A stretch of DNA of 64,000 nucleotides from a bacterium ADurb.Bin212. GTDB lineage: Bacteria; Patescibacteriota; UBA1384; XYA2-FULL-43-10. Within the stretch, counting starts at the first letter, position 1. The number at the start of each line of letters is the position of its first letter. The position numbers and the translations under genes were made by a program. Under the pieces are notes generated by a model. The model made no database searches. It was not told the DNA's origin and saw nothing but the letters and a program-made list of their open reading frames with translations. The stretch is taken from NCBI GenBank assembly GCA_002070055.1, contig MWCM01000002.1, forward strand, positions 286-64,285, given 5' to 3'. Shown here in pieces: positions 1 to 64,000 of this stretch.

Positions 1-19
1 AGTTCGGTCGGCTAGGCGT

Positions 20-455
20 AGTGTCAAGAATAACTTACCCTGCCTTTTTACTTACCTGAAATATCCGGAGTTAAATATCCCAAACACTACCAATTCACTG
101 GATGGGAGCTTCTCCTGGTTGAAACAAAAAGTCGGCATACATAGAGGTTATACATACCAATTAAGAGATAAGATTATCGAACATTTGCTGGGGAACTAGA
201 CCCCCAAAAATGATATTAAGCCACAAAAGAGTTAGATCAGCTAGACACAGTTTGAAGAACAACTTGCCATTCCTGTTCACTTATCAGAAATACCCAAAAC
301 TGAATATTCCCAACACAACCAACTCATTAGGGGGAAGCTTCTCACACCTCAAAGAAAAAGTTGGTATTCATCGCGGTTCTAGAGAACTCATTAAAAGAAA
401 AATGATAGAAGATATTTTAACAAATTAGCACCCCGAATTTGATATTAACCCTGAT
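20..455 (+). repeat. Two tandem degenerate copies (period about 228 bp, units about 20-247 and 248-455) of a decayed coding fragment. Each unit ends in a stop followed by a short similar tail (acccccaaaaatgatatt in unit 1, caccccgaatttgatatt in unit 2)
   Basis: By-eye alignment: agtgtcaagaataacttaccctgcc (from 20) against agtttgaagaacaacttgccattcc (from 248). Both units translate to related peptides: KNNLP(C/F)LFTY(L/Q)KYP(E/K)LNIPNTTNSL(D/G)GSFS(W/H)LK(Q/E)KVGIHRG... The TTNxxxxxxxxLKxKVxxxRG pattern resembles the C-terminus of IS256/Mutator-family transposases. Confidence 0.45.
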
Positions 456-524
456 TTTTTGACCTAAATAGAAAAATACTAGATAATAATATTAATAATT
501 TACAGTTAAATTTTTGGAGGGGCA

Positions 525-1073
525 ATGAGAGCTTTGGCTAACGTTTTGGAGTTGCAAGAATATAAGATTGCTAAGCATAGGGAAGTTGTTGAGTTGGCAG
601 TTTACTCCGCGGTTTGTTTTTTGTTACCTTTTTTACTTGGACATCCACAGCTTGTGGTTGGTACGGTTGTTAATGCTGCCTTAATTTTGTCGGCACTTAA
701 TTTGCCAAAGCATAAGGTACTACCGGCCGTTATATTACCAAGCCTTGGTGTTATTTCTAGAGGTTTGGTTTTTGGTCCATTTACACACCTTCTAATAATA
801 ACAATGCCTTTTATTTGGTTGGGCAATTACGTACTAATCCTAACAATCAAATATCTGTATTTAGCAAAAAGGTCTAATAAATTTCTGGCTATTTGCATAG
901 CCATCATGTTAAAAGTGGCTATCATCTATTTAGCTGCGATTTTGTTAATAAATTCAGGGGTTTTACCCAAAATATTTGCCACATCAATGGGTTTGACTCA
1001 AATTTATACCGCTGTTTTGGGGGCATTACTTGCCTTATCAGTTAATAAGCTCATAAAATCAAATGCAAAATAG
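525..1073 (+). CDS. Small polytopic membrane protein (5-6 predicted TM helices) immediately upstream of the hydrogenase genes. Possibly an ECF-type S-component-like or hydrogenase-associated membrane subunit
   Basis: ATG preceded by GGAGGGG. Strongly hydrophobic 182 aa. Only 32 nt from the next gene. Confidence 0.5.
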   Translation: MRALANVLELQEYKIAKHREVVELAVYSAVCFLLPFLLGHPQLVVGTVVNAALILSALNLPKHKVLPAVILPSLGVISRGLVFGPFTHLLIITMPFIWLGNYVLILTIKYLYLAKRSNKFLAICIAIMLKVAIIYLAAILLINSGVLPKIFATSMGLTQIYTAVLGALLALSVNKLIKSNAK

Positions 1074-1105
1074 TTTGCTAAGCACAGATATTATCAAGGA
1101 AAAAT

Positions 1106-2086
1106 ATGGTTAACATCATTGAAAAAATTGAGCAAGCCGGTCTTAGGGGTCGCGGTGGCGCTGGGTTCCCAACGGCAACTAAATGGCAAGCGGTTAAGAA
1201 GCAGGAGTTACAGGGTAAAAAGATCTATATAATTGCCAATGGCTCAGAGGGAGAGCCCGGTGTTTTTAAAGATGAGTATATTTTGAAGAAATACCCAACA
1301 GAGTTTATTGAGGGCATAAAGATCGCCTTGGTTGAATTCGCCGATTCGGAAGCCGTAATTTACTTGAATCATACATATTATGATTGGTATGCCAAGAGGC
1401 TTGCATCCATCAGTAAGGGTTTCCCAATAAATTATTTTCGAAAAACTGCTAGGTATATAGCCGGCGATGAGACTGCGTTAATATCTCACATTGAGGGCAA
1501 AAGAGATGAACCTCGGATCAAGCCTCCTTATCCTGCAGAGAGCGGTTTACACGGTATGCCGACTTTGGTTAATAATATCGAAACGTATTATCGCGTATTC
1601 CAGATTGCTAAAGATCAATATCAGAATAAAACTTTTTATTCTATATCCGGATCGGGAATAAAAAAGCAGGTTTATGATTTCCCTGTGGATTATACAATAA
1701 AAGAGGTTCTCGTAAAAAGTGGCAACTGGCCAAAAGATGATTTTTTTATTCAGTATGGTGGAGGAGCTGCCGGTTCAATATATCTTCCAGAGGAGCTAGA
1801 CAATGTTCTTCCCGGGGCTGCATCTATAATAATCTTTAATAGAAACAAAACTAACCCTTATAAACTTATGCGATATTGGGCTGAGTTTTATGCAAAAGAG
1901 AACTGTGATAAATGCACCCCCTGTAGGGAGGGATCGATGCGCATTTTGGAGATGTTAAAGGAAGATAGATTTGATAGGGAGAGAGTAAAAGAACTTTTTC
2001 TAGCAATGGAGCAAAGCTCTTTTTGCCCACTGGGCCGTGGCATGAGTGCCCCATACAAATCATTAATTGAAAAGGTTATAAGATGA
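1106..2086 (+). CDS. NuoF/HndC-like NADH-binding flavoprotein subunit (51 kDa family), N-terminally truncated form
   Basis: GLRGRGGAGFPTATKW FMN/NADH signature near the N-terminus. C-terminal CxxCxxC...C N3-type 4Fe-4S motif (ENCDKCTPC...FCP). Stop overlaps the hydA start (ATGA). Confidence 0.8.
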   Translation: MVNIIEKIEQAGLRGRGGAGFPTATKWQAVKKQELQGKKIYIIANGSEGEPGVFKDEYILKKYPTEFIEGIKIALVEFADSEAVIYLNHTYYDWYAKRLASISKGFPINYFRKTARYIAGDETALISHIEGKRDEPRIKPPYPAESGLHGMPTLVNNIETYYRVFQIAKDQYQNKTFYSISGSGIKKQVYDFPVDYTIKEVLVKSGNWPKDDFFIQYGGGAAGSIYLPEELDNVLPGAASIIIFNRNKTNPYKLMRYWAEFYAKENCDKCTPCREGSMRILEMLKEDRFDRERVKELFLAMEQSSFCPLGRGMSAPYKSLIEKVIR

Positions 2087-3825
2087 GCCAAATAAGCATA
2101 TCAATTAATGGTCGAAAATATCAGGCCGATGAGGGTGAAACAGTTTTGCAGGTAGCTCAGAGAGAGGATATTTATATCCCAGCGTTGTGTTACCATTGCG
2201 ACCTACTGCCACACGAAAGTTGCCGTTTGTGTATGGTGGAGATTGAGGGCGAGGGAAAATTAAAAGCTTCCTGCACCCTAAAAGCTTTTGATGGACTTCG
2301 AGTTCTGACGGACTCAGAGTTAGTAAATAGAGTGTTAGCAGTCAATTTGGAGTTGTTGTTCGCTCAACACGAAGGAAAATGCGAAGCATGTGCCAGAAAA
2401 GACAGCTGTAAACTACGTCAGGCGGTTATCAAATTTTCCAACAAAGAGAAGTTTGTGGCTGATAAATACTCCGATCGAAAGAAGGATAAATTAAAGTATC
2501 AGTTTGGTCCAAGCATTATGTTTGATCCGGCAAAATGTATCAACTGCGAGAACTGCGCCACAATGTGTGCCAAGCAAACCAAAGGGGGTTTTATCCGCCC
2601 CAGAGAAAGTAAATATAATTTTGAGGTATCTCCTTCTTTGGCTAATGATCATGACTGCATCTACTGCGGCCAGTGTATTGTGCATTGCCCGACAGGGGCG
2701 CTTAGTGAGGTTGAGGATTATCCTGAAGTCCAAAAACTTTTAAAAGATTCTACTAAAAAGGTGGTTTTCCAATTTGCCCCAGCCATAAGATCCAGTATCG
2801 GAGAACTATTCGGTCTGCCACCAGGCGAGATAGCGACCGGAAAGATTTTTTCATCATTAAAAAGGATTGGTGCTTATAAGGTGTTTGATACCAGTTTTGG
2901 CGCAGATGTAACGATTATGGAGGAATCTGAGGAGTTAATAAACAAAATTGTGTCTGGTGAGAATGAAGTAATGTTCTCCTCGTGTTGTCCGGCTTGGGTA
3001 AAATATCTGGAATTTTATGAAAAAGGTTTTGTAAAATACCTGACATCTGTAAGGTCACCCCATATTATTTTGGGAGGGCTTATTAAAACTCACTGGGCTA
3101 AACATAATAATATTAACCCCAAGGATATAGTTGTGGTGTCTATAATGCCGTGTACTGCAAAAAAATTTGAGGCTAAAAGGCGCGAATTGAGAGTCAACGG
3201 TTTTAATCCAGTTGATATAGTTATTACCAACAGAGAGTTCGCCAAACTGTTAAAAGAGGCAAATATCAATTTGGCTGATGTGGAGCCAAGCGAAAGTAAC
3301 GATGATATTATGGGTTCATTCACCGGCGCAGGTGAGATTTTCGGAGCAAGCGGAGGAGTGCTTGAAGCGGCTATAAGGACGGCCTACTTTAAAACCACCG
3401 GCAAGAGCTTAGAACATTTTGAATTTAAAGCCATACATGAATTAAACGGTATCAAAGAGCTGGAACTAAAAGTAAACAATCAGAAATTACGTTTTGCAGC
3501 TGTGAGCGGTATCGAAAATGTTAAAATTGTTTTAGACAAGCTAAAGAGTGACCCGACTTATTACAGTTGCGTTGAAGTTATGGCTTGTCCTGGTGGTTGT
3601 GTTGCTGGAGGCGGGCAGCCACTGCCGATTGACGATGAGATTAGAAAAATGCGAAGCAAAGGTTTATATAAAGCCGATAGAGAAAACAGATACCGCGAAT
3701 CTCATGCAAACCCCGATGTTGTTGAGCTTTACAAAGGCTTCTTTGAATCGGATCGAATGCGTCACAGAATATGTCACACAAAATTTGCCGCCAAGAATAA
3801 GGGAGTTATCAAGCGAATCAAGTAG
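2083..3825 (+). CDS. hydA: [FeFe]-hydrogenase catalytic subunit, M3-type (2Fe-2S, His-ligated 4Fe-4S, 2x 4Fe-4S, H-domain)
   Basis: N-terminal CYHCDLLPHESCRLC (2Fe-2S). HEGKCEACARKDSC (H-x3-C-x2-C-x5-C). Two CxxCxxCxxxCP ferredoxin motifs. H-cluster motifs L1 SSCCPAW, L2 MPCTAKKFE and L3 EVMACPGGCVAGGGQP are all intact. Confidence 0.9.
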   Translation: MSQISISINGRKYQADEGETVLQVAQREDIYIPALCYHCDLLPHESCRLCMVEIEGEGKLKASCTLKAFDGLRVLTDSELVNRVLAVNLELLFAQHEGKCEACARKDSCKLRQAVIKFSNKEKFVADKYSDRKKDKLKYQFGPSIMFDPAKCINCENCATMCAKQTKGGFIRPRESKYNFEVSPSLANDHDCIYCGQCIVHCPTGALSEVEDYPEVQKLLKDSTKKVVFQFAPAIRSSIGELFGLPPGEIATGKIFSSLKRIGAYKVFDTSFGADVTIMEESEELINKIVSGENEVMFSSCCPAWVKYLEFYEKGFVKYLTSVRSPHIILGGLIKTHWAKHNNINPKDIVVVSIMPCTAKKFEAKRRELRVNGFNPVDIVITNREFAKLLKEANINLADVEPSESNDDIMGSFTGAGEIFGASGGVLEAAIRTAYFKTTGKSLEHFEFKAIHELNGIKELELKVNNQKLRFAAVSGIENVKIVLDKLKSDPTYYSCVEVMACPGGCVAGGGQPLPIDDEIRKMRSKGLYKADRENRYRESHANPDVVELYKGFFESDRMRHRICHTKFAAKNKGVIKRIK

Positions 3826-3911
3826 CAATGCGTTAATAGATCTTTAGTAATTAAGACATTGAACTAGTTTCCGCGTGACAATTATTTGCAATTGATTTGT
3901 TGCAATTATAC

Positions 3912-4592
3912 TCAAATAACTTTAACGTTAATTTCTTTGCTATTATCACGAAGGCTGTTTATGGCTGCAATAAAGATTATAATACTGCCGAATATCTCCA
4001 AACTCTCTTCAATAACAATAAGAAGTGGATAGGTTATACTTGCGTCGCCGAACTTTGACACATAAAATCCACCAACCATCTCCATAATTATGGCTCCCAA
4101 TAAGTAGAAAAAAATTCCGCTTAAGAGTTGTTTTTTAAAGGGTTTGGGTAGCAGGACAAAGAATTTATACAGCAAAAAGAACAGTATTGCCACCAAGGCT
4201 ATGGCCGGAATAACCCAAACAAAGTAAAAAGCCCCAGAACCGTTATAAAACATTCTTATTATATCCATGATGGATTCATGTATTTGTGACCCTTCATCTA
4301 GCGACAGATAGAAAAAGAGTGCTGAAATTATTGTCCAGCCTTTAAATAGTTTTTCATTTTGTTCAAAATATCTATTTAATAAAAAGGCAAATCCAGAAAA
4401 CAGTAACAATAAAACGGAAAACAAAGAGGGGATATTCGCCTCTCTATCGAAATTAAACAAATTGTAAATTGATACCGGAATACCGAAATTTGAATAATGC
4501 TTCAAAAATAGAATCAACAAATTAATGGCTAATAAACAGGCCAAAATCCAATAGAAACAATGTGCAATTTTTTTTGCATTAATACTAATCAT
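3912..4592 (-). CDS. Hypothetical polytopic membrane protein
   Basis: 226-aa ORF, highly hydrophobic, convergent with hydA. Confidence 0.5.
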   Translation of the reverse strand: MISINAKKIAHCFYWILACLLAINLLILFLKHYSNFGIPVSIYNLFNFDREANIPSLFSVLLLLFSGFAFLLNRYFEQNEKLFKGWTIISALFFYLSLDEGSQIHESIMDIIRMFYNGSGAFYFVWVIPAIALVAILFFLLYKFFVLLPKPFKKQLLSGIFFYLLGAIIMEMVGGFYVSKFGDASITYPLLIVIEESLEIFGSIIIFIAAINSLRDNSKEINVKVI

Positions 4593-4713
4593 CTTTTTTA
4601 ATTATAATTTATATTGTTATGCTTGCCAATTGGGTCACTTTGGATTTACATTTGTGCAGAATTAGGATATTATCTTTGGTGTGGCCTCTTGTGGTTAATG
4701 TTTTTGTGGTAAC

Positions 4714-4787
4714 GGCCTGGTGGCGGAGTGGTTACGCGGCGGTCTGCAAAACCGTTTACACCGGTTCAATTCCGGTCCAGGCCTCCA
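4714..4787 (+). tRNA. tRNA-Cys (GCA)
   Basis: Cloverleaf with 7-bp acceptor ggcctgg/ccaggcc, anticodon loop ctGCAaa, T-arm ggttcaattcc, encoded CCA. Confidence 0.85.
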
Positions 4788-4797
4788 GTAATAATCT

Positions 4798-4873
4798 GCC
4801 GGATTAGCTCAGTGGTTAGAGCGAAGGACTGAAAATCCTTGCGTCCCCAGTTCGATTCTGGGATCCGGCACCA
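4798..4873 (+). tRNA. tRNA-Phe (GAA)
   Basis: gccggat...atccggc acceptor. D-arm gctcagtggttagagc. Anticodon stem aagga/tcctt with loop ctGAAaa. T-arm cccagttcgattctggg. CCA encoded. Confidence 0.9.
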
Positions 4874-5018
4874 TATTATTTCAAAAATCAAATATCAAAA
4901 ATAAAAAAGAATTACTAAATAGTATTTAAGCTATTGCAACAAAGGCGTTGTTTACTAAGCAGTTTCACATTTCATTATTCGTTATACAAAATTATTTGTT
5001 GATAATGGAAAAATTACA

Positions 5019-5237
5019 ATGGAGTATACACTAAAAATTTTTCAAATTATTCTGGCCCTTTTGATGGTCGTTGCAATTTTGTTGCAACAAAAAGGTAGCG
5101 GATTGGGGATCGCTTTTGGCGGAGATAGCAATTTTTATCGCTCCAGAAGAGGCCTCGAAAATGTATTACACTGGGCTACAATAATTATTGCCTTTTTCTT
5201 TGTGGTTACTGCGGTAGCAGTAGTTTTTGTTTCTTAG
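5019..5237 (+). CDS. secG: Preprotein translocase subunit SecG
   Basis: 72 aa, two TM helices, LLQQKGSGLGIAFGG signature of SecG. Confidence 0.75.
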   Translation: MEYTLKIFQIILALLMVVAILLQQKGSGLGIAFGGDSNFYRSRRGLENVLHWATIIIAFFFVVTAVAVVFVS

Positions 5238-5249
5238 CTTAAAGCTAAT

Positions 5250-6770
5250 ATGAACCCCAAACAACACAAAGTTATAACAGCAATATCTAATTTTTTCAAA
5301 GTTCTGGTTCTGCCTCTTATCAAGATATTTGGAGTGGTGTCATTTTTATTCTCAAGATTGACCAGAAAAGAAAAACTGGTGTTTTTTATCCTATTGTCTA
5401 TCCTTTGTGTGCTGATTATTTTTGAATCTTTAAAGATATATTATGCGAGAACTCAATTGGTTCCTGATTTTGGCGGTGAATATACAGAGGTGATTCAAGG
5501 TGATGCAAAGTACTTCTCACCGATTTTAGCAAAGACAGACTCTGAAAGGGCTATTTCCGGTTTAATTTACTCCTCTTTGATTAAAATAGATGAAAAAAAT
5601 CAACCGATTTCCGATTTGGCTGATTCTTGGCAAATATCTGAGGATGGTCTGACATACACCTTTGTCTTAAAGCAAGGTGTTACATTTCATGGTGGACAGG
5701 CCTTTAGCAGCGATGATATTGTTGCGACGGTCTCGGCCATTCAAGACGAGGCTAATAAAAGCCCTTTAAGGGAGATGTGGTCTGGAGTTGTTGTGAACGC
5801 AATTGATGAGTATACTGTGTCTTTTGTTCTACCCAAGCAATATGGGCCGTTCATTTATAACTGTAACTTTAAGGTTATAAGCAAAGAAGATGTGTTAAGT
5901 ACATTGTCCGCAAACTATAACGGTACGGGTCCCTACAGGTTTGTAAACAATATCACATCTGATGACGGCGGACTTGAAGTAAATTTAGAGTCTTATGGCG
6001 GCTATTATGCTGGTCCGCCCTTGATTAGCAAAATGAAATTTATCATTTCGAGCCAACCAGACGTCAGCGAAAAGCGAATAAAGGATTTAGGAGTGAATGC
6101 AATCTCCTCTGTTGAAAATGTGCAAGTTCCCAACTTCCTCGATTTTACCTTTACTGCTGGAAGAAATCTGATGTTAATCCCGAATATTAGAAAAGTTCCT
6201 TTTCAAGACGAGGCCACCAGGAAAAAAATTCTAACTGGCGAAAAAGTTGAGGGTGATATTAAGATCCGTTTTGTTTTTTTGGATAATGAGACTCAAAAAC
6301 AAAAAGCCAAAGAGGTTGTATCTATCTTGGAAAAATCCGGGGTGAAAATTGAAAGTGTGGCTCTTTCTGTCCATGATTACGCTGAGTCGCTAAAGAAAAA
6401 GGATTATAATCTATTGCTCTATGGCTACGATTGGTCTTATGATCTTGATCTATATACTTTTTGGCACTCGTCTCAATTGGATAAAAATAATTTTAGCGGC
6501 TATTCAACGAAAGAGGACGATATTTATCTTGAAGACACAAGAATGATTCTAGACGGAGACGAAAGGCAAAAAAGATACAACGATTTTTTAAACAAAATAA
6601 CTGGATTATCGCTGGTTGTTGACTACGGACAAAAAAGATACCCTCTATTTATTTCGGAGAGTGTTAAAAATGTTGAGGTAATTAAGTGTGGCAGACCAGA
6701 AGATCGATTTAATGATATAATTAGCTGGTATATTAACGAGAAGAGGGTCAGGAAAGGTGATAGTGAGTAG
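5250..6770 (+). CDS. ABC transporter substrate-binding protein, family 5 (oligopeptide/dipeptide/nickel-like), N-terminal membrane anchor
   Basis: SBP_bac_5-like N-lobe motifs (SGLIYSSLIKID...LADSWQISEDGLTYTFVLKQGVTFHGG). TM segment after a K-rich N-terminus. Confidence 0.6.
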   Translation: MNPKQHKVITAISNFFKVLVLPLIKIFGVVSFLFSRLTRKEKLVFFILLSILCVLIIFESLKIYYARTQLVPDFGGEYTEVIQGDAKYFSPILAKTDSERAISGLIYSSLIKIDEKNQPISDLADSWQISEDGLTYTFVLKQGVTFHGGQAFSSDDIVATVSAIQDEANKSPLREMWSGVVVNAIDEYTVSFVLPKQYGPFIYNCNFKVISKEDVLSTLSANYNGTGPYRFVNNITSDDGGLEVNLESYGGYYAGPPLISKMKFIISSQPDVSEKRIKDLGVNAISSVENVQVPNFLDFTFTAGRNLMLIPNIRKVPFQDEATRKKILTGEKVEGDIKIRFVFLDNETQKQKAKEVVSILEKSGVKIESVALSVHDYAESLKKKDYNLLLYGYDWSYDLDLYTFWHSSQLDKNNFSGYSTKEDDIYLEDTRMILDGDERQKRYNDFLNKITGLSLVVDYGQKRYPLFISESVKNVEVIKCGRPEDRFNDIISWYINEKRVRKGDSE

Positions 6771-7000
6771 CAAGTAGTAAGTAGCGAGTAGAGATAGCAA
6801 GGAATTAAAGAAGCTAGAAATCTAGAAAAGAAAAGGATGCAGAATTTAGGATTAGGTTTGGGAGTGCGAAACCGACAGACTTAAGACGAAACGAGCTCGC
6901 CCAAAGCCGAAGGACCCCCGGGGCGCAGCCGCAAGACGATTACCCTCCCTAAAAACCTAACAAGCTAGCGCCTAACGGCTAGCAGCTGACATAAAAACAT

Positions 7001-7087
7001 GCCGCGGTGTTGGAATTGGTAGACAAGCACGGTTCAGAACCGTGTGCCAGCAATGGCGTGGAGGTTCAAGTCCTCTTCGCGGCACCA
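7001..7087 (+). tRNA. tRNA-Leu (CAG), type II with long variable arm
   Basis: Acceptor gccgcgg/ccgcggc. Anticodon stem cacgg/ccgtg with loop ttCAGaa. Variable hairpin gccagcaatggc. T-arm ggaggttcaagtcctc. CCA encoded. Confidence 0.85.
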
Positions 7088-7154
7088 TCTTTCGCACATC
7101 AAAAAAGTGGGCTACGCTGATGGCACAGCCATCTTGTTTACAAGAAGACATATT

Positions 7155-7709
7155 ATGAAAAAAGTATTTATTATTCACGGTTATCAAGGTTCTCCTAATG
7201 GCGGGTGGCGGCCATGGCTTATGGCGGAACTGGAGAAACTGGATATTTATGCCTGTGCTTTAGCGATGCCGGAACCAGAGCACCCAAGAGTCGGGGATTG
7301 GGTTAGTGAAATCTCCAGACATATTACCAGTGGTGACGAAGTCTGTTTAGTCGGGCACTCTTTGGGAGTGCCTGCTATTTTGAGATATCTTGAGTCGATA
7401 AATGATAAATCTCAACAAAGCATTGCAGGGGCGGTCCTCGTTTCTGGACCTCTGTTATTAGTCGGCCAGAGCGATGTGGATAGTTTTCTGAAAGACGGAT
7501 TTAATTTTTCTAAAATACAGCCATCGTCGAATCAATTCGTTGTAATCCATGGTGACGATGATCCATTAGTGCCTGTGGCTGATGCCTATCAATTATCCAG
7601 TAAACTTCAAACTAAACCGATTATCATAAAGGGTGGCCAACATTTAAACGGTGGTGCCGGCTGGACTAAATTGCCTGAGGTGCTAGAAGCGATAAAAAAG
7701 ATCTTATAA
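7155..7709 (+). CDS. RBBP9/YdeN-like alpha/beta serine hydrolase
   Basis: MKKVFIIHGYQGSPNGGW N-terminus and LVGHSLG nucleophile elbow. The ORF-track start at 7044 runs through the tRNA-Leu gene, so the internal ATG at 7155 was chosen. Confidence 0.65.
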   Translation: MKKVFIIHGYQGSPNGGWRPWLMAELEKLDIYACALAMPEPEHPRVGDWVSEISRHITSGDEVCLVGHSLGVPAILRYLESINDKSQQSIAGAVLVSGPLLLVGQSDVDSFLKDGFNFSKIQPSSNQFVVIHGDDDPLVPVADAYQLSSKLQTKPIIIKGGQHLNGGAGWTKLPEVLEAIKKIL

Positions 7710-7744
7710 TAAATCCATATTTTCGATAAAAAATAACCCCGCAA

Positions 7745-7776
7745 TTTCTTGCAGGGTTATTTTTTAGAATTCTATA
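7745..7776. terminator. Bidirectional intrinsic terminator between convergent genes
   Basis: aaccccgcaa-ttt-cttgcagggtt hairpin flanked by A-run upstream and T-run downstream. Confidence 0.7.
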
Positions 7777-7792
7777 GTTTGACTATTGAATC

Positions 7793-8113
7793 TTATCTGT
7801 CGTTGCGATTGTATCCACCACCGCCACGATTTTCGTCTCTTTTAACCATAGGTCTGGCTACGTTGACGAAGATTTTTCTACCTTCGAACTCTTTTTCGTT
7901 GAGTTCTTCGATAGCTTTTTCGGCCATCTCTTCAGACTCAACGGTTACGAAACCGAAGCCTTTAGATCTGCCGCTGAATTTGTCGGAGATTACTTTTGCT
8001 TCAACCACTACTACACCTTCTACGCCGGAGAATAGCTCAGAGAGCATCTCGTCGGTAACGCTGTAGTCAAGGTTGCCAACAAAAAGCTTGTTTTTGTTAA
8101 CTTGCTCTTCCAT
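7793..8113 (-). CDS. RRM-type RNA-binding protein with glycine-rich tail
   Basis: RNP-2 LFVGNL and RNP-1 KGFGFVTV motifs, C-terminal RGGGGYNRNDR. RBS AGGA upstream on the minus strand. Confidence 0.85.
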   Translation of the reverse strand: MEEQVNKNKLFVGNLDYSVTDEMLSELFSGVEGVVVVEAKVISDKFSGRSKGFGFVTVESEEMAEKAIEELNEKEFEGRKIFVNVARPMVKRDENRGGGGYNRNDR

Positions 8114-8313
8114 CTTTTTCCTAACTTACTACTAATAAAAAACGACCCAAAAGTTTAACTTCTCGGTCGACTTAACTTAGTTTTTTGTTCTAATTAAATA
8201 CAAACGAGCCTTTAAACTACTAAAATAATATTAGCACGTATAATTATAAATGTCAATGAAAAGCAGTAAATATTTTTATATTTCCCCAATGATTTGTATG
8301 CGAGTGAATTTTT

Positions 8314-8341
8314 TGACCAAATTTATTTGATGTGTTATAGT
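8314..8341 (+). promoter_or_regulatory. Candidate sigma70-type promoter (TTGACC, 16-nt spacer, TATAGT) upstream of tRNA-Val
   Basis: Hexamers read directly from the sequence. It lies about 120 nt upstream of tRNA-Val. An intervening hairpin plus T-run at 8432-8458 makes its role uncertain. Confidence 0.35.
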
Positions 8342-8462
8342 GTTTTTGTCGTGCAAGTCTATTAGTGTAAAATAATTAAACTAGCTTCTTTCCTCTTTTG
8401 ATTGCCAATTAGCACGTATTGGCATTGAATAATCTCGGGCTAGTTCGAGATTTTTTAATTTA

Positions 8463-8539
8463 GGGCGCTTAGCTCAGCTGGTTAGAGCGGCTCGTTTACA
8501 CCGAGTAGGTCGGGGGTTCGAATCCCTCAGCGCCCACCA
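8463..8539 (+). tRNA. tRNA-Val (TAC)
   Basis: gggcgct/agcgccc acceptor. D-arm gctcagctggttagagc. Anticodon stem gctcg/cgagt with loop ttTACac. T-arm gggggttcgaatccctc. CCA encoded. Confidence 0.85.
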
Positions 8540-8623
8540 TACTTTGTATATTACTATGTCGTGTCTTGTTATTTTTTTGAGGATGCGTTCTTCATATGGC
8601 AATAAAGTGGTATACTCTTATCT

Positions 8624-9277
8624 ATGAGTAAACCAAATAGAATTGTTTGGTCTTCAAAGCTGGCATATGCCACAGGGCTAATGGCCACTGATGGTAGTAT
8701 GAGTAATGACGGAAGACATATCGTATTTGTTTCAAAAGATATTGAGCAAATTGAAAACTTTATGAGTTGCTTGGGAGTACAATGTAGAATTTCATTGAAA
8801 ACAAGCGGCTTTAACCACAATAAATACCCATACATACAGTTTAGCAATTCGAAGTATTATAATTGGTTTGAGAAAATTGGGATACACCCGAATAAAACAA
8901 AAACAATTTCTGAAATAAAAATTCCTGATAGATATTTTTTTGATTTTTTGCGTGGTCACTTTGATGGAGATGGGTCATCGTACTCCTATAAAGATCGAAG
9001 ATGGAAAAATAGTTTCATGTATTACATACAATTTGTATCTGCAAGCGAGAATCATCTTTGTTGGATTAGAGACACATTGCATAAAACCTTGAAGATTAAC
9101 GGCAAAGTTAGAAAAGTGGGTAATATATATAGACTATCTTTTGCAAAGTTGAATTCTTATATCATCGTAAATAAAATGTATTCAGATAAAAATTGTATTT
9201 GTTTAAACAGAAAGAAAATAAAGATATTCAATGCGATAAATGCCGCGGTGCTGGAACTGGTAGACAGGCACGCTTGA
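8624..9277 (+). CDS. Free-standing LAGLIDADG-family homing endonuclease, double-motif monomeric type
   Basis: Motif 1 KLAYATGLMATDGSM and motif 2 FDFLRGHFDGDGSSY, about 100 aa apart in an intact 217-aa ORF. The last 36 nt of the ORF overlap the 5' half of tRNA-Leu(GAG). A TGgTATACT extended -10 sits about 12 nt upstream of the ATG, suggesting a leaderless mRNA. Confidence 0.7.
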   Translation: MSKPNRIVWSSKLAYATGLMATDGSMSNDGRHIVFVSKDIEQIENFMSCLGVQCRISLKTSGFNHNKYPYIQFSNSKYYNWFEKIGIHPNKTKTISEIKIPDRYFFDFLRGHFDGDGSSYSYKDRRWKNSFMYYIQFVSASENHLCWIRDTLHKTLKINGKVRKVGNIYRLSFAKLNSYIIVNKMYSDKNCICLNRKKIKIFNAINAAVLELVDRHA

Positions 9278-9327
9278 GGTGCGTGTGTCCAAAAGACGTG
9301 GAGGTTCAAGTCCTCTCCGCGGCACCA
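9242..9327 (+). tRNA. tRNA-Leu (GAG), type II
   Basis: Same acceptor and T-arm as the 7001 copy. Anticodon stem cacgc/gcgtg with loop ttGAGgt. Variable arm tgtccaaaagacg. CCA encoded. Confidence 0.85.
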
Positions 9328-9356
9328 TTTAATCTTATTAACTAGCCATATAGTTT

Positions 9357-9749
9357 ATGACAATTTCAGAAATTTTTTCCAAACAATATCTTTTTGATCC
9401 TGTGCCGCCGTCTGAAAACAGCTATCTATGGTATCAGCTAGCCTTTTTTTCTTTGCTTTTAATAATTGGCATAATAATTACTTTAAGCAAAAAGATTGAT
9501 AAAAAGATTAAAAGTCGTCAGCTATACTGCTATCTGACTTGCGGTATATTGGGTTTGGTTTATCTCTTCTCCAGATACGAACAATTACCGTGGTTGGGAT
9601 CCAGATTATTCTTGGCAGTTGTCCTATTGGTACTGTTAGTTTGGACAACAATAATTACGGTATGGATGACAAGATACACAAAAACCTTGGACAAAGAGAA
9701 GATTTTATCGGAAAGATATAAAAAATATTTACCTAAAAAGAAGAAATAA
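9357..9749 (+). CDS. Hypothetical small membrane protein with lysine-rich C-terminus
   Basis: 130 aa with three hydrophobic segments and a KKYLPKKKK tail. Confidence 0.45.
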   Translation: MTISEIFSKQYLFDPVPPSENSYLWYQLAFFSLLLIIGIIITLSKKIDKKIKSRQLYCYLTCGILGLVYLFSRYEQLPWLGSRLFLAVVLLVLLVWTTIITVWMTRYTKTLDKEKILSERYKKYLPKKKK

Positions 9750-9799
9750 CATTATTATTAATTTAAAACAAAAAAAGATCGTAGAAAGGATATTTTATA

Positions 9800-11065
9800 A
9801 TGACTGAAAACAACGAGATTAAGGAGGAGAAACAGCAGGTTGAGAGCATGGAAAGTCTAATGGCCGAACTTGGGGACAGCCTTTTACCTTTTAAAGAGGG
9901 TGATCTAGTAGAGGCAACCATTTTGGCAGTTGCCGGTAATAGAATTTGGGTTGATGTTGCTGGACAATCATTGGGTTTCATACCGGAAAGGGAGATTACT
10001 AGCAAGTCTGGTCTTAAAAAAGGCGATAAAGTATATGCATCTGTAATTTCAATGGATAGTGAAGAGGGCAATGTTGTGTTGTCTTTGAGGCAAGCTGATC
10101 GTGAAAAGTATTGGTTGGAGATGTCACAGAAATACGAAAGTGGTGAACCGGCCACTATTACTATTACCGATGCCAATAAGGGTGGTTTGATGTCTGAAAT
10201 TGGCGGTATACAGGGTTTCTTGCCGGTATCACAGCTTTCTCCTAAGAACTATCCGAGAGTTGAGGGTGGCAACAAAGATGAAATTCTAAACAGGCTGCGC
10301 CAATTCATTGGGACCGAGGTTTTGGTTAAGGTATTGAATTGTGATAAAGAGGGTGGAAAACTTATTTTCTCTGAGCGTGCAGTAAGCGCAGACGAAGTTA
10401 AAGATAAACTTGAGCAGATTAATATTGGTGATAAACACAAAGGCAAAATTACAGGTATTGTTGACTTTGGCCTATTTGTAAGTTTGGATCCACAGGTTGA
10501 AGGTTTAGTACACATCTCTGAGGTTTCGTGGAGCCGTGTTACAGATTTAAATAAGTTATTCAAAGTCGGTGATGAGATCGAAGCAATGATTATTGGCAAG
10601 GAAGATGGCCGAGTTTCTTTGTCTATTAAAAGACTACAAGACGATCCTTGGGCCGAAGCTGCCAAAAAGTATAATGTTGGTGATGTAATAAGCGGGAAAG
10701 TTACCAAGGTAACACCATTTGGTGCTTTTGTTTCAATTGAGAAGGGTATAGACGGATTGGTTCACATTTCGGAGTTATCAAGCGATCATGTGTCTGACCC
10801 ATCCAAGGTAATTGAGCTTGGTAAAGAATATAAAATGAAGATTATCTCCATTGAGCCATCAAGCCATAGGCTCGGCCTAAGCTTAAAGGAGCTTAACGCT
10901 AGTGTTGCAAAAAACGAAGAAAAGTTACCTGAATCAAAAGATTCAGAGTCAGATATTAAAGAAGCTGATTCCAAGCAAGAGTTAAGTCAGGAACCTGAAA
11001 AGAAGAAATCTAAAACAGTCGCGGCAAAAAAGAGTTCTGGCAAAGATAAGGCTGATAAAAAATAA
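9800..11065 (+). CDS. rpsA: 30S ribosomal protein S1 (four S1 domains) with K-rich C-terminal tail
   Basis: Repeated S1-domain signatures (G.V..V..FGAFV....GL.H.SE). AAGGA RBS before the ATG. Confidence 0.85.
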   Translation: MTENNEIKEEKQQVESMESLMAELGDSLLPFKEGDLVEATILAVAGNRIWVDVAGQSLGFIPEREITSKSGLKKGDKVYASVISMDSEEGNVVLSLRQADREKYWLEMSQKYESGEPATITITDANKGGLMSEIGGIQGFLPVSQLSPKNYPRVEGGNKDEILNRLRQFIGTEVLVKVLNCDKEGGKLIFSERAVSADEVKDKLEQINIGDKHKGKITGIVDFGLFVSLDPQVEGLVHISEVSWSRVTDLNKLFKVGDEIEAMIIGKEDGRVSLSIKRLQDDPWAEAAKKYNVGDVISGKVTKVTPFGAFVSIEKGIDGLVHISELSSDHVSDPSKVIELGKEYKMKIISIEPSSHRLGLSLKELNASVAKNEEKLPESKDSESDIKEADSKQELSQEPEKKKSKTVAAKKSSGKDKADKK

Positions 11066-11080
11066 GAAAAGTGAGGTAAA

Positions 11081-11569
11081 ATGCAGATATCTAAGTCTGG
11101 TGAAAGTGTCTTGAATATCAAATGTAAAGAGGGGATGGTGAGAGCTGATACCAGAGGAGTTGAAATTGACGGCCTGTTATTCTCCGGTCCAGGCGAATAT
11201 GAGAGAAAGGGGATATTTGTCGAAGGTCTTGAGCCGGATGGTTTGGGTACGATATTTTTGGTACATGCCGAAGACATGAATATCTGCTACGCTGCGGAAA
11301 TTAGAGGTGTGCTGTCTGCCGGATCGGTTAAAAGTTTGGGTGATATAGATATCTTGATAATTACCATTGATACGGATAATGGTTTGAATGCTAAAGATGC
11401 CGAAAAAACTATTTCAACCATCGACCCAAGGGTTATCGTCACCACTAAGGTTTCTCCCGATATTGATGTGCAAAGCTCTTTTGCTGTCAATCGTGAGGAT
11501 ATGGATGTTTTCCGCTTCAAAAAGTCAGATCTTCCTTCTGAGGACAGAAGACTAATAGTAATCTCTTGA
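11081..11569 (+). CDS. Hypothetical protein
   Basis: 162-aa ORF with GTGAGG RBS, no recognised motifs. Confidence 0.45.
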   Translation: MQISKSGESVLNIKCKEGMVRADTRGVEIDGLLFSGPGEYERKGIFVEGLEPDGLGTIFLVHAEDMNICYAAEIRGVLSAGSVKSLGDIDILIITIDTDNGLNAKDAEKTISTIDPRVIVTTKVSPDIDVQSSFAVNREDMDVFRFKKSDLPSEDRRLIVIS

Positions 11570-11576
11570 GAAAAAA

Positions 11577-12536
11577 GTGAAGCAGTATAATGAACTTAAT
11601 AAGGTCTTGGAGGGGAAGACCGGTTTTTTGTTGATTACTCACGAGGAACCGGATGGAGATGCAATAGGTGCAACCCTATCTTTGTATAGTTTCTTGAGTG
11701 ACTCCGGCAAGAAAGTGTTGGCGGTTAGCCGGGATAGCGTGCCACCATTTTTCTCATTTTTGGATGAAAATAAATTGTTAAATAGCGATTTTTTGGTCGG
11801 TGATTACGAAGTAATAATTTTAATTGATAACGGTGATCTAAAAAGAACTGGCTTTGCAGATAGAATCAAAAAAGCCAAAAGATCAGGCAAGACAATTATT
11901 AATATCGATCATCATCCGCAAAATGATATTTGGAAGTTGGCGGATATCAATATTGCTTTTCCCTCTTACTCTTCTACCTCGGAGATCATGTATGAAATAC
12001 TAACCGTTAATGGTTACGAAATAGATTCCACTGTGGCTACGGCCCTGTTGGCAGGAATATATTATGATACGGGTGGTTTTCAGCACTCCAATACCTCGAA
12101 GAAGGTCATGGATATTGTGAGCGATCTTTTGAAAAGGGGTGCAAGACTAAAAAAGATCTCAAAGAATATTGCCAAAGCCAGATCTGTTAATATGCTTAAA
12201 TTGTGGGGGATAGCTCTGAACAGGATTACAATAGTAAAGGAGTTCGGCTTGGCTTATAGCGTGCTTACCCAAGATGATATTAGATACACCGGTGCCAGCG
12301 AAGAAGAGATTTCGGGGCTTGTTAACCTAATAAATTCAGCAGCAGAGGCTGAAGCCAGTTTATTGATATATGAGTCGGATAATGGTAACATTAAGGGGAG
12401 TTTACGCACCGAAAGTGATAAAGTTGATGTCTCCGCTTTGGCAAAATTGTTTGGTGGTGGTGGTCATAAGAAGGCGTCCGGATTCTCTTTTAGCGGCAGG
12501 ATCACCAAAGTTGGTGAAAATTGGAGATTGGATTAA
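11577..12536 (+). CDS. nrnA: DHH/DHHA1 phosphoesterase, NrnA-like nanoRNase/pAp phosphatase
   Basis: DHH motifs (LITHEEPDGDAIG, DHHPQND) and DHHA1 GGGGHKKASG. GTG start. Confidence 0.8.
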   Translation: MKQYNELNKVLEGKTGFLLITHEEPDGDAIGATLSLYSFLSDSGKKVLAVSRDSVPPFFSFLDENKLLNSDFLVGDYEVIILIDNGDLKRTGFADRIKKAKRSGKTIINIDHHPQNDIWKLADINIAFPSYSSTSEIMYEILTVNGYEIDSTVATALLAGIYYDTGGFQHSNTSKKVMDIVSDLLKRGARLKKISKNIAKARSVNMLKLWGIALNRITIVKEFGLAYSVLTQDDIRYTGASEEEISGLVNLINSAAEAEASLLIYESDNGNIKGSLRTESDKVDVSALAKLFGGGGHKKASGFSFSGRITKVGENWRLD

Positions 12537-12573
12537 TATTTGTTACTGACAGCATCAATATGTTTAAAATTTC

Positions 12574-12657
12574 GCTCGGGTGGTGGAATGGTAGACACGA
12601 AGGACTTAAAATCCTTTGGCGAAAGCCGTGCGGGTTCGATTCCCGCCCCGAGTACCA
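12574..12657 (+). tRNA. tRNA-Leu (TAA), type II
   Basis: Acceptor gctcggg/cccgagt (G1-U72). Anticodon stem aagga/tcctt with loop ctTAAaa. Variable arm tggcgaaagccgtgc. T-arm gcgggttcgattcccgc. CCA encoded. Confidence 0.85.
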
Positions 12658-12671
12658 AATTATGTTGTAAT

Positions 12672-12777
12672 ATCGGGAATCGAAAGGCGGAGGCGCGTCT
12701 GGCGCCGAGCCGGGGTAGACCAATCCCGCAGAAGCGGGATATGGGTGACTGATTCCCGCCCCGATTACCAACCACAA
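12672..12777 (+). other. GC-rich structured segment ending in a 25-nt imperfect copy of the tRNA-Leu(TAA) 3' end. Not foldable as a canonical tRNA
   Basis: gattcccgccccgaTtaccaa at about 12751-12771 against gattcccgccccgaGtaccaa at the tRNA 3' end. Internal hairpins ggcgc-gtctg-gcgcc and atcccgc-agaa-gcgggat. 7-bp long-range pairing cgggaat/attcccg. Confidence 0.4.
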
Positions 12778-12855
12778 AATATTTCATTACTGATTAACAC
12801 AGAAGATTGTCCGACTGACTATTTGATCAAAAACTCCTAAGTCGAGAGGGAATAA

Positions 12856-13521
12856 GTGTCAAAAAGATTAAAAATAAATTTTGTAATCTCGGGATGCTTG
12901 ATTTTAGTCCTCTTGTTGGCCGGTTTTTTCTATCTTCCATCAATTCTAGGTGATGAAATGTACACATTAAAGTATGAAGATCTAATTGTTAAATACTCCG
13001 TTAAGTATGACGTGGACCCAGCATTGGTGGCGGCCATCATAAGACAGGAGAGTAACTTTAACCCCAATGCTGTTTCGCGTGCTGGTGCTAAGGGCTTGGC
13101 CCAATTTATGGATGGTACTGCAAAAACCATGGCCAAGCAAACAGGAAGATGGCCAAATTACGACGTCTTTGATCCTGAGACATCAATTGAGTTCTGTGCC
13201 GGGCATATTCACGATATGCTAGTAAAATATAGTGATAATTTAGATGCAGCTCTTGCCGCCTATAATGCCGGTGGTGGTAATGCAGACAAATGGATTCATC
13301 TTGGCATTATGGACAATATCCCCTTCGGTGAAACTAGGAATTATGTAAAAAAGGTAAAGAATTATTATACAATTTATCTCAAGCTTTATGGAGATAATAA
13401 ACTATCTTCGGAAAAAACAAAAATTGAAACAGTGAAGGTAGAAATTAAACAAGCTGACACATATACGGCTTTTTGGAGTATGTTCTTTAAAGACATGTTT
13501 AAAATTGATATAAACAAATAA
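12856..13521 (+). CDS. Lytic transglycosylase (SLT domain), membrane-anchored
   Basis: AAIIRQESNFNPNAVSRAGAKGLAQFM catalytic-Glu region and AYNAGGGN motif. GTG start after GAGAGGGAATAA. Confidence 0.8.
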   Translation: MSKRLKINFVISGCLILVLLLAGFFYLPSILGDEMYTLKYEDLIVKYSVKYDVDPALVAAIIRQESNFNPNAVSRAGAKGLAQFMDGTAKTMAKQTGRWPNYDVFDPETSIEFCAGHIHDMLVKYSDNLDAALAAYNAGGGNADKWIHLGIMDNIPFGETRNYVKKVKNYYTIYLKLYGDNKLSSEKTKIETVKVEIKQADTYTAFWSMFFKDMFKIDINK

Positions 13522-13634
13522 TTGCCATTGGAAAACAATGCAATTAAAGTCTTATCACTTCTTATGATTATTTAATATTTGACCTTTAATAGCGATAAAA
13601 AAGTATTTATTGCAAAATAGTTTTTCTATCAAAC

Positions 13635-15434
13635 ATGAAACCAGAAGAGATTAGGCAAAAATTTCTAAAATATTTTGAGAGCAAAGGGCATAAAATTATA
13701 CCATCTGCTTCACTGATTCCTGCAGAAACAGATCCAACAGTTCTTTTTACCACTGCAGGTATGCATCCCCTGGTTCCGTATTTAATGGGAGATGAACACC
13801 CAAAAGGTAAACGCTTGGTAAATGTGCAACGCTGTATTAGAACTGGCGATATAGATGAAGTGGGAGATGAATCACATCTTACTTTCTTTGAGATGATGGG
13901 TTATTGGTCTTTGGGTGACTATTGGAAAAAAGAAGCTATCGAGTACATTTTTGAGTTTCTTACCAAAGAGCTTGGTTTGAATCCAAAAGATTTTGCAGCT
14001 ACTTGCTTTGAAGGAGATGAGAAAAACGGTATTGCTCGCGATACTGAAGCCTATGAAATATGGCGCTCTTTGGGTATCCCCGAAGAAAGAATTACATATT
14101 TGGGTTATGAAGATAATTGGTGGGGGCCCGCTGGAAACACAGGTCCATGCGGTCCGGATAGCGAACTTTTCGTCTGGGTGGGAGAGGGTGAAGCGCCAGC
14201 TAAATTTGATCCGGAAGATAAAGGTTGGATGGAGCTCTGCAACGATGTCTTTATGCAATATAACAAAACTGCGGAGGGTAAGTTCGAGCCCCTTGTACAA
14301 AAGAATGTTGATTTCGGCATGGGGTTTGAGAGATTGGTGGCTTATTTGAATAAAGAATCAGATATTTATAAATCAGATCAATTTTGGCCGATTATCGAAA
14401 AGCTGGAAGAGCTATCAAATAAAGAATACCATGATAACAAAAAAGAATTTCGAGTTATTGTCGACCATCTCAAAGCAGCAGTTTTCGTTATAAATGACGG
14501 CGTAGCGCCTTCGAATAAGGATCAAGGTTATGTAGCCAGAAGGCTAATCCGTCGCTCAATTGTAAAGGCTAGGGATTTGGGTTTAACAAGTGAACTTTCG
14601 AAAAATGTCTTGCCTGTCATCTTTGAGTGTCATTCTGAACTTGATTCAGAATCCAGAAATATTTATGAAATATTCTCCAAGGAAGAATCCAAATTTATTA
14701 ATCGAATAAATTCATTTTTGATGGATTTAGAGGTTATCGCAAAAACTAAAATCAAAACAGAAAGTATTGATTATAAACCAATCGAGATTGATGGCAAGCA
14801 GTTGTTTGATTGGTATCAATCAGAGGGCGTCCCACTGGAAATCTCCCTTGAGGAAGCGCAGAAAAGGAATATAAAAATTGAAAAAAATGCAGAAATTTCT
14901 TTTTATCAAATGCTTCTAAACCACAAAGAACTTTCTCGGACTGCCTCTGCAGGGATGTTTAAAGGTGGTCTAGCTGATGCAGGCGAAGAAACCAAGAAGT
15001 TACACACGGCAGCTCACTTGATGCTTGAGGCATTGCGTAGAGTCTTGGGCGATCATGTCATGCAAAAGGGTTCCAATATCACCGCCGAAAGACTACGTTT
15101 TGATTTCTCTCACCCAGAAAAGATGACCGATGAACAAAAAAAACGAGTAGAAGATATTGTAAACGAACAGATCAAAAAAGATCTAACGGTAACCATGGAA
15201 GAGATGACAGTCGAAGAAGCAGATAAATTGGGCGCTATGGGAGCGTTTAAAGATAGATATGGAGAAAGAGTAAAAGTTTATTCCGTGCTGGAAGAATCGA
15301 CTGGCGAGGTATTCTCCAAAGAGATCTGTGGAGGTCCTCACGTGGAACATACTGGAGAACTTGGTCACTTTATGATAAAAAAAGAGGAATCATCCTCATC
15401 TGGAATTCGCAGAATTAAAGCTGTGCTCAAATAA
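13635..15434 (+). CDS. alaS: Alanyl-tRNA synthetase, short form (catalytic, tRNA-recognition and editing domains, no C-Ala domain)
   Basis: N-terminus MKPEEIRQKFLKYFESKGHKIIPSASLIP...FTTAGM. Editing-domain HTAAHLM and CGGPHV motifs. 599 aa. Confidence 0.85.
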   Translation: MKPEEIRQKFLKYFESKGHKIIPSASLIPAETDPTVLFTTAGMHPLVPYLMGDEHPKGKRLVNVQRCIRTGDIDEVGDESHLTFFEMMGYWSLGDYWKKEAIEYIFEFLTKELGLNPKDFAATCFEGDEKNGIARDTEAYEIWRSLGIPEERITYLGYEDNWWGPAGNTGPCGPDSELFVWVGEGEAPAKFDPEDKGWMELCNDVFMQYNKTAEGKFEPLVQKNVDFGMGFERLVAYLNKESDIYKSDQFWPIIEKLEELSNKEYHDNKKEFRVIVDHLKAAVFVINDGVAPSNKDQGYVARRLIRRSIVKARDLGLTSELSKNVLPVIFECHSELDSESRNIYEIFSKEESKFINRINSFLMDLEVIAKTKIKTESIDYKPIEIDGKQLFDWYQSEGVPLEISLEEAQKRNIKIEKNAEISFYQMLLNHKELSRTASAGMFKGGLADAGEETKKLHTAAHLMLEALRRVLGDHVMQKGSNITAERLRFDFSHPEKMTDEQKKRVEDIVNEQIKKDLTVTMEEMTVEEADKLGAMGAFKDRYGERVKVYSVLEESTGEVFSKEICGGPHVEHTGELGHFMIKKEESSSSGIRRIKAVLK

Positions 15435-15465
15435 TTTATAATAACAACTAATTATCTAGATTCAT

Positions 15466-16641
15466 ATGTTTAGAGATAACGGCTCACACATGATGATGGA
15501 CGATGGTCTAGACCCGAGTTATAGAAGGCCGGAGCATCAGCCACCTTTGGGCTTTGAAGCTGCCTCCATCAATCGGCTAGAAACAGACAGAGAGATGTTT
15601 GACGTTTGTAATATTGTATCAGAACATCTCAAACAATATTCTAATCTGAATTTGTCGCTAAGACAGCTTTTGTCCTTAAAATTGTTCAATAGGTATGCCC
15701 TTGCGGCAGATCGCGAAAACGTTGATACCTCAGATATCTTCGAAGAGATTGATTCATTGGGTAATATCGAAAGTAACTTGGCAGATCCATCCAACCCATT
15801 GCCGACGGTCGGTGTTGAGCTAGAGGTACCAATAACTCGTGAAGTTATAAGACTCAGGGACGTTCTAAGCCGATTCAGAATCAAACATGATGATGAGCAG
15901 GAGATTCTCTATGAGGCATCTCCATCTTATTCATATAGCCCCAAAGTTCAGGCGATGATCTTGCAAGAGTTGTCAAAAATCGGATTTGTGCCAATGCGGT
16001 CAACTGAGGAAGACCAGCAACGGCCCAATTCTGACAATCTCTCCGGCTATAAAATTAATCGTGATGATCCACTCTCGCTACATATTAACTTGGGGTTGAG
16101 CTGTTTTTCTAATTATCGTCAAGCAGATAAATTTTATGAAGTAATGGAGGTGCTAAGTGACTCGTTAATTCTTGCTTATACTAGTTCGGAGAGGATCAAA
16201 AGTAAAAAACATCGCAAAGCTTTTGATCATAATAAGCCTGCCGAAAGAAGTGATAAAATTGAATTTATGACTGAGTTTGCTCTGCCCATCCGTTTGGAGT
16301 TGAAGTCAGCAGAGTTTAGGGACTCATCTTCATATCGGGCACTTTTTGATGCTCAACATTTAGGTGCGGCACTTAACTCGTATATTATGGTTGAAACCGG
16401 TCGCAAAGGTTCTAGCGCGATTGATATTAAACTAGCAGATATTTATAGACAATTCTTACGCGATGCAAATGCTCTATTTAAGAGATATCAGCATGATACA
16501 GGGAATATATTTGAATCTAATCAAGAAAGACAAATTACTGCTCAAAGAGTTGAAGAAGGTGAAATTCAGGCTAGCTTTCGCTCTTTGTCACAGGAGTATC
16601 GTCGAATTATCGCCGATACAATCAAAGGCGAACGCGAGTAG
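15466..16641 (+). CDS. Glutamine-synthetase-fold amidoligase-like protein (Amidoligase_2/GCS2-like), putative
   Basis: TVGVELEVPI N-terminal strand, YEASPSYS (ExxSP-like) and LHINLG motifs reminiscent of GS-like carboxylate-amine ligases. No SD upstream. Confidence 0.4.
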   Translation: MFRDNGSHMMMDDGLDPSYRRPEHQPPLGFEAASINRLETDREMFDVCNIVSEHLKQYSNLNLSLRQLLSLKLFNRYALAADRENVDTSDIFEEIDSLGNIESNLADPSNPLPTVGVELEVPITREVIRLRDVLSRFRIKHDDEQEILYEASPSYSYSPKVQAMILQELSKIGFVPMRSTEEDQQRPNSDNLSGYKINRDDPLSLHINLGLSCFSNYRQADKFYEVMEVLSDSLILAYTSSERIKSKKHRKAFDHNKPAERSDKIEFMTEFALPIRLELKSAEFRDSSSYRALFDAQHLGAALNSYIMVETGRKGSSAIDIKLADIYRQFLRDANALFKRYQHDTGNIFESNQERQITAQRVEEGEIQASFRSLSQEYRRIIADTIKGERE

Positions 16642-16706
16642 TATCTTTGCAAATATTTGATCATTCTATTATAATCTATATAGATTATAAGTTTGAGGGG
16701 TGCATA

Positions 16707-17960
16707 GTGGCATTGTTTGGTTTTAGAAAACCAAAGAAAAATTATGCCATATCTTTGGATATAGGCACAGAATTTGTAAAAGTTCTTATTTTTCGTGTGG
16801 AGGAAGAAAAAGCTTATATCATCGGCTCCGGAAAACAAAGGCAGAGACTCTCTGATATGCAGGGAGGCAAAGTAACAGATATCTCGGGTGTAATAGGCAA
16901 TTGCGAAAAGGCAATCAATCAAGCCGTAGAAGAGTCTGGAGTTGCTCCTCGTCAATGTATTATTGGAATTGCCGGAGAGCTTGTTAAAGGTACCACAACC
17001 ACAGTTCATTACAGACGCGACTCATCTGATAAAAAAATTGATTTAAAAGAGCTAAAAGAGGTTGTCGATCAAGTCCAGAGGAAAACATTTGATAAAGCCA
17101 GATCGGCGTTGGCTTGGGAAACCGGCTACTCAGAAATAGATGTGCGTTTGGTCAATTCGGCCATTGTGGAGGTGCGTATTGATGGTTATAAGGTAACCAA
17201 TCCTATAGGGTTTCAAGGAAAAGATATGTCAATTAGCATATTTAATGCCTTTGCTCCCGTTGTTCATCTTGGAGCTCTGCAAACGATAGCAGAGGAGTTA
17301 AACCTTGATCTTTTGGCCATAACCAGTGAGCCATATGCTGTCGCCAGATGTGTTGGCTTGGAGGAGCTAAATGATTTTTCCTCAATATTTATTGATATCG
17401 GCGGAGGCACGACCGATATAGCAGTGGTTCGCAACGGGGGTGTAGAGGGCACGCGAATGTTTGCAATCGGTGGCCGTGTCTTTACAAAATCTATTGCTGA
17501 TGCTCTTGGTAAAAGTTTTGAAGAGGCAGAGAAGATAAAAATTGATTATTCGTTGGGTAAAATTAAGGATGGCTCGGAAATTGCCGTAAAAGTTGCTGCC
17601 GCAGTGGAAAATGATTGTGAGGTTTGGTTGGCTGGTATAGAATTGGCCCTTGAGGAGTTTTCCGATATAGACCTTCTGCCATCTCGGATAATGATGTGTG
17701 GTGGTGGATCACTTCTGCCGGAGATTAGCGATTATCTTGCCAAAAAAAATTGGGTTAAAAGACTGCCTTTTGCTAAACAGCCAAAAGTTGAATTTATTAA
17801 GCCGGGTCAGATTACCAACGTAATTGATGAAACCGGTAAAATGGTTGGTTCGCAGGATATTACTCCAATGGCAATGGCTAATCTGGCGATTGATTTAGCT
17901 GGAGAGGAAAAACTTCTCGATAGTATTCTGGATAAAGTTGTCGACGGGATCAGAAGTTAA
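16707..17960 (+). CDS. ftsA: Cell division protein FtsA (actin-like ATPase)
   Basis: SLDIGTEFVKV (phosphate 1), IIGIAGELVKG, IDIGGGTTDIAVV (phosphate 2/adenosine). The 1C-type insert resembles FtsA. GTG start at 16707 after GAGGGG is preferred over the ORF-track start at 16647. Confidence 0.65.
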   Translation: MALFGFRKPKKNYAISLDIGTEFVKVLIFRVEEEKAYIIGSGKQRQRLSDMQGGKVTDISGVIGNCEKAINQAVEESGVAPRQCIIGIAGELVKGTTTTVHYRRDSSDKKIDLKELKEVVDQVQRKTFDKARSALAWETGYSEIDVRLVNSAIVEVRIDGYKVTNPIGFQGKDMSISIFNAFAPVVHLGALQTIAEELNLDLLAITSEPYAVARCVGLEELNDFSSIFIDIGGGTTDIAVVRNGGVEGTRMFAIGGRVFTKSIADALGKSFEEAEKIKIDYSLGKIKDGSEIAVKVAAAVENDCEVWLAGIELALEEFSDIDLLPSRIMMCGGGSLLPEISDYLAKKNWVKRLPFAKQPKVEFIKPGQITNVIDETGKMVGSQDITPMAMANLAIDLAGEEKLLDSILDKVVDGIRS

Positions 17961-18221
17961 CCAGCTTAATCGTAATTAAAACTTCATCGGGTTGTTGGGT
18001 TGTTACCTTGAATTACAAAATTAAACTTCTCGATCTTACTAAATTTCTAGGTGCTCTTTGAAATCGATGTTTCAAGCGCTAGCGACCGGCGAAATTCAGC
18101 AAGACCTCGCTATATCGTAATTCAAGGTTATAATGTAGTTACACATATTAGATCTGTAATTAATATAATAATTTGGATATAATGGGTTTGCATTATTATA
18201 AGTAAATAACTGTTTGTTGCA

Positions 18222-19997
18222 ATGAATGAGATTGTTTATCTTGAGCCGGACGAAGACATTGCCGGTGTTATATCTAGAGTAAAGAGCATAACCGAGAGTT
18301 CTGTTAGTTTAGTTATACCTAGAGGTGCGAGCATCTCTCAGAGTGTGATTAATCTTAAGCTACTCAAAAGAGAGATCGAGAAGATGGGGAAAATGGTTTC
18401 GCTTGTAACCAAAGATAAGATCTCTCGGAATTTGGCTTCACAAGTTGGTATTACTGTATATTCGACGGCAAACGAAGCAAAAAATGCCAGAGTTACTCCA
18501 ATTGACGATTCTCAGACCGTAGCAGAAAAGGGTATCGAGGGTTTTTCATCTAGTAGTCTAAAAATTAATCGCTATAAAAAAGATGAAGATGATGCAGAAG
18601 ATGACTCTGAAGAGGCGGAGGCAGACGAAGAATCGGAAGAAATCGAGGAGGACACAAATCAAGCAATGGAGTCTGATAATACTGAGGAATATGATAGTGT
18701 TGAGATAGAAAAACTACACCAAGAGAGAACTGCTATGGCTACAGCCAAACCTGCTATTGTCGAAAAAGAGCCACAGCATAGCGATACAGCTGTTCCTATT
18801 CCCGAAAACAGTAAAAATTCCGGCAAAAGCCTATCTTCTCGCAGAAAACCGATTTTGATTATTTCTTTAGTCTTAATTGTCCTTTTGATTGCTTCAACAG
18901 TATTTTTGCTGCCAAAAGCTAATGCAAAGATAACCCTAAAAACAACTGATGTTGAAGTGCTAGCTGACTTTACGGCAGATAAAAGCATTACCGAGATCAA
19001 CTCGCAAGAGAATAAAATTCCGGCAAGTTATTACGAAGTATCCAAAGAGTTAGAAAAAGAGTTTACAGCTACTGGCAAGAAAGACGTCGGTACAAAGGCG
19101 GGCGGCGAGATATCTTTTTACAACAATTACGATCCGCAAAACGCCGTCTCATTGGCTAACGGCACGGCACTAATTGCAGAAGGAAAAACTTATTATTTAG
19201 ATGGCGCAATAACAATTCCGCCGGCAACTGTGGTTAGCCTATATCCCACAAAAATCAATCCCGGCACGACCAAGGGTAAAATTGTAGCCAAAGAGAGTGG
19301 TGAAAGCTACAACATTGCCCCGTCTAAATTTGTTGTTTCGGCTTTTAGTGGCTCTAAGAGAGAAAATGTTTACGGTCAATCCGCACAAGCTTTAACAGGC
19401 GGGACCACTAAGGAGATCACAATTGTAAGTAGTGAAGATATAGAGAAGTCAAAAACAGCTTTAATAACCGAATTGGACAATGCTATAAAGGAGGAGATTA
19501 CAACGCTTTCTTCGGCTGAGGAGGTGAAGTTGATTCTAGCTTCTTTGCGTGAGTCGGTCATCAGTTTCAGTAGCGATAAAAATGCAGAGGAAGAGGCGAG
19601 TGTTTTTAAATCAAAAATCAATTATTCTATAAATGAATTGGGCGTTAAAGAGAGCGCCGTGCAAAAGTATATATTAGATCAGGCAAATTCTAAGTTAGCG
19701 GTGGATGAGATGTATGTGAATCCAAACCCCGACCAAATTACCTACGATTTTAAAGAGGTTGATGGCGACAAAGGCACAGTTGCGATTAGCGGTAAATTTT
19801 TGGGGAAGGTTGGTAAAAAGATTGAAAGCTCAAAAATTGTTGATATGTTGGTTAGGGGTAAGCTAGGTAGCGCCGAATCGCGCATTGCAGAGATGTCCGG
19901 AGTAGAGAAGGTTCAAGTAGATGTTACTCCAAAATTCTGGCCCATGTTACCTCTGCTAAAGCAAAGGATATTTGTGGATTTTGCTTACGCCGAATAA
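18222..19997 (+). CDS. Hypothetical bitopic membrane protein: about 90-aa cytoplasmic N-domain, acidic linker, one TM, large extracytoplasmic domain
   Basis: DEDDAEDDSEEAEADEESEEIEED low-complexity stretch. TM PILIISLVLIVLLIASTVFLL. No recognised catalytic motif. Confidence 0.5.
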   Translation: MNEIVYLEPDEDIAGVISRVKSITESSVSLVIPRGASISQSVINLKLLKREIEKMGKMVSLVTKDKISRNLASQVGITVYSTANEAKNARVTPIDDSQTVAEKGIEGFSSSSLKINRYKKDEDDAEDDSEEAEADEESEEIEEDTNQAMESDNTEEYDSVEIEKLHQERTAMATAKPAIVEKEPQHSDTAVPIPENSKNSGKSLSSRRKPILIISLVLIVLLIASTVFLLPKANAKITLKTTDVEVLADFTADKSITEINSQENKIPASYYEVSKELEKEFTATGKKDVGTKAGGEISFYNNYDPQNAVSLANGTALIAEGKTYYLDGAITIPPATVVSLYPTKINPGTTKGKIVAKESGESYNIAPSKFVVSAFSGSKRENVYGQSAQALTGGTTKEITIVSSEDIEKSKTALITELDNAIKEEITTLSSAEEVKLILASLRESVISFSSDKNAEEEASVFKSKINYSINELGVKESAVQKYILDQANSKLAVDEMYVNPNPDQITYDFKEVDGDKGTVAISGKFLGKVGKKIESSKIVDMLVRGKLGSAESRIAEMSGVEKVQVDVTPKFWPMLPLLKQRIFVDFAYAE

Positions 19998-20018
19998 TCT
20001 CTTATAACATAAAAATTG

Positions 20019-20429
20019 ATGTATTTATCTATAGATTACGGCAAAAAAAGAATAGGACTAGCTGTCGGTAGCCGGTTCCCTCGTGGAATTGGGACAATTG
20101 ACAACCCTGGGTCAATTCAGGAGTTAACAGATAAACTACTGATTATTTGTCGCGGCCACGCTGTTGATGGTGTGGTTATGGGATTACCTATGTCGCAACT
20201 TTCAGAAAAGAGTGAAGTGGTTAAGGATATCGAGGAACTAGCAGAAAAAATCGAGAAACAATCAGGTCTTAAGGTTTTCTTTGAAGAAGAAGATTTCACT
20301 TCGGTAGAGGCAGAAAGGGAACTAATAAGCAGAGGCGTAGATACGCGCAGAGAGAAAGCCAAAACCGATGAACTGGCAGCCATCTTAATATTGGAGCAAT
20401 TCATTGAGTCCAGATCGGCAAAATCATGA
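20019..20429 (+). CDS. ruvX: YqgF/RuvX-like putative pre-16S rRNA nuclease / Holliday junction resolvase-like
   Basis: LSIDYGKKRIGLAVG N-terminal RNase H-like motif, about 135 aa. Confidence 0.75.
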   Translation: MYLSIDYGKKRIGLAVGSRFPRGIGTIDNPGSIQELTDKLLIICRGHAVDGVVMGLPMSQLSEKSEVVKDIEELAEKIEKQSGLKVFFEEEDFTSVEAERELISRGVDTRREKAKTDELAAILILEQFIESRSAKS

Positions 20430-21400
20430 AAAAAACCCTTATTATCGTCTTTTCGATATTATTAATATTTATTATTGTTAGCGTTATTGCTTATATATTT
20501 TACAAGAAAGCAATCAACACAGAAAATTTAAGCACTAAACCCAATGATATTATTGAAATTGAATCAGGTACTTCCACTACTGAGGTAGCAGAAAGGTTAG
20601 AGGAGCTTGGCGCGGTAAAAGATAGCCGTATATTCTGGCTGTATGCTAAGCTCAGCAATAAGAAGATACAGGCCGGCATGCATACTCTGGTTTATAGCCT
20701 TTCCGTTAAAGAGCTTACAGAAAAGCTCTCTTCTGGCGAGTATTTGTTACAAAAAGTTACTGTGCCGGAAGGCAAACGCATTGAACAGATAGCAGCTATG
20801 ATGGAAGACAAAAAAATCTTTAATTATTATGATCTCCTTAAAGCCGCAGAAGGTAATGAAGGCCACCTTTTCCCCGATACCTACTATATTGCCAAGAAAA
20901 CCACAGCTTCTGATTTTGTTAAGATGATGCTGGATAATTTTACCGCCAAGACTTCGGCTCTAAATCTTTCTGAACAACAATTGATTCTTGCTTCAATTAT
21001 CGAAAGAGAGGCGATAAATGACGACGAGCGCCCCACAATTGCCGGCATCTTCTCCAATCGTTTAAATATCGGGATGAAATTGGAAGCAGACCCTACGGTC
21101 TTGTACGCAAACGACAGCCAAAAGATTGCCGGAATCACCCCCTACGACGCAACACAGTATACCTTTTGGCAACCAATTAGTTTTTCTTTATATAAAACCG
21201 TAAGCTCTCCTTTTAACACCTATATTAACTCCGGTTTACCTCCGGCTCCGATATGTAGTCCCGGTCTGGAGAGTATTAAAGCTGCCAAAGACCCCGAAAC
21301 AAATAATTATTTTTTCTTCTTACACGGCTCAGATGGCGGGTTCTATCCTGCGACGAATAACTCTGAACATGAAATAAATAAAGATAAATATCTTTTCTAG
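20426..21400 (+). CDS. mltG: Endolytic murein transglycosylase MltG (YceG-like)
   Basis: N-terminal TM. YceG motifs EADPTVLYA and NSGLPPAPICSPG. Confidence 0.8.
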   Translation: MKKTLIIVFSILLIFIIVSVIAYIFYKKAINTENLSTKPNDIIEIESGTSTTEVAERLEELGAVKDSRIFWLYAKLSNKKIQAGMHTLVYSLSVKELTEKLSSGEYLLQKVTVPEGKRIEQIAAMMEDKKIFNYYDLLKAAEGNEGHLFPDTYYIAKKTTASDFVKMMLDNFTAKTSALNLSEQQLILASIIEREAINDDERPTIAGIFSNRLNIGMKLEADPTVLYANDSQKIAGITPYDATQYTFWQPISFSLYKTVSSPFNTYINSGLPPAPICSPGLESIKAAKDPETNNYFFFLHGSDGGFYPATNNSEHEINKDKYLF

Positions 21401-21477
21401 GCCTGTCTTCTAAAACAGGCTCAATTGTGCTATATTACCCCTGTCGTTTATGCGTGTTCGAGAAGGGGGGTGTTTTT

Positions 21478-21685
21478 TTTGACTGTTAGGGTTGAAGTTG
21501 TGTGCAAAGGGTTCGGCCGGATCGACTGCGAAGTTGATCCGGAAAGAGGACTGTTCGGCGTGCTTCTGGAAGCTCCTCCTTTGTCGGAGCTTGCTGAATG
21601 TATAAGCGAAGTTCGGGTGAACGGTTCCCTTGTTGCTCAGAACTATCGTCCTCAAGATGGGGACAAAATCGAGGTAACTCTCTAA
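21478..21685 (+). CDS. ThiS/MoaD-like beta-grasp small protein lacking the C-terminal Gly-Gly. Start codon uncertain (TTG at 21478, or the ATG at 21450)
   Basis: TVRVEV...RVNGSLVAQNYRPQDGDKIEVTL matches the ThiS/MoaD fold pattern but ends in TL. Local GC is visibly higher than the flanks. A GGAGGAGC...GCTCCTCC hairpin follows the stop. Confidence 0.45.
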
Positions 21686-21830
21686 TGCCTCGGGGCCAGA
21701 CGACAAACGCAAGGAGGAGCTGGTGGCTCCTCCTGTAATCTTGTTCACTATTGATTGATAGCTAATTATTCTATATTCTATATATTACGGAGGGCAAGTA
21801 AGCCCCCTTTTGGTGTTAGTTTAGGTTATT

Positions 21831-22886
21831 ATGAAAAATCCATTTGGTTTCATTTTTAATCGCTTTTCTCATGACATCGGCATTGATTTAGGTACTGCCA
21901 ATACTTTGGTGTATGTAAGAGGCAAGGGCATAATTATTAGAGAGCCATCTGTGGTGGCGATGAACAAAAAAACCAAAGAAATTTTGGCTGTTGGCGAAGA
22001 GGCCAAAAGGATGGTCGGCCGCACCCCGGCTCATATTGTGGCTATTAGGCCTTTAGTCGATGGTGTTATCTCCGATTTCGAAGTAACTGAACAGATGTTG
22101 AAGTATTTTTTTGACCGTGTTCATAAAGAGAAGTTCACATTTTTTCCCAGACCCAGAGTTATTATTGGTATTCCCTACGGTGTAACAGAAGTGGAGCGTA
22201 GAGCCGTGGAAGAGGGGGCGATTAACGCCGGAGCAAGAGAGGTATATTTGATCGAAGAACCGATCGCTGCTGCCATTGGAGCGAGACTTCCGGTGCAAGA
22301 TGCGGCTGGCAGTATGATTGTGGATATTGGTGGTGGAACCACCGAGGTAGCAGTTATCTCGTTAGGTGGTATTGTGACCTCCCGATCCCTAAGAGTTGCC
22401 GGCGATGAGATGAATGATGACATTATCTCTTATGCTAGGGAGAAGTTTAACTTGATGCTAGGGGAAAGAACAGCCGAAAAGATTAAGATGGAAATTGCCG
22501 CCGCTGTGCCTTTAAAACAAAAACTTGAAACATCTATGAGGGGCAGAGATCTGCTGAGCGGATTGCCGAAAGAGATTGTGGTTAATTCTGAGCAGATACA
22601 AGAAGCGATCGCCAAATCTGTTAGAATAATAATTGACAATATAAAATCAACACTAGAGGAGACCCCACCTGAGCTTTTAGCCGACATTATGGATCAAGGT
22701 ATAATATTAGCAGGAGGCGGAGCACTACTAAGAGGACTGGATACTCTTATCTCGGAGGAGACCAAAACAATAGTCCATATATGCGATGACCCATTGACTG
22801 CCGTAGCTAGGGGAACGGGCATTGTATTAGAGGATTTAGATCTTTTGTCCGGAGTGTTACTGCCTGCTGAGTTCCGCGACAGATAG
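21831..22886 (+). CDS. mreB: Rod shape-determining protein MreB
   Basis: IGIDLGTANTLVYV, DIGGGTTEVAVISLGG, 351 aa. Confidence 0.9.
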   Translation: MKNPFGFIFNRFSHDIGIDLGTANTLVYVRGKGIIIREPSVVAMNKKTKEILAVGEEAKRMVGRTPAHIVAIRPLVDGVISDFEVTEQMLKYFFDRVHKEKFTFFPRPRVIIGIPYGVTEVERRAVEEGAINAGAREVYLIEEPIAAAIGARLPVQDAAGSMIVDIGGGTTEVAVISLGGIVTSRSLRVAGDEMNDDIISYAREKFNLMLGERTAEKIKMEIAAAVPLKQKLETSMRGRDLLSGLPKEIVVNSEQIQEAIAKSVRIIIDNIKSTLEETPPELLADIMDQGIILAGGGALLRGLDTLISEETKTIVHICDDPLTAVARGTGIVLEDLDLLSGVLLPAEFRDR

Positions 22887-22887
22887 A

Positions 22888-23667
22888 ATGAAAAAAAACA
22901 ACAAAATTTTCCTGATAATAATTATTATAATTATTATCATCGTAGTCATTCCGATTACAAGAAATAAATTTACTCAAGTCGTTATGTACTTAGGTAAGCC
23001 ATTTGCTTCCGTTGCTTCGCTTTTGGCATCTGATTCTAGAGGGTTTCTAACTGGGTTAACAGAGATTTCCTCGTTAAGAAAAGAGAACTCTGATCTCGTG
23101 CAAAAATTAAAGTCAATTAATATTTCAAGCGTGGAACTAGAGGAACTTCGGCATGAAAATGAAGTTCTAAAGCAACAGCTAGGTTTTTTGGAGGAGCATC
23201 AAGAGTCTGAGCTGATACCGGCGAGGATCATCGGCAGAGAACCGTTTGGCGCTCTAGATAGGATAATTATTGATAAAGGGATCAAGGATAGTGTGCGCAA
23301 GGGATCAGCGGTTGTTGCTAATGGAGCCATAATCGGTAGAGTTGATGAGGTTTTTGAAGATCAGTCGAAGATTGTGTTAATAACTTCGAAAGATTCGATT
23401 GTGCAAGTGATGTTACAAAAGTCCAGAACTCTGGGTATATTGAAAGGCAGTTTAAATGGGGTAAAGATGGAGAATATTCCTCAAGACACCGTAATTGAGG
23501 ACGGCGAAGCTATAATTACCTCCGGCTTGGGTGGCGAGATTGAGTCGGGCATTTTAGTTGGTTGGGCCAATGGGGAAGTTTCATATAAATCGGAGATATA
23601 CAAGGTCGTAGATGTAGAGATCGCCGAAGATTTAAATAAATTAGAACAGGTTTTTGTTATAAAATGA
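22888..23667 (+). CDS. mreC: Rod shape-determining protein MreC
   Basis: N-terminal TM, coiled coil, C-terminal beta-domain. Position between mreB and mreD. Confidence 0.8.
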   Translation: MKKNNKIFLIIIIIIIIIVVIPITRNKFTQVVMYLGKPFASVASLLASDSRGFLTGLTEISSLRKENSDLVQKLKSINISSVELEELRHENEVLKQQLGFLEEHQESELIPARIIGREPFGALDRIIIDKGIKDSVRKGSAVVANGAIIGRVDEVFEDQSKIVLITSKDSIVQVMLQKSRTLGILKGSLNGVKMENIPQDTVIEDGEAIITSGLGGEIESGILVGWANGEVSYKSEIYKVVDVEIAEDLNKLEQVFVIK

Positions 23668-24149
23668 AACTATTTGAATCATTAATTTGGATTGTTGTGG
23701 CCTTCTTGGCGTGTTGCCTTGATACCTCATTTTTCGCTTTTTATGAGATTTTTAACGCAACAATTATTAGCAGCTTCTGTCTAATTCTGGTGATTGCCCT
23801 ATTAGATTATAAAATACAATCTTTATATTATGGTGCGTTCTGCATATTGTTCTTATCTGCTCTATCTTCGTTGCCAATCTACTCTCTCTTTATTGCCTAT
23901 ATGATAATTCCGCTCCTGATATTCTACCTCAGACAAAAGATATATTTTGAGGCTGTTCCTGTGGTAGCCGTGTTTGTATTATTGGTTTCTTCGGTATTGT
24001 TTAGATTGGTAATAATTCCTCTTGGCTCTTTCTCTTCTGGAGAGTTGCTAATATCTATCATGGCTTTTCCGATTCTTAATACGTTATTCGGTATTGTAAT
24101 ATTTGTGCTTTTTAATAAATTTTATATTGTTAAAAGAGGGCATAATTAG
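23664..24149 (+). CDS. mreD: Rod shape-determining protein MreD
   Basis: 161-aa polytopic membrane protein overlapping the mreC stop. Confidence 0.7.
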   Translation: MKLFESLIWIVVAFLACCLDTSFFAFYEIFNATIISSFCLILVIALLDYKIQSLYYGAFCILFLSALSSLPIYSLFIAYMIIPLLIFYLRQKIYFEAVPVVAVFVLLVSSVLFRLVIIPLGSFSSGELLISIMAFPILNTLFGIVIFVLFNKFYIVKRGHN

Positions 24150-26089
24150 TGGATATTTTTGGCAATAAAAGTCCAGACACATCCTGCAAAAATCGTAAAC
24201 CTTCCAAAAAAACTGATGAATTAGAGTTCTCTTTTGTTGTAGAGAACGAGGAGATTGGGCAAAGGTTGGAAGAGGAGGTGTCTTCTGATAAGAGTTTTAG
24301 GATTCCAAAATATATTGCTATCATACTTTTTGTAATTTTATTTGCCAAACTTTTTATGAGCCAGATAATTTATGGCAAGGTTGCAGATGACTTAGCTAAA
24401 GGTAATAAGATTCGCCCCAGAGTCCTGGAGGCGACAAGGGGGGTCGTTTATGATAGCAGTGGTAGCTGGCTGGCCAGGAATGTACCCGCATTTGATTTAG
24501 CAGTTTTTCCATCCGATTTGCCGAAAAACAAACAACAAAGAATGGATATTTATCAAAAACTTTCTGAGATATGCGGTATCGATAGCGCTGAAATCCAAAA
24601 AACCGCCGAAGCTAACGGCTTACTATCTTTTGATAGTGTTGTAATAAAAGCGAACATTACCAGGGAGGAGTCTCTGCTCTACGAAGAAAAAATTGCCGGT
24701 TTGCCGGGCGTTGAAGTGGCCAAAAGGTCTTCTAGGGAGTATAGCAACACACCCGGATTATCCCATGTACTTGGTTATACGGGGTTAATTTCACAGGAAG
24801 ATATTGAAAAGTTCCCCAATCGTCGTCTTTCTGATTGGCTTGGCAAAAGTGGTTTGGAGCTGCAATATGAAGAGAATTTGCACGGCACTGACGGCGTAGA
24901 ACAGATTGAGGTTGACTCCAAGGGTAATGTTGAAAGAGTTTTAGTAGACAAAGACAATAAGGAGCCGGTGGCGGGGGATAGCCTGACTTTGTATATAAAT
25001 AAAGATCTGCAACAGAACGTTGCCAATTTTTTAGCCAACGGTCTGGAGGAAGCTAAAAAAATCACCGGTGACGATACTATTAAGTCTGGTGTTGCTGTCG
25101 TGATGGATCCAAACACTGGTGGTGTGCTTTCTTTGGTCTCGTTGCCATCATACGATAATAATTTGTTCGCGAACGGTATATCAAACAATGAATATCAAAG
25201 TCTGATAAATGACGAGTCAAAGCCCATGTTTAATAGGGCCACCTATGGAAAGTATCCTCCAGGCTCCATTATTAAGCCCTTGATGGCAGTCGCCGGTCTG
25301 GCAGAGGGGTCTTTGCAGAGGAACACCGCCTTCGATACTCCCCCTGAAATTCGGGTTGGAGATTTTGTTTTTCCAGATTGGAAGGATCACGGTGTGACAG
25401 ACATCGAAACTGCAATCGCAGAGTCCAACAATATCTTTTTCTACGGAATTGGGGGCGGTTTTGACAAAATTAAGGGATTGGGCATAAACAAGATAAAAGA
25501 ATGGTGGAAAAAATTCGGTTTAGGTAGAAAAAGCGGAATTGATTTGCCTGGGGAGGCTACGGGTTTGTTGCCGGACCCGGAGTGGAAAGAGGAAACTGTA
25601 GGGGAGTCATGGTATTTAGGTAACACTTATCATGTGTCGATTGGGCAGGGAGATTTATTGGTGACGCCCATTCAGATGCTTAAAATGGTTTCGGCAGTTG
25701 CCAATGGAGGCAAGCTGGTTGCGCCGCAGATTGTGAAAAAAATTTCTGATGCAAACGGTAATGTTGTAAAGGAATTTATGCCCAGAGTAGAGAACGAGAG
25801 TGTTGCTTCTTCAGATATTATCGAAACGGTTAGAAGAGGTATGAGAAAAACCGTAACCATGGGTTCGGCAAGAAGTTTAAATGATCTGCCCGTGACGGTA
25901 GCTGGGAAAACCGGGACAGCTCAGTTCTTTGGCAACCAAAAAACTCATGCCTGGTTTGAATGTTTTGCTCCGTATGATAATCCCGAGGTGGCAGTCGTGG
26001 TTTTAGTCGAGGGTGGCGGCGGAGGACATGAAGTCGCTGTGCCGATTGCTAGAAATATATTAGAGTATTATTTCGCTCAAAAACATTGA
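24149..26089 (+). CDS. mrdA: Penicillin-binding protein 2 (elongasome transpeptidase)
   Basis: PBP dimerisation domain plus transpeptidase motifs SIIKP (SxxK), SNN and KTGTA. GTG start overlapping mreD. Confidence 0.85.
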   Translation: MDIFGNKSPDTSCKNRKPSKKTDELEFSFVVENEEIGQRLEEEVSSDKSFRIPKYIAIILFVILFAKLFMSQIIYGKVADDLAKGNKIRPRVLEATRGVVYDSSGSWLARNVPAFDLAVFPSDLPKNKQQRMDIYQKLSEICGIDSAEIQKTAEANGLLSFDSVVIKANITREESLLYEEKIAGLPGVEVAKRSSREYSNTPGLSHVLGYTGLISQEDIEKFPNRRLSDWLGKSGLELQYEENLHGTDGVEQIEVDSKGNVERVLVDKDNKEPVAGDSLTLYINKDLQQNVANFLANGLEEAKKITGDDTIKSGVAVVMDPNTGGVLSLVSLPSYDNNLFANGISNNEYQSLINDESKPMFNRATYGKYPPGSIIKPLMAVAGLAEGSLQRNTAFDTPPEIRVGDFVFPDWKDHGVTDIETAIAESNNIFFYGIGGGFDKIKGLGINKIKEWWKKFGLGRKSGIDLPGEATGLLPDPEWKEETVGESWYLGNTYHVSIGQGDLLVTPIQMLKMVSAVANGGKLVAPQIVKKISDANGNVVKEFMPRVENESVASSDIIETVRRGMRKTVTMGSARSLNDLPVTVAGKTGTAQFFGNQKTHAWFECFAPYDNPEVAVVVLVEGGGGGHEVAVPIARNILEYYFAQKH

Positions 26090-26115
26090 CAAAATAGGTC
26101 TCTATGTGTTATAAT
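26086..26115 (+). promoter_or_regulatory. Sigma70-like promoter for greA (TTGACA, 18-nt spacer, TATAAT)
   Basis: Near-consensus hexamers read directly from the sequence, about 140 nt upstream of greA. Confidence 0.55.
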
Positions 26116-26257
26116 ATGAGAACACTGTTGACAGGATGTTTTTGTTGGTATTAAAATACAATAAACAAGGGGCGTTATACGCGTATTCTTAGCGCGATTT
26201 TTTATTCTTAAAAAGGTATTTTACGCTCAAATAAGAAAGAACTGATCGAAGGTTAAA

Positions 26258-26722
26258 ATGGAAAAAATTACCCATATTTCGCAAGAGGGATTAGATAAAC
26301 TTAAAGCTGAACTAGCTGAGATTGAAGGTAAAAAATTAAAAGAAATCGCAAAAAAAATCGCCGAGGCAAAGGATTTGGGTGATTTAAGCGAAAATGCTGA
26401 ATATCATGAGGCCAAACAAACTCAAGCTTTTTTATATGGCAAGGCTCAGGAGATTAAGCAAAAAATTCGAAATGCCAAAATAATTGATAGTAAAAATTGT
26501 GATAAATCAAGCGTTGGTATCGGTTGCACCGTTGTCTTAAAAAACGGTGACGATGAAGCAGAATACACTTTGGTTGGAAGCGATGAGGCTGATCCTCTCA
26601 GCGGAAAAATCTCGATTGAATCACCAATCGGCAACTCGCTTTTAGACCACAAAGTCGGAGATAAGGTGGGTGTTAAGACCCCTTCCGGAGAGACTTTTTA
26701 CTCTGTAATCAAAATCAAATAA
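26258..26722 (+). CDS. greA: Transcription elongation factor GreA
   Basis: N-terminal coiled coil with DLSENAEYHEAK motif and C-terminal FKBP-like domain. Confidence 0.9.
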   Translation: MEKITHISQEGLDKLKAELAEIEGKKLKEIAKKIAEAKDLGDLSENAEYHEAKQTQAFLYGKAQEIKQKIRNAKIIDSKNCDKSSVGIGCTVVLKNGDDEAEYTLVGSDEADPLSGKISIESPIGNSLLDHKVGDKVGVKTPSGETFYSVIKIK

Positions 26723-26743
26723 GCTATATAATCATATTTGCTA

Positions 26744-26772
26744 AAAAATCGCCCATCCTGAGGTGATTTTTT
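26744..26772 (+). terminator. Intrinsic terminator after greA
   Basis: aatcgcc-catcctga-ggtgatt hairpin (one G-U pair) followed by tttttt. Confidence 0.65.
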
Positions 26773-27036
26773 AGCTTTTATGGTCCATCAAAAAATACAA
26801 ATATAATTAAGCAACGGATATTCTATTATATTAATATAAAATTTCATATTCTCAATTTAAGCAAAACTCTGCTAGCGGTATAATTATTGATTAAGGCCGG
26901 TGAACAATAATTACTGTGCCATAAAGGATCTCTCAACTTCGGTTATTTATTAAGTTTGAGCATTGTGGTAATATACAACTAATTAGTATCGGACGCTTTT
27001 GCGCTCTAATCTTCATATTATTTATCAATTATTCAA

Positions 27037-28545
27037 ATGAACAACGACCTAGGAAAAACCGAAGCAGAGATAATTAAGTTTAGACAAGAGAAAATCTCAA
27101 AATTAGAAGCTCTTCATCAGAATCCCTATCCCGCTAAATCATTTAAAAATTATAGCAATTTTAGAGTGGTCGAAATACATAAGGATCTTATTGAGGCGGG
27201 CGAAAAAGTTTTTGTGGCCGGTAGAATCAGCGCTATTCGCGGTCACGGCAAACTTAGTTTCGTTGATATTAATGATTCAAGCGGTAAATTGCAGTTAATT
27301 TTGCGAGCTGATGAACTTGGAGATGATATAAAAATCGCCGAGCTATTAGATATTGGTGACTTTATTGAAGCTCACGGTGGTGTGATTATTTCTAAAAGTG
27401 GCGAGGTATCGGTTTTGGCAGATGGTTTAAGGATGCTTTCAAAATCAGTGCGTCCCATGCCTAGTAGTTGGTATGGTCTTAAAGATGACGAAACCAGAAT
27501 GCGCAAAAGATATTTGGAGCTAGCTCAGAGCCCTGATTTAAGAGAGCTGTTTGTTAAAAAATCTCTATTCTGGAATAAAACTAGAGAGTTTTTAAGCAAT
27601 AAGGGTTTTTTAGAGGTTGAAACGCCTGTACTCGAGGTAACCGCCGGTGGTGCAGATGCTTCCCCCTTCATTACCCATCATGATGCATTAGATATTGATG
27701 TCTTTTTGCGAATCTCCATGGGAGAGTTATGGCAAAAGCGGTTGCTGGTTGGTGGCTTTGATAAAACTTTTGAAATCGGGCGTCAGTTTAGAAATGAGGG
27801 CATCAGCCGTGAGCATCTGCAAGATTACTCTCAGATGGAGTTTTATTGGGCTTATGCCAATTATGAAGATTCTATGGCGCTTGTTGAGGAGTTGTATAAA
27901 TTCCTGGCACACGAGGTGTTCGGTACTTATCAGTTTAATATCAACAATATGGAAGTTGATTTGAATCAGAAGTGGGAGCAGATTAATTATACCGAGAGAA
28001 TAAAAAAAGAATTAAATATCGACGTTCTGGCCGCCAATGATGCGGAATTGGTTGCAAAAATTAAAGAATTAAAGTTGGAACATAAGAAGTCGGATACTCG
28101 CGGTCGCATGATTGATACTCTTTGGAAATCGATTCGCGGAAAAATTGCCGGACCGGCCTTTTTGGTTGACCACCCTGTTGAGGTTTCGCCACTAGCTAAG
28201 CGTAAAAGTGATAATCCTAAATTAGTTGAAAGATATCAGATTATTTTGGGTGGCACAGAAAACGGTAACGGTTATAGCGAACTTAATGATCCGGCAGATC
28301 AAAGAGCCAGATTTGAAGAGCAGGCTTCTATGCGCGAAGGCGGGGACGTGGAAGCTCAAATGCACGATGCTGATTTTGTTGAAGCACTAGAATACGGTAT
28401 GCCACCGGCTTCGGGTTTTGGTTTTTCGGAACGTTTATTTGCTACCTTTGTTGGTAAGCCGGTTAGGGAGTGTGTGCTTTTTCCTTTAGTTCGACCAGAG
28501 GCAACAGCCCAAAACCCAAAACCCAAAATCAAAAAATCAAAATGA
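27037..28545 (+). CDS. lysS: Lysyl-tRNA synthetase, class II
   Basis: N-terminal OB fold. Class II motifs FEIGRQFRNEG, GGTENGNGYSELNDP and GMPPASGFGFSERL. K-rich tail. Confidence 0.9.
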   Translation: MNNDLGKTEAEIIKFRQEKISKLEALHQNPYPAKSFKNYSNFRVVEIHKDLIEAGEKVFVAGRISAIRGHGKLSFVDINDSSGKLQLILRADELGDDIKIAELLDIGDFIEAHGGVIISKSGEVSVLADGLRMLSKSVRPMPSSWYGLKDDETRMRKRYLELAQSPDLRELFVKKSLFWNKTREFLSNKGFLEVETPVLEVTAGGADASPFITHHDALDIDVFLRISMGELWQKRLLVGGFDKTFEIGRQFRNEGISREHLQDYSQMEFYWAYANYEDSMALVEELYKFLAHEVFGTYQFNINNMEVDLNQKWEQINYTERIKKELNIDVLAANDAELVAKIKELKLEHKKSDTRGRMIDTLWKSIRGKIAGPAFLVDHPVEVSPLAKRKSDNPKLVERYQIILGGTENGNGYSELNDPADQRARFEEQASMREGGDVEAQMHDADFVEALEYGMPPASGFGFSERLFATFVGKPVRECVLFPLVRPEATAQNPKPKIKKSK

Positions 28546-28581
28546 TAATAATAAGCGCAAAATTTGTTTTATCATCTTTCT

Positions 28582-28596
28582 CCGCCCGCAGGGCGG
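28582..28596 (+). terminator. Possible terminator hairpin after lysS (weak T-tract)
   Basis: ccgccc-gca-gggcgg stem-loop. Confidence 0.35.
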
Positions 28597-28656
28597 CAAA
28601 CTTTGATTATTTTAAATTCTAAATTATAAATTTTAAATTATCCCGAAGGGATTACT

Positions 28657-29925
28657 ATGCTTGATATAAAATATATTAGGGAAAACCCCGATAAAGTAAA
28701 AGAGAACTGCAAGAATCGTTTATGTGATGTTGACATCGATAAGCTACTTGAGCTTGATAGTCAGAGGCGTAGTTTATTGCAAAAAATTGAGGCCTTGCAG
28801 GCAGAGAGAAATGTTGCCAGCAAAACTAAGCCAACTCCTGAGATTATCGAAAGAATGAAGGGGATTGGCGAGGAGATTAAAAATCTTGAATCAGAGTTAG
28901 AACCTGTCACTGCAGCACATAAAGAACTATGGTATAAGGTGCCAAATTTGACTCACCCTGAAGTTCGGGTGAGTCAGAACGAAGATGATAATCCGGTGGT
29001 CGATAGCTATTTAGAGCCGACAAAATTTGATTTTACGCCACTTGATCACGAAGAGCTGGGTAAAAAACTTGACGTTATCGATTTTGATCGTGCCACCAAA
29101 GTAAGTGGTGCCAAATTCTATTATTTAAAAAGAGAATTAGCGGTTTTGGAATTCGCATTAATTCAGTACGCATTAGAGACTGCCGTTAAGCACGGTTTTA
29201 TCCCCTTCTCCACACCAGACTTGGCCAAAAGAGAAGTCTTGGAAGGATTGGGTTTTAATCCTCGCGGCGAATCGACACAAATTTACAACATAGAAAATAG
29301 CGATCTTTCTCTTATCGGTACTGCCGAAATTACTATGGGCGGCTATCATATGAATGAGGTTTTATCTGAGGCTGAATTGCCGAAAAAATATGTTGCCGTT
29401 TCTCATTGTTTTCGCACTGAAGCCGGCAGTTATTCTAAGTTCTCCAAAGGAATCTTTCGTGTCCATCAGTTTACGAAAATTGAGATGTTTCAATATGTGA
29501 TGCCAGATAAAAGCGAAAAAGCGCATCAAGAGATTCTAAACATTGAAAAGGAGATCTTTTCCGGATTACAAATTCCCTTTAGAGTTGTCGATCATTGTAC
29601 TGCTGATCTTGGCTCACCTGCTTTGCGCACCTACGATTTAGAAGCCTGGATGCCCGGTAAGCCAGCCAAAGATGGGGAAGAAAGTGGTGACTGGGCTGAA
29701 ATTACGTCAACTTCAAATTGTACTGATTTCCAATCGCGCGGTTTAAATATCAAATATCAAGATAAGGATGGTAATAAGGATTTTCTCCATATGCTAAACG
29801 GCACAGCAATTGCTGTCGGCAGAGCCATAATCGCTATTATGGAAAATAATCAGCAAAACGATGGTAGTATAAAAATCCCCGAAGTCCTCCACAAATGGAC
29901 CGGTTTTAATGAGATAAAAAGATAG
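28657..29925 (+). CDS. serS: Seryl-tRNA synthetase
   Basis: MLDIKYIRENPD N-terminus with coiled-coil arm. Class II core (FRTEAGS, GTAIAVGRAIIAIMEN). Confidence 0.9.
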   Translation: MLDIKYIRENPDKVKENCKNRLCDVDIDKLLELDSQRRSLLQKIEALQAERNVASKTKPTPEIIERMKGIGEEIKNLESELEPVTAAHKELWYKVPNLTHPEVRVSQNEDDNPVVDSYLEPTKFDFTPLDHEELGKKLDVIDFDRATKVSGAKFYYLKRELAVLEFALIQYALETAVKHGFIPFSTPDLAKREVLEGLGFNPRGESTQIYNIENSDLSLIGTAEITMGGYHMNEVLSEAELPKKYVAVSHCFRTEAGSYSKFSKGIFRVHQFTKIEMFQYVMPDKSEKAHQEILNIEKEIFSGLQIPFRVVDHCTADLGSPALRTYDLEAWMPGKPAKDGEESGDWAEITSTSNCTDFQSRGLNIKYQDKDGNKDFLHMLNGTAIAVGRAIIAIMENNQQNDGSIKIPEVLHKWTGFNEIKR

Positions 29926-29954
29926 TCAGATCAATATTTACCGGTTGATTGAAG

Positions 29955-29979
29955 AAACCGCGTTAGACGCGGTTTTTTC
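29955..29979 (+). terminator. Intrinsic terminator after serS
   Basis: aaaccgcg-ttaga-cgcggtttttt. Confidence 0.75.
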
Positions 29980-30201
29980 ATTTCTAATGCTATAACATAA
30001 GTTACTGATTGGGCAATAATTTATTGAATTATTCCTCTTTTTAAGATGTTTATTGCCTAACGATAAATTTGCTATAATGTAATTGAGGGAGGGCATGAAC
30101 AATAAAATAGCCTATCCTTTGTAAACTGCTCCATTGGAGCTTTAGGGAGACGGAGGTTGGCACAACAAACTAATGCAATATTAATTAGTTGTGGAGGAAA
30201 A

Positions 30202-30624
30202 ATGAAAGTTTCCATCAAAACCAAAGGGGTAGTTTTAACTTCAAAGCAGAAGTCACATATAGAGAAACAGGTGTTAAGAGTAAAGAGATTTATTCGCGAT
30301 GTGGATCCGGTAGTAGTGGAGGTTGGCTTTACCGATTTGAGTGGTCCGAATAAGGGCGGAGTTGATCAGGCTGTAAGTATCAATACAACCCTGCCTAAGG
30401 AAGCGATCTTTGTTGAGGAAACTGATGATAGAGCCCTAAGAGCGTTTCAATTTGCTTTTAAAACATTTGAAAGAAGAATCAGACGCTATGCAGACAAAAA
30501 TATTGACAATAAAAGAAGGCAGCAGAGCAAATTTAAATCAGTGGTAAATGTGGTAGGTGGAGCGGGTAGAATAGTTGGGGGCACCATAAATAAAATTGTT
30601 CCTCGTAAAAAAAGCGGCAGTTAA
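30202..30624 (+). CDS. hpf: Ribosome hibernation-promoting factor / RaiA (S30EA family)
   Basis: MKVSIKTKGVVLTSKQKSHIEKQVLRVKRFI matches the HPF N-terminal beta-alpha pattern. GGAGGAAAAATG RBS. The ORF-track TTG at 30157 has no spacer to its SD. Confidence 0.7.
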   Translation: MKVSIKTKGVVLTSKQKSHIEKQVLRVKRFIRDVDPVVVEVGFTDLSGPNKGGVDQAVSINTTLPKEAIFVEETDDRALRAFQFAFKTFERRIRRYADKNIDNKRRQQSKFKSVVNVVGGAGRIVGGTINKIVPRKKSGS

Positions 30625-30632
30625 TATATCTA

Positions 30633-31514
30633 GTGAATATCGGGCAGGGAGGCGATTTGGAAAAAATAATTGTTGATCGCATAAAATCAAATAAATCGAT
30701 TGCACTTTTGGCTCCCTCTTATGTTATTGATTTTAAATACCCAAACATAATTGGCATGCTCAAAGAGTTGGGTTTTGATAAGGTTACCGAGCTTACCTTT
30801 GGTGCTAGAATGGTTAATTGGTGGTATGTTGACTATATAAAAAAACATCCCGAGCAGAGGTATTTTATTGCCTCCCCTTGCCCTACTTTAGTCAGTTATA
30901 TAAGGAGTAAATACCCCGATTTAGTGCAGTATTTGATGCCTTATGCTTCTCCAATGTTAGCTCAGGCTCGAATTATCAGAAAGCATTATCCTGACCATTT
31001 AAATATCTTTATCTCCCCTTGTATTGCCAAACAATCAATAGAGGCGCCTTTACACCCAAAAGATGTTGACGGTGTCATAACATACAAAAGTCTAAAAGAG
31101 GAGTTTGATAACGATGGAATATTTAGCGACAATTTTGATCGCGAGTATCAGTTCGACTCTTTGATTCAGGAGTATACCAAAATTTACCCTGTTTCCGGTG
31201 GTCTGGGCAACACTTCTCATATCCATAGATATTTTAAAAACGAAGAGATCTTTGTTGATGACACAATCCCTAATATCGAACCGGTTTTACAGGCGATGCG
31301 TAACGGTAGTACGCAGTATAGATTTTTAGACATCCTTAACTGCAAAGGTGGCTGTATCGGCGGACCGGCGATAGTAAATCAGAATATGACTACAGAGGAA
31401 AGAAAATTGAAAGTTGAGAGCTATATAAAAGATTCCAGTAAGCGCAACCTAGGTGCTAAAAAAGGCCGTCTTGAATATGCGGAAGGGATTGGCCTCGAAG
31501 TTGATTTTAATTAG
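30633..31514 (+). CDS. Stand-alone divergent [FeFe]-hydrogenase H-domain homolog, 293 aa, no ferredoxin-like domains. L1 ASPCP replaces TSCCP, L2 SPCIAKQSIE, L3 NCKGGCIGGPA
   Basis: Block-by-block correspondence with HydA H-domain segments: LGFDKVTELTFGARMV, YFIASPCPTLVSY, NIFISPCIAKQSIE, DVDGVITYKSLKEEF, FLDILNCKGGCIGGPA. The start is 8 nt after the hpf stop. Confidence 0.65.
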   Translation: MNIGQGGDLEKIIVDRIKSNKSIALLAPSYVIDFKYPNIIGMLKELGFDKVTELTFGARMVNWWYVDYIKKHPEQRYFIASPCPTLVSYIRSKYPDLVQYLMPYASPMLAQARIIRKHYPDHLNIFISPCIAKQSIEAPLHPKDVDGVITYKSLKEEFDNDGIFSDNFDREYQFDSLIQEYTKIYPVSGGLGNTSHIHRYFKNEEIFVDDTIPNIEPVLQAMRNGSTQYRFLDILNCKGGCIGGPAIVNQNMTTEERKLKVESYIKDSSKRNLGAKKGRLEYAEGIGLEVDFN

Positions 31515-31523
31515 GATGTTATA

Positions 31524-31847
31524 ATGGGCGATAAAGAATTAGGCCAAATATACGAAATAGCCTTGGCCCATAATATAAAGTATCCCGACAACAACTCGCC
31601 TTATCATATTATGACGAGAATTGCAGAAGAGGTCGGGGAGTTGGCTGAGCAGGTTAACCATTTTGAAGGATCAGGCATAAAACGACAGAAACACGGTGAG
31701 CCTAAAAAATCTCATTTGGCCGAAGAGATGTGGCATGTTATAAAGTGTATTTACCAGCTTTGTGAATACTACGGAGTTAAAAAAGAGATGTTGAATTCGA
31801 TCCATGAAAAAATATCAGAGTATAAAAAACAGGGTCTAATAAAATAA
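31524..31847 (+). CDS. MazG-like NTP pyrophosphohydrolase (small all-alpha MazG domain)
   Basis: RIAEEVGELAEQV EExxE metal-binding motif, 107 aa. Confidence 0.6.
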   Translation: MGDKELGQIYEIALAHNIKYPDNNSPYHIMTRIAEEVGELAEQVNHFEGSGIKRQKHGEPKKSHLAEEMWHVIKCIYQLCEYYGVKKEMLNSIHEKISEYKKQGLIK

Positions 31848-32551
31848 TGTATAAAATATATCTTGGCCTAACAACAACTAACGGTTCTGATTGGCGTGGC
31901 AAAACTGAAGAGGTAAATGAGTTTGGTCTCGAAGAAATCGCGCTTTTCCCTACTGTTTTAGAAGAGAAGGAAAGGCAAGAGCTGTATAAACTAATAGAGA
32001 AGTCATGCTTAAAAAGCATTCCTTTTGTGCATTTAAGACACGACATGACAGAAGCTGAAATGGATTATTTAGTCGAAAAGTGGCATACGAAGGTTTTTAA
32101 TACACACCCGAGGCCAGACTCCATACAGTTCTTACTTGATAACCCTAAATTTATTGATATGATTGCTATCGAGAATGTCTGCCATATAGAAAAATATTTT
32201 TTGAAGGCCTTATCGTTGGCGCCAAGAATCTGTTTGGATCTGGCTCACTATCAAGATAAACATGTAATTCAGAAAAGACCGGAGTATAAAGTTGTAGAGA
32301 AGGCCTTAAGGCACTATCTTGTAACATGTAACCACATTTCTGCAGTAAAAAGTGAGCCATTTTGGGAGGAGAATACCAGCAAAGAAGGTGGGGATTGGTT
32401 GTATGAATGCCATATGGCAACATCGTTATCTGATTTCGACTATGTCAAAAACTACAAGTCTTATCTATCAAACTATTGCGCAATTGAGATTAGTAACACT
32501 CTTAAAGAACAGATAAAGATAAAAGAGCACATAGAGCGCATTCTTGCTTAA
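31847..32551 (+). CDS. Hypothetical protein, possibly a TIM-barrel (xylose isomerase-like) fold. Start overlaps the MazG stop
   Basis: 234-aa ORF. Only weak DLAH/IENVCH-type motifs seen. Confidence 0.4.
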   Translation: MYKIYLGLTTTNGSDWRGKTEEVNEFGLEEIALFPTVLEEKERQELYKLIEKSCLKSIPFVHLRHDMTEAEMDYLVEKWHTKVFNTHPRPDSIQFLLDNPKFIDMIAIENVCHIEKYFLKALSLAPRICLDLAHYQDKHVIQKRPEYKVVEKALRHYLVTCNHISAVKSEPFWEENTSKEGGDWLYECHMATSLSDFDYVKNYKSYLSNYCAIEISNTLKEQIKIKEHIERILA

Positions 32552-32738
32552 TTTTTTCTGATTGTTTTCACTCCTAAATAGTGCTAGAGTTATAGATAGC
32601 AATTAGCTGCTAGTTTTTAGTTGCTATTCATAGGATATTTAAGCATTGTCATGATGCCGATTTTCAATCAGTTTATTAACATTTGAAATTAAATACGTAT
32701 CACTTATTGCATATTGATTATTACTTTAAGGAAAATAT

Positions 32739-35579
32739 ATGGGCATTTTAGATAAATTGGTTGGTAACTCTTATCAAAAAGTTATCTCCAAGTTAAGCCG
32801 AATAGTTGGAGAAATTAATGATTTAGAACAGGAAGTATCACAGCTTAAGACAGAGGATTTCCCTAAAAAAACTGCTGAGCTTAAAAAAAGATTAGCTGAA
32901 GCAAATGGAGACTATATACGCGAGCAGGAGATTATGGAGGAGGTTACTCCCTACGCCTTTGCCTTAGTTAGAGAAGCCTCTAAAAGAATCTGGGGTGAGC
33001 GTCACTTTGATGTACAGGTTATTGGGGGTTTGGTTCTAAACCAAGGAAAAATCTCTGAGATGAAAACGGGTGAAGGCAAAACCTTGGTAGCCACCCTGCC
33101 ATTATATTTGAATGCTCTTTCTGGCAGGGGGGCTCATTTAGTGACGGTCAATGATTATCTGTCTCGGCATCAGGGTGAGGGCATGGGGGAGATATACCAC
33201 TTTTTAGGTTTAACGACAGGCATAGTTCAGAGCAATCAAACCACCTATAAATTTCAGAAAACTAAAGAGTATAAGCATTACTCCGAATGTGACGGCTCCA
33301 ATCTTGTCCCCTGTTCGCGTCGCGAGGCTTATGCCTGCGATATAACCTATGGCACCAACAATGAATTTGGTTTTGACTATCTGCGTGATAATATGGCGCC
33401 TAATTTAGATGCTTGTGTCCAGCGCGAGCTTCACTATGCAATTGTTGATGAGGTTGATTCTATATTGATTGACGAGGCCAGAACTCCACTTATTATCTCT
33501 GCCCCAGCGGAGGAGTCAGCCTCTTTGTATCAGCGTTTCTCCTCTTTGGTGCCTAATTTAAAAATCGATACAGACTATGTGGTTGACGAGAAAGATAGGG
33601 CTGTAACCTTAACAGATTCCGGGATTGCTGCCATGGAGAAGATGTTGGGTATCTCCAATATCTATGAAAATGACAGTATCTCTTTAGTTCATCATTTGGA
33701 ACAGGCGCTGAAGGCTCATGCGCTTTTTAAGCGCGACAAAGATTACGTTGTAAAAGATGGGGAGATTATTATCGTAGATGAGTTTACAGGTCGCTTAATG
33801 GTTGGCAGAAGATACTCAGATGGCTTACACCAAGCGATTGAGGCCAAGGAGGGCGTTGAGGTAAAAAGGGAGTCACAGACTCTAGCTACAATCTCTTTTC
33901 AAAACTTATTTAGAATGTATAAAAAACTTGCCGGAATGACTGGAACTGCAGCAACGGAAGCAGAGGAGTTTTATAAGATTTATAAGCTAGATGTAGTGGA
34001 GATTCCTACCAACAAACCGATGGTAAGAAAAGATTATAATGATCTGATATATAAAGACCAGAATGCAAAGTGGAAGGCAATTATCGAAAGTGTCAAAGAA
34101 AAACACGAAAAGGGTCAACCGATACTTGTCGGCACTGTCTCGGTGGAAAAAAATGAGATGGCTTCGAAGCTATTAAAAAAGGCTGGAATCAAACACGAAA
34201 TATTAAACGCAAAAAACCACGATAGAGAAGCAAAAATAATTGCCAAAGCCGGTTTGAAGGGCTCAGTTACTGTAGCTACAAATATGGCTGGACGTGGAAC
34301 TGATATCAAGTTGGGTGAAGGAGTTCGTGAATTGGGTGGTCTGCATGTTGTTAGCACAGAAAGACATGAAGCAAGAAGAATCGACAATCAGTTAAGAGGC
34401 CGTGCCGGCAGACAAGGCGACCCCGGGTCAAGCCAGTTTTTTGTGGCTCTTGATGATGACTTGATGAGAATATTCGGCGGCGAAAGAATAAAAAGTCTTA
34501 TGGATAGATTGGGCCTGCCAGATGATATCCCAATTGATAATAAAATGATCTCAAAGTCGATTGAATCAGCGCAAAAGAAGGTTGAGGGTCATAATTTTGA
34601 TATTAGAAAACATTTGGTTGAATACGATGATGTAATGAACAAGCACAGAGAGATAATCTATAAGAAAAGAAGAAAAATACTAGAAAATAAAAATCAACAA
34701 CTAACAACCCAAAATAATGAAACAGAGATAGCATCCTATGATAATTGGCAGGAGGAGGAGAAAAAACCTGATAATTTACGGGAAGAGATCCAAAGTATTT
34801 TGGAGGATGAGCTCTCTAGAATCTCAAACTCCTTTGTTGGTGACAACGAGACAATTGAGCGTGAAGCCAAAGTAATACTGGGCAATGTTAAAATAGAAAA
34901 GTATGATCCTGACTACTTAATCAGCTTAGCTAATAACATCTACAACCAAAAGATAGAGCGCTACGGCGATGAAGTCATGAATAATATTGAGCGCATGGTT
35001 TACTTGCGCACTATTGATGTTTACTGGGTTGAGCATCTTACAACAATGGAGGAGCTGCGCGGCTCTATCGGTTTACGCGGTTACGGCCAGAGAGATCCTT
35101 TAGTTGAATATAAGCATGAGGCTTTTAAATTGTTTAATCAGCTTTTGGCAGTAATAGAGTCTGCAGTAGCTAAGACGATTTTGAAGATCGAGGTCCAAGT
35201 GCAAGCCACAGCACCGATTAGACGGCCTCTTGAATATCATAAGCCAGATGAGGATCATATCGGCGATACCGATGCAAAAGAATTGAAAAACATAGAAACA
35301 GAAGAACAAGAGGAAAATCAAAGTGCAAAAACTAAAGATCAAAATGACAACGCAAAAGACCAAAACAGGGAAGCAAGAGCCAGCCGCCAACCGCAAACCG
35401 CTGACTCTAGTGGTGTAACCACCACTATCCGCACTCCCGGTGGCAAAACAGTTTTTGAACGAATGTCGGCCAGTGCCGGCAAACAAGGCACAGTGCAAAG
35501 CAGCTCCGCTAAAGTTGGTCGCAATGACCCCTGCCCGTGTGGGAGCGACAAAAAATACAAGAAATGTTGTGGAAAATAA
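32739..35579 (+). CDS. secA: Preprotein translocase ATPase SecA
   Basis: Walker A GEGKTL, DEAD-like motor, C-terminal zinc finger CPCGSDKKYKKCCG. Confidence 0.95.
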   Translation: MGILDKLVGNSYQKVISKLSRIVGEINDLEQEVSQLKTEDFPKKTAELKKRLAEANGDYIREQEIMEEVTPYAFALVREASKRIWGERHFDVQVIGGLVLNQGKISEMKTGEGKTLVATLPLYLNALSGRGAHLVTVNDYLSRHQGEGMGEIYHFLGLTTGIVQSNQTTYKFQKTKEYKHYSECDGSNLVPCSRREAYACDITYGTNNEFGFDYLRDNMAPNLDACVQRELHYAIVDEVDSILIDEARTPLIISAPAEESASLYQRFSSLVPNLKIDTDYVVDEKDRAVTLTDSGIAAMEKMLGISNIYENDSISLVHHLEQALKAHALFKRDKDYVVKDGEIIIVDEFTGRLMVGRRYSDGLHQAIEAKEGVEVKRESQTLATISFQNLFRMYKKLAGMTGTAATEAEEFYKIYKLDVVEIPTNKPMVRKDYNDLIYKDQNAKWKAIIESVKEKHEKGQPILVGTVSVEKNEMASKLLKKAGIKHEILNAKNHDREAKIIAKAGLKGSVTVATNMAGRGTDIKLGEGVRELGGLHVVSTERHEARRIDNQLRGRAGRQGDPGSSQFFVALDDDLMRIFGGERIKSLMDRLGLPDDIPIDNKMISKSIESAQKKVEGHNFDIRKHLVEYDDVMNKHREIIYKKRRKILENKNQQLTTQNNETEIASYDNWQEEEKKPDNLREEIQSILEDELSRISNSFVGDNETIEREAKVILGNVKIEKYDPDYLISLANNIYNQKIERYGDEVMNNIERMVYLRTIDVYWVEHLTTMEELRGSIGLRGYGQRDPLVEYKHEAFKLFNQLLAVIESAVAKTILKIEVQVQATAPIRRPLEYHKPDEDHIGDTDAKELKNIETEEQEENQSAKTKDQNDNAKDQNREARASRQPQTADSSGVTTTIRTPGGKTVFERMSASAGKQGTVQSSSAKVGRNDPCPCGSDKKYKKCCGK

Positions 35580-35671
35580 TTGTATTCCGCAAATATTATT
35601 TATGGTGTAGACATTATTAACTAATAACTTGAAGTATTTCATATTTGTCAGCGCTGATTAATGGAGGATGA

Positions 35672-36604
35672 ATGTCAAAAATAGTTGAGTTGAATTATCA
35701 CAATCAAACTTTACGGATTAATTGCCGTGGTGGAGGGATAGCTGAGTATTATGTAGAAAAAGATGGCAGGAGAGAGGATATTGTTTACGGTTATTGCGAA
35801 GAGAGTGATTATGACGGAGGAATGGGAGATATTCTTTCCCCATTTCCGGGCAGAGTTGATAAAGGTGAATATACTTACAACGGAGAGGGCTATAAATTAC
35901 AAGGTTTTGAGGAGAATAATGGCAACCCGCTCCATGTTTTTGTGAGGGAGTTGGAATGGCAAGTAGCCAAAACTTCTGATAATCAAATTACATCGACACT
36001 CGATGTATTAGTAGATAAATTTGCTAAAAACGGTTATCCTTTTGGCCTCAAATATCAGATAATTTACACGCTAAAAGTTGGGGGTTTGCACATTAAAACG
36101 GTAGTAAAAAACACCGATGAAAAGATTGCCCCATTTGGAATAGGCTATCACCCATATTTTTCGGTGGCTAGAGAAGTCGATGAGATGGTTTGGAAAGTGC
36201 CGGCAGAAAGCCTTGTAGAGTTTGATCAAAATTTAAAACCAACCGGAAAAATAATTCCGGTTAATGAGACAGATCTGGATTTTCGAGAGGGGGGAAAAAT
36301 TGGCAACAAAGAAATCGATAATTGCTTTACAGGTTTAATAAGAGATGAAAATGGAATCTTTACTTCCACTCTAAGCAGCAAAGATGGCCAAAAAGTGATC
36401 GAAATATGGCAAAATGAAAGTTACCCGTATTTTCAAACATATTCAGCTGACACTATAGATGAAAATAATTATCGGAAAGCCATGGCGCTAGAGCCTCAGA
36501 GTTGTTGTGGCTACGCCATTAATATGCCAGAGCTTGGTTTAGTTGACCTTGAACCAGGTTCTGAATTCAGAGGCGAATGGGGAATTAATCATCACATAAT
36601 ATAA
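35672..36604 (+). CDS. Aldose 1-epimerase family protein (galactose mutarotase-like)
   Basis: GIGYHPYF motif and overall length. Confidence 0.6.
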   Translation: MSKIVELNYHNQTLRINCRGGGIAEYYVEKDGRREDIVYGYCEESDYDGGMGDILSPFPGRVDKGEYTYNGEGYKLQGFEENNGNPLHVFVRELEWQVAKTSDNQITSTLDVLVDKFAKNGYPFGLKYQIIYTLKVGGLHIKTVVKNTDEKIAPFGIGYHPYFSVAREVDEMVWKVPAESLVEFDQNLKPTGKIIPVNETDLDFREGGKIGNKEIDNCFTGLIRDENGIFTSTLSSKDGQKVIEIWQNESYPYFQTYSADTIDENNYRKAMALEPQSCCGYAINMPELGLVDLEPGSEFRGEWGINHHII

Positions 36605-36708
36605 AAATTGTAATCAGACCATCACTGTGGCGTAATTTTATATTCTTAGAGCTTGAAAAGATTTTCCGTATCTTCAAATCTGAGTAAAGATGATATAATA
36701 TTAAAGCA

Positions 36709-38292
36709 ATGGAAGGGCAAAACGAAAACAAAAAGGTTCTATTAATAATTCTTGACGGTTGGGGTTTATCTCCTCTCACTGAGGGGAATGCTACTTTGGT
36801 GGCCAAAACCCCAGTTTTAGATTACATATACTCCTCTTATCCAAAAATGTCGCTCGCAGCGTCCGGTCTTGAGGTGGGATTAAATCGAGGCGAGATGGGT
36901 AATTCAGAGGTTGGGCACTTGAATATGGGAAGTGGAAGGGTGGTCTGGGAGAACTTACCCAGGATTGATTTCTCAATTGAGAGCAGGGAATTTTTTGATA
37001 ATCCTGAACTTATTAACTCTTTTAATAATGCTAAAGGTAAAAAACTACATTTGATAGGTTTAGTTAGCGGTGGTGGTGTTCACTCGCACATTCGACACCT
37101 GAAAGCGATTCTATCCGCAGCAAAAAACAATAAAGTTAAGGACGTCTACCTTCATTTCATCTCTGACGGTAGAGACACGCCACCAAATGTTGCAATGCAA
37201 TATGCCTCAGAGATTGAAAAAGAATTTCAAAGATTGGGGATTGGTAAAATTGCCACAGTAATTGGCAGATATTATGCTATGGACCGTGATAAGAGGACAG
37301 AAAGAACTCTGAAGGCATACAATCTTTACACGCAAGGAGAGGGTACAAAGTTTGAAAGTGCCGAAGAGGCGATAAACAGTAGTTATAAGAACGGTAAGAG
37401 TGATGAATTTATTGATTCTTGCCTGATAGACGAAAACGGCGTGGTTGCTCCGGGTGATTCTATCTTATTCTTTAATTTCAGAGCAGACAGGATGCGTCAG
37501 ATCGTAGAAACTTTTGTGATTGACAATTACAAAACCCTGACAATCGACACTAATCAGAAGTATCATATAGTGTCCATGACACAATATGAAAAAAGTTATG
37601 CTGTTCCAGTATTGTTTAAGCCCGTGGATTTGAATAATGTCTTGGCGGATGTGCTTGAAGCAAACGGTAAAACGCAGTATCACATCGCTGAAACAGAGAA
37701 GTATGCGCATGTAACATATTTCTTTAATGGAGGCAGAGAAGACAGACATAAGGGAGAAACTCAAGTTATGATTCCCTCGCCCAAGGTGGCAACCTATAAT
37801 TTACAGCCGGAGATGTCCGCCTTTGAGGTGGCGAATGAAACTGTAAAAGCAATTGAAGCCCAGCCGGATTTTATAGTTGTTAATTTTGCAAACGGTGATA
37901 TGGTTGGTCACACGGGAAATATGCAAGCTACTATACTGGCTTGTGAGGCGGTGGATAAATGTCTGGCTAAAGTTTTGGCCAAGGCCTCTGAACTAGGGTA
38001 TAATACTATTGTGACAGCGGATCATGGTAATTGTGAAATTATGATCGATCCGGCGAGCAACCAACCAAGTACAGAACATACAACCAGCCCTGTGCCTTTT
38101 GTTTATATGGATTTTTCTGAGAAGCCTTTCGAAACATCGCCTAGCTACAGCTATTCAAAGGAGGATTTGATTGCTTATTCTGCCGAGCCGTACAGGGGCG
38201 TGTTGTCTGATATCTCTTCAACTGTCATTGAAATAATGGGTTTAAGTTGTCCCCCAGAGATTGCAGGGGTTAATCTAACTGATGGAATATAA
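36709..38292 (+). CDS. gpmI: 2,3-bisphosphoglycerate-independent phosphoglycerate mutase
   Basis: LLIILDGWGLSP, GLVSGGGVHSH, ADHGN motifs. Confidence 0.9.
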   Translation: MEGQNENKKVLLIILDGWGLSPLTEGNATLVAKTPVLDYIYSSYPKMSLAASGLEVGLNRGEMGNSEVGHLNMGSGRVVWENLPRIDFSIESREFFDNPELINSFNNAKGKKLHLIGLVSGGGVHSHIRHLKAILSAAKNNKVKDVYLHFISDGRDTPPNVAMQYASEIEKEFQRLGIGKIATVIGRYYAMDRDKRTERTLKAYNLYTQGEGTKFESAEEAINSSYKNGKSDEFIDSCLIDENGVVAPGDSILFFNFRADRMRQIVETFVIDNYKTLTIDTNQKYHIVSMTQYEKSYAVPVLFKPVDLNNVLADVLEANGKTQYHIAETEKYAHVTYFFNGGREDRHKGETQVMIPSPKVATYNLQPEMSAFEVANETVKAIEAQPDFIVVNFANGDMVGHTGNMQATILACEAVDKCLAKVLAKASELGYNTIVTADHGNCEIMIDPASNQPSTEHTTSPVPFVYMDFSEKPFETSPSYSYSKEDLIAYSAEPYRGVLSDISSTVIEIMGLSCPPEIAGVNLTDGI

Positions 38293-38298
38293 GTAAAT

Positions 38299-39108
38299 AT
38301 GTCGGAAGATATCAATAAAAATAAACAAAACGAAGTTTCTGAATCAGCGACCATTAAATCTGAGCGGTCTTCTTCGGGTGATCAAAAGGAGTCCAAAAAA
38401 GCGTCAGCTGATAACACGAAGCAAATCGTAATCGATTTTGAGAGAGTAACCAAACAATACCCTGGTGAAATAAAGGCGGTTGACAATATCTCATTTAAAA
38501 TTGGTATTGGTGAGTTTGTGTCCTTGGTTGGGCCGAGTGGGGCCGGAAAATCCACCCTAATCAGAATGCTGACAAGAGAAGAGTTGCCAAGTAGTGGCAG
38601 AATATATGTTGCGGGAAGGGATATTACCACTCTTTTGCCTAGGGATCTGCCTTATTATCGCAGAAAGGTCGGCATTATATTCCAAGATTTCAAACTCTTA
38701 CCCAAAAAGACAGTTTTCGAGAATATCGCCTTTGCTCTTGAAGTCGCCGGAGTCGATAACGCATCAATCAACGAAAGAGTGGCCAAAATAACTGAAATAG
38801 TCGGCCTTACCAAGCGCATAAAAGCTATGTCAGAAGAGCTTTCCGGAGGCGAAAAACAAAGAGTGTCTATAGCCCGAGCCCTTGTTCACAACCCGAAAAT
38901 TTTAATTGCAGACGAGCCAACCGGAAATCTAGACCCCGTGACTACCTGGGAGATAATTGAACTTTTGTTTAAAATAAATAGACAAGGCACAATAGTCTTG
39001 TTAGCCACCCATGATAAAGAGGTTGTTGATGCATTGCAACGCAGAGTTATTACAATGCGAGACGGTAAAATTGTCGGTGATGCACAACACGGCAAATACA
39101 TACTTTGA
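38299..39108 (+). CDS. ftsE: Cell division ABC ATPase FtsE with about 45-aa low-complexity N-extension
   Basis: Walker A GPSGAGKST, signature LSGGEKQRVSIARAL, Walker B ILIADEPTGNLD. Followed by ftsX. Confidence 0.85.
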   Translation: MSEDINKNKQNEVSESATIKSERSSSGDQKESKKASADNTKQIVIDFERVTKQYPGEIKAVDNISFKIGIGEFVSLVGPSGAGKSTLIRMLTREELPSSGRIYVAGRDITTLLPRDLPYYRRKVGIIFQDFKLLPKKTVFENIAFALEVAGVDNASINERVAKITEIVGLTKRIKAMSEELSGGEKQRVSIARALVHNPKILIADEPTGNLDPVTTWEIIELLFKINRQGTIVLLATHDKEVVDALQRRVITMRDGKIVGDAQHGKYIL

Positions 39109-39151
39109 TAATTTAGAATTTAAAATTTAAAAAGTTTTAAATTGGATTGTT

Positions 39152-40060
39152 ATGTTTACATCGGTATATAGAGTTTTAAAAACGGCGTTAATATCTCTGT
39201 GGAGAAACAGAGGTCTTTCTTTGGTTTCGACTCTGATTATGGTTATTACTTTGATAATTATCTCAATTTTTTTGAGTATCAATATCGTAACCAATAAAGT
39301 TACTAAGGCGCTTGAGAGTAAAATAGACATGGCCGCCTATATAAAGGATGAGGCAACAGATGAACAAATAACAGCGCTTAAAAAAATGCTTTCAAATCGT
39401 GCCGATGTTTTAGAGGTAAAACTTGTCAGCAAAGATGAAGCGTTAGCCAGATGGCAGGAACGATATCGTGAAAATGAGAAGATTAGGGATGTTGTATCTG
39501 AATCCAATAATCCTCTTCCGAGATCACTAGAAATTAAAACAGAGCAAACGGAAGATATGGAAACTATCGCAAAATTACTTTCTGATCAAACATATCAAAC
39601 TATTATCAGAGAGCTGTCTTACACTAAGAGTCGTGACATGATAAATCGCATGACTAAACTCACAAGCTTTATCCAGATTGTCGGCTGGAGTTTGTCGGCA
39701 ATATTTATTTTGATTTCTATTATGGTTATATATAATACAATAAGATTAACTATTTCGGCCAGATCTTACGAAATTGAAATTATGAGGTTGGTTGGAGCCA
39801 GCGACTGGTATGTTCGCGGACCATTTATTATTGAGGGGGTGGTTTATGGTATCATCGCCACGCTTATTGCATCCTTGTTGATAATAATTAGTTTTAACCT
39901 GTCGTTGCCACATATTAAAGATTATCTTGGTGACTTTGATTTGGGCGGAGGCTATATGGGTGTTCAAATCTGGTATGTGGTGCTTGTTCAGCTAGTTATA
40001 GGAGTTTTTTTGGGTGCGCTGTGTTCAATTACTGCAATTAAGAAACATTTAAATAAATGA
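39152..40060 (+). CDS. ftsX: Cell division permease-like FtsX
   Basis: TM1, extracellular ECD, three C-terminal TMs. Confidence 0.8.
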   Translation: MFTSVYRVLKTALISLWRNRGLSLVSTLIMVITLIIISIFLSINIVTNKVTKALESKIDMAAYIKDEATDEQITALKKMLSNRADVLEVKLVSKDEALARWQERYRENEKIRDVVSESNNPLPRSLEIKTEQTEDMETIAKLLSDQTYQTIIRELSYTKSRDMINRMTKLTSFIQIVGWSLSAIFILISIMVIYNTIRLTISARSYEIEIMRLVGASDWYVRGPFIIEGVVYGIIATLIASLLIIISFNLSLPHIKDYLGDFDLGGGYMGVQIWYVVLVQLVIGVFLGALCSITAIKKHLNK

Positions 40061-41277
40061 TTGTAAACATATCATCCATTACAAAAAAGAAGGCATTGGT
40101 AATATTTTTAGTAATATTATCTCTATTGGTATTGCCTTATAGTGCTGTTGCTGATACGGTGTCAGATTTACAGAGACAAAAGGAGGCTTACGCACTTGAG
40201 GCTCAAAAAGCCAGAGAGCAGTCGCAAAAGAAGGCCACGGAAGCTGATTATCTGAGGAGCAAGATGAGCCAGCTTAATGCCGAAATAAGGGAGGCAGAAT
40301 CGTCTCTGGCTATAACAAATAGTAAAATTAGCGAGACCAACTCCTTAATTGAATCTCTGAAGAAACAGATTACTGAGCAGGAAGAGATGCTCGAAAAGGA
40401 AAAAGTTACAATGAACGGGATTATATCATCTTGGTATATGGAGGGGGACTCAACCAGCATGATAAACAATATTTTTTCCTCTTCTAATCTTTCAGAAGTT
40501 ATAACCAGACAGGAGTATTACGAATCTATTAAACAGCAGATAGAGATTAGAATGGAAAAAATTGAGGAGCTCAAAAAGCAACTCTATGAACAAAAGACAC
40601 TGCAAGATAACAATATGGCTGAGTTAAGCCAACATAAAAACAATCAGCTGCTACAAAAAAATACCATAGAACAGCAACGCAATTATCAATCTTATTTGCT
40701 AAAAAGCACCACCAATACTATAAACGAGCTAAAGCAACAAGAAAAAAACGCAACGCAAAAAGCACAGGAGATTCAAAGTAAAATCAACAGAATTAGTGCT
40801 ACAAAGACCTGGGGCGGCCAAATTACTTCATCTAACGATTCAAGCTGGTATTATAGTCAGCTTTGGTATCCGAACCTTTATCTTGGACCCAGCCCCTATA
40901 CTGTGGCTCAATATGGCTGTTTAATTAGTTCTTTAGCTATGGTGGCAAAATATTATGGAAGGAACTATGATATACCATCTGCTGTTGCTGCTTCAAGCTT
41001 CAATAGCGAAGGCTATTTGCTATATTCGCCGATTGTCTCTGACGGTGGTTCTCAACCAATCAATTGGAGTCGAGTAAATGAGGAGCTAGCGAGCGGTCAC
41101 CCTGTTGTAGTGGGAGTAGCGCTAGGGATAAATATGGGAAATTCATATGGGGTATCACATTTTGTGGTATTAAAACCGTATTCTCAAAACGGAAATACTT
41201 ATCAAATGCACGATCCTTTGGGAGCAGGTCGGGGATATGATTTGTCTCAGGTAAAAGCGATGAGGATAATTAGATAA
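40057..41277 (+). CDS. FtsEX-associated coiled-coil peptidoglycan hydrolase (PcsB/EnvC analog) with C-terminal C39-like papain-fold cysteine peptidase domain
   Basis: Signal/TM, about 200-aa coiled coil, then QYGCLISSLAMVAKYYG (C39_2-like catalytic Cys) and HFVVL (His). Confidence 0.55.
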   Translation: MIVNISSITKKKALVIFLVILSLLVLPYSAVADTVSDLQRQKEAYALEAQKAREQSQKKATEADYLRSKMSQLNAEIREAESSLAITNSKISETNSLIESLKKQITEQEEMLEKEKVTMNGIISSWYMEGDSTSMINNIFSSSNLSEVITRQEYYESIKQQIEIRMEKIEELKKQLYEQKTLQDNNMAELSQHKNNQLLQKNTIEQQRNYQSYLLKSTTNTINELKQQEKNATQKAQEIQSKINRISATKTWGGQITSSNDSSWYYSQLWYPNLYLGPSPYTVAQYGCLISSLAMVAKYYGRNYDIPSAVAASSFNSEGYLLYSPIVSDGGSQPINWSRVNEELASGHPVVVGVALGINMGNSYGVSHFVVLKPYSQNGNTYQMHDPLGAGRGYDLSQVKAMRIIR

Positions 41278-41281
41278 TAAT

Positions 41282-42502
41282 ATGAACAAAAAAATGGATC
41301 AGAGTAGAAATAGGCTTCTTCTATTTATACTAATACTAATAGTTGGTTTTTTGTCATTTGTGTCCGGCAACGTTGCGGGGAAAGCTGGTATAGACGTTTC
41401 CGGTAGTATCTTGGGTCCCGAGAAGGTAACAAACACTAGCAAGGGTAAACCCAGTGATGTTGATTTTTCGGTTTTCTGGGAAGCGTGGAATAAATTAGAC
41501 AAAAATTATGTTGGAGATATCAACGTCCAAGACTTTGTATACGGCTCAATCTCCGGCTTGTTTAACTCAACGGGGGACCCGTATACTGAATTTCTAAAAC
41601 CAAAGGATAACGAGAGATTTAAAGACGACATCTCTGGTGAGTTTGAAGGAATTGGTATAGAGATATCTTCTGTTAATAATTTACCAACAGTGGTGGCACC
41701 GCTGCCCGATTCTCCGGCAGAAAAGGCTGGAATAAAAGCAAAAGACGTTATCTCTGAAGTTGATGGCACTCCAACTGCTGATTTAGCTTTTAACGAGGTT
41801 ATTGATAAAATCAGGGGGGAAAAGGGAACGCAGGTAAAAATAAAAATATCGCGCGAGGGAGAGAAGGGGCTGATTGAATTCTCGGTGGTTAGGGGAAGTA
41901 TTAAGGTTTCTTCAGTCACAAATAAAGTCCAAAAATACAAAGGTAAAACTATATCCGAAATTAAAATTCGTCAATTTGGAGATGATACAGAATCATTGTT
42001 CAACGAAGCCTTGGCCGAGGCAGAAAAGCAGAGGTCTTCCGCCATAGTTTTGGATTTAAGGAATAATCCTGGAGGGTATCTGGAAACATCTGTAAGTATG
42101 GCTAGCAATTTCTTGGATGGGGGGGTGGTAGTAACTGAAGTTGATAAATCTGGCAATAAAAAAGATTTTAAGACCAACAAACGAGCCAAATTTAAAGACG
42201 TTAAGCTTATTGTGTTAGTAAATGGTGGTTCTGCTAGCGCTTCAGAAATTGTTTCAGGGGCGCTAAAAGATAGAAAAAGAGCAACGATAATTGGTTCAAA
42301 AACATTTGGAAAGGGCAGTGTGCAAGTTTTGGAAAACTTAAGCGATGGGAGCGCAGTAAAAATCACAGTGGCAAAATGGTTGACGCCGAACGGCAGCCAC
42401 ATAGATAAAATTGGTATTGAGCCAGACATCGCAATCGAAGATAACGATAACACGGAAGAAGATGAGGTGCTGGATAGGGCTTTAGAATACGCAATACAAT
42501 AA
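41282..42502 (+). CDS. ctpA: Carboxyl-terminal processing peptidase, S41 family
   Basis: PDZ domain (GIGIEISS...PAEKAGIKAKDVI), LDLRNNPGGYL, catalytic-Ser region LVNGGSASASEI. Confidence 0.85.
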   Translation: MNKKMDQSRNRLLLFILILIVGFLSFVSGNVAGKAGIDVSGSILGPEKVTNTSKGKPSDVDFSVFWEAWNKLDKNYVGDINVQDFVYGSISGLFNSTGDPYTEFLKPKDNERFKDDISGEFEGIGIEISSVNNLPTVVAPLPDSPAEKAGIKAKDVISEVDGTPTADLAFNEVIDKIRGEKGTQVKIKISREGEKGLIEFSVVRGSIKVSSVTNKVQKYKGKTISEIKIRQFGDDTESLFNEALAEAEKQRSSAIVLDLRNNPGGYLETSVSMASNFLDGGVVVTEVDKSGNKKDFKTNKRAKFKDVKLIVLVNGGSASASEIVSGALKDRKRATIIGSKTFGKGSVQVLENLSDGSAVKITVAKWLTPNGSHIDKIGIEPDIAIEDNDNTEEDEVLDRALEYAIQ

Positions 42503-42562
42503 TTGTTTGGTGTTAAAAGTGGTAGCGCTATCTTCATATCGCATAATGTTTCGTGAGATGTT

Positions 42563-42590
42563 TTGTAAGCTAAGTTTATCGTAGTATAAT
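42563..42590 (+). promoter_or_regulatory. Candidate promoter (TTGTAA, 16-nt spacer, TATAAT) for the large surface-protein gene
   Basis: Hexamers read from the sequence, about 25 nt upstream of the GTG start. Confidence 0.4.
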
Positions 42591-42614
42591 ATAATAAATT
42601 AAGTAGAGGGAATC

Positions 42615-45299
42615 GTGGCAGATAACGTAAATGCCAATTCTGATGATATCAAAAAATCATCTTCCACAAGCGGTAGTCCTTGGGATGATGATTTAGAGAT
42701 AAACGAAGAGGAAGTTGCTACAAAACCGCAGATTGTCGGTTCTTTTGAGGAGGATGTCCCGACGCCAACAACTCCCGTTCCTTTTAACGTGCCAGAAGAG
42801 GTAATAGAGGACAAAGTGGGCAAGAAAATTCCAGCCCAAGAAGTCATGGGCAAAGATACTCCCAAGTTCTATATCCCCACAGATGAAAAGGCATCACCAC
42901 CAAATAGTGCTTCCGAACCGACCAATGGAATAATTAAGACCGAGGAGAAAGTTGAAAATACTGCTCCCGTCACAGGTATTGATGCTAAACCGGCGTTGAG
43001 TCTTAACAATAATAAAGTTGAGCCTAGTGTTACTTCAACAGAAGCTCAACCACTAACAGCACCAAGTGTCACAACTTCTAGCAATATTAGTAGCGCGAAT
43101 GAAGGAGGGCAGTTAAATACTTCAAATGTTTCGACTGATTCTTCTGCTGTGGCCGGTAAAAGTGAATTAATTGATAGTAGTATACAAGATAACCAGTCGC
43201 AGACAGAGTCTGGTGTAATGGAGTTGGTTTCGAAAAAGCCAGAAATTGATCCCTTCGCAGACCCTTTTGCTCCAATTGGCAAGAAGGAATTACCGTCAAA
43301 AAATATTTTTAAAGCAGAAACGGCACCGGAACCGAACTCTCCATTAACAACCAATAATTTAGATAAATCAGATGAGAAAAAACCGGTTTTAGGTAAAAAT
43401 ATGGACTCTCTGGCGCCGCCACCACAGCCAAGTAAGAATCAAGATTTAAATATTGAAAATGATACAACAACGCCCAAGCAAGAGGAGGCAAAAGCAGTCA
43501 GTAAAGATGAGAGTAAGAAGAAAGGTATATTTAGCCGATTTGGCCTGTTAAAAGGCAAACAGCAAAAAAGTTCCCAAGTTGAAACTCCTCCAGTCGAAAA
43601 AAGCGACAGTGTTTCTAAAAGCGCTTCCGGTGAAAATCAATCTGAGCAGGGAATTTTTCCTGATGCTAAACAAAAACGTAGTTTTTCGCCTAAGTTTGCC
43701 GTTATAACCGCGGTAGTTTTGTTGCTAGTTGCTATGACTTATCTTACTGAAATTGGTTTAATTTCTGTCGGTTTAGAGAATGTCTATGGGGTGGTCGGCG
43801 CAGAAAAAATGTGGGGCGGCCTTCCGCGAAACGTCGAACAGGCTTTGGGCTTGTCGGTTATTAAACAACGAGAGTCATTGGATTTTAAATATAGCGGCAA
43901 GCTCTCTGTGACGGTTGATAAGAGTAAAAAGTCGCCGTTGACCTCTCCTTTGATTTCTTATGGCCAAGATTTATTACCAGCTAAAGACAGCACTGTTGCT
44001 ATTTGGCAAAAAGCGACACTGAGTCAATATGATTATTATGACGACGATTATTTTAGTGATTATTACGGAGATTCTACTGACAGCGAATCAGATTCGACCT
44101 CCTCTGATTCGACTTCTTCTGATTTATCTGAGGATTCAACAGACTCATCTGACACTGCAACCGATGCCGATGGCATAACATCTCCTGCTCCAACCGAAGT
44201 AGATGAAGACACTTCCGCCTCTCCTTATGAAGACGGTGATAGCGATGAAAGCTATCTTCCCGCCGAACCAACAATTAAACAATTAGACTTCGAGATCAAA
44301 GGAGAGTCGTCGGAAGAATCTATAAGCAGTTCTTTGACTCTAAAGCAACTTGTTGGCGCCAATAAGCAGATTGACCTAATGAATTCTGCAGGCAATCTCT
44401 ATGTAAAATCTTCCGATATAAAGTTTGATACTCTGGCCGCTGAAGGAAAATGGTTGCAATATGCTTTCGAAAATCTTAGCTCCGGTAATAACATAACCGA
44501 TGTTTTGGATATTAATATTGATTCAGGATTTTCGGCAATGGGCAGAAGGGTGGCAAACGAAAAAGTATCAGGAGTTAGAGCTTATAAATATAAAATTGAC
44601 AGTATGGAGCTGGGTGACTCGTTGCAGAAGGTAGGCATATTAAAAGAAAGTATAAGTAAGATCTCCGGCTATGTATGGATTGGGGTAAGAGATCACCTGC
44701 TGCGGAGAGTCAGTTTGGAAATAGTTCCGTCCGTTTCAAGTAGCCTTACCAGAATTCAGATAGACGTTGATCTCTATGATTACAATATCAGCAACAGCTT
44801 AGTTGTGCCGGCACTTACAAATATGGTAAAGGTAGAAACTCCGAGCTCTGCTACGCAAGAGGTTGCTGTTGAAGATGTAGCAGTGGAAGATGCTGCCGAT
44901 GACGACATCACGACAGATGATAGTCAAGTTGGCGAGGTCTCAAATCAACCTAGTCCTGCTGTGACTGAAACTCAAGACGGCAGGACCTCGACTGATGCGA
45001 GGCGCCATCAGGATCTATTAAGCATAAAAAATGCACTTGATAATTATAAGAGCAGATACGGTCAATATCCCAAATCAAACTCATTTATTAACATAAACAG
45101 TGCGAGTAATATTTTGAAGCAGTCTTTGGTGCCCTCGTACCTAGACTCGATACCAAGTGATCCGAACTCCAATGCCGGCTGGTGGTATGGCTACAAGTCA
45201 GATGGGAGGAGCTTTACATTGTCGGCCAGATTTGAGAATATTAATGACAGAGAGGTCACAAAAGTAGGTGGAGTGTATTTGCATTACGTTTGGAATTAA
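42615..45299 (+). CDS. Large cell-surface protein: S/T/P-rich N-region, one TM, acidic S/D/T low-complexity region, C-terminal pseudopilin(GspG)-like domain
   Basis: GTG start after AGAGGGAA. TM FAVITAVVLLLVAMTYL. DSTDSESDSTSSDSTSSD repeats. C-terminal DLLSIKNALDNYKSRYGQYP motif typical of pseudopilin-like globular domains. Confidence 0.6.
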   Translation: MADNVNANSDDIKKSSSTSGSPWDDDLEINEEEVATKPQIVGSFEEDVPTPTTPVPFNVPEEVIEDKVGKKIPAQEVMGKDTPKFYIPTDEKASPPNSASEPTNGIIKTEEKVENTAPVTGIDAKPALSLNNNKVEPSVTSTEAQPLTAPSVTTSSNISSANEGGQLNTSNVSTDSSAVAGKSELIDSSIQDNQSQTESGVMELVSKKPEIDPFADPFAPIGKKELPSKNIFKAETAPEPNSPLTTNNLDKSDEKKPVLGKNMDSLAPPPQPSKNQDLNIENDTTTPKQEEAKAVSKDESKKKGIFSRFGLLKGKQQKSSQVETPPVEKSDSVSKSASGENQSEQGIFPDAKQKRSFSPKFAVITAVVLLLVAMTYLTEIGLISVGLENVYGVVGAEKMWGGLPRNVEQALGLSVIKQRESLDFKYSGKLSVTVDKSKKSPLTSPLISYGQDLLPAKDSTVAIWQKATLSQYDYYDDDYFSDYYGDSTDSESDSTSSDSTSSDLSEDSTDSSDTATDADGITSPAPTEVDEDTSASPYEDGDSDESYLPAEPTIKQLDFEIKGESSEESISSSLTLKQLVGANKQIDLMNSAGNLYVKSSDIKFDTLAAEGKWLQYAFENLSSGNNITDVLDINIDSGFSAMGRRVANEKVSGVRAYKYKIDSMELGDSLQKVGILKESISKISGYVWIGVRDHLLRRVSLEIVPSVSSSLTRIQIDVDLYDYNISNSLVVPALTNMVKVETPSSATQEVAVEDVAVEDAADDDITTDDSQVGEVSNQPSPAVTETQDGRTSTDARRHQDLLSIKNALDNYKSRYGQYPKSNSFININSASNILKQSLVPSYLDSIPSDPNSNAGWWYGYKSDGRSFTLSARFENINDREVTKVGGVYLHYVWN

Positions 45300-45314
45300 T
45301 TAGAAAGGGTTTTT

Positions 45315-45875
45315 ATGACCATTGTTTGGATAATTGTGATTATTGCTGTAGTATTAATTGTCGCGGCGATAGCTATTTACAACAGGTTAATCTCTTTAAA
45401 CATCAGGTGCGACGAGGCGGCCAGCGATATTGATGTGCAGTTAAAAAGGAGATATGATCTAATCCCCAATTTGGTGGAGTCCGTTAAAGGCTATGCCACG
45501 CACGAGAAAGGGGTATTTGAAAATGTCACCAAGGCTAGAGCAGAGGCTCTTGGCGCAAAAGGCATGGAAGAGAAAGCTAAGGCAGAAAATCAGTTAACAG
45601 AGGCCTTAAAAAGTGTCTTTGCTGTGGCAGAGAACTACCCAGATTTGAAGGCTAACGAAAACTTTGCCAAACTCCAAGATGAGCTTACCGACACTGAGAA
45701 TAAGATCCAAGCTTCTCGTCGTTTTTACAATGCCAATGTTCGTGACTTCAACATTGCTATCCAGGTATTTCCTTCCAGCATTGTGGCCAATATGAAGGGT
45801 TTTAAATCCCGTGAGTTATTCGATATGGATGACGAGCAGGCGAAGGAACCCGTAAAGGTTGAGTTTAACAAATAA
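45315..45875 (+). CDS. lemA: LemA family protein
   Basis: N-terminal TM followed by the LemA signature (NRLISLNIRCDEAASDIDVQLKRRYDLIPNLVE). Confidence 0.85.
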   Translation: MTIVWIIVIIAVVLIVAAIAIYNRLISLNIRCDEAASDIDVQLKRRYDLIPNLVESVKGYATHEKGVFENVTKARAEALGAKGMEEKAKAENQLTEALKSVFAVAENYPDLKANENFAKLQDELTDTENKIQASRRFYNANVRDFNIAIQVFPSSIVANMKGFKSRELFDMDDEQAKEPVKVEFNK

Positions 45876-45906
45876 TCATATTTGAGAGTAACAATATAGG
45901 AGTTTG

Positions 45907-46206
45907 ATGAGTAAAAAAGAGAAATTTTTAGCTGTGCTATGTTATTTGTGGGTTTTGATTTTGATTCCGATATTTGTCCCAAGGAAAAGCAGTAATCTTA
46001 ATTCACATCTATACAGCGGGATCGTATTGCTTTTTCTTTGGTCTCTAGTCGTTTTTGTTTTAAAAATTCCTTTCGTTGGCGTTTTATTGGGCGTGCTTTT
46101 GATTATCGCCTGCTTGGTGTTTTCCGTCTGGGGTATAATAGATGCGGCGAAAGGTAGAGAAGCAAAGATCCCTGGTGTCGAAAAGATATCTGAAATATTA
46201 AAGTAA
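45907..46206 (+). CDS. Small membrane protein (DUF4870-like)
   Basis: About 100 aa with 2-3 TMs, located between lemA and htpX. Confidence 0.45.
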   Translation: MSKKEKFLAVLCYLWVLILIPIFVPRKSSNLNSHLYSGIVLLFLWSLVVFVLKIPFVGVLLGVLLIIACLVFSVWGIIDAAKGREAKIPGVEKISEILK

Positions 46207-46211
46207 TAACA

Positions 46212-47093
46212 ATGAGTGTTAATATCTATAATAACGTCTCTAGCAATAAGCAGAGAACTGCTCTTCTTTTGATAGTGTTTTTGTTGATAATTATCTCACT
46301 TGGTTGGATATTTTCTCGGCTTTATGAGACTCCAATTATTCTGTATGTTGCAGTAATTATTAGCTTGTTCCAGGCATTAATCGGGTACTATTCGGGCGAT
46401 AGGGTAGCCTTGGCTCTGAGTGGAGCTAGGGAGATTAATAAAGATGATAATCCTGATCTCTTTAGAGTAGTAGAAAATCTTGCTATTACTGCCGGTTTAC
46501 CAATGCCTCGTTTGTTCATTATCACAGATGCCTCTCCGAACGCTTTTGCAACAGGAAGAGATCCGGAACATGCCTCAATAGCAGTAACCACTGGTTTATT
46601 AGATATTCTGGATAAGCCTGAGTTGGAGGGGGTTATTGCTCATGAGCTGTCCCATGTTGGTAATTATGATATTCGGCTTATGACTGTAGTTGTGGTTTTG
46701 GTTAGTGTGGTTGCCTTATTATCTGATATTTTTTTAAGAGTGAATTATTTTTTCGGACGTAGCGATGATAGAAATTCTGGCAACTTTACATTTATTTTGG
46801 CGCTAATTGCTGCAATATTGGCCCCAATTGTTGCGACCTTAATACAGTTTGCTATATCAAGAAAAAGAGAGTTTTTAGCTGATGCAAGTGGTGTTATGTT
46901 GACTCGATATCCGGACGGATTGGCAAATGCTTTAAATAAGATTTCTGCCTATAACAGACCAATGCGCCGGGTTTCGAGCGCGACTTCCCACCTTTTTATC
47001 TCAAACCCACAGGGCAAGACAAAATCTTTTTTTTCGAATCTCTTCTCTACTCATCCTCCTGTTGAAGATAGAATAAAGGCACTACTCGGATGA
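46212..47093 (+). CDS. htpX: HtpX-like M48 zinc metalloprotease
   Basis: HELSHV (HExxH) motif, four TMs. Confidence 0.85.
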   Translation: MSVNIYNNVSSNKQRTALLLIVFLLIIISLGWIFSRLYETPIILYVAVIISLFQALIGYYSGDRVALALSGAREINKDDNPDLFRVVENLAITAGLPMPRLFIITDASPNAFATGRDPEHASIAVTTGLLDILDKPELEGVIAHELSHVGNYDIRLMTVVVVLVSVVALLSDIFLRVNYFFGRSDDRNSGNFTFILALIAAILAPIVATLIQFAISRKREFLADASGVMLTRYPDGLANALNKISAYNRPMRRVSSATSHLFISNPQGKTKSFFSNLFSTHPPVEDRIKALLG

Positions 47094-47885
47094 ATGAATT
47101 CATTATTTACTCAACCATCAGCTCCTGTCCGTTTAACAAGAGGTCATATGCAGTATGGATATTATGTAAGTGAGACCGAAACTACAATAAAGTATGTGGT
47201 TATGGGTAACGGAAAGGCGTTACTATTTTTACATGGTGCTGGTTTGGACTCTCTTGCCTATAAGGATAACATTGAATTGCTTTCTCAGAGATATAAAGTC
47301 ATTGCTCCAGATATACCGTTTTGGGGTGGTTCACATACTTCTGAAGATTGCAGTAGCTTCAAAAAATATGCAGAAATTTTTTCCAAATTCATAAACGACC
47401 TAAATACTGGTAAAGTAATTCTCGTCGCTCACTCTTTCGGTGGAGGGATAGCACTAGAGTTAGCGGCGATGACCAATAAAATATCAAAATTAGTTCTGAT
47501 AAATTCAGCTGGTTTTTGCCCGCGTTATTCGAAAACTAGGTTTGTCTATTTGGTTTTCTTCAAGTCAATTAGCAATTTTTTGTGTGGAAATAATATCATT
47601 GCTTTGAGAATAATAAACAGCTTTATGCGCAATATCGTTAAAGATCTGCGAATCGCTCCTAAAAAAATCAGTATTACTATAAAATCAATTTATGTTGGAT
47701 TTAAAGATTTTAATAAGATAAATGTCCCAACGTTAATAATCTGGGGCAAAAAAGATAGATTATTCCCAGTAGAGTCAGCAAAGCATATCAATAATTTGAT
47801 AGTAGATTCGAAGATAAAGCTAGTGGATGGTGGTCATGATTGGTTATTACTATCTCCTCGCGTTCTGTATGATTTACTAAAATGA
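47094..47885 (+). CDS. Alpha/beta-fold hydrolase
   Basis: LFLHGAG and VAHSFGG nucleophile-elbow motifs. Confidence 0.7.
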   Translation: MNSLFTQPSAPVRLTRGHMQYGYYVSETETTIKYVVMGNGKALLFLHGAGLDSLAYKDNIELLSQRYKVIAPDIPFWGGSHTSEDCSSFKKYAEIFSKFINDLNTGKVILVAHSFGGGIALELAAMTNKISKLVLINSAGFCPRYSKTRFVYLVFFKSISNFLCGNNIIALRIINSFMRNIVKDLRIAPKKISITIKSIYVGFKDFNKINVPTLIIWGKKDRLFPVESAKHINNLIVDSKIKLVDGGHDWLLLSPRVLYDLLK

Positions 47886-47975
47886 CTATGTTAACAACTC
47901 TCTCGAATGATTTTTTGAGAAAAGAATAATTCGATGTTACAATGTTATCAAAGTAAACTTATTCATGGAGGGAGA

Positions 47976-48707
47976 ATGAAAAAGGGTCTAATTGTTTTCC
48001 TGGCAGTTGTTTTTGTGCTACTTCTTGCTGGCACGAGTTACGCCTCTTATTATTATTGGAATGGTTTCGAGGATTACAAAAAAGAGAATCTTGATCTCAA
48101 AAACAAAGTTGTAAAATTAGAAAAGGATTTGACCGTTTATACTGCTAAGTCTCAAGAAGCAGAGGAAGATGGAGATGAAACAAAAGACGAAGATGCAGAC
48201 TCAGAGAGCGCAATCGACACATCATCATGGCTTACTTATACCAATAGTAAATATAATTATACTTTCAAACATCCTGCTAGCTACGGCACAAATGGTTGTA
48301 GCACCAAGCCTTGCGGAGAGTTTATAGGGGAAGAAAGTGGTGGCGATCGCACCATGATGCAAGGCGACATAAGCCAAAATGGATGGCCCAATATTGATAT
48401 TTCTCACCTCTCTTCAAATTATTACAATCCTCCGGCTAATACCGATTTCCGCCAGTGGATACTAGACAACAATCCTCATTTTGCAGGTTTGGTTTCCGCT
48501 GTTCCCAGTTATATGATTCACAAAGCCTCCGGCGGGGGGTATGCCGCCTATGACATAACCGTGCCAGGTAGCCAGCAGGCATATTCTCAGCGCTACATAA
48601 TATTCCTAGATGATGACAGCCGACTTTTTACAATATCCATGACAGACCATCAGGACTATTCAGAAGATTTTTACTCTTCATGGCTTAATACAGTTCTCTT
48701 CCCATAA
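47976..48707 (+). CDS. Hypothetical membrane-anchored secreted protein
   Basis: GGAGGGA RBS then ATG. N-terminal TM, coiled-coil and acidic stretch. Confidence 0.5.
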   Translation: MKKGLIVFLAVVFVLLLAGTSYASYYYWNGFEDYKKENLDLKNKVVKLEKDLTVYTAKSQEAEEDGDETKDEDADSESAIDTSSWLTYTNSKYNYTFKHPASYGTNGCSTKPCGEFIGEESGGDRTMMQGDISQNGWPNIDISHLSSNYYNPPANTDFRQWILDNNPHFAGLVSAVPSYMIHKASGGGYAAYDITVPGSQQAYSQRYIIFLDDDSRLFTISMTDHQDYSEDFYSSWLNTVLFP

Positions 48708-48817
48708 ACTGTTTTTATAATAGTCACATTTATAATGGTTTCTCTGATAAAGAGGGACCATTATTTTTTTAATGATGGAGCAGTTACGAAAGCTAAATTT
48801 TCTGATAAAATGTAACC

Positions 48818-49819
48818 ATGAAAGCAGGAAAAGAAAAACGTTTCTACATTTTGTCGTTATTATTGATCGCTATCGCGCTGGGCTTTATGTCTGGTTGGCT
48901 GGCGAGAGGCGGGAAAACCAAGAAAGATTTAGGCGAAAGCTCTTTATCTACACTGAGGCTATCTGGATATGAATATATTAATCCTCTCTTGGTTTGTGAC
49001 ACGGAGACCGATGAAGATTCTGAAGTCTCTAAAAGATTAGAGCGCCTAGTGGGTGAAATAATCGACAGGAATGTTAGAAAAGGTAATATTAGTCAAGCCT
49101 CTGTATATTATCGAGATCTTTCCTCAGGGGTTAGCGCAAATATTAATGAAGCAGAAAGATATTATCCGGCCAGCTTAAGTAAAATTCCTGTAATGATGGC
49201 AATATTCAAAATTTCCAGAAACAATCCTGATTTTCTAAACAAAGAGATTCTTTGGAATAATTCAACAGATTATAACGCAAGCCAAATAATTAAACCACAA
49301 AAATTTCTAGAGAATGGCAAAAGCTACAGAATTATCGAAGCCATAGAATATATGATAAAGTATTCAGACAATAACTCATTTTATTTTTTGACCGAAAATA
49401 TTGATAAGGAGACTTTTAACACGACATTTTCCGATTTATTAATACCCATACGCGATGATCCGAATTCATCTCCGGACTACATTACGGCGAAACAGTTTTC
49501 ATATTTTTTCAGGGTCTTATATAATGCCACATATTTAAACCGACAATATTCGGAGACGTCTTTAAAGCTACTTTCAGAAATTGATTACAAAAACGCATTA
49601 GTTGCCGGCTTGCCAGAAGGAACTAAGGTTGCTCACAAGTACGGATATTCGTCGATGCAGCAAGATGGGACTTGGCAAGAGTTTCACGATTGCGGCCTTG
49701 TATATAAGAAAGAGAACGCCCCTTATCTTTTATGTATTATGACAAAGAGCAAAGCGGAGCTAACAAAGATTGAAGATAGCGTTAAAGAGATATCGGCAGC
49801 AGTTTATAATATTAACTGA
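48818..49819 (+). CDS. Class A beta-lactamase-like serine hydrolase (penicillin-recognising fold), membrane-anchored
   Basis: SLSKIP (SxxK), YSDN (SDN), KYG (KTG-like) motifs in canonical order. Confidence 0.6.
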   Translation: MKAGKEKRFYILSLLLIAIALGFMSGWLARGGKTKKDLGESSLSTLRLSGYEYINPLLVCDTETDEDSEVSKRLERLVGEIIDRNVRKGNISQASVYYRDLSSGVSANINEAERYYPASLSKIPVMMAIFKISRNNPDFLNKEILWNNSTDYNASQIIKPQKFLENGKSYRIIEAIEYMIKYSDNNSFYFLTENIDKETFNTTFSDLLIPIRDDPNSSPDYITAKQFSYFFRVLYNATYLNRQYSETSLKLLSEIDYKNALVAGLPEGTKVAHKYGYSSMQQDGTWQEFHDCGLVYKKENAPYLLCIMTKSKAELTKIEDSVKEISAAVYNIN

Positions 49820-49827
49820 GCAATTTT

Positions 49828-51297
49828 ATGAAAGACTCAAAACGTAAGTTTGTCATTCTTCACTCCAATGATATGCATGGTGATTTTTTTGCCGAAGTTG
49901 CAAGTGGCAAGGGTGAGTTAATTGGCGGATTATCCTTACTATCCGGATACATTAACAAGGTCAGAAAGGAAGAGAAAAATGTGCTATATGTGATATCTGG
50001 CGATATGGTCCAGGGGTCAATTATCGATAGTGAGTATAAGGGTATTTCGACTATTGAGATTATGAATTATCTGGCTCCAGACGTTGTGGCTTTGGGCAAT
50101 CATGAATTCGATTATGGTTTACCACACCTGCTTTTTTTAGAAAAAGTGGCAAATTTCCCAATTGTAAGTGCTAATCTTTATATTAAGCAATACAACAGAA
50201 GATTAATGAAACCGTATCATATAATTAAAAAAGATGGTTTCGAATTTCTTTTTACCGGAATTATTACTGATAAAATTCTAGATGCTTTAAAGCAAGATGA
50301 ACTCATCGGGAGTTTTGTCACATTGTCAGAGGCAAGTCGTGAGGTTGGGAAAATATGTAACGCATACAAAAACGATGATATCGACCTAACCGTAATACTT
50401 ACTCACATCGGTTTTGAATCAGATCTCAAACTTGCTAAGATGATGAAAAAAGAGTGGGGTGTAGACATGATAATTGGAGGTCATTCGCACACCATATTAG
50501 AAAAACCGAGTAAGATAAATGAGATATTAGTTACTCAGGCCGGTGTTGGGACCAATCAAATTGGTCGCTTTGATATAACAGTAGATGACGAAAGTAATTC
50601 CATCGTCGATTATGAGTGGCGTCTAATTCCGATAGACAACAGAGTTGCGCAACCGGATAAAAAATTAACTGAATACATAGAATCGTTTAAAAAGAAAGTT
50701 GATGATAAATATAACGTGATGATTTCAAAGCTATCGCGTAAACTGACTCATCCGGTAAGAGAGCAAGAGACATCATTGGGAAATTTGGTTGCAGACGCTT
50801 TTAGGGATTCTGCAAATTGCGATGTTGCTTTAGTTGGTTCTGGATCAATTAGATCAAAAGAGCTTGGCCCTGTTGTGTCGCTAATGGATTTAATGCAATG
50901 TTTTCCATATGATGATTCGTTGACAAGATTCACAGTAACCGGTAGTTCCTTGCTTGAGATATTCAAACATATTATGAGGCTGGAGAACAGGGACGGCGAG
51001 GGTGAGTGCTATCAGGTATCAAGTGGAGTTTGTGCTGTTTATTGTGATGAGGATAATAAACTTGTGGAGCTTTCGATTAACAATAAACCGGTCGATAGGA
51101 GCGAATTTTACACAATCTGTTTACAGGGCTATCATGTTAATAACTCAGAAAAATATCTTAATATTACTGCTAAGCAATTAAATGAATCTGGTCAGACCAA
51201 AGTGGTTTCTACCTCTGCTCAAGAGGTACTAGAGGAATTTTTGCGCAACAATCAAAATATTTATAGAGAAGTAGAGGGAAGGTTAATTTATAAGTGA
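49828..51297 (+). CDS. 5'-nucleotidase/UDP-sugar hydrolase-like metallophosphoesterase
   Basis: ILHSNDMHGDF, GNHEFDYG, GGHSH motifs. C-terminal 5'-nucleotidase domain. Confidence 0.75.
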   Translation: MKDSKRKFVILHSNDMHGDFFAEVASGKGELIGGLSLLSGYINKVRKEEKNVLYVISGDMVQGSIIDSEYKGISTIEIMNYLAPDVVALGNHEFDYGLPHLLFLEKVANFPIVSANLYIKQYNRRLMKPYHIIKKDGFEFLFTGIITDKILDALKQDELIGSFVTLSEASREVGKICNAYKNDDIDLTVILTHIGFESDLKLAKMMKKEWGVDMIIGGHSHTILEKPSKINEILVTQAGVGTNQIGRFDITVDDESNSIVDYEWRLIPIDNRVAQPDKKLTEYIESFKKKVDDKYNVMISKLSRKLTHPVREQETSLGNLVADAFRDSANCDVALVGSGSIRSKELGPVVSLMDLMQCFPYDDSLTRFTVTGSSLLEIFKHIMRLENRDGEGECYQVSSGVCAVYCDEDNKLVELSINNKPVDRSEFYTICLQGYHVNNSEKYLNITAKQLNESGQTKVVSTSAQEVLEEFLRNNQNIYREVEGRLIYK

Positions 51298-51307
51298 GGA
51301 GGTAATT

Positions 51308-51898
51308 GTGGACGAAGCAAGCAAAAATCAAACTGAAGCATCGGTGGAGAAGAACGCTAATGGTGTCGTAAAAAAGAGTGGCAGCAAAACGGTAATTATC
51401 ATTATTGTTGTGGTATTGGCTATTTTAGGTGCGGGTGGATATTTTGTAAGTAGATTTTTTGCAGAAAAAGCCGGAGAGCAGATCGCCGAGAAACTTTTAG
51501 AAAGTGGCACGGGAGCAAAGGTTGATATCGACAATAATGGTGAAAACGTTAAAATTGAAACTGATGAAGGGTCTTTGGAATACGATAGTAATGCGGAGTG
51601 GCCTACAGATCTTCCAAATAATGTCCCAAAAATTTCTGGTGGCTCAATAACCGCTGCTTCAAAGGTTAGTGATACCGATAGTGGCAACGCTTGGACAATA
51701 TCAATGGCAGATATTAGTAAAGAGGAATATGAGGCATATCAAAAATCTCTAATTGCTGCTGGTTGGCAGGAGGAGAGCTCATATACAAGTAGCTCATCTA
51801 TGTCTCAATACGGCGATGGTAGCAATATGGTAGTATTGGTTCACACTCAGGAGGATTCTGTGTTGACAATATCTGTTTCCAAAAAATATGCTGAGTAA
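51308..51898 (+). CDS. Hypothetical membrane-anchored protein
   Basis: GTG start, one TM, S/T-rich C-domain. Confidence 0.45.
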   Translation: MDEASKNQTEASVEKNANGVVKKSGSKTVIIIIVVVLAILGAGGYFVSRFFAEKAGEQIAEKLLESGTGAKVDIDNNGENVKIETDEGSLEYDSNAEWPTDLPNNVPKISGGSITAASKVSDTDSGNAWTISMADISKEEYEAYQKSLIAAGWQEESSYTSSSSMSQYGDGSNMVVLVHTQEDSVLTISVSKKYAE

Positions 51899-52421
51899 AT
51901 ACGGTAAAAGACCCGGATCAGAGATAATTACCGTAAACGATAAGATGCAGAGCGGGTATAGTTACATTTTAACTGAAAATGAAGGTAGTAATTTCCAGAA
52001 TGGTTTTGCGCCAGATTTGTCCCCCGCAGAAATGTTAGAATTAGGAGTATTTGGCGGTAAATATTTGACCGATTGTTTAAAAGAGTTCCCTGCAAGCTGG
52101 TTTCATAAGGCTAAGCTCTCTCCTGGCCATTACGACACGAGAGTTAATTATTTCCGGGTTAGAGCAAGTCAACCGTTGTCAGTTTGGAGAAAAAGAGGTT
52201 GGCTAACCCCGGAGGATCCTCGTGGCTGGTTTCAGTGGTACTGTAGATATTATTTGGGTCGTCGTATTAATAAGGTAGACGAATGGCAGATAGAAAGATG
52301 GAAAGGGATTAAAAGGCATGTCTCACAGATTGCCCACAATTGTCGACCTTTTGACCTCTCTTGCAGGCCTCGTCAGAGACAAGCCCTGTTGCACTGGGCT
52401 TATGATTCGCGAAAGATGTAA
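51888..52421 (+). CDS. Conserved hypothetical protein, Trp/Arg-rich
   Basis: 177-aa intact ORF with motifs GVFGGKYL, RGWLTPEDPRGWFQWYCRYYLGRR, WQIERWKGIKRH. Family not recognised. Confidence 0.5.
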   Translation: MLSKYGKRPGSEIITVNDKMQSGYSYILTENEGSNFQNGFAPDLSPAEMLELGVFGGKYLTDCLKEFPASWFHKAKLSPGHYDTRVNYFRVRASQPLSVWRKRGWLTPEDPRGWFQWYCRYYLGRRINKVDEWQIERWKGIKRHVSQIAHNCRPFDLSCRPRQRQALLHWAYDSRKM

Positions 52422-52453
52422 ATATTATAATTAGTTATTACCGGAGAATTCAG

Positions 52454-52864
52454 ATGGATATTGTCCAAATTCAAAAAAGAATTGAAGCGATGGAGAATCT
52501 GCAGAGGGAGATTCGAGACGCCAAACAAATGCTAAAAGAGGAACTCGAAAACGATGAGCGTTATGCCGAGGCATTGGAGCACTCAAACGAGGAAAACTCT
52601 AAGAAAAAGAGGATAAAAGAGGAGATAGAAAATTCCGGCTCTAACAAAAAATTGTTACAGGAGATCAAGGAGAATAAAGAAGAGTTAGACACGCTCAGAG
52701 AAATACTTTCCGCAGAGCTCATGCAGTTATACGCGGAGCAAAAAACAGATGAAATTACTGATATAAATGGTGATGTAAGAAAGTTTAAAGTTTCTGTAAA
52801 GCTTTTAGGTAGAGGGAATAAATATGATGACAGGGACACCTATGGCAAATTTAATAAAGAGTAA
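52454..52864 (+). CDS. Hypothetical charged coiled-coil protein
   Basis: E/K-rich heptad-like sequence, 136 aa. Confidence 0.45.
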   Translation: MDIVQIQKRIEAMENLQREIRDAKQMLKEELENDERYAEALEHSNEENSKKKRIKEEIENSGSNKKLLQEIKENKEELDTLREILSAELMQLYAEQKTDEITDINGDVRKFKVSVKLLGRGNKYDDRDTYGKFNKE

Positions 52865-52889
52865 TACTAATTATTAAATAGGGTTAACA

Positions 52890-53267
52890 ATGAACATTAA
52901 GAGCATTTCTCCTAAGGCTGCTTTTTCAATAGTAATTATTTTATGGCTGTTGCTTGCAGCAATCTTTTACTTTACAACTGGTGAAGTCGGTTCAGTATAC
53001 GGTATAACTTTGGCGCTCATAATTAGTATTATAGTGATGTTGGCAAACTATTTATCTGAGTGGGAAGGAAAAATTACTGAAATTAAAACCGAAACACATA
53101 ATAGCACTGACAGTGATGGCAATACTGATTCAAGGCAGGTTACATACGCAATCTTGAGGCTGGACAATGGAAAGCGAAAAAAAATTGTGCTAATGCCCGG
53201 CTGGGAGATGGGAGATCGACTAAAAAAAGAAAAATGGGAAGGAAGCATTAAAAAAGAGATTGATTAG
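52890..53267 (+). CDS. Hypothetical small membrane protein
   Basis: Two TMs then a charged tail. Confidence 0.45.
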   Translation: MNIKSISPKAAFSIVIILWLLLAAIFYFTTGEVGSVYGITLALIISIIVMLANYLSEWEGKITEIKTETHNSTDSDGNTDSRQVTYAILRLDNGKRKKIVLMPGWEMGDRLKKEKWEGSIKKEID

Positions 53268-53288
53268 TTTTCCAAGTCAACAAAAAAA

Positions 53289-53307
53289 GGCCTGGTGGCC
53301 TTTTTTT
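53289..53307. terminator. Bidirectional intrinsic terminator
   Basis: aaaaaaaggcc-tggt-ggccttttttt with A-run and T-run flanks, between convergent genes. Confidence 0.75.
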
Positions 53308-53322
53308 GTAAATATATAACAA

Positions 53323-53649
53323 TTACTTTTGTTCTGAGGCGGCTTTTTTTACATCCTCGTAGTTTTCTTCCAGCATTTCTTTAATTTCTTTTGCGTCTTT
53401 GGCGGAAATCTTTTTGCTAGCTTCGTAAACCTTAACAACCTTCTGTACAACCTGACTATATTTTTCTTTGGTAAAACTGCCAGCCGCTGCTAACTCTTTG
53501 GATATTAAATCCTTCATTTCATGCATGTATTTGGCAATATCAGCACGGGTTTCTTTGCCAGATTTAGGGGCAAATAAGATACCGGCAACCGCGCCTGCAA
53601 TTGCTCCAACTGCCAAACCGGTAATCAACTTTTTGGTATCATCTTTCAT
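53323..53649 (-). CDS. YtxH-like general stress protein
   Basis: GLAVGAIAGAVAGILFAPKSGKETR N-terminal motif, charged helical remainder. Confidence 0.65.
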   Translation of the reverse strand: MKDDTKKLITGLAVGAIAGAVAGILFAPKSGKETRADIAKYMHEMKDLISKELAAAGSFTKEKYSQVVQKVVKVYEASKKISAKDAKEIKEMLEENYEDVKKAASEQK

Positions 53650-53947
53650 CTTTTTCTCCTTTTCTTGTTCTAATTAGTTGAATAATTTCTACAATGGTAT
53701 TTTTGACTGCATCTATTGTGAAAAGGCCCTTAAGAAATGTTTCGATGGAAGTTGAGGTGTCGACAATAGACTGCGACACTTCAGAAATGGTGTTTTTTGC
53801 CATGTCGGCCAAATCTTCTGCCTTATTGGCAAGCTTATTGACTCTAATAAAAAATATTACAACTAAAACCCCAATTACCAAAATAAAGAGGCTGGCTAAT
53901 ATTGCGAATACTGACATGCTAACAAAAAATAAGTTATTAAGTTCCAT
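53639..53947 (-). CDS. DUF948-like membrane/coiled-coil protein
   Basis: Start MELNNLFFV with AAGGAG RBS (preferred over the upstream ORF-track start). TM then helical region. Confidence 0.5.
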   Translation of the reverse strand: MELNNLFFVSMSVFAILASLFILVIGVLVVIFFIRVNKLANKAEDLADMAKNTISEVSQSIVDTSTSIETFLKGLFTIDAVKNTIVEIIQLIRTRKGEKDER

Positions 53948-53997
53948 AAATTCTCCTTTGATTACATTATAACATAAATATATAGTGTTAAGAATAT

Positions 53998-54006
53998 GAT
54001 ATAATT
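53998..54006 (+). promoter_or_regulatory. Extended -10 (TGATATAAT) for the SPFH gene
   Basis: Sequence tgatataat lies about 36 nt upstream of ATG 54042, in a divergent intergenic region. Confidence 0.4.
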
Positions 54007-54041
54007 TGTTATGACTAATAACTAACTTGCTGGAGAGAAAA

Positions 54042-54782
54042 ATGGAATACGCAATAGGAGTAGTAGTTTTTTTGCTCATTATCAGTCTGAGGCAGGTTAA
54101 TCAGTATGAAAAGGGTGTTAGGTTTATGTTTGGAAAATACAACGGGATCGCCCAGCCGGGCTGGAGGATAGTAATACCTATAATACAGTCAATGGCTAAG
54201 GTTGATATGCGCACGAAGGCGGTCGACGTTCCAGATCAAGAAGCGATTACTAAGGATAATATATCAACAAAAATTAATGCGGTGCTTTACTACAAAGTTG
54301 TTGATGCTGATCGAGCAATTTTGGAGGTCGAAAATTATTATTATGCCGTGTCTCAACTGGCTCAGACAAGTATGAGGAATATTGTTGGAGAAGCCACTTT
54401 AGATGAACTATTGTCCGAAAGGCAAGCAATTTCTGAAAAAATTCAGTTAATCGTCGATAAAGCTACTGACCCATGGGGTATAAAGGTTTCTAATGTCGAG
54501 CTTAAAGATATCTCTTTGCCTGAAGAGATGAAAAGGGTTATTGCCAAACAAGCCGAAGCGGAGAGGGAGAGGAGAGCCGTCATCACTAAAGCAGAGGGAG
54601 AGTATATTGCCTCAGCAAATCTATCAAAAGCAGCAGAAGTGCTTGGGAAAACTCCCGGCGCTTTACATCTAAGAACTCTATATTCTTTAAACGATCTAAG
54701 CAGTGATCAATCAAATACAGTAATTTTTGCTCTGCCTGTCGAAATAATGAAGGCGATAGAGGGATTTATACCAAAAAAGTAA
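54042..54782 (+). CDS. SPFH/Band-7 (stomatin/prohibitin-like) membrane protein
   Basis: TM then SPFH domain (NQYEKGVRFMFGKY...PDQEAITKDNISTKINAVLYYKVVD) and coiled-coil AKQAEAERERRA. Confidence 0.8.
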   Translation: MEYAIGVVVFLLIISLRQVNQYEKGVRFMFGKYNGIAQPGWRIVIPIIQSMAKVDMRTKAVDVPDQEAITKDNISTKINAVLYYKVVDADRAILEVENYYYAVSQLAQTSMRNIVGEATLDELLSERQAISEKIQLIVDKATDPWGIKVSNVELKDISLPEEMKRVIAKQAEAERERRAVITKAEGEYIASANLSKAAEVLGKTPGALHLRTLYSLNDLSSDQSNTVIFALPVEIMKAIEGFIPKK

Positions 54783-54791
54783 TCAGAGATT

Positions 54792-55088
54792 GTGAAATAT
54801 AAAGGTAAAAAAATTTCTTCCAGTCACTCCACTGTTACGGAGGCATCCGCTAAGACAATTAAGCTTATCTATAACTGTCCAGAGGTTTATAAGATATCTT
54901 TGGGGATAATAGCAAAATGTAACAGCAGTCGAGGTGATCTTAATGTCAAAATAAAAGATACCTTATCCGGAGTCGAGCTGACCGTAAGGGGCAGAGCAGA
55001 CAAACAAAAGGTATACGTCTATATATCTGATCCAAATCAAAACAGGGATATTGTTAGAGACAAATTAACCTCTCTTTGCGATGCTTAG
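54792..55088 (+). CDS. Hypothetical small protein (GTG start, weak RBS)
   Basis: 98-aa ORF only. May not be expressed. Confidence 0.25.
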   Translation: MKYKGKKISSSHSTVTEASAKTIKLIYNCPEVYKISLGIIAKCNSSRGDLNVKIKDTLSGVELTVRGRADKQKVYVYISDPNQNRDIVRDKLTSLCDA

Positions 55089-55822
55089 TATCGCAGCTGT
55101 TCTTCCTTTTTGGCCTCTTCCTTTTTTAGAGATAGATCAATCTTGATTTGTCTGACATTGGCTGGTTCGGCTGCTAATAATTTGTTTTCAAAGTGATGTA
55201 TTGCAAATCCTTGTGGGTATCTCAAGGTGTCTGCTCCAGAGTAGGAGGAAAAGACTATCGAGTTTGTGGTCTGGTTAATGAGTAAAGAGTAATATGGGTA
55301 TCTAACAACGAGGTAATCATAACCTGCTCCTCCTTTAATTAGCTCGCCTTTAACGGCAACTTTCCCTGACTCGGTTTTTTCTTCCACTCCATACGGACTC
55401 ATAATTAGTTCTGCTTCTGCAAAGTTAGGATTTTTGTTGCCAGACAGGTCAAAATAATTCTCGTCGATGTACATTTTATAATATATTGATTTGATATAAT
55501 CATTTTCTTTTTTTGTCAGCTGCTCTAAGTTATCGGGTAGCGGTCCTGCCAGTTTGTATTTCAAGTATAGATATTCTGTATCTGTAGCGAAAGAGATGTT
55601 TTTAATTATAAAGAAAGGCAGAGAGTATATATCGGGGTCCTCAGCAGTATTGAACTTGGGGCTAATGTTATCATTTTGTACTATAACATCGTACTTCTGT
55701 GGGGCCAGAGAGCTTTGGTTTAACCCGTTTTTGTTGGAAATTAACCAAATAAAAAAAATAAAATATACCAATAAAATTAAGTAAATGTAAACCAACAGAG
55801 TTTTGTATAATTTGCGGTTCAT
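55085..55822 (-). CDS. Hypothetical membrane-anchored extracytoplasmic protein
   Basis: 245-aa ORF with N-terminal TM. Confidence 0.5.
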   Translation of the reverse strand: MNRKLYKTLLVYIYLILLVYFIFFIWLISNKNGLNQSSLAPQKYDVIVQNDNISPKFNTAEDPDIYSLPFFIIKNISFATDTEYLYLKYKLAGPLPDNLEQLTKKENDYIKSIYYKMYIDENYFDLSGNKNPNFAEAELIMSPYGVEEKTESGKVAVKGELIKGGAGYDYLVVRYPYYSLLINQTTNSIVFSSYSGADTLRYPQGFAIHHFENKLLAAEPANVRQIKIDLSLKKEEAKKEEQLRY

Positions 55823-55993
55823 TTATATATACTATTATATACTACTAAGAACAAAGTCAAGCGTAAGTAGTATATTAATTTGGCCACATGAATATTATAG
55901 TATATATCATAGCCGGATTCAAGAGTGTTAATTGCTTGATCAATCTGTTAATATAATTATAGCTAAGCAGTAATTATTAATAAGGATAATAGC

Positions 55994-56887
55994 ATGATAC
56001 TAATTTTATTAGTGATACCAGCAATCTATTTTTCCTTCTTATCATTTGTTGAAGTTTACAAAGCCGTGGATAAGAAGAACAGAGTTCATAAAACAAAAAT
56101 TGCGCTCTATCTGATTCTTGTGTCCTTTATTCTTATTTTATTCGCAAATATTTTTGCTTTTGATGCCACAGAGTCTAACTTCGGAACATCGTATTGGTTG
56201 ACCGCCACAATCTATTACTTATTGGTATCTATGATGAGCGGATATGTTTTTTTGGTAATAAAAAGGAGTCGCAGTAGAAAGAATATAACCAAGCTAACAT
56301 TAACAATTTTTACTATATTGCTTTATGTGCCTGTTATTGTTTGGATGAGCAGAGTTTATTCTGTGGGTATATATAGTGGTAAGTTTGGTACCTCGGCAAA
56401 ATATGCAAAAAAAATTGTTGACCAAAACATTAATCCCCGGGTTAACCATAACGTAATTTCAAGTTATAGGGTCGGAGATAATTGGAATGTTAAGGTTGAT
56501 TTTATAAGTAGGGATGGTGAAATAAAGGTAACAAAGAATTACAGGGTCGGCATTAATGACGGAAAAATTATCAAAGAAGGCAAAGCAGTTAAATTCTCAG
56601 TAACTAAATCGCTTATGCCAATAGATGATGCAGAGATAATACTATTTTCAAGTAACTCTGGTCAGACGCAAAATAGTTACGATTGGGACAAAATTGATTA
56701 TATGAAAAGTGATGAAAATGGTGTGGCTGAAACAGATATTGACATTAAGGATAACGTCTATTATTTTGTTCAGATAAAAGATTGTAGTCTTGCCTGCCAG
56801 AGCGTGTATTATAAATTAGGAGAGCCCATAAAAGGAGAATATAGAATTGAATACAACCCGCTCCAATATAATGTTGTTGAGATCTAG
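55994..56887 (+). CDS. Hypothetical membrane protein (four N-terminal TMs plus extracytoplasmic domain)
   Basis: 297-aa ORF. Confidence 0.5.
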   Translation: MILILLVIPAIYFSFLSFVEVYKAVDKKNRVHKTKIALYLILVSFILILFANIFAFDATESNFGTSYWLTATIYYLLVSMMSGYVFLVIKRSRSRKNITKLTLTIFTILLYVPVIVWMSRVYSVGIYSGKFGTSAKYAKKIVDQNINPRVNHNVISSYRVGDNWNVKVDFISRDGEIKVTKNYRVGINDGKIIKEGKAVKFSVTKSLMPIDDAEIILFSSNSGQTQNSYDWDKIDYMKSDENGVAETDIDIKDNVYYFVQIKDCSLACQSVYYKLGEPIKGEYRIEYNPLQYNVVEI

Positions 56888-56898
56888 CAAAAACTAGT

Positions 56899-57507
56899 TC
56901 ACACCATGATTTTGCGCCTCTTAATTTCATTATATACGAAGTAGCACAAGAGCAGCGCCCCTACAATATCTATAGAATAATGACCTCTTGAGAGAATCAG
57001 TGTTATAATTTCTCCAATAACGCACAATAAAGCCAACCCCTTCAAATACTTCGTGCTAGCAGAGTCTCTAAGAATTAAATAGGTGATTGTGACCATAATT
57101 GTGTGTCCCGAAGGAAAAGCACCATATTGTTTTATGGCAGATATACCATATTGCGCGTCATTCCCGTTGATACCTCCAAGTGGAGTCATAATAATCAGAA
57201 ATGCTCTTAGCAAATATACCCAAGCATAGTTGGCCAGGATGTAATTTGCATTTTTAAACTTATTTATTACCATGTAATAAATAATGAGCAAAAAGCTAAA
57301 AATATTAAATATATCGGTCAAATACTGCAAAGAGGGGTAGTGTGGAGTGATTTTAAACATGAGGTCTGTGACTGCAACTCTATCTGGAAAAAATGTTTTT
57401 ATTATCCATGATCCTACAAAATTTGCTACTACTGCCACCAAAAGAAATAACACGTTTACGTATGTTTTGTTGCTAATAGGTTTGAACTGTGTGTTTTTGT
57501 TGTGCAT
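56899..57507 (-). CDS. PAP2-superfamily membrane phosphatase/transferase
   Basis: PSGHT and SRGHYSIDIVGA (SRxxxxxHxxxD) motifs in TM context. Confidence 0.65.
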   Translation of the reverse strand: MHNKNTQFKPISNKTYVNVLFLLVAVVANFVGSWIIKTFFPDRVAVTDLMFKITPHYPSLQYLTDIFNIFSFLLIIYYMVINKFKNANYILANYAWVYLLRAFLIIMTPLGGINGNDAQYGISAIKQYGAFPSGHTIMVTITYLILRDSASTKYLKGLALLCVIGEIITLILSRGHYSIDIVGALLLCYFVYNEIKRRKIMV

Positions 57508-57554
57508 AATATTATATTAATAAATTGATTCCACGAAGTAAAATGAAGTGATAA

Positions 57555-59621
<2,067 letters not shown>

Positions 59622-59698
59622 GAGAGCAGCCTCGAATTATCATAGCCCGAGACATAAAGAGGCCACGAAAGTATGTAAATATTAAATTTCTAGACCGT

Positions 59699-59727
59699 TC
59701 CGCCAGCCGAGGAGTGTTGGCTGGCGG
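59699..59727. terminator. GC-rich hairpin between convergent ligA and a minus-strand ORF
   Basis: ccgccagcc-gaggagtgtt-ggctggcgg followed by gtttaa. Confidence 0.45.
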
Positions 59728-59768
59728 CGGTTTAACTGACCGAGGATGATCAGTTTAATGATTGCGGA

Positions 59769-60089
59769 CTAGGAGCCGTTCCTGGCTCTGTGTTTGGTGG
59801 ATCTGCGGTTGGTCGGCCTGTCTCCCTTCGACCTAACCCCCAACAACTTCAGGGCAGGCTTCGACTCTTTGCCCTCGGGGTCTGTCGCTCTGACTGCTTC
59901 AAGAACGAGTTTGCGGGGGCAACGAACAGGCTTGTGTGCGCCCCCTACCCTGATCTCAATGTCGCTGTTCCTATGAAGGACTTGCGTCGCTTTCGGGTCG
60001 CGAATCAGCACTTGCGCCAGTACTGACGCTTGCTCCCTTCGGTCGTTGCAGAACCTTGCTTCTTCGAGCAATTCCAGGGTTTTCGACAT
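59769..60089 (-). CDS. Hypothetical basic protein encoded in a short GC-rich segment (possible foreign origin)
   Basis: ATG preceded by GGGAGGTG at ideal spacing. 106 aa, R/K-rich C-terminus. Local GC is visibly far above the flanks. Confidence 0.5.
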   Translation of the reverse strand: MSKTLELLEEARFCNDRREQASVLAQVLIRDPKATQVLHRNSDIEIRVGGAHKPVRCPRKLVLEAVRATDPEGKESKPALKLLGVRSKGDRPTNRRSTKHRARNGS

Positions 60090-60269
60090 GAGCTACACCT
60101 CCCGGGTGTGTGAGCTAGTCCATTTACTTGAATACATCAAAAGTATATACTTTGTCAAAGTTGATCGTGTGGATAAATAGTGCTAGGATAAAGAAGAATT
60201 TGATATTATTGTTGCTATAAGGTTATCTTTTGGCAGAAATTTTTTAGGTATTAGTAAATAGGTGCTTTT

Positions 60270-60566
60270 ATGACAAAGCTATCAATTGATGATGTTGAGC
60301 ATATCGCTCGTCTTTCCCGCTTAGAACTAACACAAGCAGAGAAAGAGAAATTTGCAAAACAGCTTTCAAATGTTATCGGTTATGTTGAAGAGTTGAATGA
60401 AGTCAAAACAAATGATGTGGAGGTGATGTCACAGGTAACTGGTCTCAATAATGTAACCGAGATTGATTTACTAGAAGCCGGTAATATCTCTTATAATCAT
60501 ATAGAGAAAAATGCACCTGAATTCAGAGATGGTAGTTTTGTGGTGCCTGGAATTTTTCAAGATTAA
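60270..60566 (+). CDS. gatC: Glutamyl/aspartyl-tRNA amidotransferase subunit C
   Basis: VEHIARLSRLELTQAEKEKF motif, 98 aa, immediately upstream of gatA. Confidence 0.85.
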   Translation: MTKLSIDDVEHIARLSRLELTQAEKEKFAKQLSNVIGYVEELNEVKTNDVEVMSQVTGLNNVTEIDLLEAGNISYNHIEKNAPEFRDGSFVVPGIFQD

Positions 60567-60591
60567 ATATTGAAGGTCAAAAATAAAAGAT

Positions 60592-62094
60592 ATGAAACAC
60601 CTATATAAACTTACAATAAAAGAAGCATCAGACAAACTATATAGAGGCGAAATCACTTCGGTTGAACTTGTTAATTCTGTTATGGAAAGAATCGAGCAGA
60701 TAGAAGATAAAGTGGGGGCCTATATTACGGTTACACGGGAGCTAGCTCTAGAGCAGGCAAAAAAAAGCGACGAGCGAAGAAAAAAAGGTAGAGTTCTATC
60801 GCCCATTGATGGCATTCCAATTGCAGTCAAAGACTTGTTTAACACAAAAGGGGTAAGAACTACTGCGGCCTCAAAAATATTAGATGATTTTGTGCCGCAA
60901 TATGAATCCACGGCTACCAAAAAATTATGGGATGCAGGAGCAGTTTTAGTGGGAAAAACCAACTTAGATCAGTTCGCAATGGGTTCCAGCACAGAAACAA
61001 GCGCTTTTAAGACTACCAAGAACCCTTGGGATCTTTCACGTGTGCCCGGTGGTTCAAGCGGAGGAAGCGCTGCAGCTGTGGCTGCCGATATGTGTATTGC
61101 CGCTTTAGGCACCGACACCGGAGGTAGCATCAGACAGCCGGCATCACTATGCGGGATAGTAGGGTTAAAACCTACATACGGCAGAGTGTCCAGATACGGT
61201 GTAAACGCCATGGCATCAAGTTTAGATACAATAGGCCCAATGACCAAAACTGTCGAAGATGCAGCAATTCTATTGAATATAATTGCCGGTCAGGATAAAT
61301 ACGATTCTACAACTTTAGCTACTAAAGTTCCGAATTATTTAAGCTCTTTGGGTCAAGATATAAAAGACCTAACAATCGGTATTCCTAAAGAATTTTACGG
61401 CAAAGGCATGGATAGTGAAGTTGATATGATTGTAAAAAACGCGATCAATATTTTTAAAGAACGTGGCATTAAAGTAGTTGAGGTATCGCTGCCAAGCGTG
61501 AAATATGCTTTAGATGTTTACTATATTATTGTTTGGGCTGAGGTGGCTTCCAATATGGCGCGTTACGACGGGATTCGCTATGGGCATAGTAAAATCAAAA
61601 ATCAAAAGCTTGTCTCGAGTAAGTCCGAGGGATCAAAAATCAAGAATTTGGAAGATGTATATATCACAAGCAGAACAGAAGGGTTGGGCGATGAGGTTAA
61701 GAGAAGGGTGATGCTTGGTAATTATGTTCTGTCTTCCGGCTACTATGATGCTTACTATAAAAAGGCACAGCAAGTTAGGAATTTAGTCAAGCAGGATTTT
61801 GAAAAAGTATTTAAAAATGTTGATATTCTTTTAACTCCGGTCTCCCCTACTGCGGCTTTTAAAATTGCTGAAAAAACTGATAATCCACTACAGATGTACT
61901 TAAGTGATATTCATACCGTGCCAATTAATCCAGCAGGTGTTCCTGCCATGAGCATTCCTGCTGGTTTTACAAAAAATAATCTACCGGTTGGGATTCAGTT
62001 GATAGCACCACAATGTGGGGAAGAAACGATATTTAAATTGGCAAGTGCTTTTGAGAAGGTGACAGATTTTCATAAACAAAGGCCAAATTTATAA
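60592..62094 (+). CDS. gatA: Glutamyl/aspartyl-tRNA amidotransferase subunit A
   Basis: Amidase signature GGSSGGSAAAVAA, catalytic K/S/S context. Confidence 0.9.
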   Translation: MKHLYKLTIKEASDKLYRGEITSVELVNSVMERIEQIEDKVGAYITVTRELALEQAKKSDERRKKGRVLSPIDGIPIAVKDLFNTKGVRTTAASKILDDFVPQYESTATKKLWDAGAVLVGKTNLDQFAMGSSTETSAFKTTKNPWDLSRVPGGSSGGSAAAVAADMCIAALGTDTGGSIRQPASLCGIVGLKPTYGRVSRYGVNAMASSLDTIGPMTKTVEDAAILLNIIAGQDKYDSTTLATKVPNYLSSLGQDIKDLTIGIPKEFYGKGMDSEVDMIVKNAINIFKERGIKVVEVSLPSVKYALDVYYIIVWAEVASNMARYDGIRYGHSKIKNQKLVSSKSEGSKIKNLEDVYITSRTEGLGDEVKRRVMLGNYVLSSGYYDAYYKKAQQVRNLVKQDFEKVFKNVDILLTPVSPTAAFKIAEKTDNPLQMYLSDIHTVPINPAGVPAMSIPAGFTKNNLPVGIQLIAPQCGEETIFKLASAFEKVTDFHKQRPNL

Positions 62095-62189
62095 GACACA
62101 CTGCTACTAATCTTTTTCTCATGAAATGCTGACTGTTCAAATTATTAACCTAAAAAGCTAATACCCAAGAAGCTAAAAAGCAAATTTAT

Positions 62190-63515
62190 ATGACAAAAGA
62201 AAAAATTATTGAAATCTGCAAAAAAAAGTCCGTGAGTTTTATCCATCTACAATTTTCTGATTTAGATGGTGTTGTAAAAAGCGTGGAGATACCAGAATCA
62301 CAATTGCCTGATACATTAGAAAGCGGCAAATGGTTTGATGGCTCCTCCATTGAAGGATTTGCAAGAATCGCGGAGAGTGACATGTTTTTACAGCCTGATC
62401 TCGAAACTTTTGCCGTATTGCCTTGGGAAAATGAAGAGTCTTTAATATCTGCTAGAATCATCTGCGATGTAATGACTCCAGACGGGGAGGTCTTTCCTGG
62501 CGACCCAAGAGGAATTTTAAAGAGAAACCTGAATGAAGCAAAAAAGTTGGGCTATACCTTTAATGTCGGCCCAGAGCTGGAGTTTTTTCTGTTCGAAAAA
62601 AGCGAAGACAATGGAATAATTTTAGCCCCAATAGACTCGGCTGGATATTTTGACTTTTCTGCTGATTGGGCGAGTACCGTTAGAAAAGAGATTTCAAACG
62701 CGGCAGAAGAGATGGGTATAGAGATAGAGACCATCCACCATGAAGTTTCTAGAAGCCAACACGAGATTGATTTCAAGTATGGAGATGCTCTGCAAGCTGC
62801 TGACAATGTAATAACTCTAAAATTTATCATAAAGGCTGTTGCTGAAAGACACGGCTTGCATGCAACATTTATGCCCAAGCCAATATTCGGCATAAATGGC
62901 AGTGGTATGCATGTACACCAAAGCCTCTCCAAAAACGGCAAAAATGCATTTTACGACGAAAAAGATGAATATGGGTTGTCTAAAATTGCCAAAAGTTTTA
63001 TTGCTGGTCAGCTAAAATATGCTACTGGTATTTGCATGGTCATGTCTCCCCTTGTTAATTCGTACAAGAGACTGGTTCCAGGTTACGAGGCGCCGGTTTA
63101 TCTTTCTTGGGCGAGGATTAATCGTTCTGCCCTAATCCGTGTGCCACGTTTTATAAAATCCGAAGCATGCAGAATAGAGCTAAGATCCCCTGACCCTTCT
63201 TGTAATCCATATTTAGCTTTCTCTACTATGCTTGTTTCGGGCTTAACTGGCATCAAAGAGGGTCTAACTGCCCCATCTCCTATTGAGGAAAATATATATG
63301 AGATGAGCGATAATGACAGAAAGTTAAGGAATATCGGAACGTTGCCAGATTCGCTCGGTAGCGCCGTTAAAGAATTTGAAAAATCAGATATCGCTTTGCG
63401 CGCACTTGGTGATCATTGTTTTAAAAGATTGATAGATTCAAATAACAAAGAGTGGGATGAATACAGGTTACGTGTGAGCGAGTGGGAGACGGAACAGTAT
63501 CTTGAAAAATATTAA
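62190..63515 (+). CDS. glnA: Glutamine synthetase, type I-like
   Basis: GS beta-grasp N-domain. Catalytic motifs NGSGMHVHQS and ELEFFLFEK. Confidence 0.8.
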   Translation: MTKEKIIEICKKKSVSFIHLQFSDLDGVVKSVEIPESQLPDTLESGKWFDGSSIEGFARIAESDMFLQPDLETFAVLPWENEESLISARIICDVMTPDGEVFPGDPRGILKRNLNEAKKLGYTFNVGPELEFFLFEKSEDNGIILAPIDSAGYFDFSADWASTVRKEISNAAEEMGIEIETIHHEVSRSQHEIDFKYGDALQAADNVITLKFIIKAVAERHGLHATFMPKPIFGINGSGMHVHQSLSKNGKNAFYDEKDEYGLSKIAKSFIAGQLKYATGICMVMSPLVNSYKRLVPGYEAPVYLSWARINRSALIRVPRFIKSEACRIELRSPDPSCNPYLAFSTMLVSGLTGIKEGLTAPSPIEENIYEMSDNDRKLRNIGTLPDSLGSAVKEFEKSDIALRALGDHCFKRLIDSNNKEWDEYRLRVSEWETEQYLEKY

Positions 63516-63639
63516 TATTCTTTATATAAATTCTAATAATCAATCATCAATAACCAGACAAATTCCAGTAGCCAACGACCAAATTTCAAATTCTTGGATT
63601 TTGTGACTCGAGGCTTGGAATTTGCTCCGAAGGAGTCAG

Positions 63640-64000
63640 ATGGGGAAAAATCAGAGAACAAGAAAGGCCAGGAGGGAAGAAGAAGAAAAAAGAATCCAGG
63701 AGGTAATTAAACGAAAGCAAAATGAGAAAAATTACTGGATTAATTTTTGGCGCAGAAGTAGCTTTTGGATATATACTGTATGTTTAATTTTGAGCCTGGC
63801 ATATCCATTTTTGTTACCCACACTAGATCGTGCGCAATACAGAAATATGAACGAGGCTATAATCCATACCAGCATGGGAGATATTACCGTATCTCTTTAT
63901 AATATGGATGCACCAAAAACTACTGATAATTTTGTTAAGCTCTCTCGTTCCGGCTATTATAATGGTTTACTGTTTCACAGAGTAATCAAAGATTTTATGA
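63640..64000 (+). CDS. Cyclophilin-type peptidyl-prolyl isomerase with N-terminal membrane anchor (3' partial, runs off the window)
   Basis: AAGGAG RBS. TM. HTSMGDITVSLYNMDAPKTTDNFVKLSRSGYYNGLLFHRVIKDFM matches the cyclophilin N-terminal core. Confidence 0.75.
   Translation, partial: MGKNQRTRKARREEEEKRIQEVIKRKQNEKNYWINFWRRSSFWIYTVCLILSLAYPFLLPTLDRAQYRNMNEAIIHTSMGDITVSLYNMDAPKTTDNFVKLSRSGYYNGLLFHRVIKDFM

Follow-up and report, generated by a model that had tools for sequence, protein, structure and literature searches.

We put the probability at roughly 0.6 that the endonuclease gene near the left end of the stretch of DNA analysed here (64,000 nucleotides, referred to as the window) belongs to a family of selfish, functional and free-standing homing endonucleases, found nearly always in CPR/Patescibacteria, that has specialised in the tRNA-Leu(GAG) gene and spreads without an intron. 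More tentatively, at somewhat under even odds, the family may represent an undescribed, intron-free way of colonising an essential structural-RNA gene: a cassette of about 0.75 kb would carry a resistant replacement for the tRNA 5' half, together with the tRNA promoter, in its C-terminal codons, would cleave sensitive alleles of tRNA-Leu within the D-arm/anticodon-arm region, would recycle the displaced half as promoter (possibly also as operator or homology arm) and would drive tRNA alleles across Patescibacteria lineages. To our knowledge, homing endonucleases are thought to survive in essential genes only by means of self-splicing introns or inteins; the present family appears to need neither, the invaded tRNA gene being, on this proposal, regenerated from sequence that the element itself carries. 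The features of the locus are the following.

8463..8539, + strand: tRNA-Val(TAC), host gene of the left flank, outside the element (ARAGORN, Rfam).
8605..8630, + strand: decayed relic of a tRNA-Leu 5' half (family consensus, relic HMM, 19-mer common to locus L189).
8608..8616, + strand: extended -10-like TGGTATACT, probable promoter of a leaderless mRNA (read from the sequence).
8624..9277, + strand: LAGLIDADG endonuclease gene, two-motif monomer, 217 aa (Pfam, alignment, AlphaFold/Foldseek, dN/dS).
9149..9177, + strand: weak promoter-like TTGAAT-17-TAAAAT in the 3' end of the ORF, candidate tRNA promoter (consensus match).
9242..9327, + strand: complete tRNA-Leu(GAG), of which the first 36 nt double as the end of the ORF (ARAGORN, Rfam, recurrence across loci).

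The ORF starts with ATG, and its stand-alone product of 217 aa has a single significant Pfam match, LAGLIDADG_3 (PF14528; 29.2 bits at a cut-off of 22.5), on which grounds an intein-encoded endonuclease was ruled out. The protein contains two LAGLIDADG motifs, YATGLMATDGS and FLRGHFDGDGSS, and within these (GLMATD23G and GHFDGD116G) the residues D23, G24 and D114-G117 are invariant in a family alignment of 32 sequences, so that the intact double-motif gene proposed in the first-pass annotation is borne out. The AlphaFold (AF2) model (pLDDT 93, pTM 0.89) consists of two halves, each with the order alpha-beta-beta-alpha-beta-beta-alpha, and the top fold matches in the PDB are all LAGLIDADG proteins, led by I-Tsp061I (2dch; Foldseek E=2e-11) and followed by the bacterial LAGLIDADG-derived regulator WhiA. 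A domesticated regulator of the WhiA type was rejected, as the acidic residues are invariant, Pfam finds no HTH domain and the likeness is one of fold only. In the closest family pairs dN/dS is about 0.04-0.12, indicating strong purifying selection; within the 64-kb window no paralogue of the enzyme was found. By motifs and fold the ORF encodes a two-motif monomeric LAGLIDADG homing endonuclease, for which the predicted activity is that of its class, site-specific double-strand cleavage of a DNA target of approximately 20 bp.

The tRNA-Leu(GAG) gene (Rfam tRNA, 47.2 bits) and the ORF overlap by 36 nt, corresponding to 11 sense codons and the stop, and the TGA coincides with U33-G34-A35 of the anticodon loop. 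The physical tie to this tRNA and the templating of the last codons by it had been seen at first reading; only the count of 12 codons needs correction. Is the ORF nevertheless part of an intron? A scan of positions 7800-10000 against Rfam yielded only the two tRNAs and no intron family even at E<=10, whereupon the idea that the ORF is surrounded by a group I intron or another structured RNA was rejected. Moreover, since only 84 nt lie between the end of tRNA-Val(TAC) and the ATG, and none between the ORF and tRNA-Leu(GAG), a ribozyme core has no room. As had been supposed, the ORF is free-standing, neither intron- nor intein-encoded. The order tRNA-Val(TAC), enzyme gene, tRNA-Leu(GAG) recurs in loci L002 and L004, and in L118 the starts of the two tRNA genes are separated by 105 nt, the enzyme gene being absent. 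The promoter of the tRNA may also lie within the 3' end of the ORF: TTGAAA-17-TATAGT/TATAAT is present among the final ~70 nt of ORF sequence in 43 of 80 loci, compared with 0-10 of 80 at control offsets, and the weaker version in the window lies 64 nt from the tRNA. A -10 box placed 4-14 nt from the tRNA was considered as well and gave modest enrichment only, the clear TTGAAA-17-TATAGT signal emerging from a search over 3-65 nt.

How widespread is this arrangement? Homologues of about 50% identity are present in at least 479 species-level genomes, nearly all of them labelled Patescibacteria/CPR or unclassified MAGs, and fall into about 331 clusters at 50% identity. Of 81 independent loci, 79 have tRNA-Leu(GAG) as the next downstream feature on the same strand; it overlaps the ORF or begins at most 18 nt past its stop, with an overlap of 36 nt as the commonest case (24 loci). 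Chance could not account for an adjacency of this regularity, and the gene in the window is no isolated insertion but one member of a family that spans many CPR lineages and is attached to this one tRNA. The upstream neighbour varies, being rplS in 63 of 80 loci and otherwise tRNA-Val(TAC) or tRNA-Leu(CAG). In an unbiased scan of metagenomes with a tRNA pattern all five enzyme-bearing loci had the same layout. Two members (P0042 and P0020) had been guessed from their C-terminal peptides in the alignment to sit beside different tRNAs; their loci, once fetched, again contained tRNA-Leu(GAG).

In 66 of 88 enzyme-bearing loci the start codon is closely preceded by a decayed relic of a tRNA-Leu 5' half with the consensus AATTGGTAKACGCTATNNNCTTGAGGT, extending in the family from the D-loop to position 38 of the anticodon loop; the similarity to the tRNA ends abruptly after CTTGAGGT. 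An HMM built solely from the tRNA 5' halves of enzyme-free loci and run against the 160 nt upstream of the ORF matched 62 of 88 loci, compared with 7 of 81 within the ORF and 2 of 88 for shuffled sequences; at E<0.01 the same model gave 24 matches upstream (3 of which are intact neighbouring tRNA-Leu(CAG) genes), none within the ORF and none in shuffled sequences. Some relics (L005, L020, L033, L080 and L160) keep the entire 5' half including the acceptor strand. We infer that the relic originated by insertion into the tRNA gene. The relic consensus GGTAKACGCTAT is better conserved from locus to locus than would be expected of a neutral relic, which argues for a present function as promoter, operator or homology arm.

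In the window the relic comprises the D-loop 'GTGGTATAC', a remnant of the anticodon stem and the anticodon loop 'CTATGAG', which now holds the ATG. A relic HMM detects it with E=0.0062 on the upstream segment of 101 nt (8540-8640) and with a non-significant E=7.9 on the whole window, and it was not found by a strict regex or by the tRNA-based HMM. The 19-mer GGTATACTNTNTCTATGAG is common to the window and L189, with the ATG at the same place, in enzymes that are only 37% identical. The best explanation is that the window relic is old and decayed. The enzyme mRNA is probably leaderless, judging from the spacing of 7 nt between TGGTATACT and the ATG and the lack of a Shine-Dalgarno sequence; in some other loci TATACT stands 6 nt before the ATG. 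The leaderless layout had been recognised before, with the spacing overestimated at about 12 nt. The element had been called an extended -10, which is right in so far as it is promoter-like; as far as can be read from its bases, it is the degraded D-loop of the relic, reused as a putative promoter element. In other loci the D-loop TTGGTA lies exactly 18 nt before TATAAT (20 of 43 relics, compared with 13% at random anchors).

Enzyme-free counterparts of the locus exist. In L096 the flanks are those of the enzyme-bearing L018, with flanking proteins 83-87% identical, and further pairs with the same flanks are L176 with L068/L036, L116 and L179 with L005/L017, and L166 with L038. Such close relatives lack both the enzyme gene and the relic. 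The distance between rplS and the tRNA is 9-294 nt in enzyme-free loci, which are mostly without a scar, and in L164 the enzyme gene is reduced to its last ~75 nt, promoter-like site included, as a deletion remnant. When CPR-like tRNA-Leu(GAG) loci were sampled through the tRNA, only about 5 of 36 carried the enzyme. No frameshifted copy and only this one deletion remnant were found among the loci sampled. Enzyme identity is hardly correlated with rplS identity (Spearman 0.15; it should be noted that rplS is short, has a variable tail and reflects host phylogeny with much noise). Where the rplS of the hosts is at least 90% identical, the enzymes are 53-87% identical, while the enzymes of L003 and L028 are 70% identical with rplS at only 42%. 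Both halves of the tRNA follow the enzyme, with rho 0.29 and 0.35 (Mantel p<=0.001); for rplS the corresponding values are only 0.04 and 0.005. Two hosts with rplS 90% identical even have different 5' architectures, leaderless in L043 and TATAAT plus leader in L036. Statistically, these comparisons show that the enzyme gene has moved horizontally. There is, in sum, presence/absence polymorphism at one site and a phylogeny discordant with that of the hosts, as for a homing endonuclease gene. With promoter-like elements upstream, which are putative, and with tRNA halves whose variation follows the enzyme rather than rplS, the family resembles the free-standing endonucleases of the Seg/Mob kind.

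Every carrier still has a complete tRNA-Leu(GAG) gene, the whole presumed target included. How, then, might carriers escape their own enzyme? The D-arm motif GG[TC]A[GT]ACGC is present in 14 of 31 enzyme-free CPR tRNAs, a set picked by a T-arm pattern and assigned to CPR solely by synteny and by BLAST matches with CPR loci, and in 2 of 84 enzyme-linked ones (Fisher p = 6e-8, a statistic that ignores phylogeny). The motif is also part of the relic consensus. The alignment columns that differ most between enzyme-linked and enzyme-free tRNAs are the two strands of the D-stem, the only region in which the two sets differ. An immunity determinant in the anticodon arm was rejected, because linked and free tRNAs share anticodon stems, for example CTACC/GGTAG. 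The D-stem differences suggest how carriers may escape cutting. Some carriers (L022 and L032), however, have the same D-arm as an enzyme-free relative, L096. An enzyme-free tRNA-Leu(GAG) allele presumed to be sensitive contains TGGTAGACGCACTACCTTGAGGTGGTAGCGCC.

These observations are best explained as follows. The element appears to consist, in this order, of a short promoter/start region, the endonuclease ORF and the 5' part of tRNA-Leu(GAG), which the final codons of the ORF contain, often together with the putative promoter of the tRNA. The enzyme would cut enzyme-free, sensitive tRNA-Leu(GAG) alleles, and repair from the carrier copy would import the enzyme gene along with the linked tRNA sequence. 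The resident gene would have been broken on the 3' side of the anticodon loop, at position 38/39, and its 5' half would have stayed upstream as the relic, from whose D-loop and loop-proximal sequence the enzyme gene would now draw its promoter elements. As a complete tRNA would be regenerated downstream, neither an intron nor splicing would be needed. In the window the ORF simply continues as far as the TGA that U33-G34-A35 of the tRNA provide. Compensatory changes in the D-stem would let carrier tRNAs escape cutting, and elements would later be lost by deletion. That the relic ends at anticodon-loop position 38 suggests an invasion of the tRNA gene proper, its 5' half being duplicated, rather than homing beside the gene or into its upstream edge, as initially envisaged.

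Other explanations have to be weighed against homing. That an unrelated ORF abuts a tRNA by chance or through misassembly in one MAG is refuted, since more than 85 independent assemblies, produced by many studies, show the same layout. An ordinary intron-encoded endonuclease, lying in an intron (group I or another type) of the tRNA-Leu gene with the upstream relic and the downstream 3' half as exons, would fit the end of the relic in the anticodon loop, where group I introns of bacterial tRNA genes classically sit, and the abundance of introns with LAGLIDADG genes in CPR rRNA genes (PMC11270868). Yet this is largely refuted and highly improbable: Rfam reports no intron, the ORF takes up all the space from relic to tRNA, and the downstream tRNA is complete and scores well with a 5' half of its own. 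Furthermore, the acceptor strand is missing altogether from the relic in many loci and elsewhere often mismatches the downstream 3' acceptor strand, the relics of L020 and L005 starting with GCCCAGG or GCGGACG instead of the GCGCGGG of the intact tRNA.

More serious, though unlikely, is the possibility of a domesticated LAGLIDADG protein, an old and vertically inherited CPR gene that serves the host in connection with tRNA-Leu(GAG), for instance by binding DNA or RNA, by regulation or by maintaining the locus, and whose absences would be secondary losses. Very low dN/dS, length and catalytic residues conserved across the phylum, the lack of frameshifted copies with just one deletion remnant, the constant position with a putative tRNA promoter embedded in the ORF, and WhiA as second-best fold match would all agree with it. 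However, a gene with such a function would hardly be expected in only about 5 of 36 loci, missing from close relatives with the same flanks and nearly uncorrelated with the adjacent rplS, with enzymes of near-identical hosts sharing as little as 53% identity; a deletion remnant does exist, and both catalytic Asp are invariant, unlike in WhiA or maturase-only proteins. The syntenic absences, the remnant and the discordance with rplS fit a mobile endonuclease better than a domesticated nuclease, the two options left side by side by the first-pass annotation. Alternatively, the element might have been inserted once in ancient times and then been inherited vertically, with recurrent precise deletion and a nuclease that no longer homes. 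As direct repeats, the relic and the intact 5' half would promote precise excision, a scar is usually absent from enzyme-free loci and the relic has a conserved consensus of its own. This too seems improbable, as enzymes and rplS disagree in both directions (including enzymes 70% identical over an rplS of 42%), 5' architectures differ at 90% rplS identity (L043 and L036), the tRNA varies together with the enzyme rather than with rplS, and a selfish nuclease that has ceased to home is not expected to stay at a dN/dS of about 0.1.

Homing into the tRNA gene has partial parallels in known systems. The free-standing GIY-YIG endonuclease SegB, which lies in the tRNA gene cluster of phage T4, reportedly cuts the tRNA region of nuclease-free relatives, whereupon flanking tRNA markers follow by co-conversion. 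Both cases feature a free-standing nuclease beside tRNA genes, and co-conversion there is matched by tRNA-enzyme co-variation here, whereas SegB belongs to another nuclease family, resides in a phage genome and has no duplicated tRNA half. Fungal mitochondria are said to harbour mobile endonuclease ORFs that bring a replacement end of the host gene, as in Allomyces atp6. There, too, a nuclease ORF is joined to a substitute terminal segment, the displaced resident segment persists as a relic and no intron is needed, but the host gene is protein-coding and organellar and its 3' end is replaced, in contrast to the 5' half of a tRNA gene on a bacterial chromosome. In cyanobacteria and plastids a group I intron occupies the anticodon loop of tRNA-Leu(UAA), similarly placing the insertion point of a mobile element in a tRNA-Leu anticodon loop; that intron is a ribozyme usually without an endonuclease ORF, the tRNA-Leu(GAG) element an ORF without a ribozyme. 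Integrase-type islands and prophages enter tRNA genes and restore the 3' end. They likewise regenerate the tRNA gene from element-borne sequence, using a tyrosine integrase and spanning kilobases instead of a nuclease, a 5' half and about 0.75 kb.

Among characterised enzymes the best sequence match of the window enzyme is I-Tsp061I (PDB 2dch; E=0.0045, 21% identity), which like I-DmoI is of similar size and combines two motifs in a single chain; these monomeric enzymes are archaeal, intron-encoded and rRNA-targeting, unlike the window enzyme. In CPR, LAGLIDADG endonucleases have been described in introns and insertion sequences of 16S and 23S rRNA genes (PMC11270868, PMC11809585, PMC8172020). 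They share with the tRNA-Leu family the superfamily, the host phylum, conserved structural RNAs as targets and a patchy distribution, but sit in self-splicing group I introns or other rRNA insertions, while the tRNA-Leu family is intron-free and accompanied by a duplicated tRNA 5' half. tRNA is nowhere mentioned in the paper on CPR rRNA genes (PMC11270868), and our literature search found these rRNA-intron enzymes only and no published description of a tRNA-linked case.

If the proposal is true, replacement of a gene fragment in a bacterial RNA gene would constitute a third strategy beside introns and inteins, and nuclease drive would move tRNA alleles and promoters horizontally in organisms with very small genomes. 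It would also explain the recurrent "hypothetical protein" beside tRNA-Leu(GAG) in CPR genomes and offer a source of compact natural meganucleases whose probable targets could be guessed from sequence. Annotation is affected as well where ORFs are called into tRNA genes; gene callers run such ORFs into, and even across, the tRNA. Finally, related enzymes at loci L204, L205 and L192 adjoin tRNA-Leu(CAA) and tRNA-Phe, which hints at a wider class of nucleases homing into tRNA genes.

The gene adjoining tRNA-Leu(GAG) in the window encodes a bona fide LAGLIDADG protein, by motifs as well as by fold. Its product is above the Pfam LAGLIDADG_3 threshold and carries the acidic residues D23 and D116, one per LAGLIDADG motif and invariant across the family, bearing out the first-pass annotation of an intact double-motif enzyme. 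Among proteins of solved structure, I-Tsp061I, an archaeal intron enzyme, is closest in sequence. An AlphaFold model (32 homologues as input, pLDDT 93) has a doubled alpha-beta-beta-alpha-beta-beta-alpha fold, and a PDB fold search with this model returned LAGLIDADG proteins as all top matches.

Features of the window locus
8463-8539, tRNA-Val(TAC) (ARAGORN and Rfam)
8624-9277, + strand, enzyme ORF, 217 aa, ATG start
9149-9177, within the ORF, weak version of the promoter-like site TTGAAA-17-TATAGT/TATAAT
9242-9327, tRNA-Leu(GAG) (ARAGORN and Rfam)

Since the ORF ends at 9277 and the tRNA starts at 9242, the two overlap by 36 nt, that is by 11 codons and the stop rather than by the 12 codons first described as templated by the tRNA, and the stop TGA is U33-G34-A35 of the anticodon loop. 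The extended -10 noted before the ATG is present as TGGTATACT at 8608-8616, and a Shine-Dalgarno sequence is absent between it and the ATG, as had been claimed, but its end lies 7 nt and not about 12 nt upstream of the start codon. A further ORF call reaching into a tRNA in the window is that of an alpha/beta-hydrolase-like ORF (7044-7709), whose start the ORF lister places at a GTG within tRNA-Leu(CAG) (7001-7087); the true start is probably the internal MKKVFIIHGYQG.

How widespread is this architecture? Searching 5.8 billion proteins with the window protein gave 435 matches, the best 120 of which are 202-251 aa long, share 46-57% identity, the exact match aside, and come from Patescibacteria where the source is named. 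An exhaustive profile search yielded 331 clusters (50% identity) at E<=1e-30, and a one-genome-per-species scan confirmed at least 479 encoding loci. The best 80 (L001-L080) were kept for analysis and cover Saccharibacteria-labelled MAGs, Berkelbacteria, Amesbacteria, Collierbacteria, Levyibacteriota, Peregrinibacteria and other named CPR groups. In 79 of 81 loci (these 80 and the window) the next same-strand downstream feature is tRNA-Leu(GAG), which overlaps the ORF or begins at most 18 nt past its stop, an overlap of 36 nt being most frequent (24 loci); in the two exceptions the contig ends 65 nt past the ORF or the tRNA could not be typed by ARAGORN. Upstream lies rplS (ribosomal protein L19) in 63/80 loci, and tRNA-Val(TAC) or tRNA-Leu(CAG) instead in Berkelbacteria- and Microgenomates-type loci, the window among these. 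As the upstream neighbour varies and the downstream tRNA does not, the constant partner is the tRNA and not the neighbourhood. The window locus is a typical, somewhat decayed family member, and its first-pass description was essentially correct. The order rplS then tRNA-Leu(GAG) is itself widespread in CPR hosts (L001-L080 and, where rplS is present, the metagenome loci L081-L200), and a pseudouridine synthase gene with tRNA-Ile(TAT)/tRNA-Val(GAC) often stands ahead of it. Where the enzyme gene is absent, as few as 9 nt can separate the rplS stop from the tRNA, which suggests co-transcription.

A metagenome scan with the 3' half of the tRNA, blind to the enzyme gene, gave 120 loci, many of them high-GC and non-CPR. 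Thirty-one low-GC enzyme-free tRNA-Leu(GAG) loci were taken as CPR-like by shared genes and by the order of their tRNAs; another five low-GC contigs have the enzyme gene beside the tRNA, full length in all five. Versions of the locus lacking the enzyme gene, proposed earlier as a check, do occur in relatives, establishing a gain/loss polymorphism. Enzyme-free L096 matches the carrier L018, the two sharing 83-87% identity in the left-hand flanking proteins and 75% in the right-hand flank, L176 is the counterpart of L068 and L036, L166 that of L038, and L116 and L179 those of L005, L017, L020 and L025, with the common order Ile(TAT), Val(GAC), two ORFs, [enzyme gene], Leu(GAG), Val(TAC), Phe, Gly. 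In the enzyme-free counterpart loci rplS ends 9-294 nt upstream of the tRNA. By tRNA order alone, the window's arrangement has its empty form in L118, where the starts of Val(TAC) and Leu(GAG) are 105 nt from each other and no enzyme gene intervenes. Moreover, L164 (5955-6136) has no enzyme ORF but a spacer colinear with the final ~75 nt of the L018, L022 and L043 enzyme genes, retaining the promoter-like site of the tRNA, TTGAAT-17-TATAGT; judged from this colinearity, it is a deletion remnant of the enzyme gene.

When the 130 nt that precede the conserved N-terminus are printed for all loci, a motif recurs, AATTGGTAKACGCTATNNNCTTGAGGT, that corresponds in order to the D-loop, 3' D-stem strand, 5' anticodon-stem strand and anticodon loop of tRNA-Leu(GAG). 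Some loci retain the full 5' half with the acceptor strand, such as L005 (GCGGACGTGGCGAAATGGCAGACGCACTATGTTTGAG), and likewise L020, L033, L080 and L160. As an independent test of this relic, an HMM was built from the tRNA 5' halves of enzyme-free loci only. At E<10 it matched 62/88 upstream segments of enzyme-bearing loci, 7/81 segments within the ORF and 2/88 shuffled upstream segments, and at E<0.01 24, 0 and 0, respectively. Three of the 24 strong matches are genuine adjacent tRNA-Leu(CAG) genes; HMM and strict regex combined place a relic in 66 of 88 loci. Applied to the sequence ahead of enzyme-free tRNAs, this HMM found nothing but genuine tRNA-Leu(CAG) genes and, in L138, a single odd fragment. 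The similarity of relic and tRNA breaks off sharply after CTTGAGGT, position 38, and the order is therefore relic 5' half, ORF, complete tRNA. The relic of the window (8605-8630, AGTGGTATACTCTTATCTATGAGT) is decayed, scoring E=0.0062 in the 101-nt upstream segment and non-significantly across the whole window; L189, with a 37% identical enzyme, has the same variant, its ATG within the former anticodon loop. The element read as an extended -10 therefore originates as a reused D-loop remnant. Conservation of the relic and of its 'TAT' after ACGC suggests that it now serves as a promoter, an operator or a homology arm.

Several smaller observations concern the same region. Window positions 8569-8590 (tatttttttgaggatgcgttc) closely resemble gatttttttgaggatgtcttc upstream of the L161 enzyme gene and may represent an earlier remnant of an anticodon loop or start codon (TTGAGG+ATG), lying 5' of the present one. 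The enzyme-free spacer of L138 (1497-1791) contains two direct copies of the first 17 nt of the tRNA (GCGGACGTGGTGGAATT), stopping just before the D-loop GGTAGAC and each followed by a hairpin, cccgctcttcgcgaagagcggg; these may have been left by repeated breakage, or may belong to a small hairpin element using the same site. A terminator-like hairpin, ccgagttatccactcgg, with a T-run lies between rplS and relic in L018, L022, L014, L043 and L068, ~40-90 nt upstream of the enzyme ATG, and is conserved in the enzyme-bearing loci of one Parcubacteria-like clade. Since enzyme-free L096 is without it, the inserted segment may be larger than relic and ORF.

How could a tRNA gene survive such an insertion? 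We infer that the element, enzyme gene plus tRNA 5' part, inserted at the 3' edge of the tRNA-Leu(GAG) anticodon loop and that, because it brings a substitute 5' half, the whole tRNA would be rebuilt without splicing. In homing, empty alleles would be cleaved and then repaired from the carrier copy, with the relic or rplS as left and the tRNA as right homology arm. Since a complete tRNA-Leu(GAG) remains in every carrier, self-protection is a problem for this model. The D-stem is the only systematic difference found between enzyme-free and enzyme-linked tRNAs; in the alignment, differentiation is strongest in the columns of its two strands, and none is seen in the anticodon arm. GG[TC]A[GT]ACGC, which the relic consensus contains, occurs in 14/31 enzyme-free CPR tRNAs versus 2/84 enzyme-linked ones (Fisher p = 6e-8, phylogeny-uncorrected). 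This correlation would fit a target of which the D-arm is part, with replacement alleles that are resistant, albeit with exceptions, as the carriers L022 and L032 have the D-arm of enzyme-free L096.

Enzyme and rplS identities are phylogenetically discordant (Spearman 0.15, 68 loci): hosts with rplS >=90% identical have enzymes 53-87% identical, and L003 and L028 share 70% in the enzyme and 42% in rplS. Similarity in both tRNA halves is correlated with that of the enzyme (rho 0.29 and 0.35, Mantel p<=0.001) and not significantly with that of rplS (0.04 and 0.005), and dN/dS is 0.04-0.12 in the closest enzyme pairs with unsaturated dS. Together with the gain/loss pairs, these comparisons indicate a nuclease gene under selection and probably active, whose gain, loss and exchange involve the tRNA gene as well and do not depend on the adjacent gene.

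The main alternative, a domesticated host protein, would agree with both the low dN/dS and the absence of frameshifted copies, but it is at odds with the low occupancy (about 5/36), a phylogeny discordant with rplS, catalytic residues that are intact, and the L164 remnant. A single ancient insertion followed by losses alone could account for the clean absences through direct-repeat recombination, yet leaves unexplained why distant hosts have highly similar enzymes and near-identical hosts dissimilar ones. An intron containing the ORF is excluded: the group I intron search suggested in the first-pass annotation gave no intron family near the ORF (Rfam, E<=10), the surroundings hold no free sequence big enough for a ribozyme, and a complete tRNA follows downstream, so that the ORF indeed lies outside any recognisable intron. 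An assembly artefact is likewise excluded by the same layout in >85 assemblies.

Candidate promoters, recognised by consensus match, occur in the relic, before the ATG and at the 3' end of the ORF. Of the 43 relics that have YTGGYA, 20 show a -10-like hexamer (mostly TATAAT) at a distance of exactly 18 nt downstream of it, directly after the breakpoint (random-anchor rate 13%). In the group with L018, L022 and L068, and similarly in the window, TATACT precedes the ATG by 6-7 nt, a spacing that suggests a leaderless mRNA. Furthermore, TTGAAA-17-TATAGT/TATAAT is found in the last ~70 nt of the ORF in 43/80 loci, versus 0-10/80 at control offsets, overlapping the conserved RKxLKI codons.

In its behaviour the family would resemble free-standing homing endonucleases such as T4 SegB, which reportedly resides in a phage tRNA cluster. 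Fungal mitochondrial endonuclease ORFs are reported to supply a substitute end for the invaded gene, the displaced end persisting as a relic, a logic that the present family appears to share. The published CPR cases found in the literature are rRNA introns and insertions, and the most thorough survey of these nowhere mentions tRNA; the present case is an intron-less homing endonuclease family resident in a tRNA gene across many CPR lineages.

Relatives also occur at other tRNAs. The CPR-like metagenome contig L192 has tRNA-Leu(GAG) at 7213-7298 without enzyme gene, and a 49%-identical homologue (9593-10396) abuts tRNA-Phe(GAA) with a 7-nt overlap; it may be a retargeted copy, and no obvious tRNA-Phe relic was found upstream of it. 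More distant family members adjoin tRNA-Leu(CAA) in L204 (442-1326) and L205 (1465-2484). The former begins 45 nt past the tRNA, the N-terminal 'extension' of the called ORF being the tRNA read through; the latter, on a high-GC, probably non-CPR contig, has an HTH-like N-terminal extension and ends about 90 nt upstream of the tRNA. In L201, an HNH-domain ORF (5018-5524, weak Pfam match) about 1.3 kb downstream of the enzyme/tRNA cluster overlaps tRNA-Leu(TAA) on the minus strand and may be another tRNA-associated nuclease gene.

Follow-up and report, generated by a model that had tools for sequence, protein, structure and literature searches.

The window, by which we mean the whole 64,000-nucleotide stretch of DNA analysed, comes from bacterium ADurb.Bin212 and encodes the bacterial markers SecA, MreB/C, PBP2, FtsEX and GreA. 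It carries a gene for a minimal [FeFe] hydrogenase, whose homologs are labelled Patescibacteria, directly downstream of a gene identified as hpf by its PF02482 match. The genome also holds another [FeFe] hydrogenase, of the prototypical kind: a canonical group A HydA is encoded together with HydB in the same window, and its best PDB matches are the HydA subunits of electron-bifurcating enzymes (7q4v and 8a6t). These genes, a membrane protein gene beside hydBA and the motifs of the minimal protein are listed in Table 1.

Table 1. Features of the window that bear on the minimal [FeFe] hydrogenase. Residues are numbered on the 285-aa product; CpI numbers were anchored by comparison with CpI.
Feature	Coordinates	Strand	Remarks
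Membrane protein with ECF S-component fold (orf182), 182 aa	525..1073	+	beside group A hydBA; 29.6 kb from the minimal hydrogenase gene
hydB (nuoF-like; 1106-2086) and hydA (2083-3825), canonical group A, HydA 580 aa	1106..3825	+	SSCCP / MPCTAKKFE / MACPGGCVAGGGQP
hpf, ribosome hibernation factor, 140 aa	30202..30624	+	PF02482 and TIGR00741; gene call
In-frame extension from GTG 30633	30633..30656	+	probably untranslated; no Shine-Dalgarno sequence before the GTG
Shine-Dalgarno-like AGGGAGG	30646..30652	+	4 nt 5' of TTG 30657; direct sequence reading
Minimal [FeFe] hydrogenase CDS (group-E-type)	30657..31514	+	285 aa from TTG; stop codon included
L1 motif A72-S-P74-C75-P76 (for TSCCP)	30870..30884	+	P74 = relay Cys site (CpI C299); C75 = [4Fe-4S]H ligand (CpI C300)
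L2 motif S120-P-C122-I-A-K125-Q-S-I-E129 (for MPCxxKxxE)	31014..31043	+	C122 = ligand (CpI C355); K125 = CpI K358
L3 motif N228-C229-K-G-G-C233-I-G-G-P237 (then A)	31338..31367	+	C229 = ligand (CpI C499); C233 = bridging Cys (CpI C503)

The open frame of the minimal hydrogenase, read from the GTG to the stop codon, spans 30633..31514 on the forward strand, and a preliminary description of the locus had taken this GTG, which lacks a Shine-Dalgarno sequence, as the start and suggested translational coupling to hpf. We have dropped this proposal. As far as can be judged from the sequence, TTG 30657 is probably the better call for the start codon: it is preceded by its own Shine-Dalgarno-like motif, public gene calls (including that in NCBI GCA_022705445.1) give exactly the same 285-aa product, and the N-termini of homologs, which follow the pattern M-[DE]-x-[LI]-I-x-x-R-I-K, agree with it. 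The eight extra residues of the GTG-start extension have no counterpart in the homologs or in the public gene calls. Since the TTG codon has a Shine-Dalgarno sequence of its own, coupling to hpf is not needed, and hpf adjacency is kept in only 3 of 80 homologous loci (L001-L003), the three closest relatives. A functional tie of the hydrogenase to hpf, to a mazG-like gene or to secA was rejected on the same ground, the synteny being confined to these three loci. In the window's own subclade the minimal hydrogenase gene lies among housekeeping genes.

The 285-aa protein matches the Fe_hyd_lg_C profile (PF02906) with an E-value of 4.1e-36 and 125 bits against a cutoff of 22, over profile positions 5-245 of 245, and Pfam and NCBIfam profile searches detected no second domain in it. 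The whole protein contains four Cys residues, each of them invariant in all 120 homologs of our conservation set (267-327 aa, mostly 283-287 aa). The preliminary description was therefore right to see here a minimal H-domain homolog without F-cluster, PAS or other partner domain, which keeps the three cluster-ligating Cys (C75, C122 and C229), the bridging Cys (C233) and the L2 Lys (K125). The three motif departures it pointed out also read as stated, namely Pro for the relay Cys, an L3 ending in GGPA and a one-residue insertion in L2. The insertion lies between the Lys and the Glu, so that E129, the equivalent of CpI E361, is shifted by one position, and S120 stands in place of M353. L3 reads NCKGGCIGGPA where ACxGGCxxGGGQP is usual, with GGP in place of GGGQP.

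Conservation extends well beyond the ligands. The second-shell residues of the 2Fe subcluster (A19-P20-S21, S98-P99, K125 and S180-G-G-L183) are the same in all or nearly all of the 120 homologs, as are E129 and the G-G-C-I-G-G-P segment of L3, and a Lys occupies the K358 position in all short members. The relay position holds Pro in every CPR member tallied (68/68), whereas DPANN members vary between Pro, Val and Ala. The L2 insertion is a more local trait, present in 31/31 members of the window's own CPR subclade, in 2/37 distant CPR members and in 0/10 DPANN members; at the M353 position the subclade has Ser, against Gly or Ser elsewhere. An AF2 model of the 285-aa protein (pLDDT 88.4, pTM 0.86) has the three-dimensional fold of the H-domain, and the best 50 matches listed by Foldseek against the PDB are all [FeFe] hydrogenases, with TMq values of 0.70-0.79.

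In profile-based classification the PF02906 score is far above its cutoff, and the group-specific profiles TIGR02512 (group A) and TIGR04105 (group B1) score below theirs, at 65.6 bits against 405.95 and 131.5 bits against 450, respectively. TIGR04105 is the best NCBIfam match, yet it covers only profile positions 215-461; the full-length match of a group B protein, with its N-terminal ferredoxin-like domains, was not found. With the group A enzymes (Chlamydomonas reinhardtii HydA1, CpI) the minimal protein shares the H-domain fold, the four H-cluster Cys and the K358-equivalent Lys, and it may share with algal HydA1 the direct access of ferredoxin to an exposed cubane. It differs from them in the absence of TSCCP, of the Glu/Ser/Arg proton pathway and of GGGQP, in the loss of about 55 loop residues from the H-domain and in a shortened small-subunit-like C-terminus; identity to the group A HydA of the same window is about 27%.

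The preliminary description had also noted a resemblance to sensory and Nar1-like relatives, and the sensory half of this comparison holds. The nearest longer relatives are of sensory type, in which Fer4 and the H-domain are joined to PF04060 and to His-kinase, MCP, GGDEF, sigma54 or PAS domains. With group C/D sensory proteins such as Thermotoga maritima HydS the minimal protein shares 25-34% identity, a GCIxGP-type L3, replacement of Met353 and Met497 by small residues or Leu, and replacement of the relay Cys; in the sensory relatives this position is occupied by Ala (30), Pro (27), Thr (13) or Ser (10), versus Cys in 9. In contrast to them, it has no N-terminal Fer4 domain, no C-terminal PF04060 Fe-S motif and no signalling output domain (PAS, HisKA, MCP, GGDEF or sigma54), and its L3 Cys residues are spaced C-x-G-G-C as in catalytic enzymes and not C-x-G-C as in many sensory relatives. 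The Nar1 half of the comparison is not supported. Nar1/NARFL, of eukaryotic cytosolic Fe-S assembly, likewise has an H-domain-derived fold without the proton-relay residues of hydrogenases; Nar1-type proteins, however, carry an extra N-terminal Cys cluster and bind no 2Fe subcluster, while the minimal protein has no Cys besides the four of the H-cluster and retains its contact residues for the 2Fe subcluster.

Homologs of the minimal protein number in the hundreds in CPR and DPANN genomes, with intact ORFs, lengths held at about 283-287 aa and 38-69% identity. Ten DPANN loci (Nanoarchaeota, Pacearchaeota and Woesearchaeota) encode proteins of 275-303 aa that are collinear with it over the full length at 38-45% identity and carry SPCP, TACP or SVCP together with GGCIGGP; one of these loci was confirmed as archaeal by its neighbours TFIIB, S8e and LSM. 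Profile-profile comparison of the CPR and DPANN sets (hhalign) gave a probability of 100, an E-value of 2e-90 and 44% identity over 267 columns. In a bootstrapped NJ tree the short CPR and DPANN proteins stood apart from sensory and group A sequences (66/100), with bootstrap values of at most 16 for the placement of DPANN relative to the two CPR clades.

Proteins of this kind have been described from archaea as group E, the 'ultraminimal' [FeFe] hydrogenases, which have a mean length of 286 aa, consist of the H-domain only, occur in DPANN hosts and are sister to sensory group C (PMC11216029). One of them, the Fm protein of Ca. Forterrea multitransposorum, binds one [4Fe-4S] cluster and forms an H-cluster with [2Fe]adt; after artificial maturation with this synthetic cofactor it evolved and oxidised H2 in vitro, bidirectionally but with a bias toward H+ reduction, unlike sensory TmHydS (PMC11216029). 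The minimal protein shares with group E the H-domain-only architecture, the length of about 285 aa, the four Cys, the absence of accessory clusters, the replaced relay Cys, the GGCIGGP L3, loops condensed relative to group A, and sensory group C as nearest longer relatives. It differs in its bacterial (Patescibacteria) host, the group having been circumscribed originally as archaeal (DPANN), in the Pro that is universal at the relay position of CPR members, and in the L2 insertion and the Ser at M353 of its own subclade. Host range is part of the description of group E and not a mechanistic criterion. Together with its DPANN homologs the minimal protein fits group E, and what ties them to the named Fm and Na proteins is size, host phylum, architecture and position in the phylogeny rather than direct alignment; the label 'Forterrea' was absent among the 120 best matches to the DPANN profile.

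The novelty implied by the preliminary description is accordingly lost in large part, as the same size and motif variants recur in DPANN proteins of about 280 aa that fit group E, to which the characterised Fm belongs. The protein is indeed smaller than the algal M1 enzymes, as had been noted, but its length is now 285 and not 293 aa and is not unique, given the published group E mean. The minimal hydrogenase is thus a real and already recognised enzyme type, probably the equivalent in bacteria of the ultraminimal group E enzymes of DPANN. Greening et al. (Cell 2024; PMC11216029) reported group E from archaea only and never mention Patescibacteria, and our search for literature on group E hydrogenases in Patescibacteria found nothing relevant.

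Gene context in the relatives points to metabolism. Genes for the alpha and beta subunits of a 2-oxoacid:ferredoxin oxidoreductase (OFOR) and for an ADP-forming acetyl-CoA synthetase lie 0.03-6.5 kb downstream of the hydrogenase gene in 27 CPR loci (9.5 kb in one), and in two DPANN loci OFORa, OFORb and the hydrogenase gene follow one another in the same direction at distances of at most 65 nt. Such neighbours fit fermentative H2 release. The window's own subclade lacks this synteny, and a simple CxxCxxCxxxCP screen, which is a weak test, found no small ferredoxin ORFs near the minimal gene.

Taken together, we consider it likely, with a probability of about 0.7, that the product of the gene is an ultraminimal (group E-type) [FeFe] hydrogenase consisting of a stand-alone H-domain, here in a Patescibacteria/CPR bacterium, on the basis of family membership, fold, conservation of ligands and second-shell residues, and gene context in relatives. 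In this enzyme C75, C122 and C229 would ligate the [4Fe-4S]H cubane, with C233 as a further ligand bridging to the [2Fe] subcluster, which would be held by A19-P20-S21, S98-P99, K125 and S180-G-G-L183. Because the protein has no accessory clusters, the cubane would take electrons straight from a soluble carrier of low potential, most likely ferredoxin that OFOR has reduced, and the electrons would be disposed of as H2 during fermentation. The group A Cys-Glu-Ser-Glu-Arg pathway should be unusable, as the relay Cys is Pro and the Glu, Ser and Arg positions are not conserved; protons would instead have to arrive at the exposed H-cluster along another path, probably one mediated by solvent or backbone. 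We infer H-cluster binding and bidirectional catalysis by analogy with Fm, and we also infer the electron donor and the proton route.

The catalytic reading has to be weighed against the possibility that the protein acts in sensing or regulation, with H2 or redox state as its signal, as a stripped relative of group C/D that would bind the H-cluster, turn over slowly and signal by protein-protein contacts. The closest longer relatives all have sensory architectures, and low-turnover sensory enzymes likewise show a rigid Pro at the relay site and the complete absence of the group A proton pathway, most sensory relatives having likewise replaced the relay Cys. Moreover, with a canonical catalytic HydA encoded in the same genome, a purely catalytic role of the minimal protein is partly redundant, and in its own subclade the gene sits among housekeeping genes, here beside hpf. 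Against this, the hpf neighbourhood is limited to the 3 loci among 80 noted above, the protein has no output or interaction domain and its own subclade no conserved partner gene, in relatives the gene lies near those for OFOR and acetyl-CoA synthetase, a metabolic and not a regulatory setting, and archaeal Fm does not behave like sensory TmHydS (PMC11216029). On balance we regard a sensory role as unlikely.

Doubt about the 2Fe subcluster itself leads to another alternative, in which the protein would be no hydrogenase in vivo but an Fe-S or electron-transfer protein with a [4Fe-4S] cluster only, in the manner of Nar1/NARFL or of apo-HydA, in an organism unable to make the subcluster. Candidates for hydE or hydG (radical SAM CxxxCxxC) and for hydF (P-loop plus CxH...HCxxC) were absent from the 64-kb window, an absence that says little on the whole genome, and no hydE/F/G-like gene lay within 10 kb of any of the 80 homologous loci, where only four unrelated singleton radical-SAM-like ORFs were seen. 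Most archaeal genomes with [FeFe] hydrogenases have likewise been reported to be without maturases (PMC11216029). However, the same genome encodes a canonical HydA that is intact, keeps a complete TSCCP-type site and would be useless without a supply of H-clusters; it must therefore be possible for the organism to make them. In addition, the Lys at the K358 position, the A-P-S, S-P and S-G-G-L segments and the bridging Cys are invariant across hundreds of sequences, and to our knowledge these residues have no role other than keeping the 2Fe subcluster with its CN ligands in place. With four Cys in total there is also no room for a second, Nar1-type Cys cluster, and we consider this alternative improbable. 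An origin of the gene from a longer group B or C hydrogenase, as a truncated remnant or a pseudogene, could be argued from the TIGR04105 (group B1) match, which covers only the C-terminal half of the profile (131 bits), but the tightly kept length of intact ORFs over hundreds of CPR and DPANN sequences effectively refutes this reading, and the compact, confident AF2 model and the gene's own Shine-Dalgarno sequence and start codon speak against it as well.

The membrane protein encoded beside hydBA (525-1073) is uncharacterised, and in many CPR and DPANN genomes its homologs are encoded beside [FeFe] hydrogenases. An H-domain gene was adjacent in 7 of 8 look-ups that began from the membrane protein, and an S-component-like gene abuts flavin-free minimal hydrogenases in 30 of 80 loci. 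The protein has the six-helix S-component fold, although it gave no Pfam S-component family match at E-values up to 10, apart from noise, and no sequence match in the PDB. It is only 7-18% identical to the ECF S-components RibU, ThiT, BioY, FolT and PanT and to the solitary BtuM and CbiM, and the linkage to [FeFe] hydrogenase genes sets its family apart from the ECF S-components. The AxxxA EcfT-docking motif occurs in 7 of 39 family members and is thus not conserved, and only one ABC ATPase was seen in the window, FtsE, which forms a pair with FtsX. A repeat upstream of orf182 that was apparent by eye was not confirmed by a computed repeat search. The protein is probably the 'hyd6TM' that is named only in figure legends, and described there as group A-associated, in PMC11216029.

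Its role is a matter for speculation. We offer, at low probability, the idea that it takes up or captures a building block of the H-cluster from a host or a neighbour, be it an already assembled [2Fe] subcluster, an Fe(CO)x(CN) synthon of the HydG/HydE type or dedicated iron. The adjacency to minimal hydrogenase and other H-domain genes, the fold, which is that of capture proteins for vitamins, cofactors and metals, and the absence of linked maturase genes are compatible with this idea, and hosts of [FeFe] hydrogenases that lack maturases have been reported and left unexplained (PMC11216029). If it were true, genome-reduced CPR and DPANN organisms could mature both ultraminimal and canonical [FeFe] hydrogenases without HydE, HydF and HydG. 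Plainer readings are that it serves as a membrane anchor, or that it is an unrelated transporter whose gene has stayed nearby for regulatory reasons. Riboflavin supply for the FMN subunit HydB was set aside, as it leaves the adjacency to flavin-free minimal hydrogenases unexplained.

Group E was introduced in 2024 as a feature of archaea (DPANN) comprising the smallest known H2 catalysts (PMC11216029). The window and the hundreds of homologs of its minimal protein indicate that the same enzyme type of about 285 aa is widespread in Patescibacteria, which adds the other great radiation of ultrasmall episymbionts to the hosts and points to gene exchange between CPR and DPANN or to shared ancestry. 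With its invariant relay-site Pro and subclade-specific L2 insertion, the family offers a large natural series of sequences for studying how an H-cluster functions when the canonical proton relay is missing. A physiological model of ferredoxin-dependent H2 release in 2-oxoacid fermentation is suggested by the synteny with genes for OFOR and acetyl-CoA synthetase, and the co-located S-component-like protein provides a testable lead on H-cluster assembly in maturase-less organisms.

Our ORF reading of the window confirmed the short ORF downstream of hpf as a real gene, and its product matches the full length of Pfam profile PF02906 (Fe_hyd_lg_C, E 4.1e-36), with no second domain detected in the domain search. 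The GTG start chosen in the preliminary description (30633) was replaced: it has no Shine-Dalgarno sequence and its eight additional residues are unmatched in homologs. An in-frame TTG (30657), 4 nt downstream of AGGGAGG, yields a 285-aa form that is the public sequence (search match P0001, "bacterium ADurb.Bin212"; NCBI GCA_022705445.1 gene call), and homolog N-termini align with this start. The translational coupling to hpf suggested earlier is not required, given a 32-nt spacer between hpf and the TTG. Every motif claim was borne out by alignments to solved hydrogenases and to the window's canonical HydA, through which CpI numbering was anchored (SSCCP aligned to CpI T297-S298-C299-C300-P301). 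In the H-cluster loop L1, TSCCP is replaced by ASPCP, with relay Cys299 becoming Pro; L2 changes from MPCxxKxxE to SPCIAKQSIE, retaining Lys, gaining one residue before Glu and exchanging Met353 for Ser; and in L3 ACxGGCxxGGGQP becomes NCKGGCIGGPA. The protein contains exactly four Cys.

Features of the window discussed in the text
Feature	Position	Strand	Remarks
S-component-like membrane protein	525-1073	+	182 aa, polytopic, directly upstream of hydB-hydA
hydB + hydA	1106-3825	+	nuoF-like gene, then canonical 580-aa group A HydA
tRNA-Val	8463-8539		flanks LAGLIDADG_3-like ORF
LAGLIDADG_3-like ORF	8624-9277	+	217 aa, homing-endonuclease-like match, inside tRNA gene cluster; 3′ end overlaps tRNA-Leu call
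tRNA-Leu	9242-9327		flanks LAGLIDADG_3-like ORF
hpf	30202-30624
Minimal hydrogenase ORF	30633-31514	+
Small ORF	31524-31847	+	107 aa, weak MazG-like match (E 0.005, below cutoff); 9-nt gap after hydrogenase
Small ORF	31847-32551	+	234 aa, no family; 1-nt overlap with preceding ORF

We read the window protein as a member, from the candidate phyla radiation (CPR), of the ultraminimal group-E-type [FeFe] hydrogenases, with a probability of roughly 0.7. Set against the window's group A H-domain, the protein is missing some 55 loop residues and ends in a shorter small-subunit-like C-terminus. We regard a truncated remnant as extremely improbable: of 933 matches at E <= 1e-5 obtained from 5.8 billion proteins, the top 120 all have a single domain and a length of 267-327 aa (mostly 283-287), and those with names carry the labels Patescibacteria, Parcubacteria, Moranbacteria, Staskawiczbacteria or Buchananbacteria. 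That the protein carries a [4Fe-4S] cluster only is a quite unlikely reading. Those best 120 of 933 homologs all keep the four Cys, 119 of them have the SPCP Pro, and conservation extends to the second shell: A19-P20, S98-P99, K125, E129, S180-G-G-L183 and G-G-C-I-G-G-P are (near-)invariant, and we take these elements, from what is known of CpI and CrHydA1, to contact the 2Fe subcluster together with its CN ligands. All short members have the Lys358 equivalent. An AF2 model built from 37 family members (pLDDT 88.4, pTM 0.86) matched [FeFe] hydrogenases in all 50 of the best Foldseek matches listed against the PDB (query-normalised TM 0.70-0.79). In one 4122-aa representative (P0123), 14 distinct segments matched the profile of the minimal hydrogenases (338 bits); this may reflect concatenation or misprediction of the gene model, or a giant protein with multiple H-domains.

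The window protein could also be a sensor standing alone, which we judge unlikely. Of 3665 representatives matched at E <= 1e-3 in a 50%-clustered library, the highest-ranking comprised short proteins of 256-316 aa, and a second tier of 480-930 aa combined Fer4, H-domain and PF04060 Fe-S motif with His-kinase, MCP, GGDEF, sigma54 activator or PAS domains, a sensory architecture. Identity to the window protein is 47-68% in its own CPR subclade, 39-46% in the Dojkabacteria-type CPR subclade, 37-44% in DPANN, 25-34% for sensory proteins and 27% for the window's group A HydA. A bootstrapped NJ tree split the short CPR and DPANN proteins from sensory and group A proteins in 66/100 replicates and recovered two CPR clades (96-99 for the strongly supported one); DPANN were placed with low support. 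At the relay position (CpI C299) Pro occurs throughout the CPR members (31/31 in the window's subclade, 37/37 in distant CPR), and "SPCP" is therefore a superclade lineage trait, not singular to the window gene; DPANN have P6, V3 and A1, and sensory relatives A30, P27, T13, S10 and C9. The L2 insertion marks the window's subclade only (31/31; distant CPR 2/37, DPANN 0/10, sensory relatives 9/98).

A scan in which a single genome stood for each GTDB species found 80 loci, mostly CPR (Staskawicz-, Berkel-, Dojka-, Moranii- and Buchananbacteria, WS6, Microgenomates), with ten from DPANN archaea (Nanoarchaeia, Pacearchaeota, Woesearchaeota). One 54%-identity homolog (L010) came from a MAG labelled 'uncultured Gammaproteobacteria' and many others came from binchicken MAGs called 'uncultured Candidatus Saccharibacteria'; such labels look like generic or wrong taxonomy, not genuine host-range extension. 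The neighbours of one archaeal example, genes for TFIIB, LSM and ribosomal protein S8e, confirmed its genome as archaeal. The DPANN ORFs (275-303 aa, full-length identity 38-45%) share L1 variants SPCP, TPCP, TACP or SVCP and L3 GGCIGGP, and CPR and DPANN profiles aligned with probability 100 (E 2e-90, 44% identity, 267 collinear columns). Group E "ultraminimal" [FeFe] hydrogenases were defined by Greening et al., Cell 2024 (PMC11216029) as monomeric, H-domain-only proteins averaging 286 residues, with condensed loops, every H-cluster Cys kept and differing proton-transfer residues; their hosts are DPANN phyla including Nanoarchaeota, their sister is sensory group C, and Patescibacteria are nowhere mentioned. 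The DPANN homologs were provisionally assigned to group E on their size and architecture, the phylum of their hosts and their sister relationship, not by direct alignment to the reference enzymes Fm and Na. Catalysis has been demonstrated for archaeal Fm, which contains 4.2 Fe per protein, assembles an H-cluster with [2Fe]adt as seen by FTIR, and catalyses both directions with a preference for H+ reduction, in which it differs from TmHydS, the closest homolog to have been characterised (PMC11216029). The host of the window protein, in contrast to that of Fm, is bacterial, and our literature search found no published report of the family in CPR bacteria: the kind of enzyme is already known, and the bacterial member is new.

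The minimal hydrogenase lies in a typical CPR housekeeping region (mreBCD-pbp2, greA, lysS, serS, hpf, minimal hydrogenase, two small ORFs, secA; then aldose epimerase, iPGM, ftsEX). Of the 80 loci, just the three closest share the hpf...secA arrangement, and each small ORF recurs in only one or two closest loci. In 27 loci of the Dojkabacteria-type clade (including L034, L037-L040, L043-L047, L049-L052, L057-L059, L062, L067 and L073), Pfam-confirmed ADP-forming acetyl-CoA synthetase and 2-oxoacid:ferredoxin oxidoreductase (OFOR) beta and alpha genes are convergent, 0.03-6.5 kb downstream (up to 9.5 kb in L073). Two DPANN loci (L068, L071) carry co-directional OFORa, OFORb and hydrogenase genes with gaps <= 65 nt, apparently an operon. 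Loci of the window's own subclade lack these genes. Together they make up the classic module in which 2-oxoacid oxidation to acyl-CoA reduces ferredoxin, acyl-CoA conversion to acid yields ATP, and a hydrogenase re-oxidises ferredoxin. With one H-cluster and no relay clusters, the minimal hydrogenase would be reduced directly by ferredoxin, releasing H2 in fermentation, and protons would take a non-canonical route, since the group A pathway is absent.

No hydE/G/F-like ORF was found in the 64-kb window or any of the 80 homologous loci; maturases are also missing from the genomes of most published hosts, among them the closed Fm genome (PMC11216029). The genome must be able to make H-clusters, as it encodes a canonical group A HydA (Fer2_4, NuoG-type 4Fe4S, two Fer4, H-domain and small-subunit domain; motifs SSCCP, MPCTAKKFE and MACPGGCVAGGGQP) that exceeds the TIGR02512 cutoff and best matches the electron-bifurcating HydA subunits 7q4v and 8a6t in the PDB. 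The short nuoF-like hydB (326 aa, PF01512 + PF10589) overlaps hydA by 4 nt, and no NuoE-like hydC was seen adjoining the pair.

The membrane protein encoded upstream of hydB-hydA has no Pfam or PDB sequence match, and its AF2 model is a six-helix bundle (pLDDT 91.2). Its homologs adjoin the minimal hydrogenase in 30/80 loci, two of them DPANN, mostly divergently at 40-145 bp and never elsewhere within +/-10 kb. In a reverse look-up of eight homologs on long contigs, an H-domain gene adjoined seven: five short and stand-alone (260-301 aa) and two in hydB-hydA-type clusters. One of the seven (L089, 3001-6525) places iron-uptake genes directly beside the pair: S-component-like gene, 260-aa minimal hydrogenase, DtxR-type Fe-dependent repressor, FeoA and a FeoB-like ORF. 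The family has invariant intramembrane Q42, N50, N101, K130 and Q159 but no conserved Cys or His except a frequent GHPQ loop, nor does it conserve the AxxxA motif for EcfT docking. The protein is probably the "hyd6TM" named, in figure legends only, as an associate of archaeal group A enzymes (PMC11216029); neither its S-component fold nor its association with minimal hydrogenases seems to have been noted before. It may serve cofactor, precursor or iron uptake, anchor the enzyme to the membrane, or do something else, and this S-component-like partner gene is a more novel lead than the hydrogenase itself.
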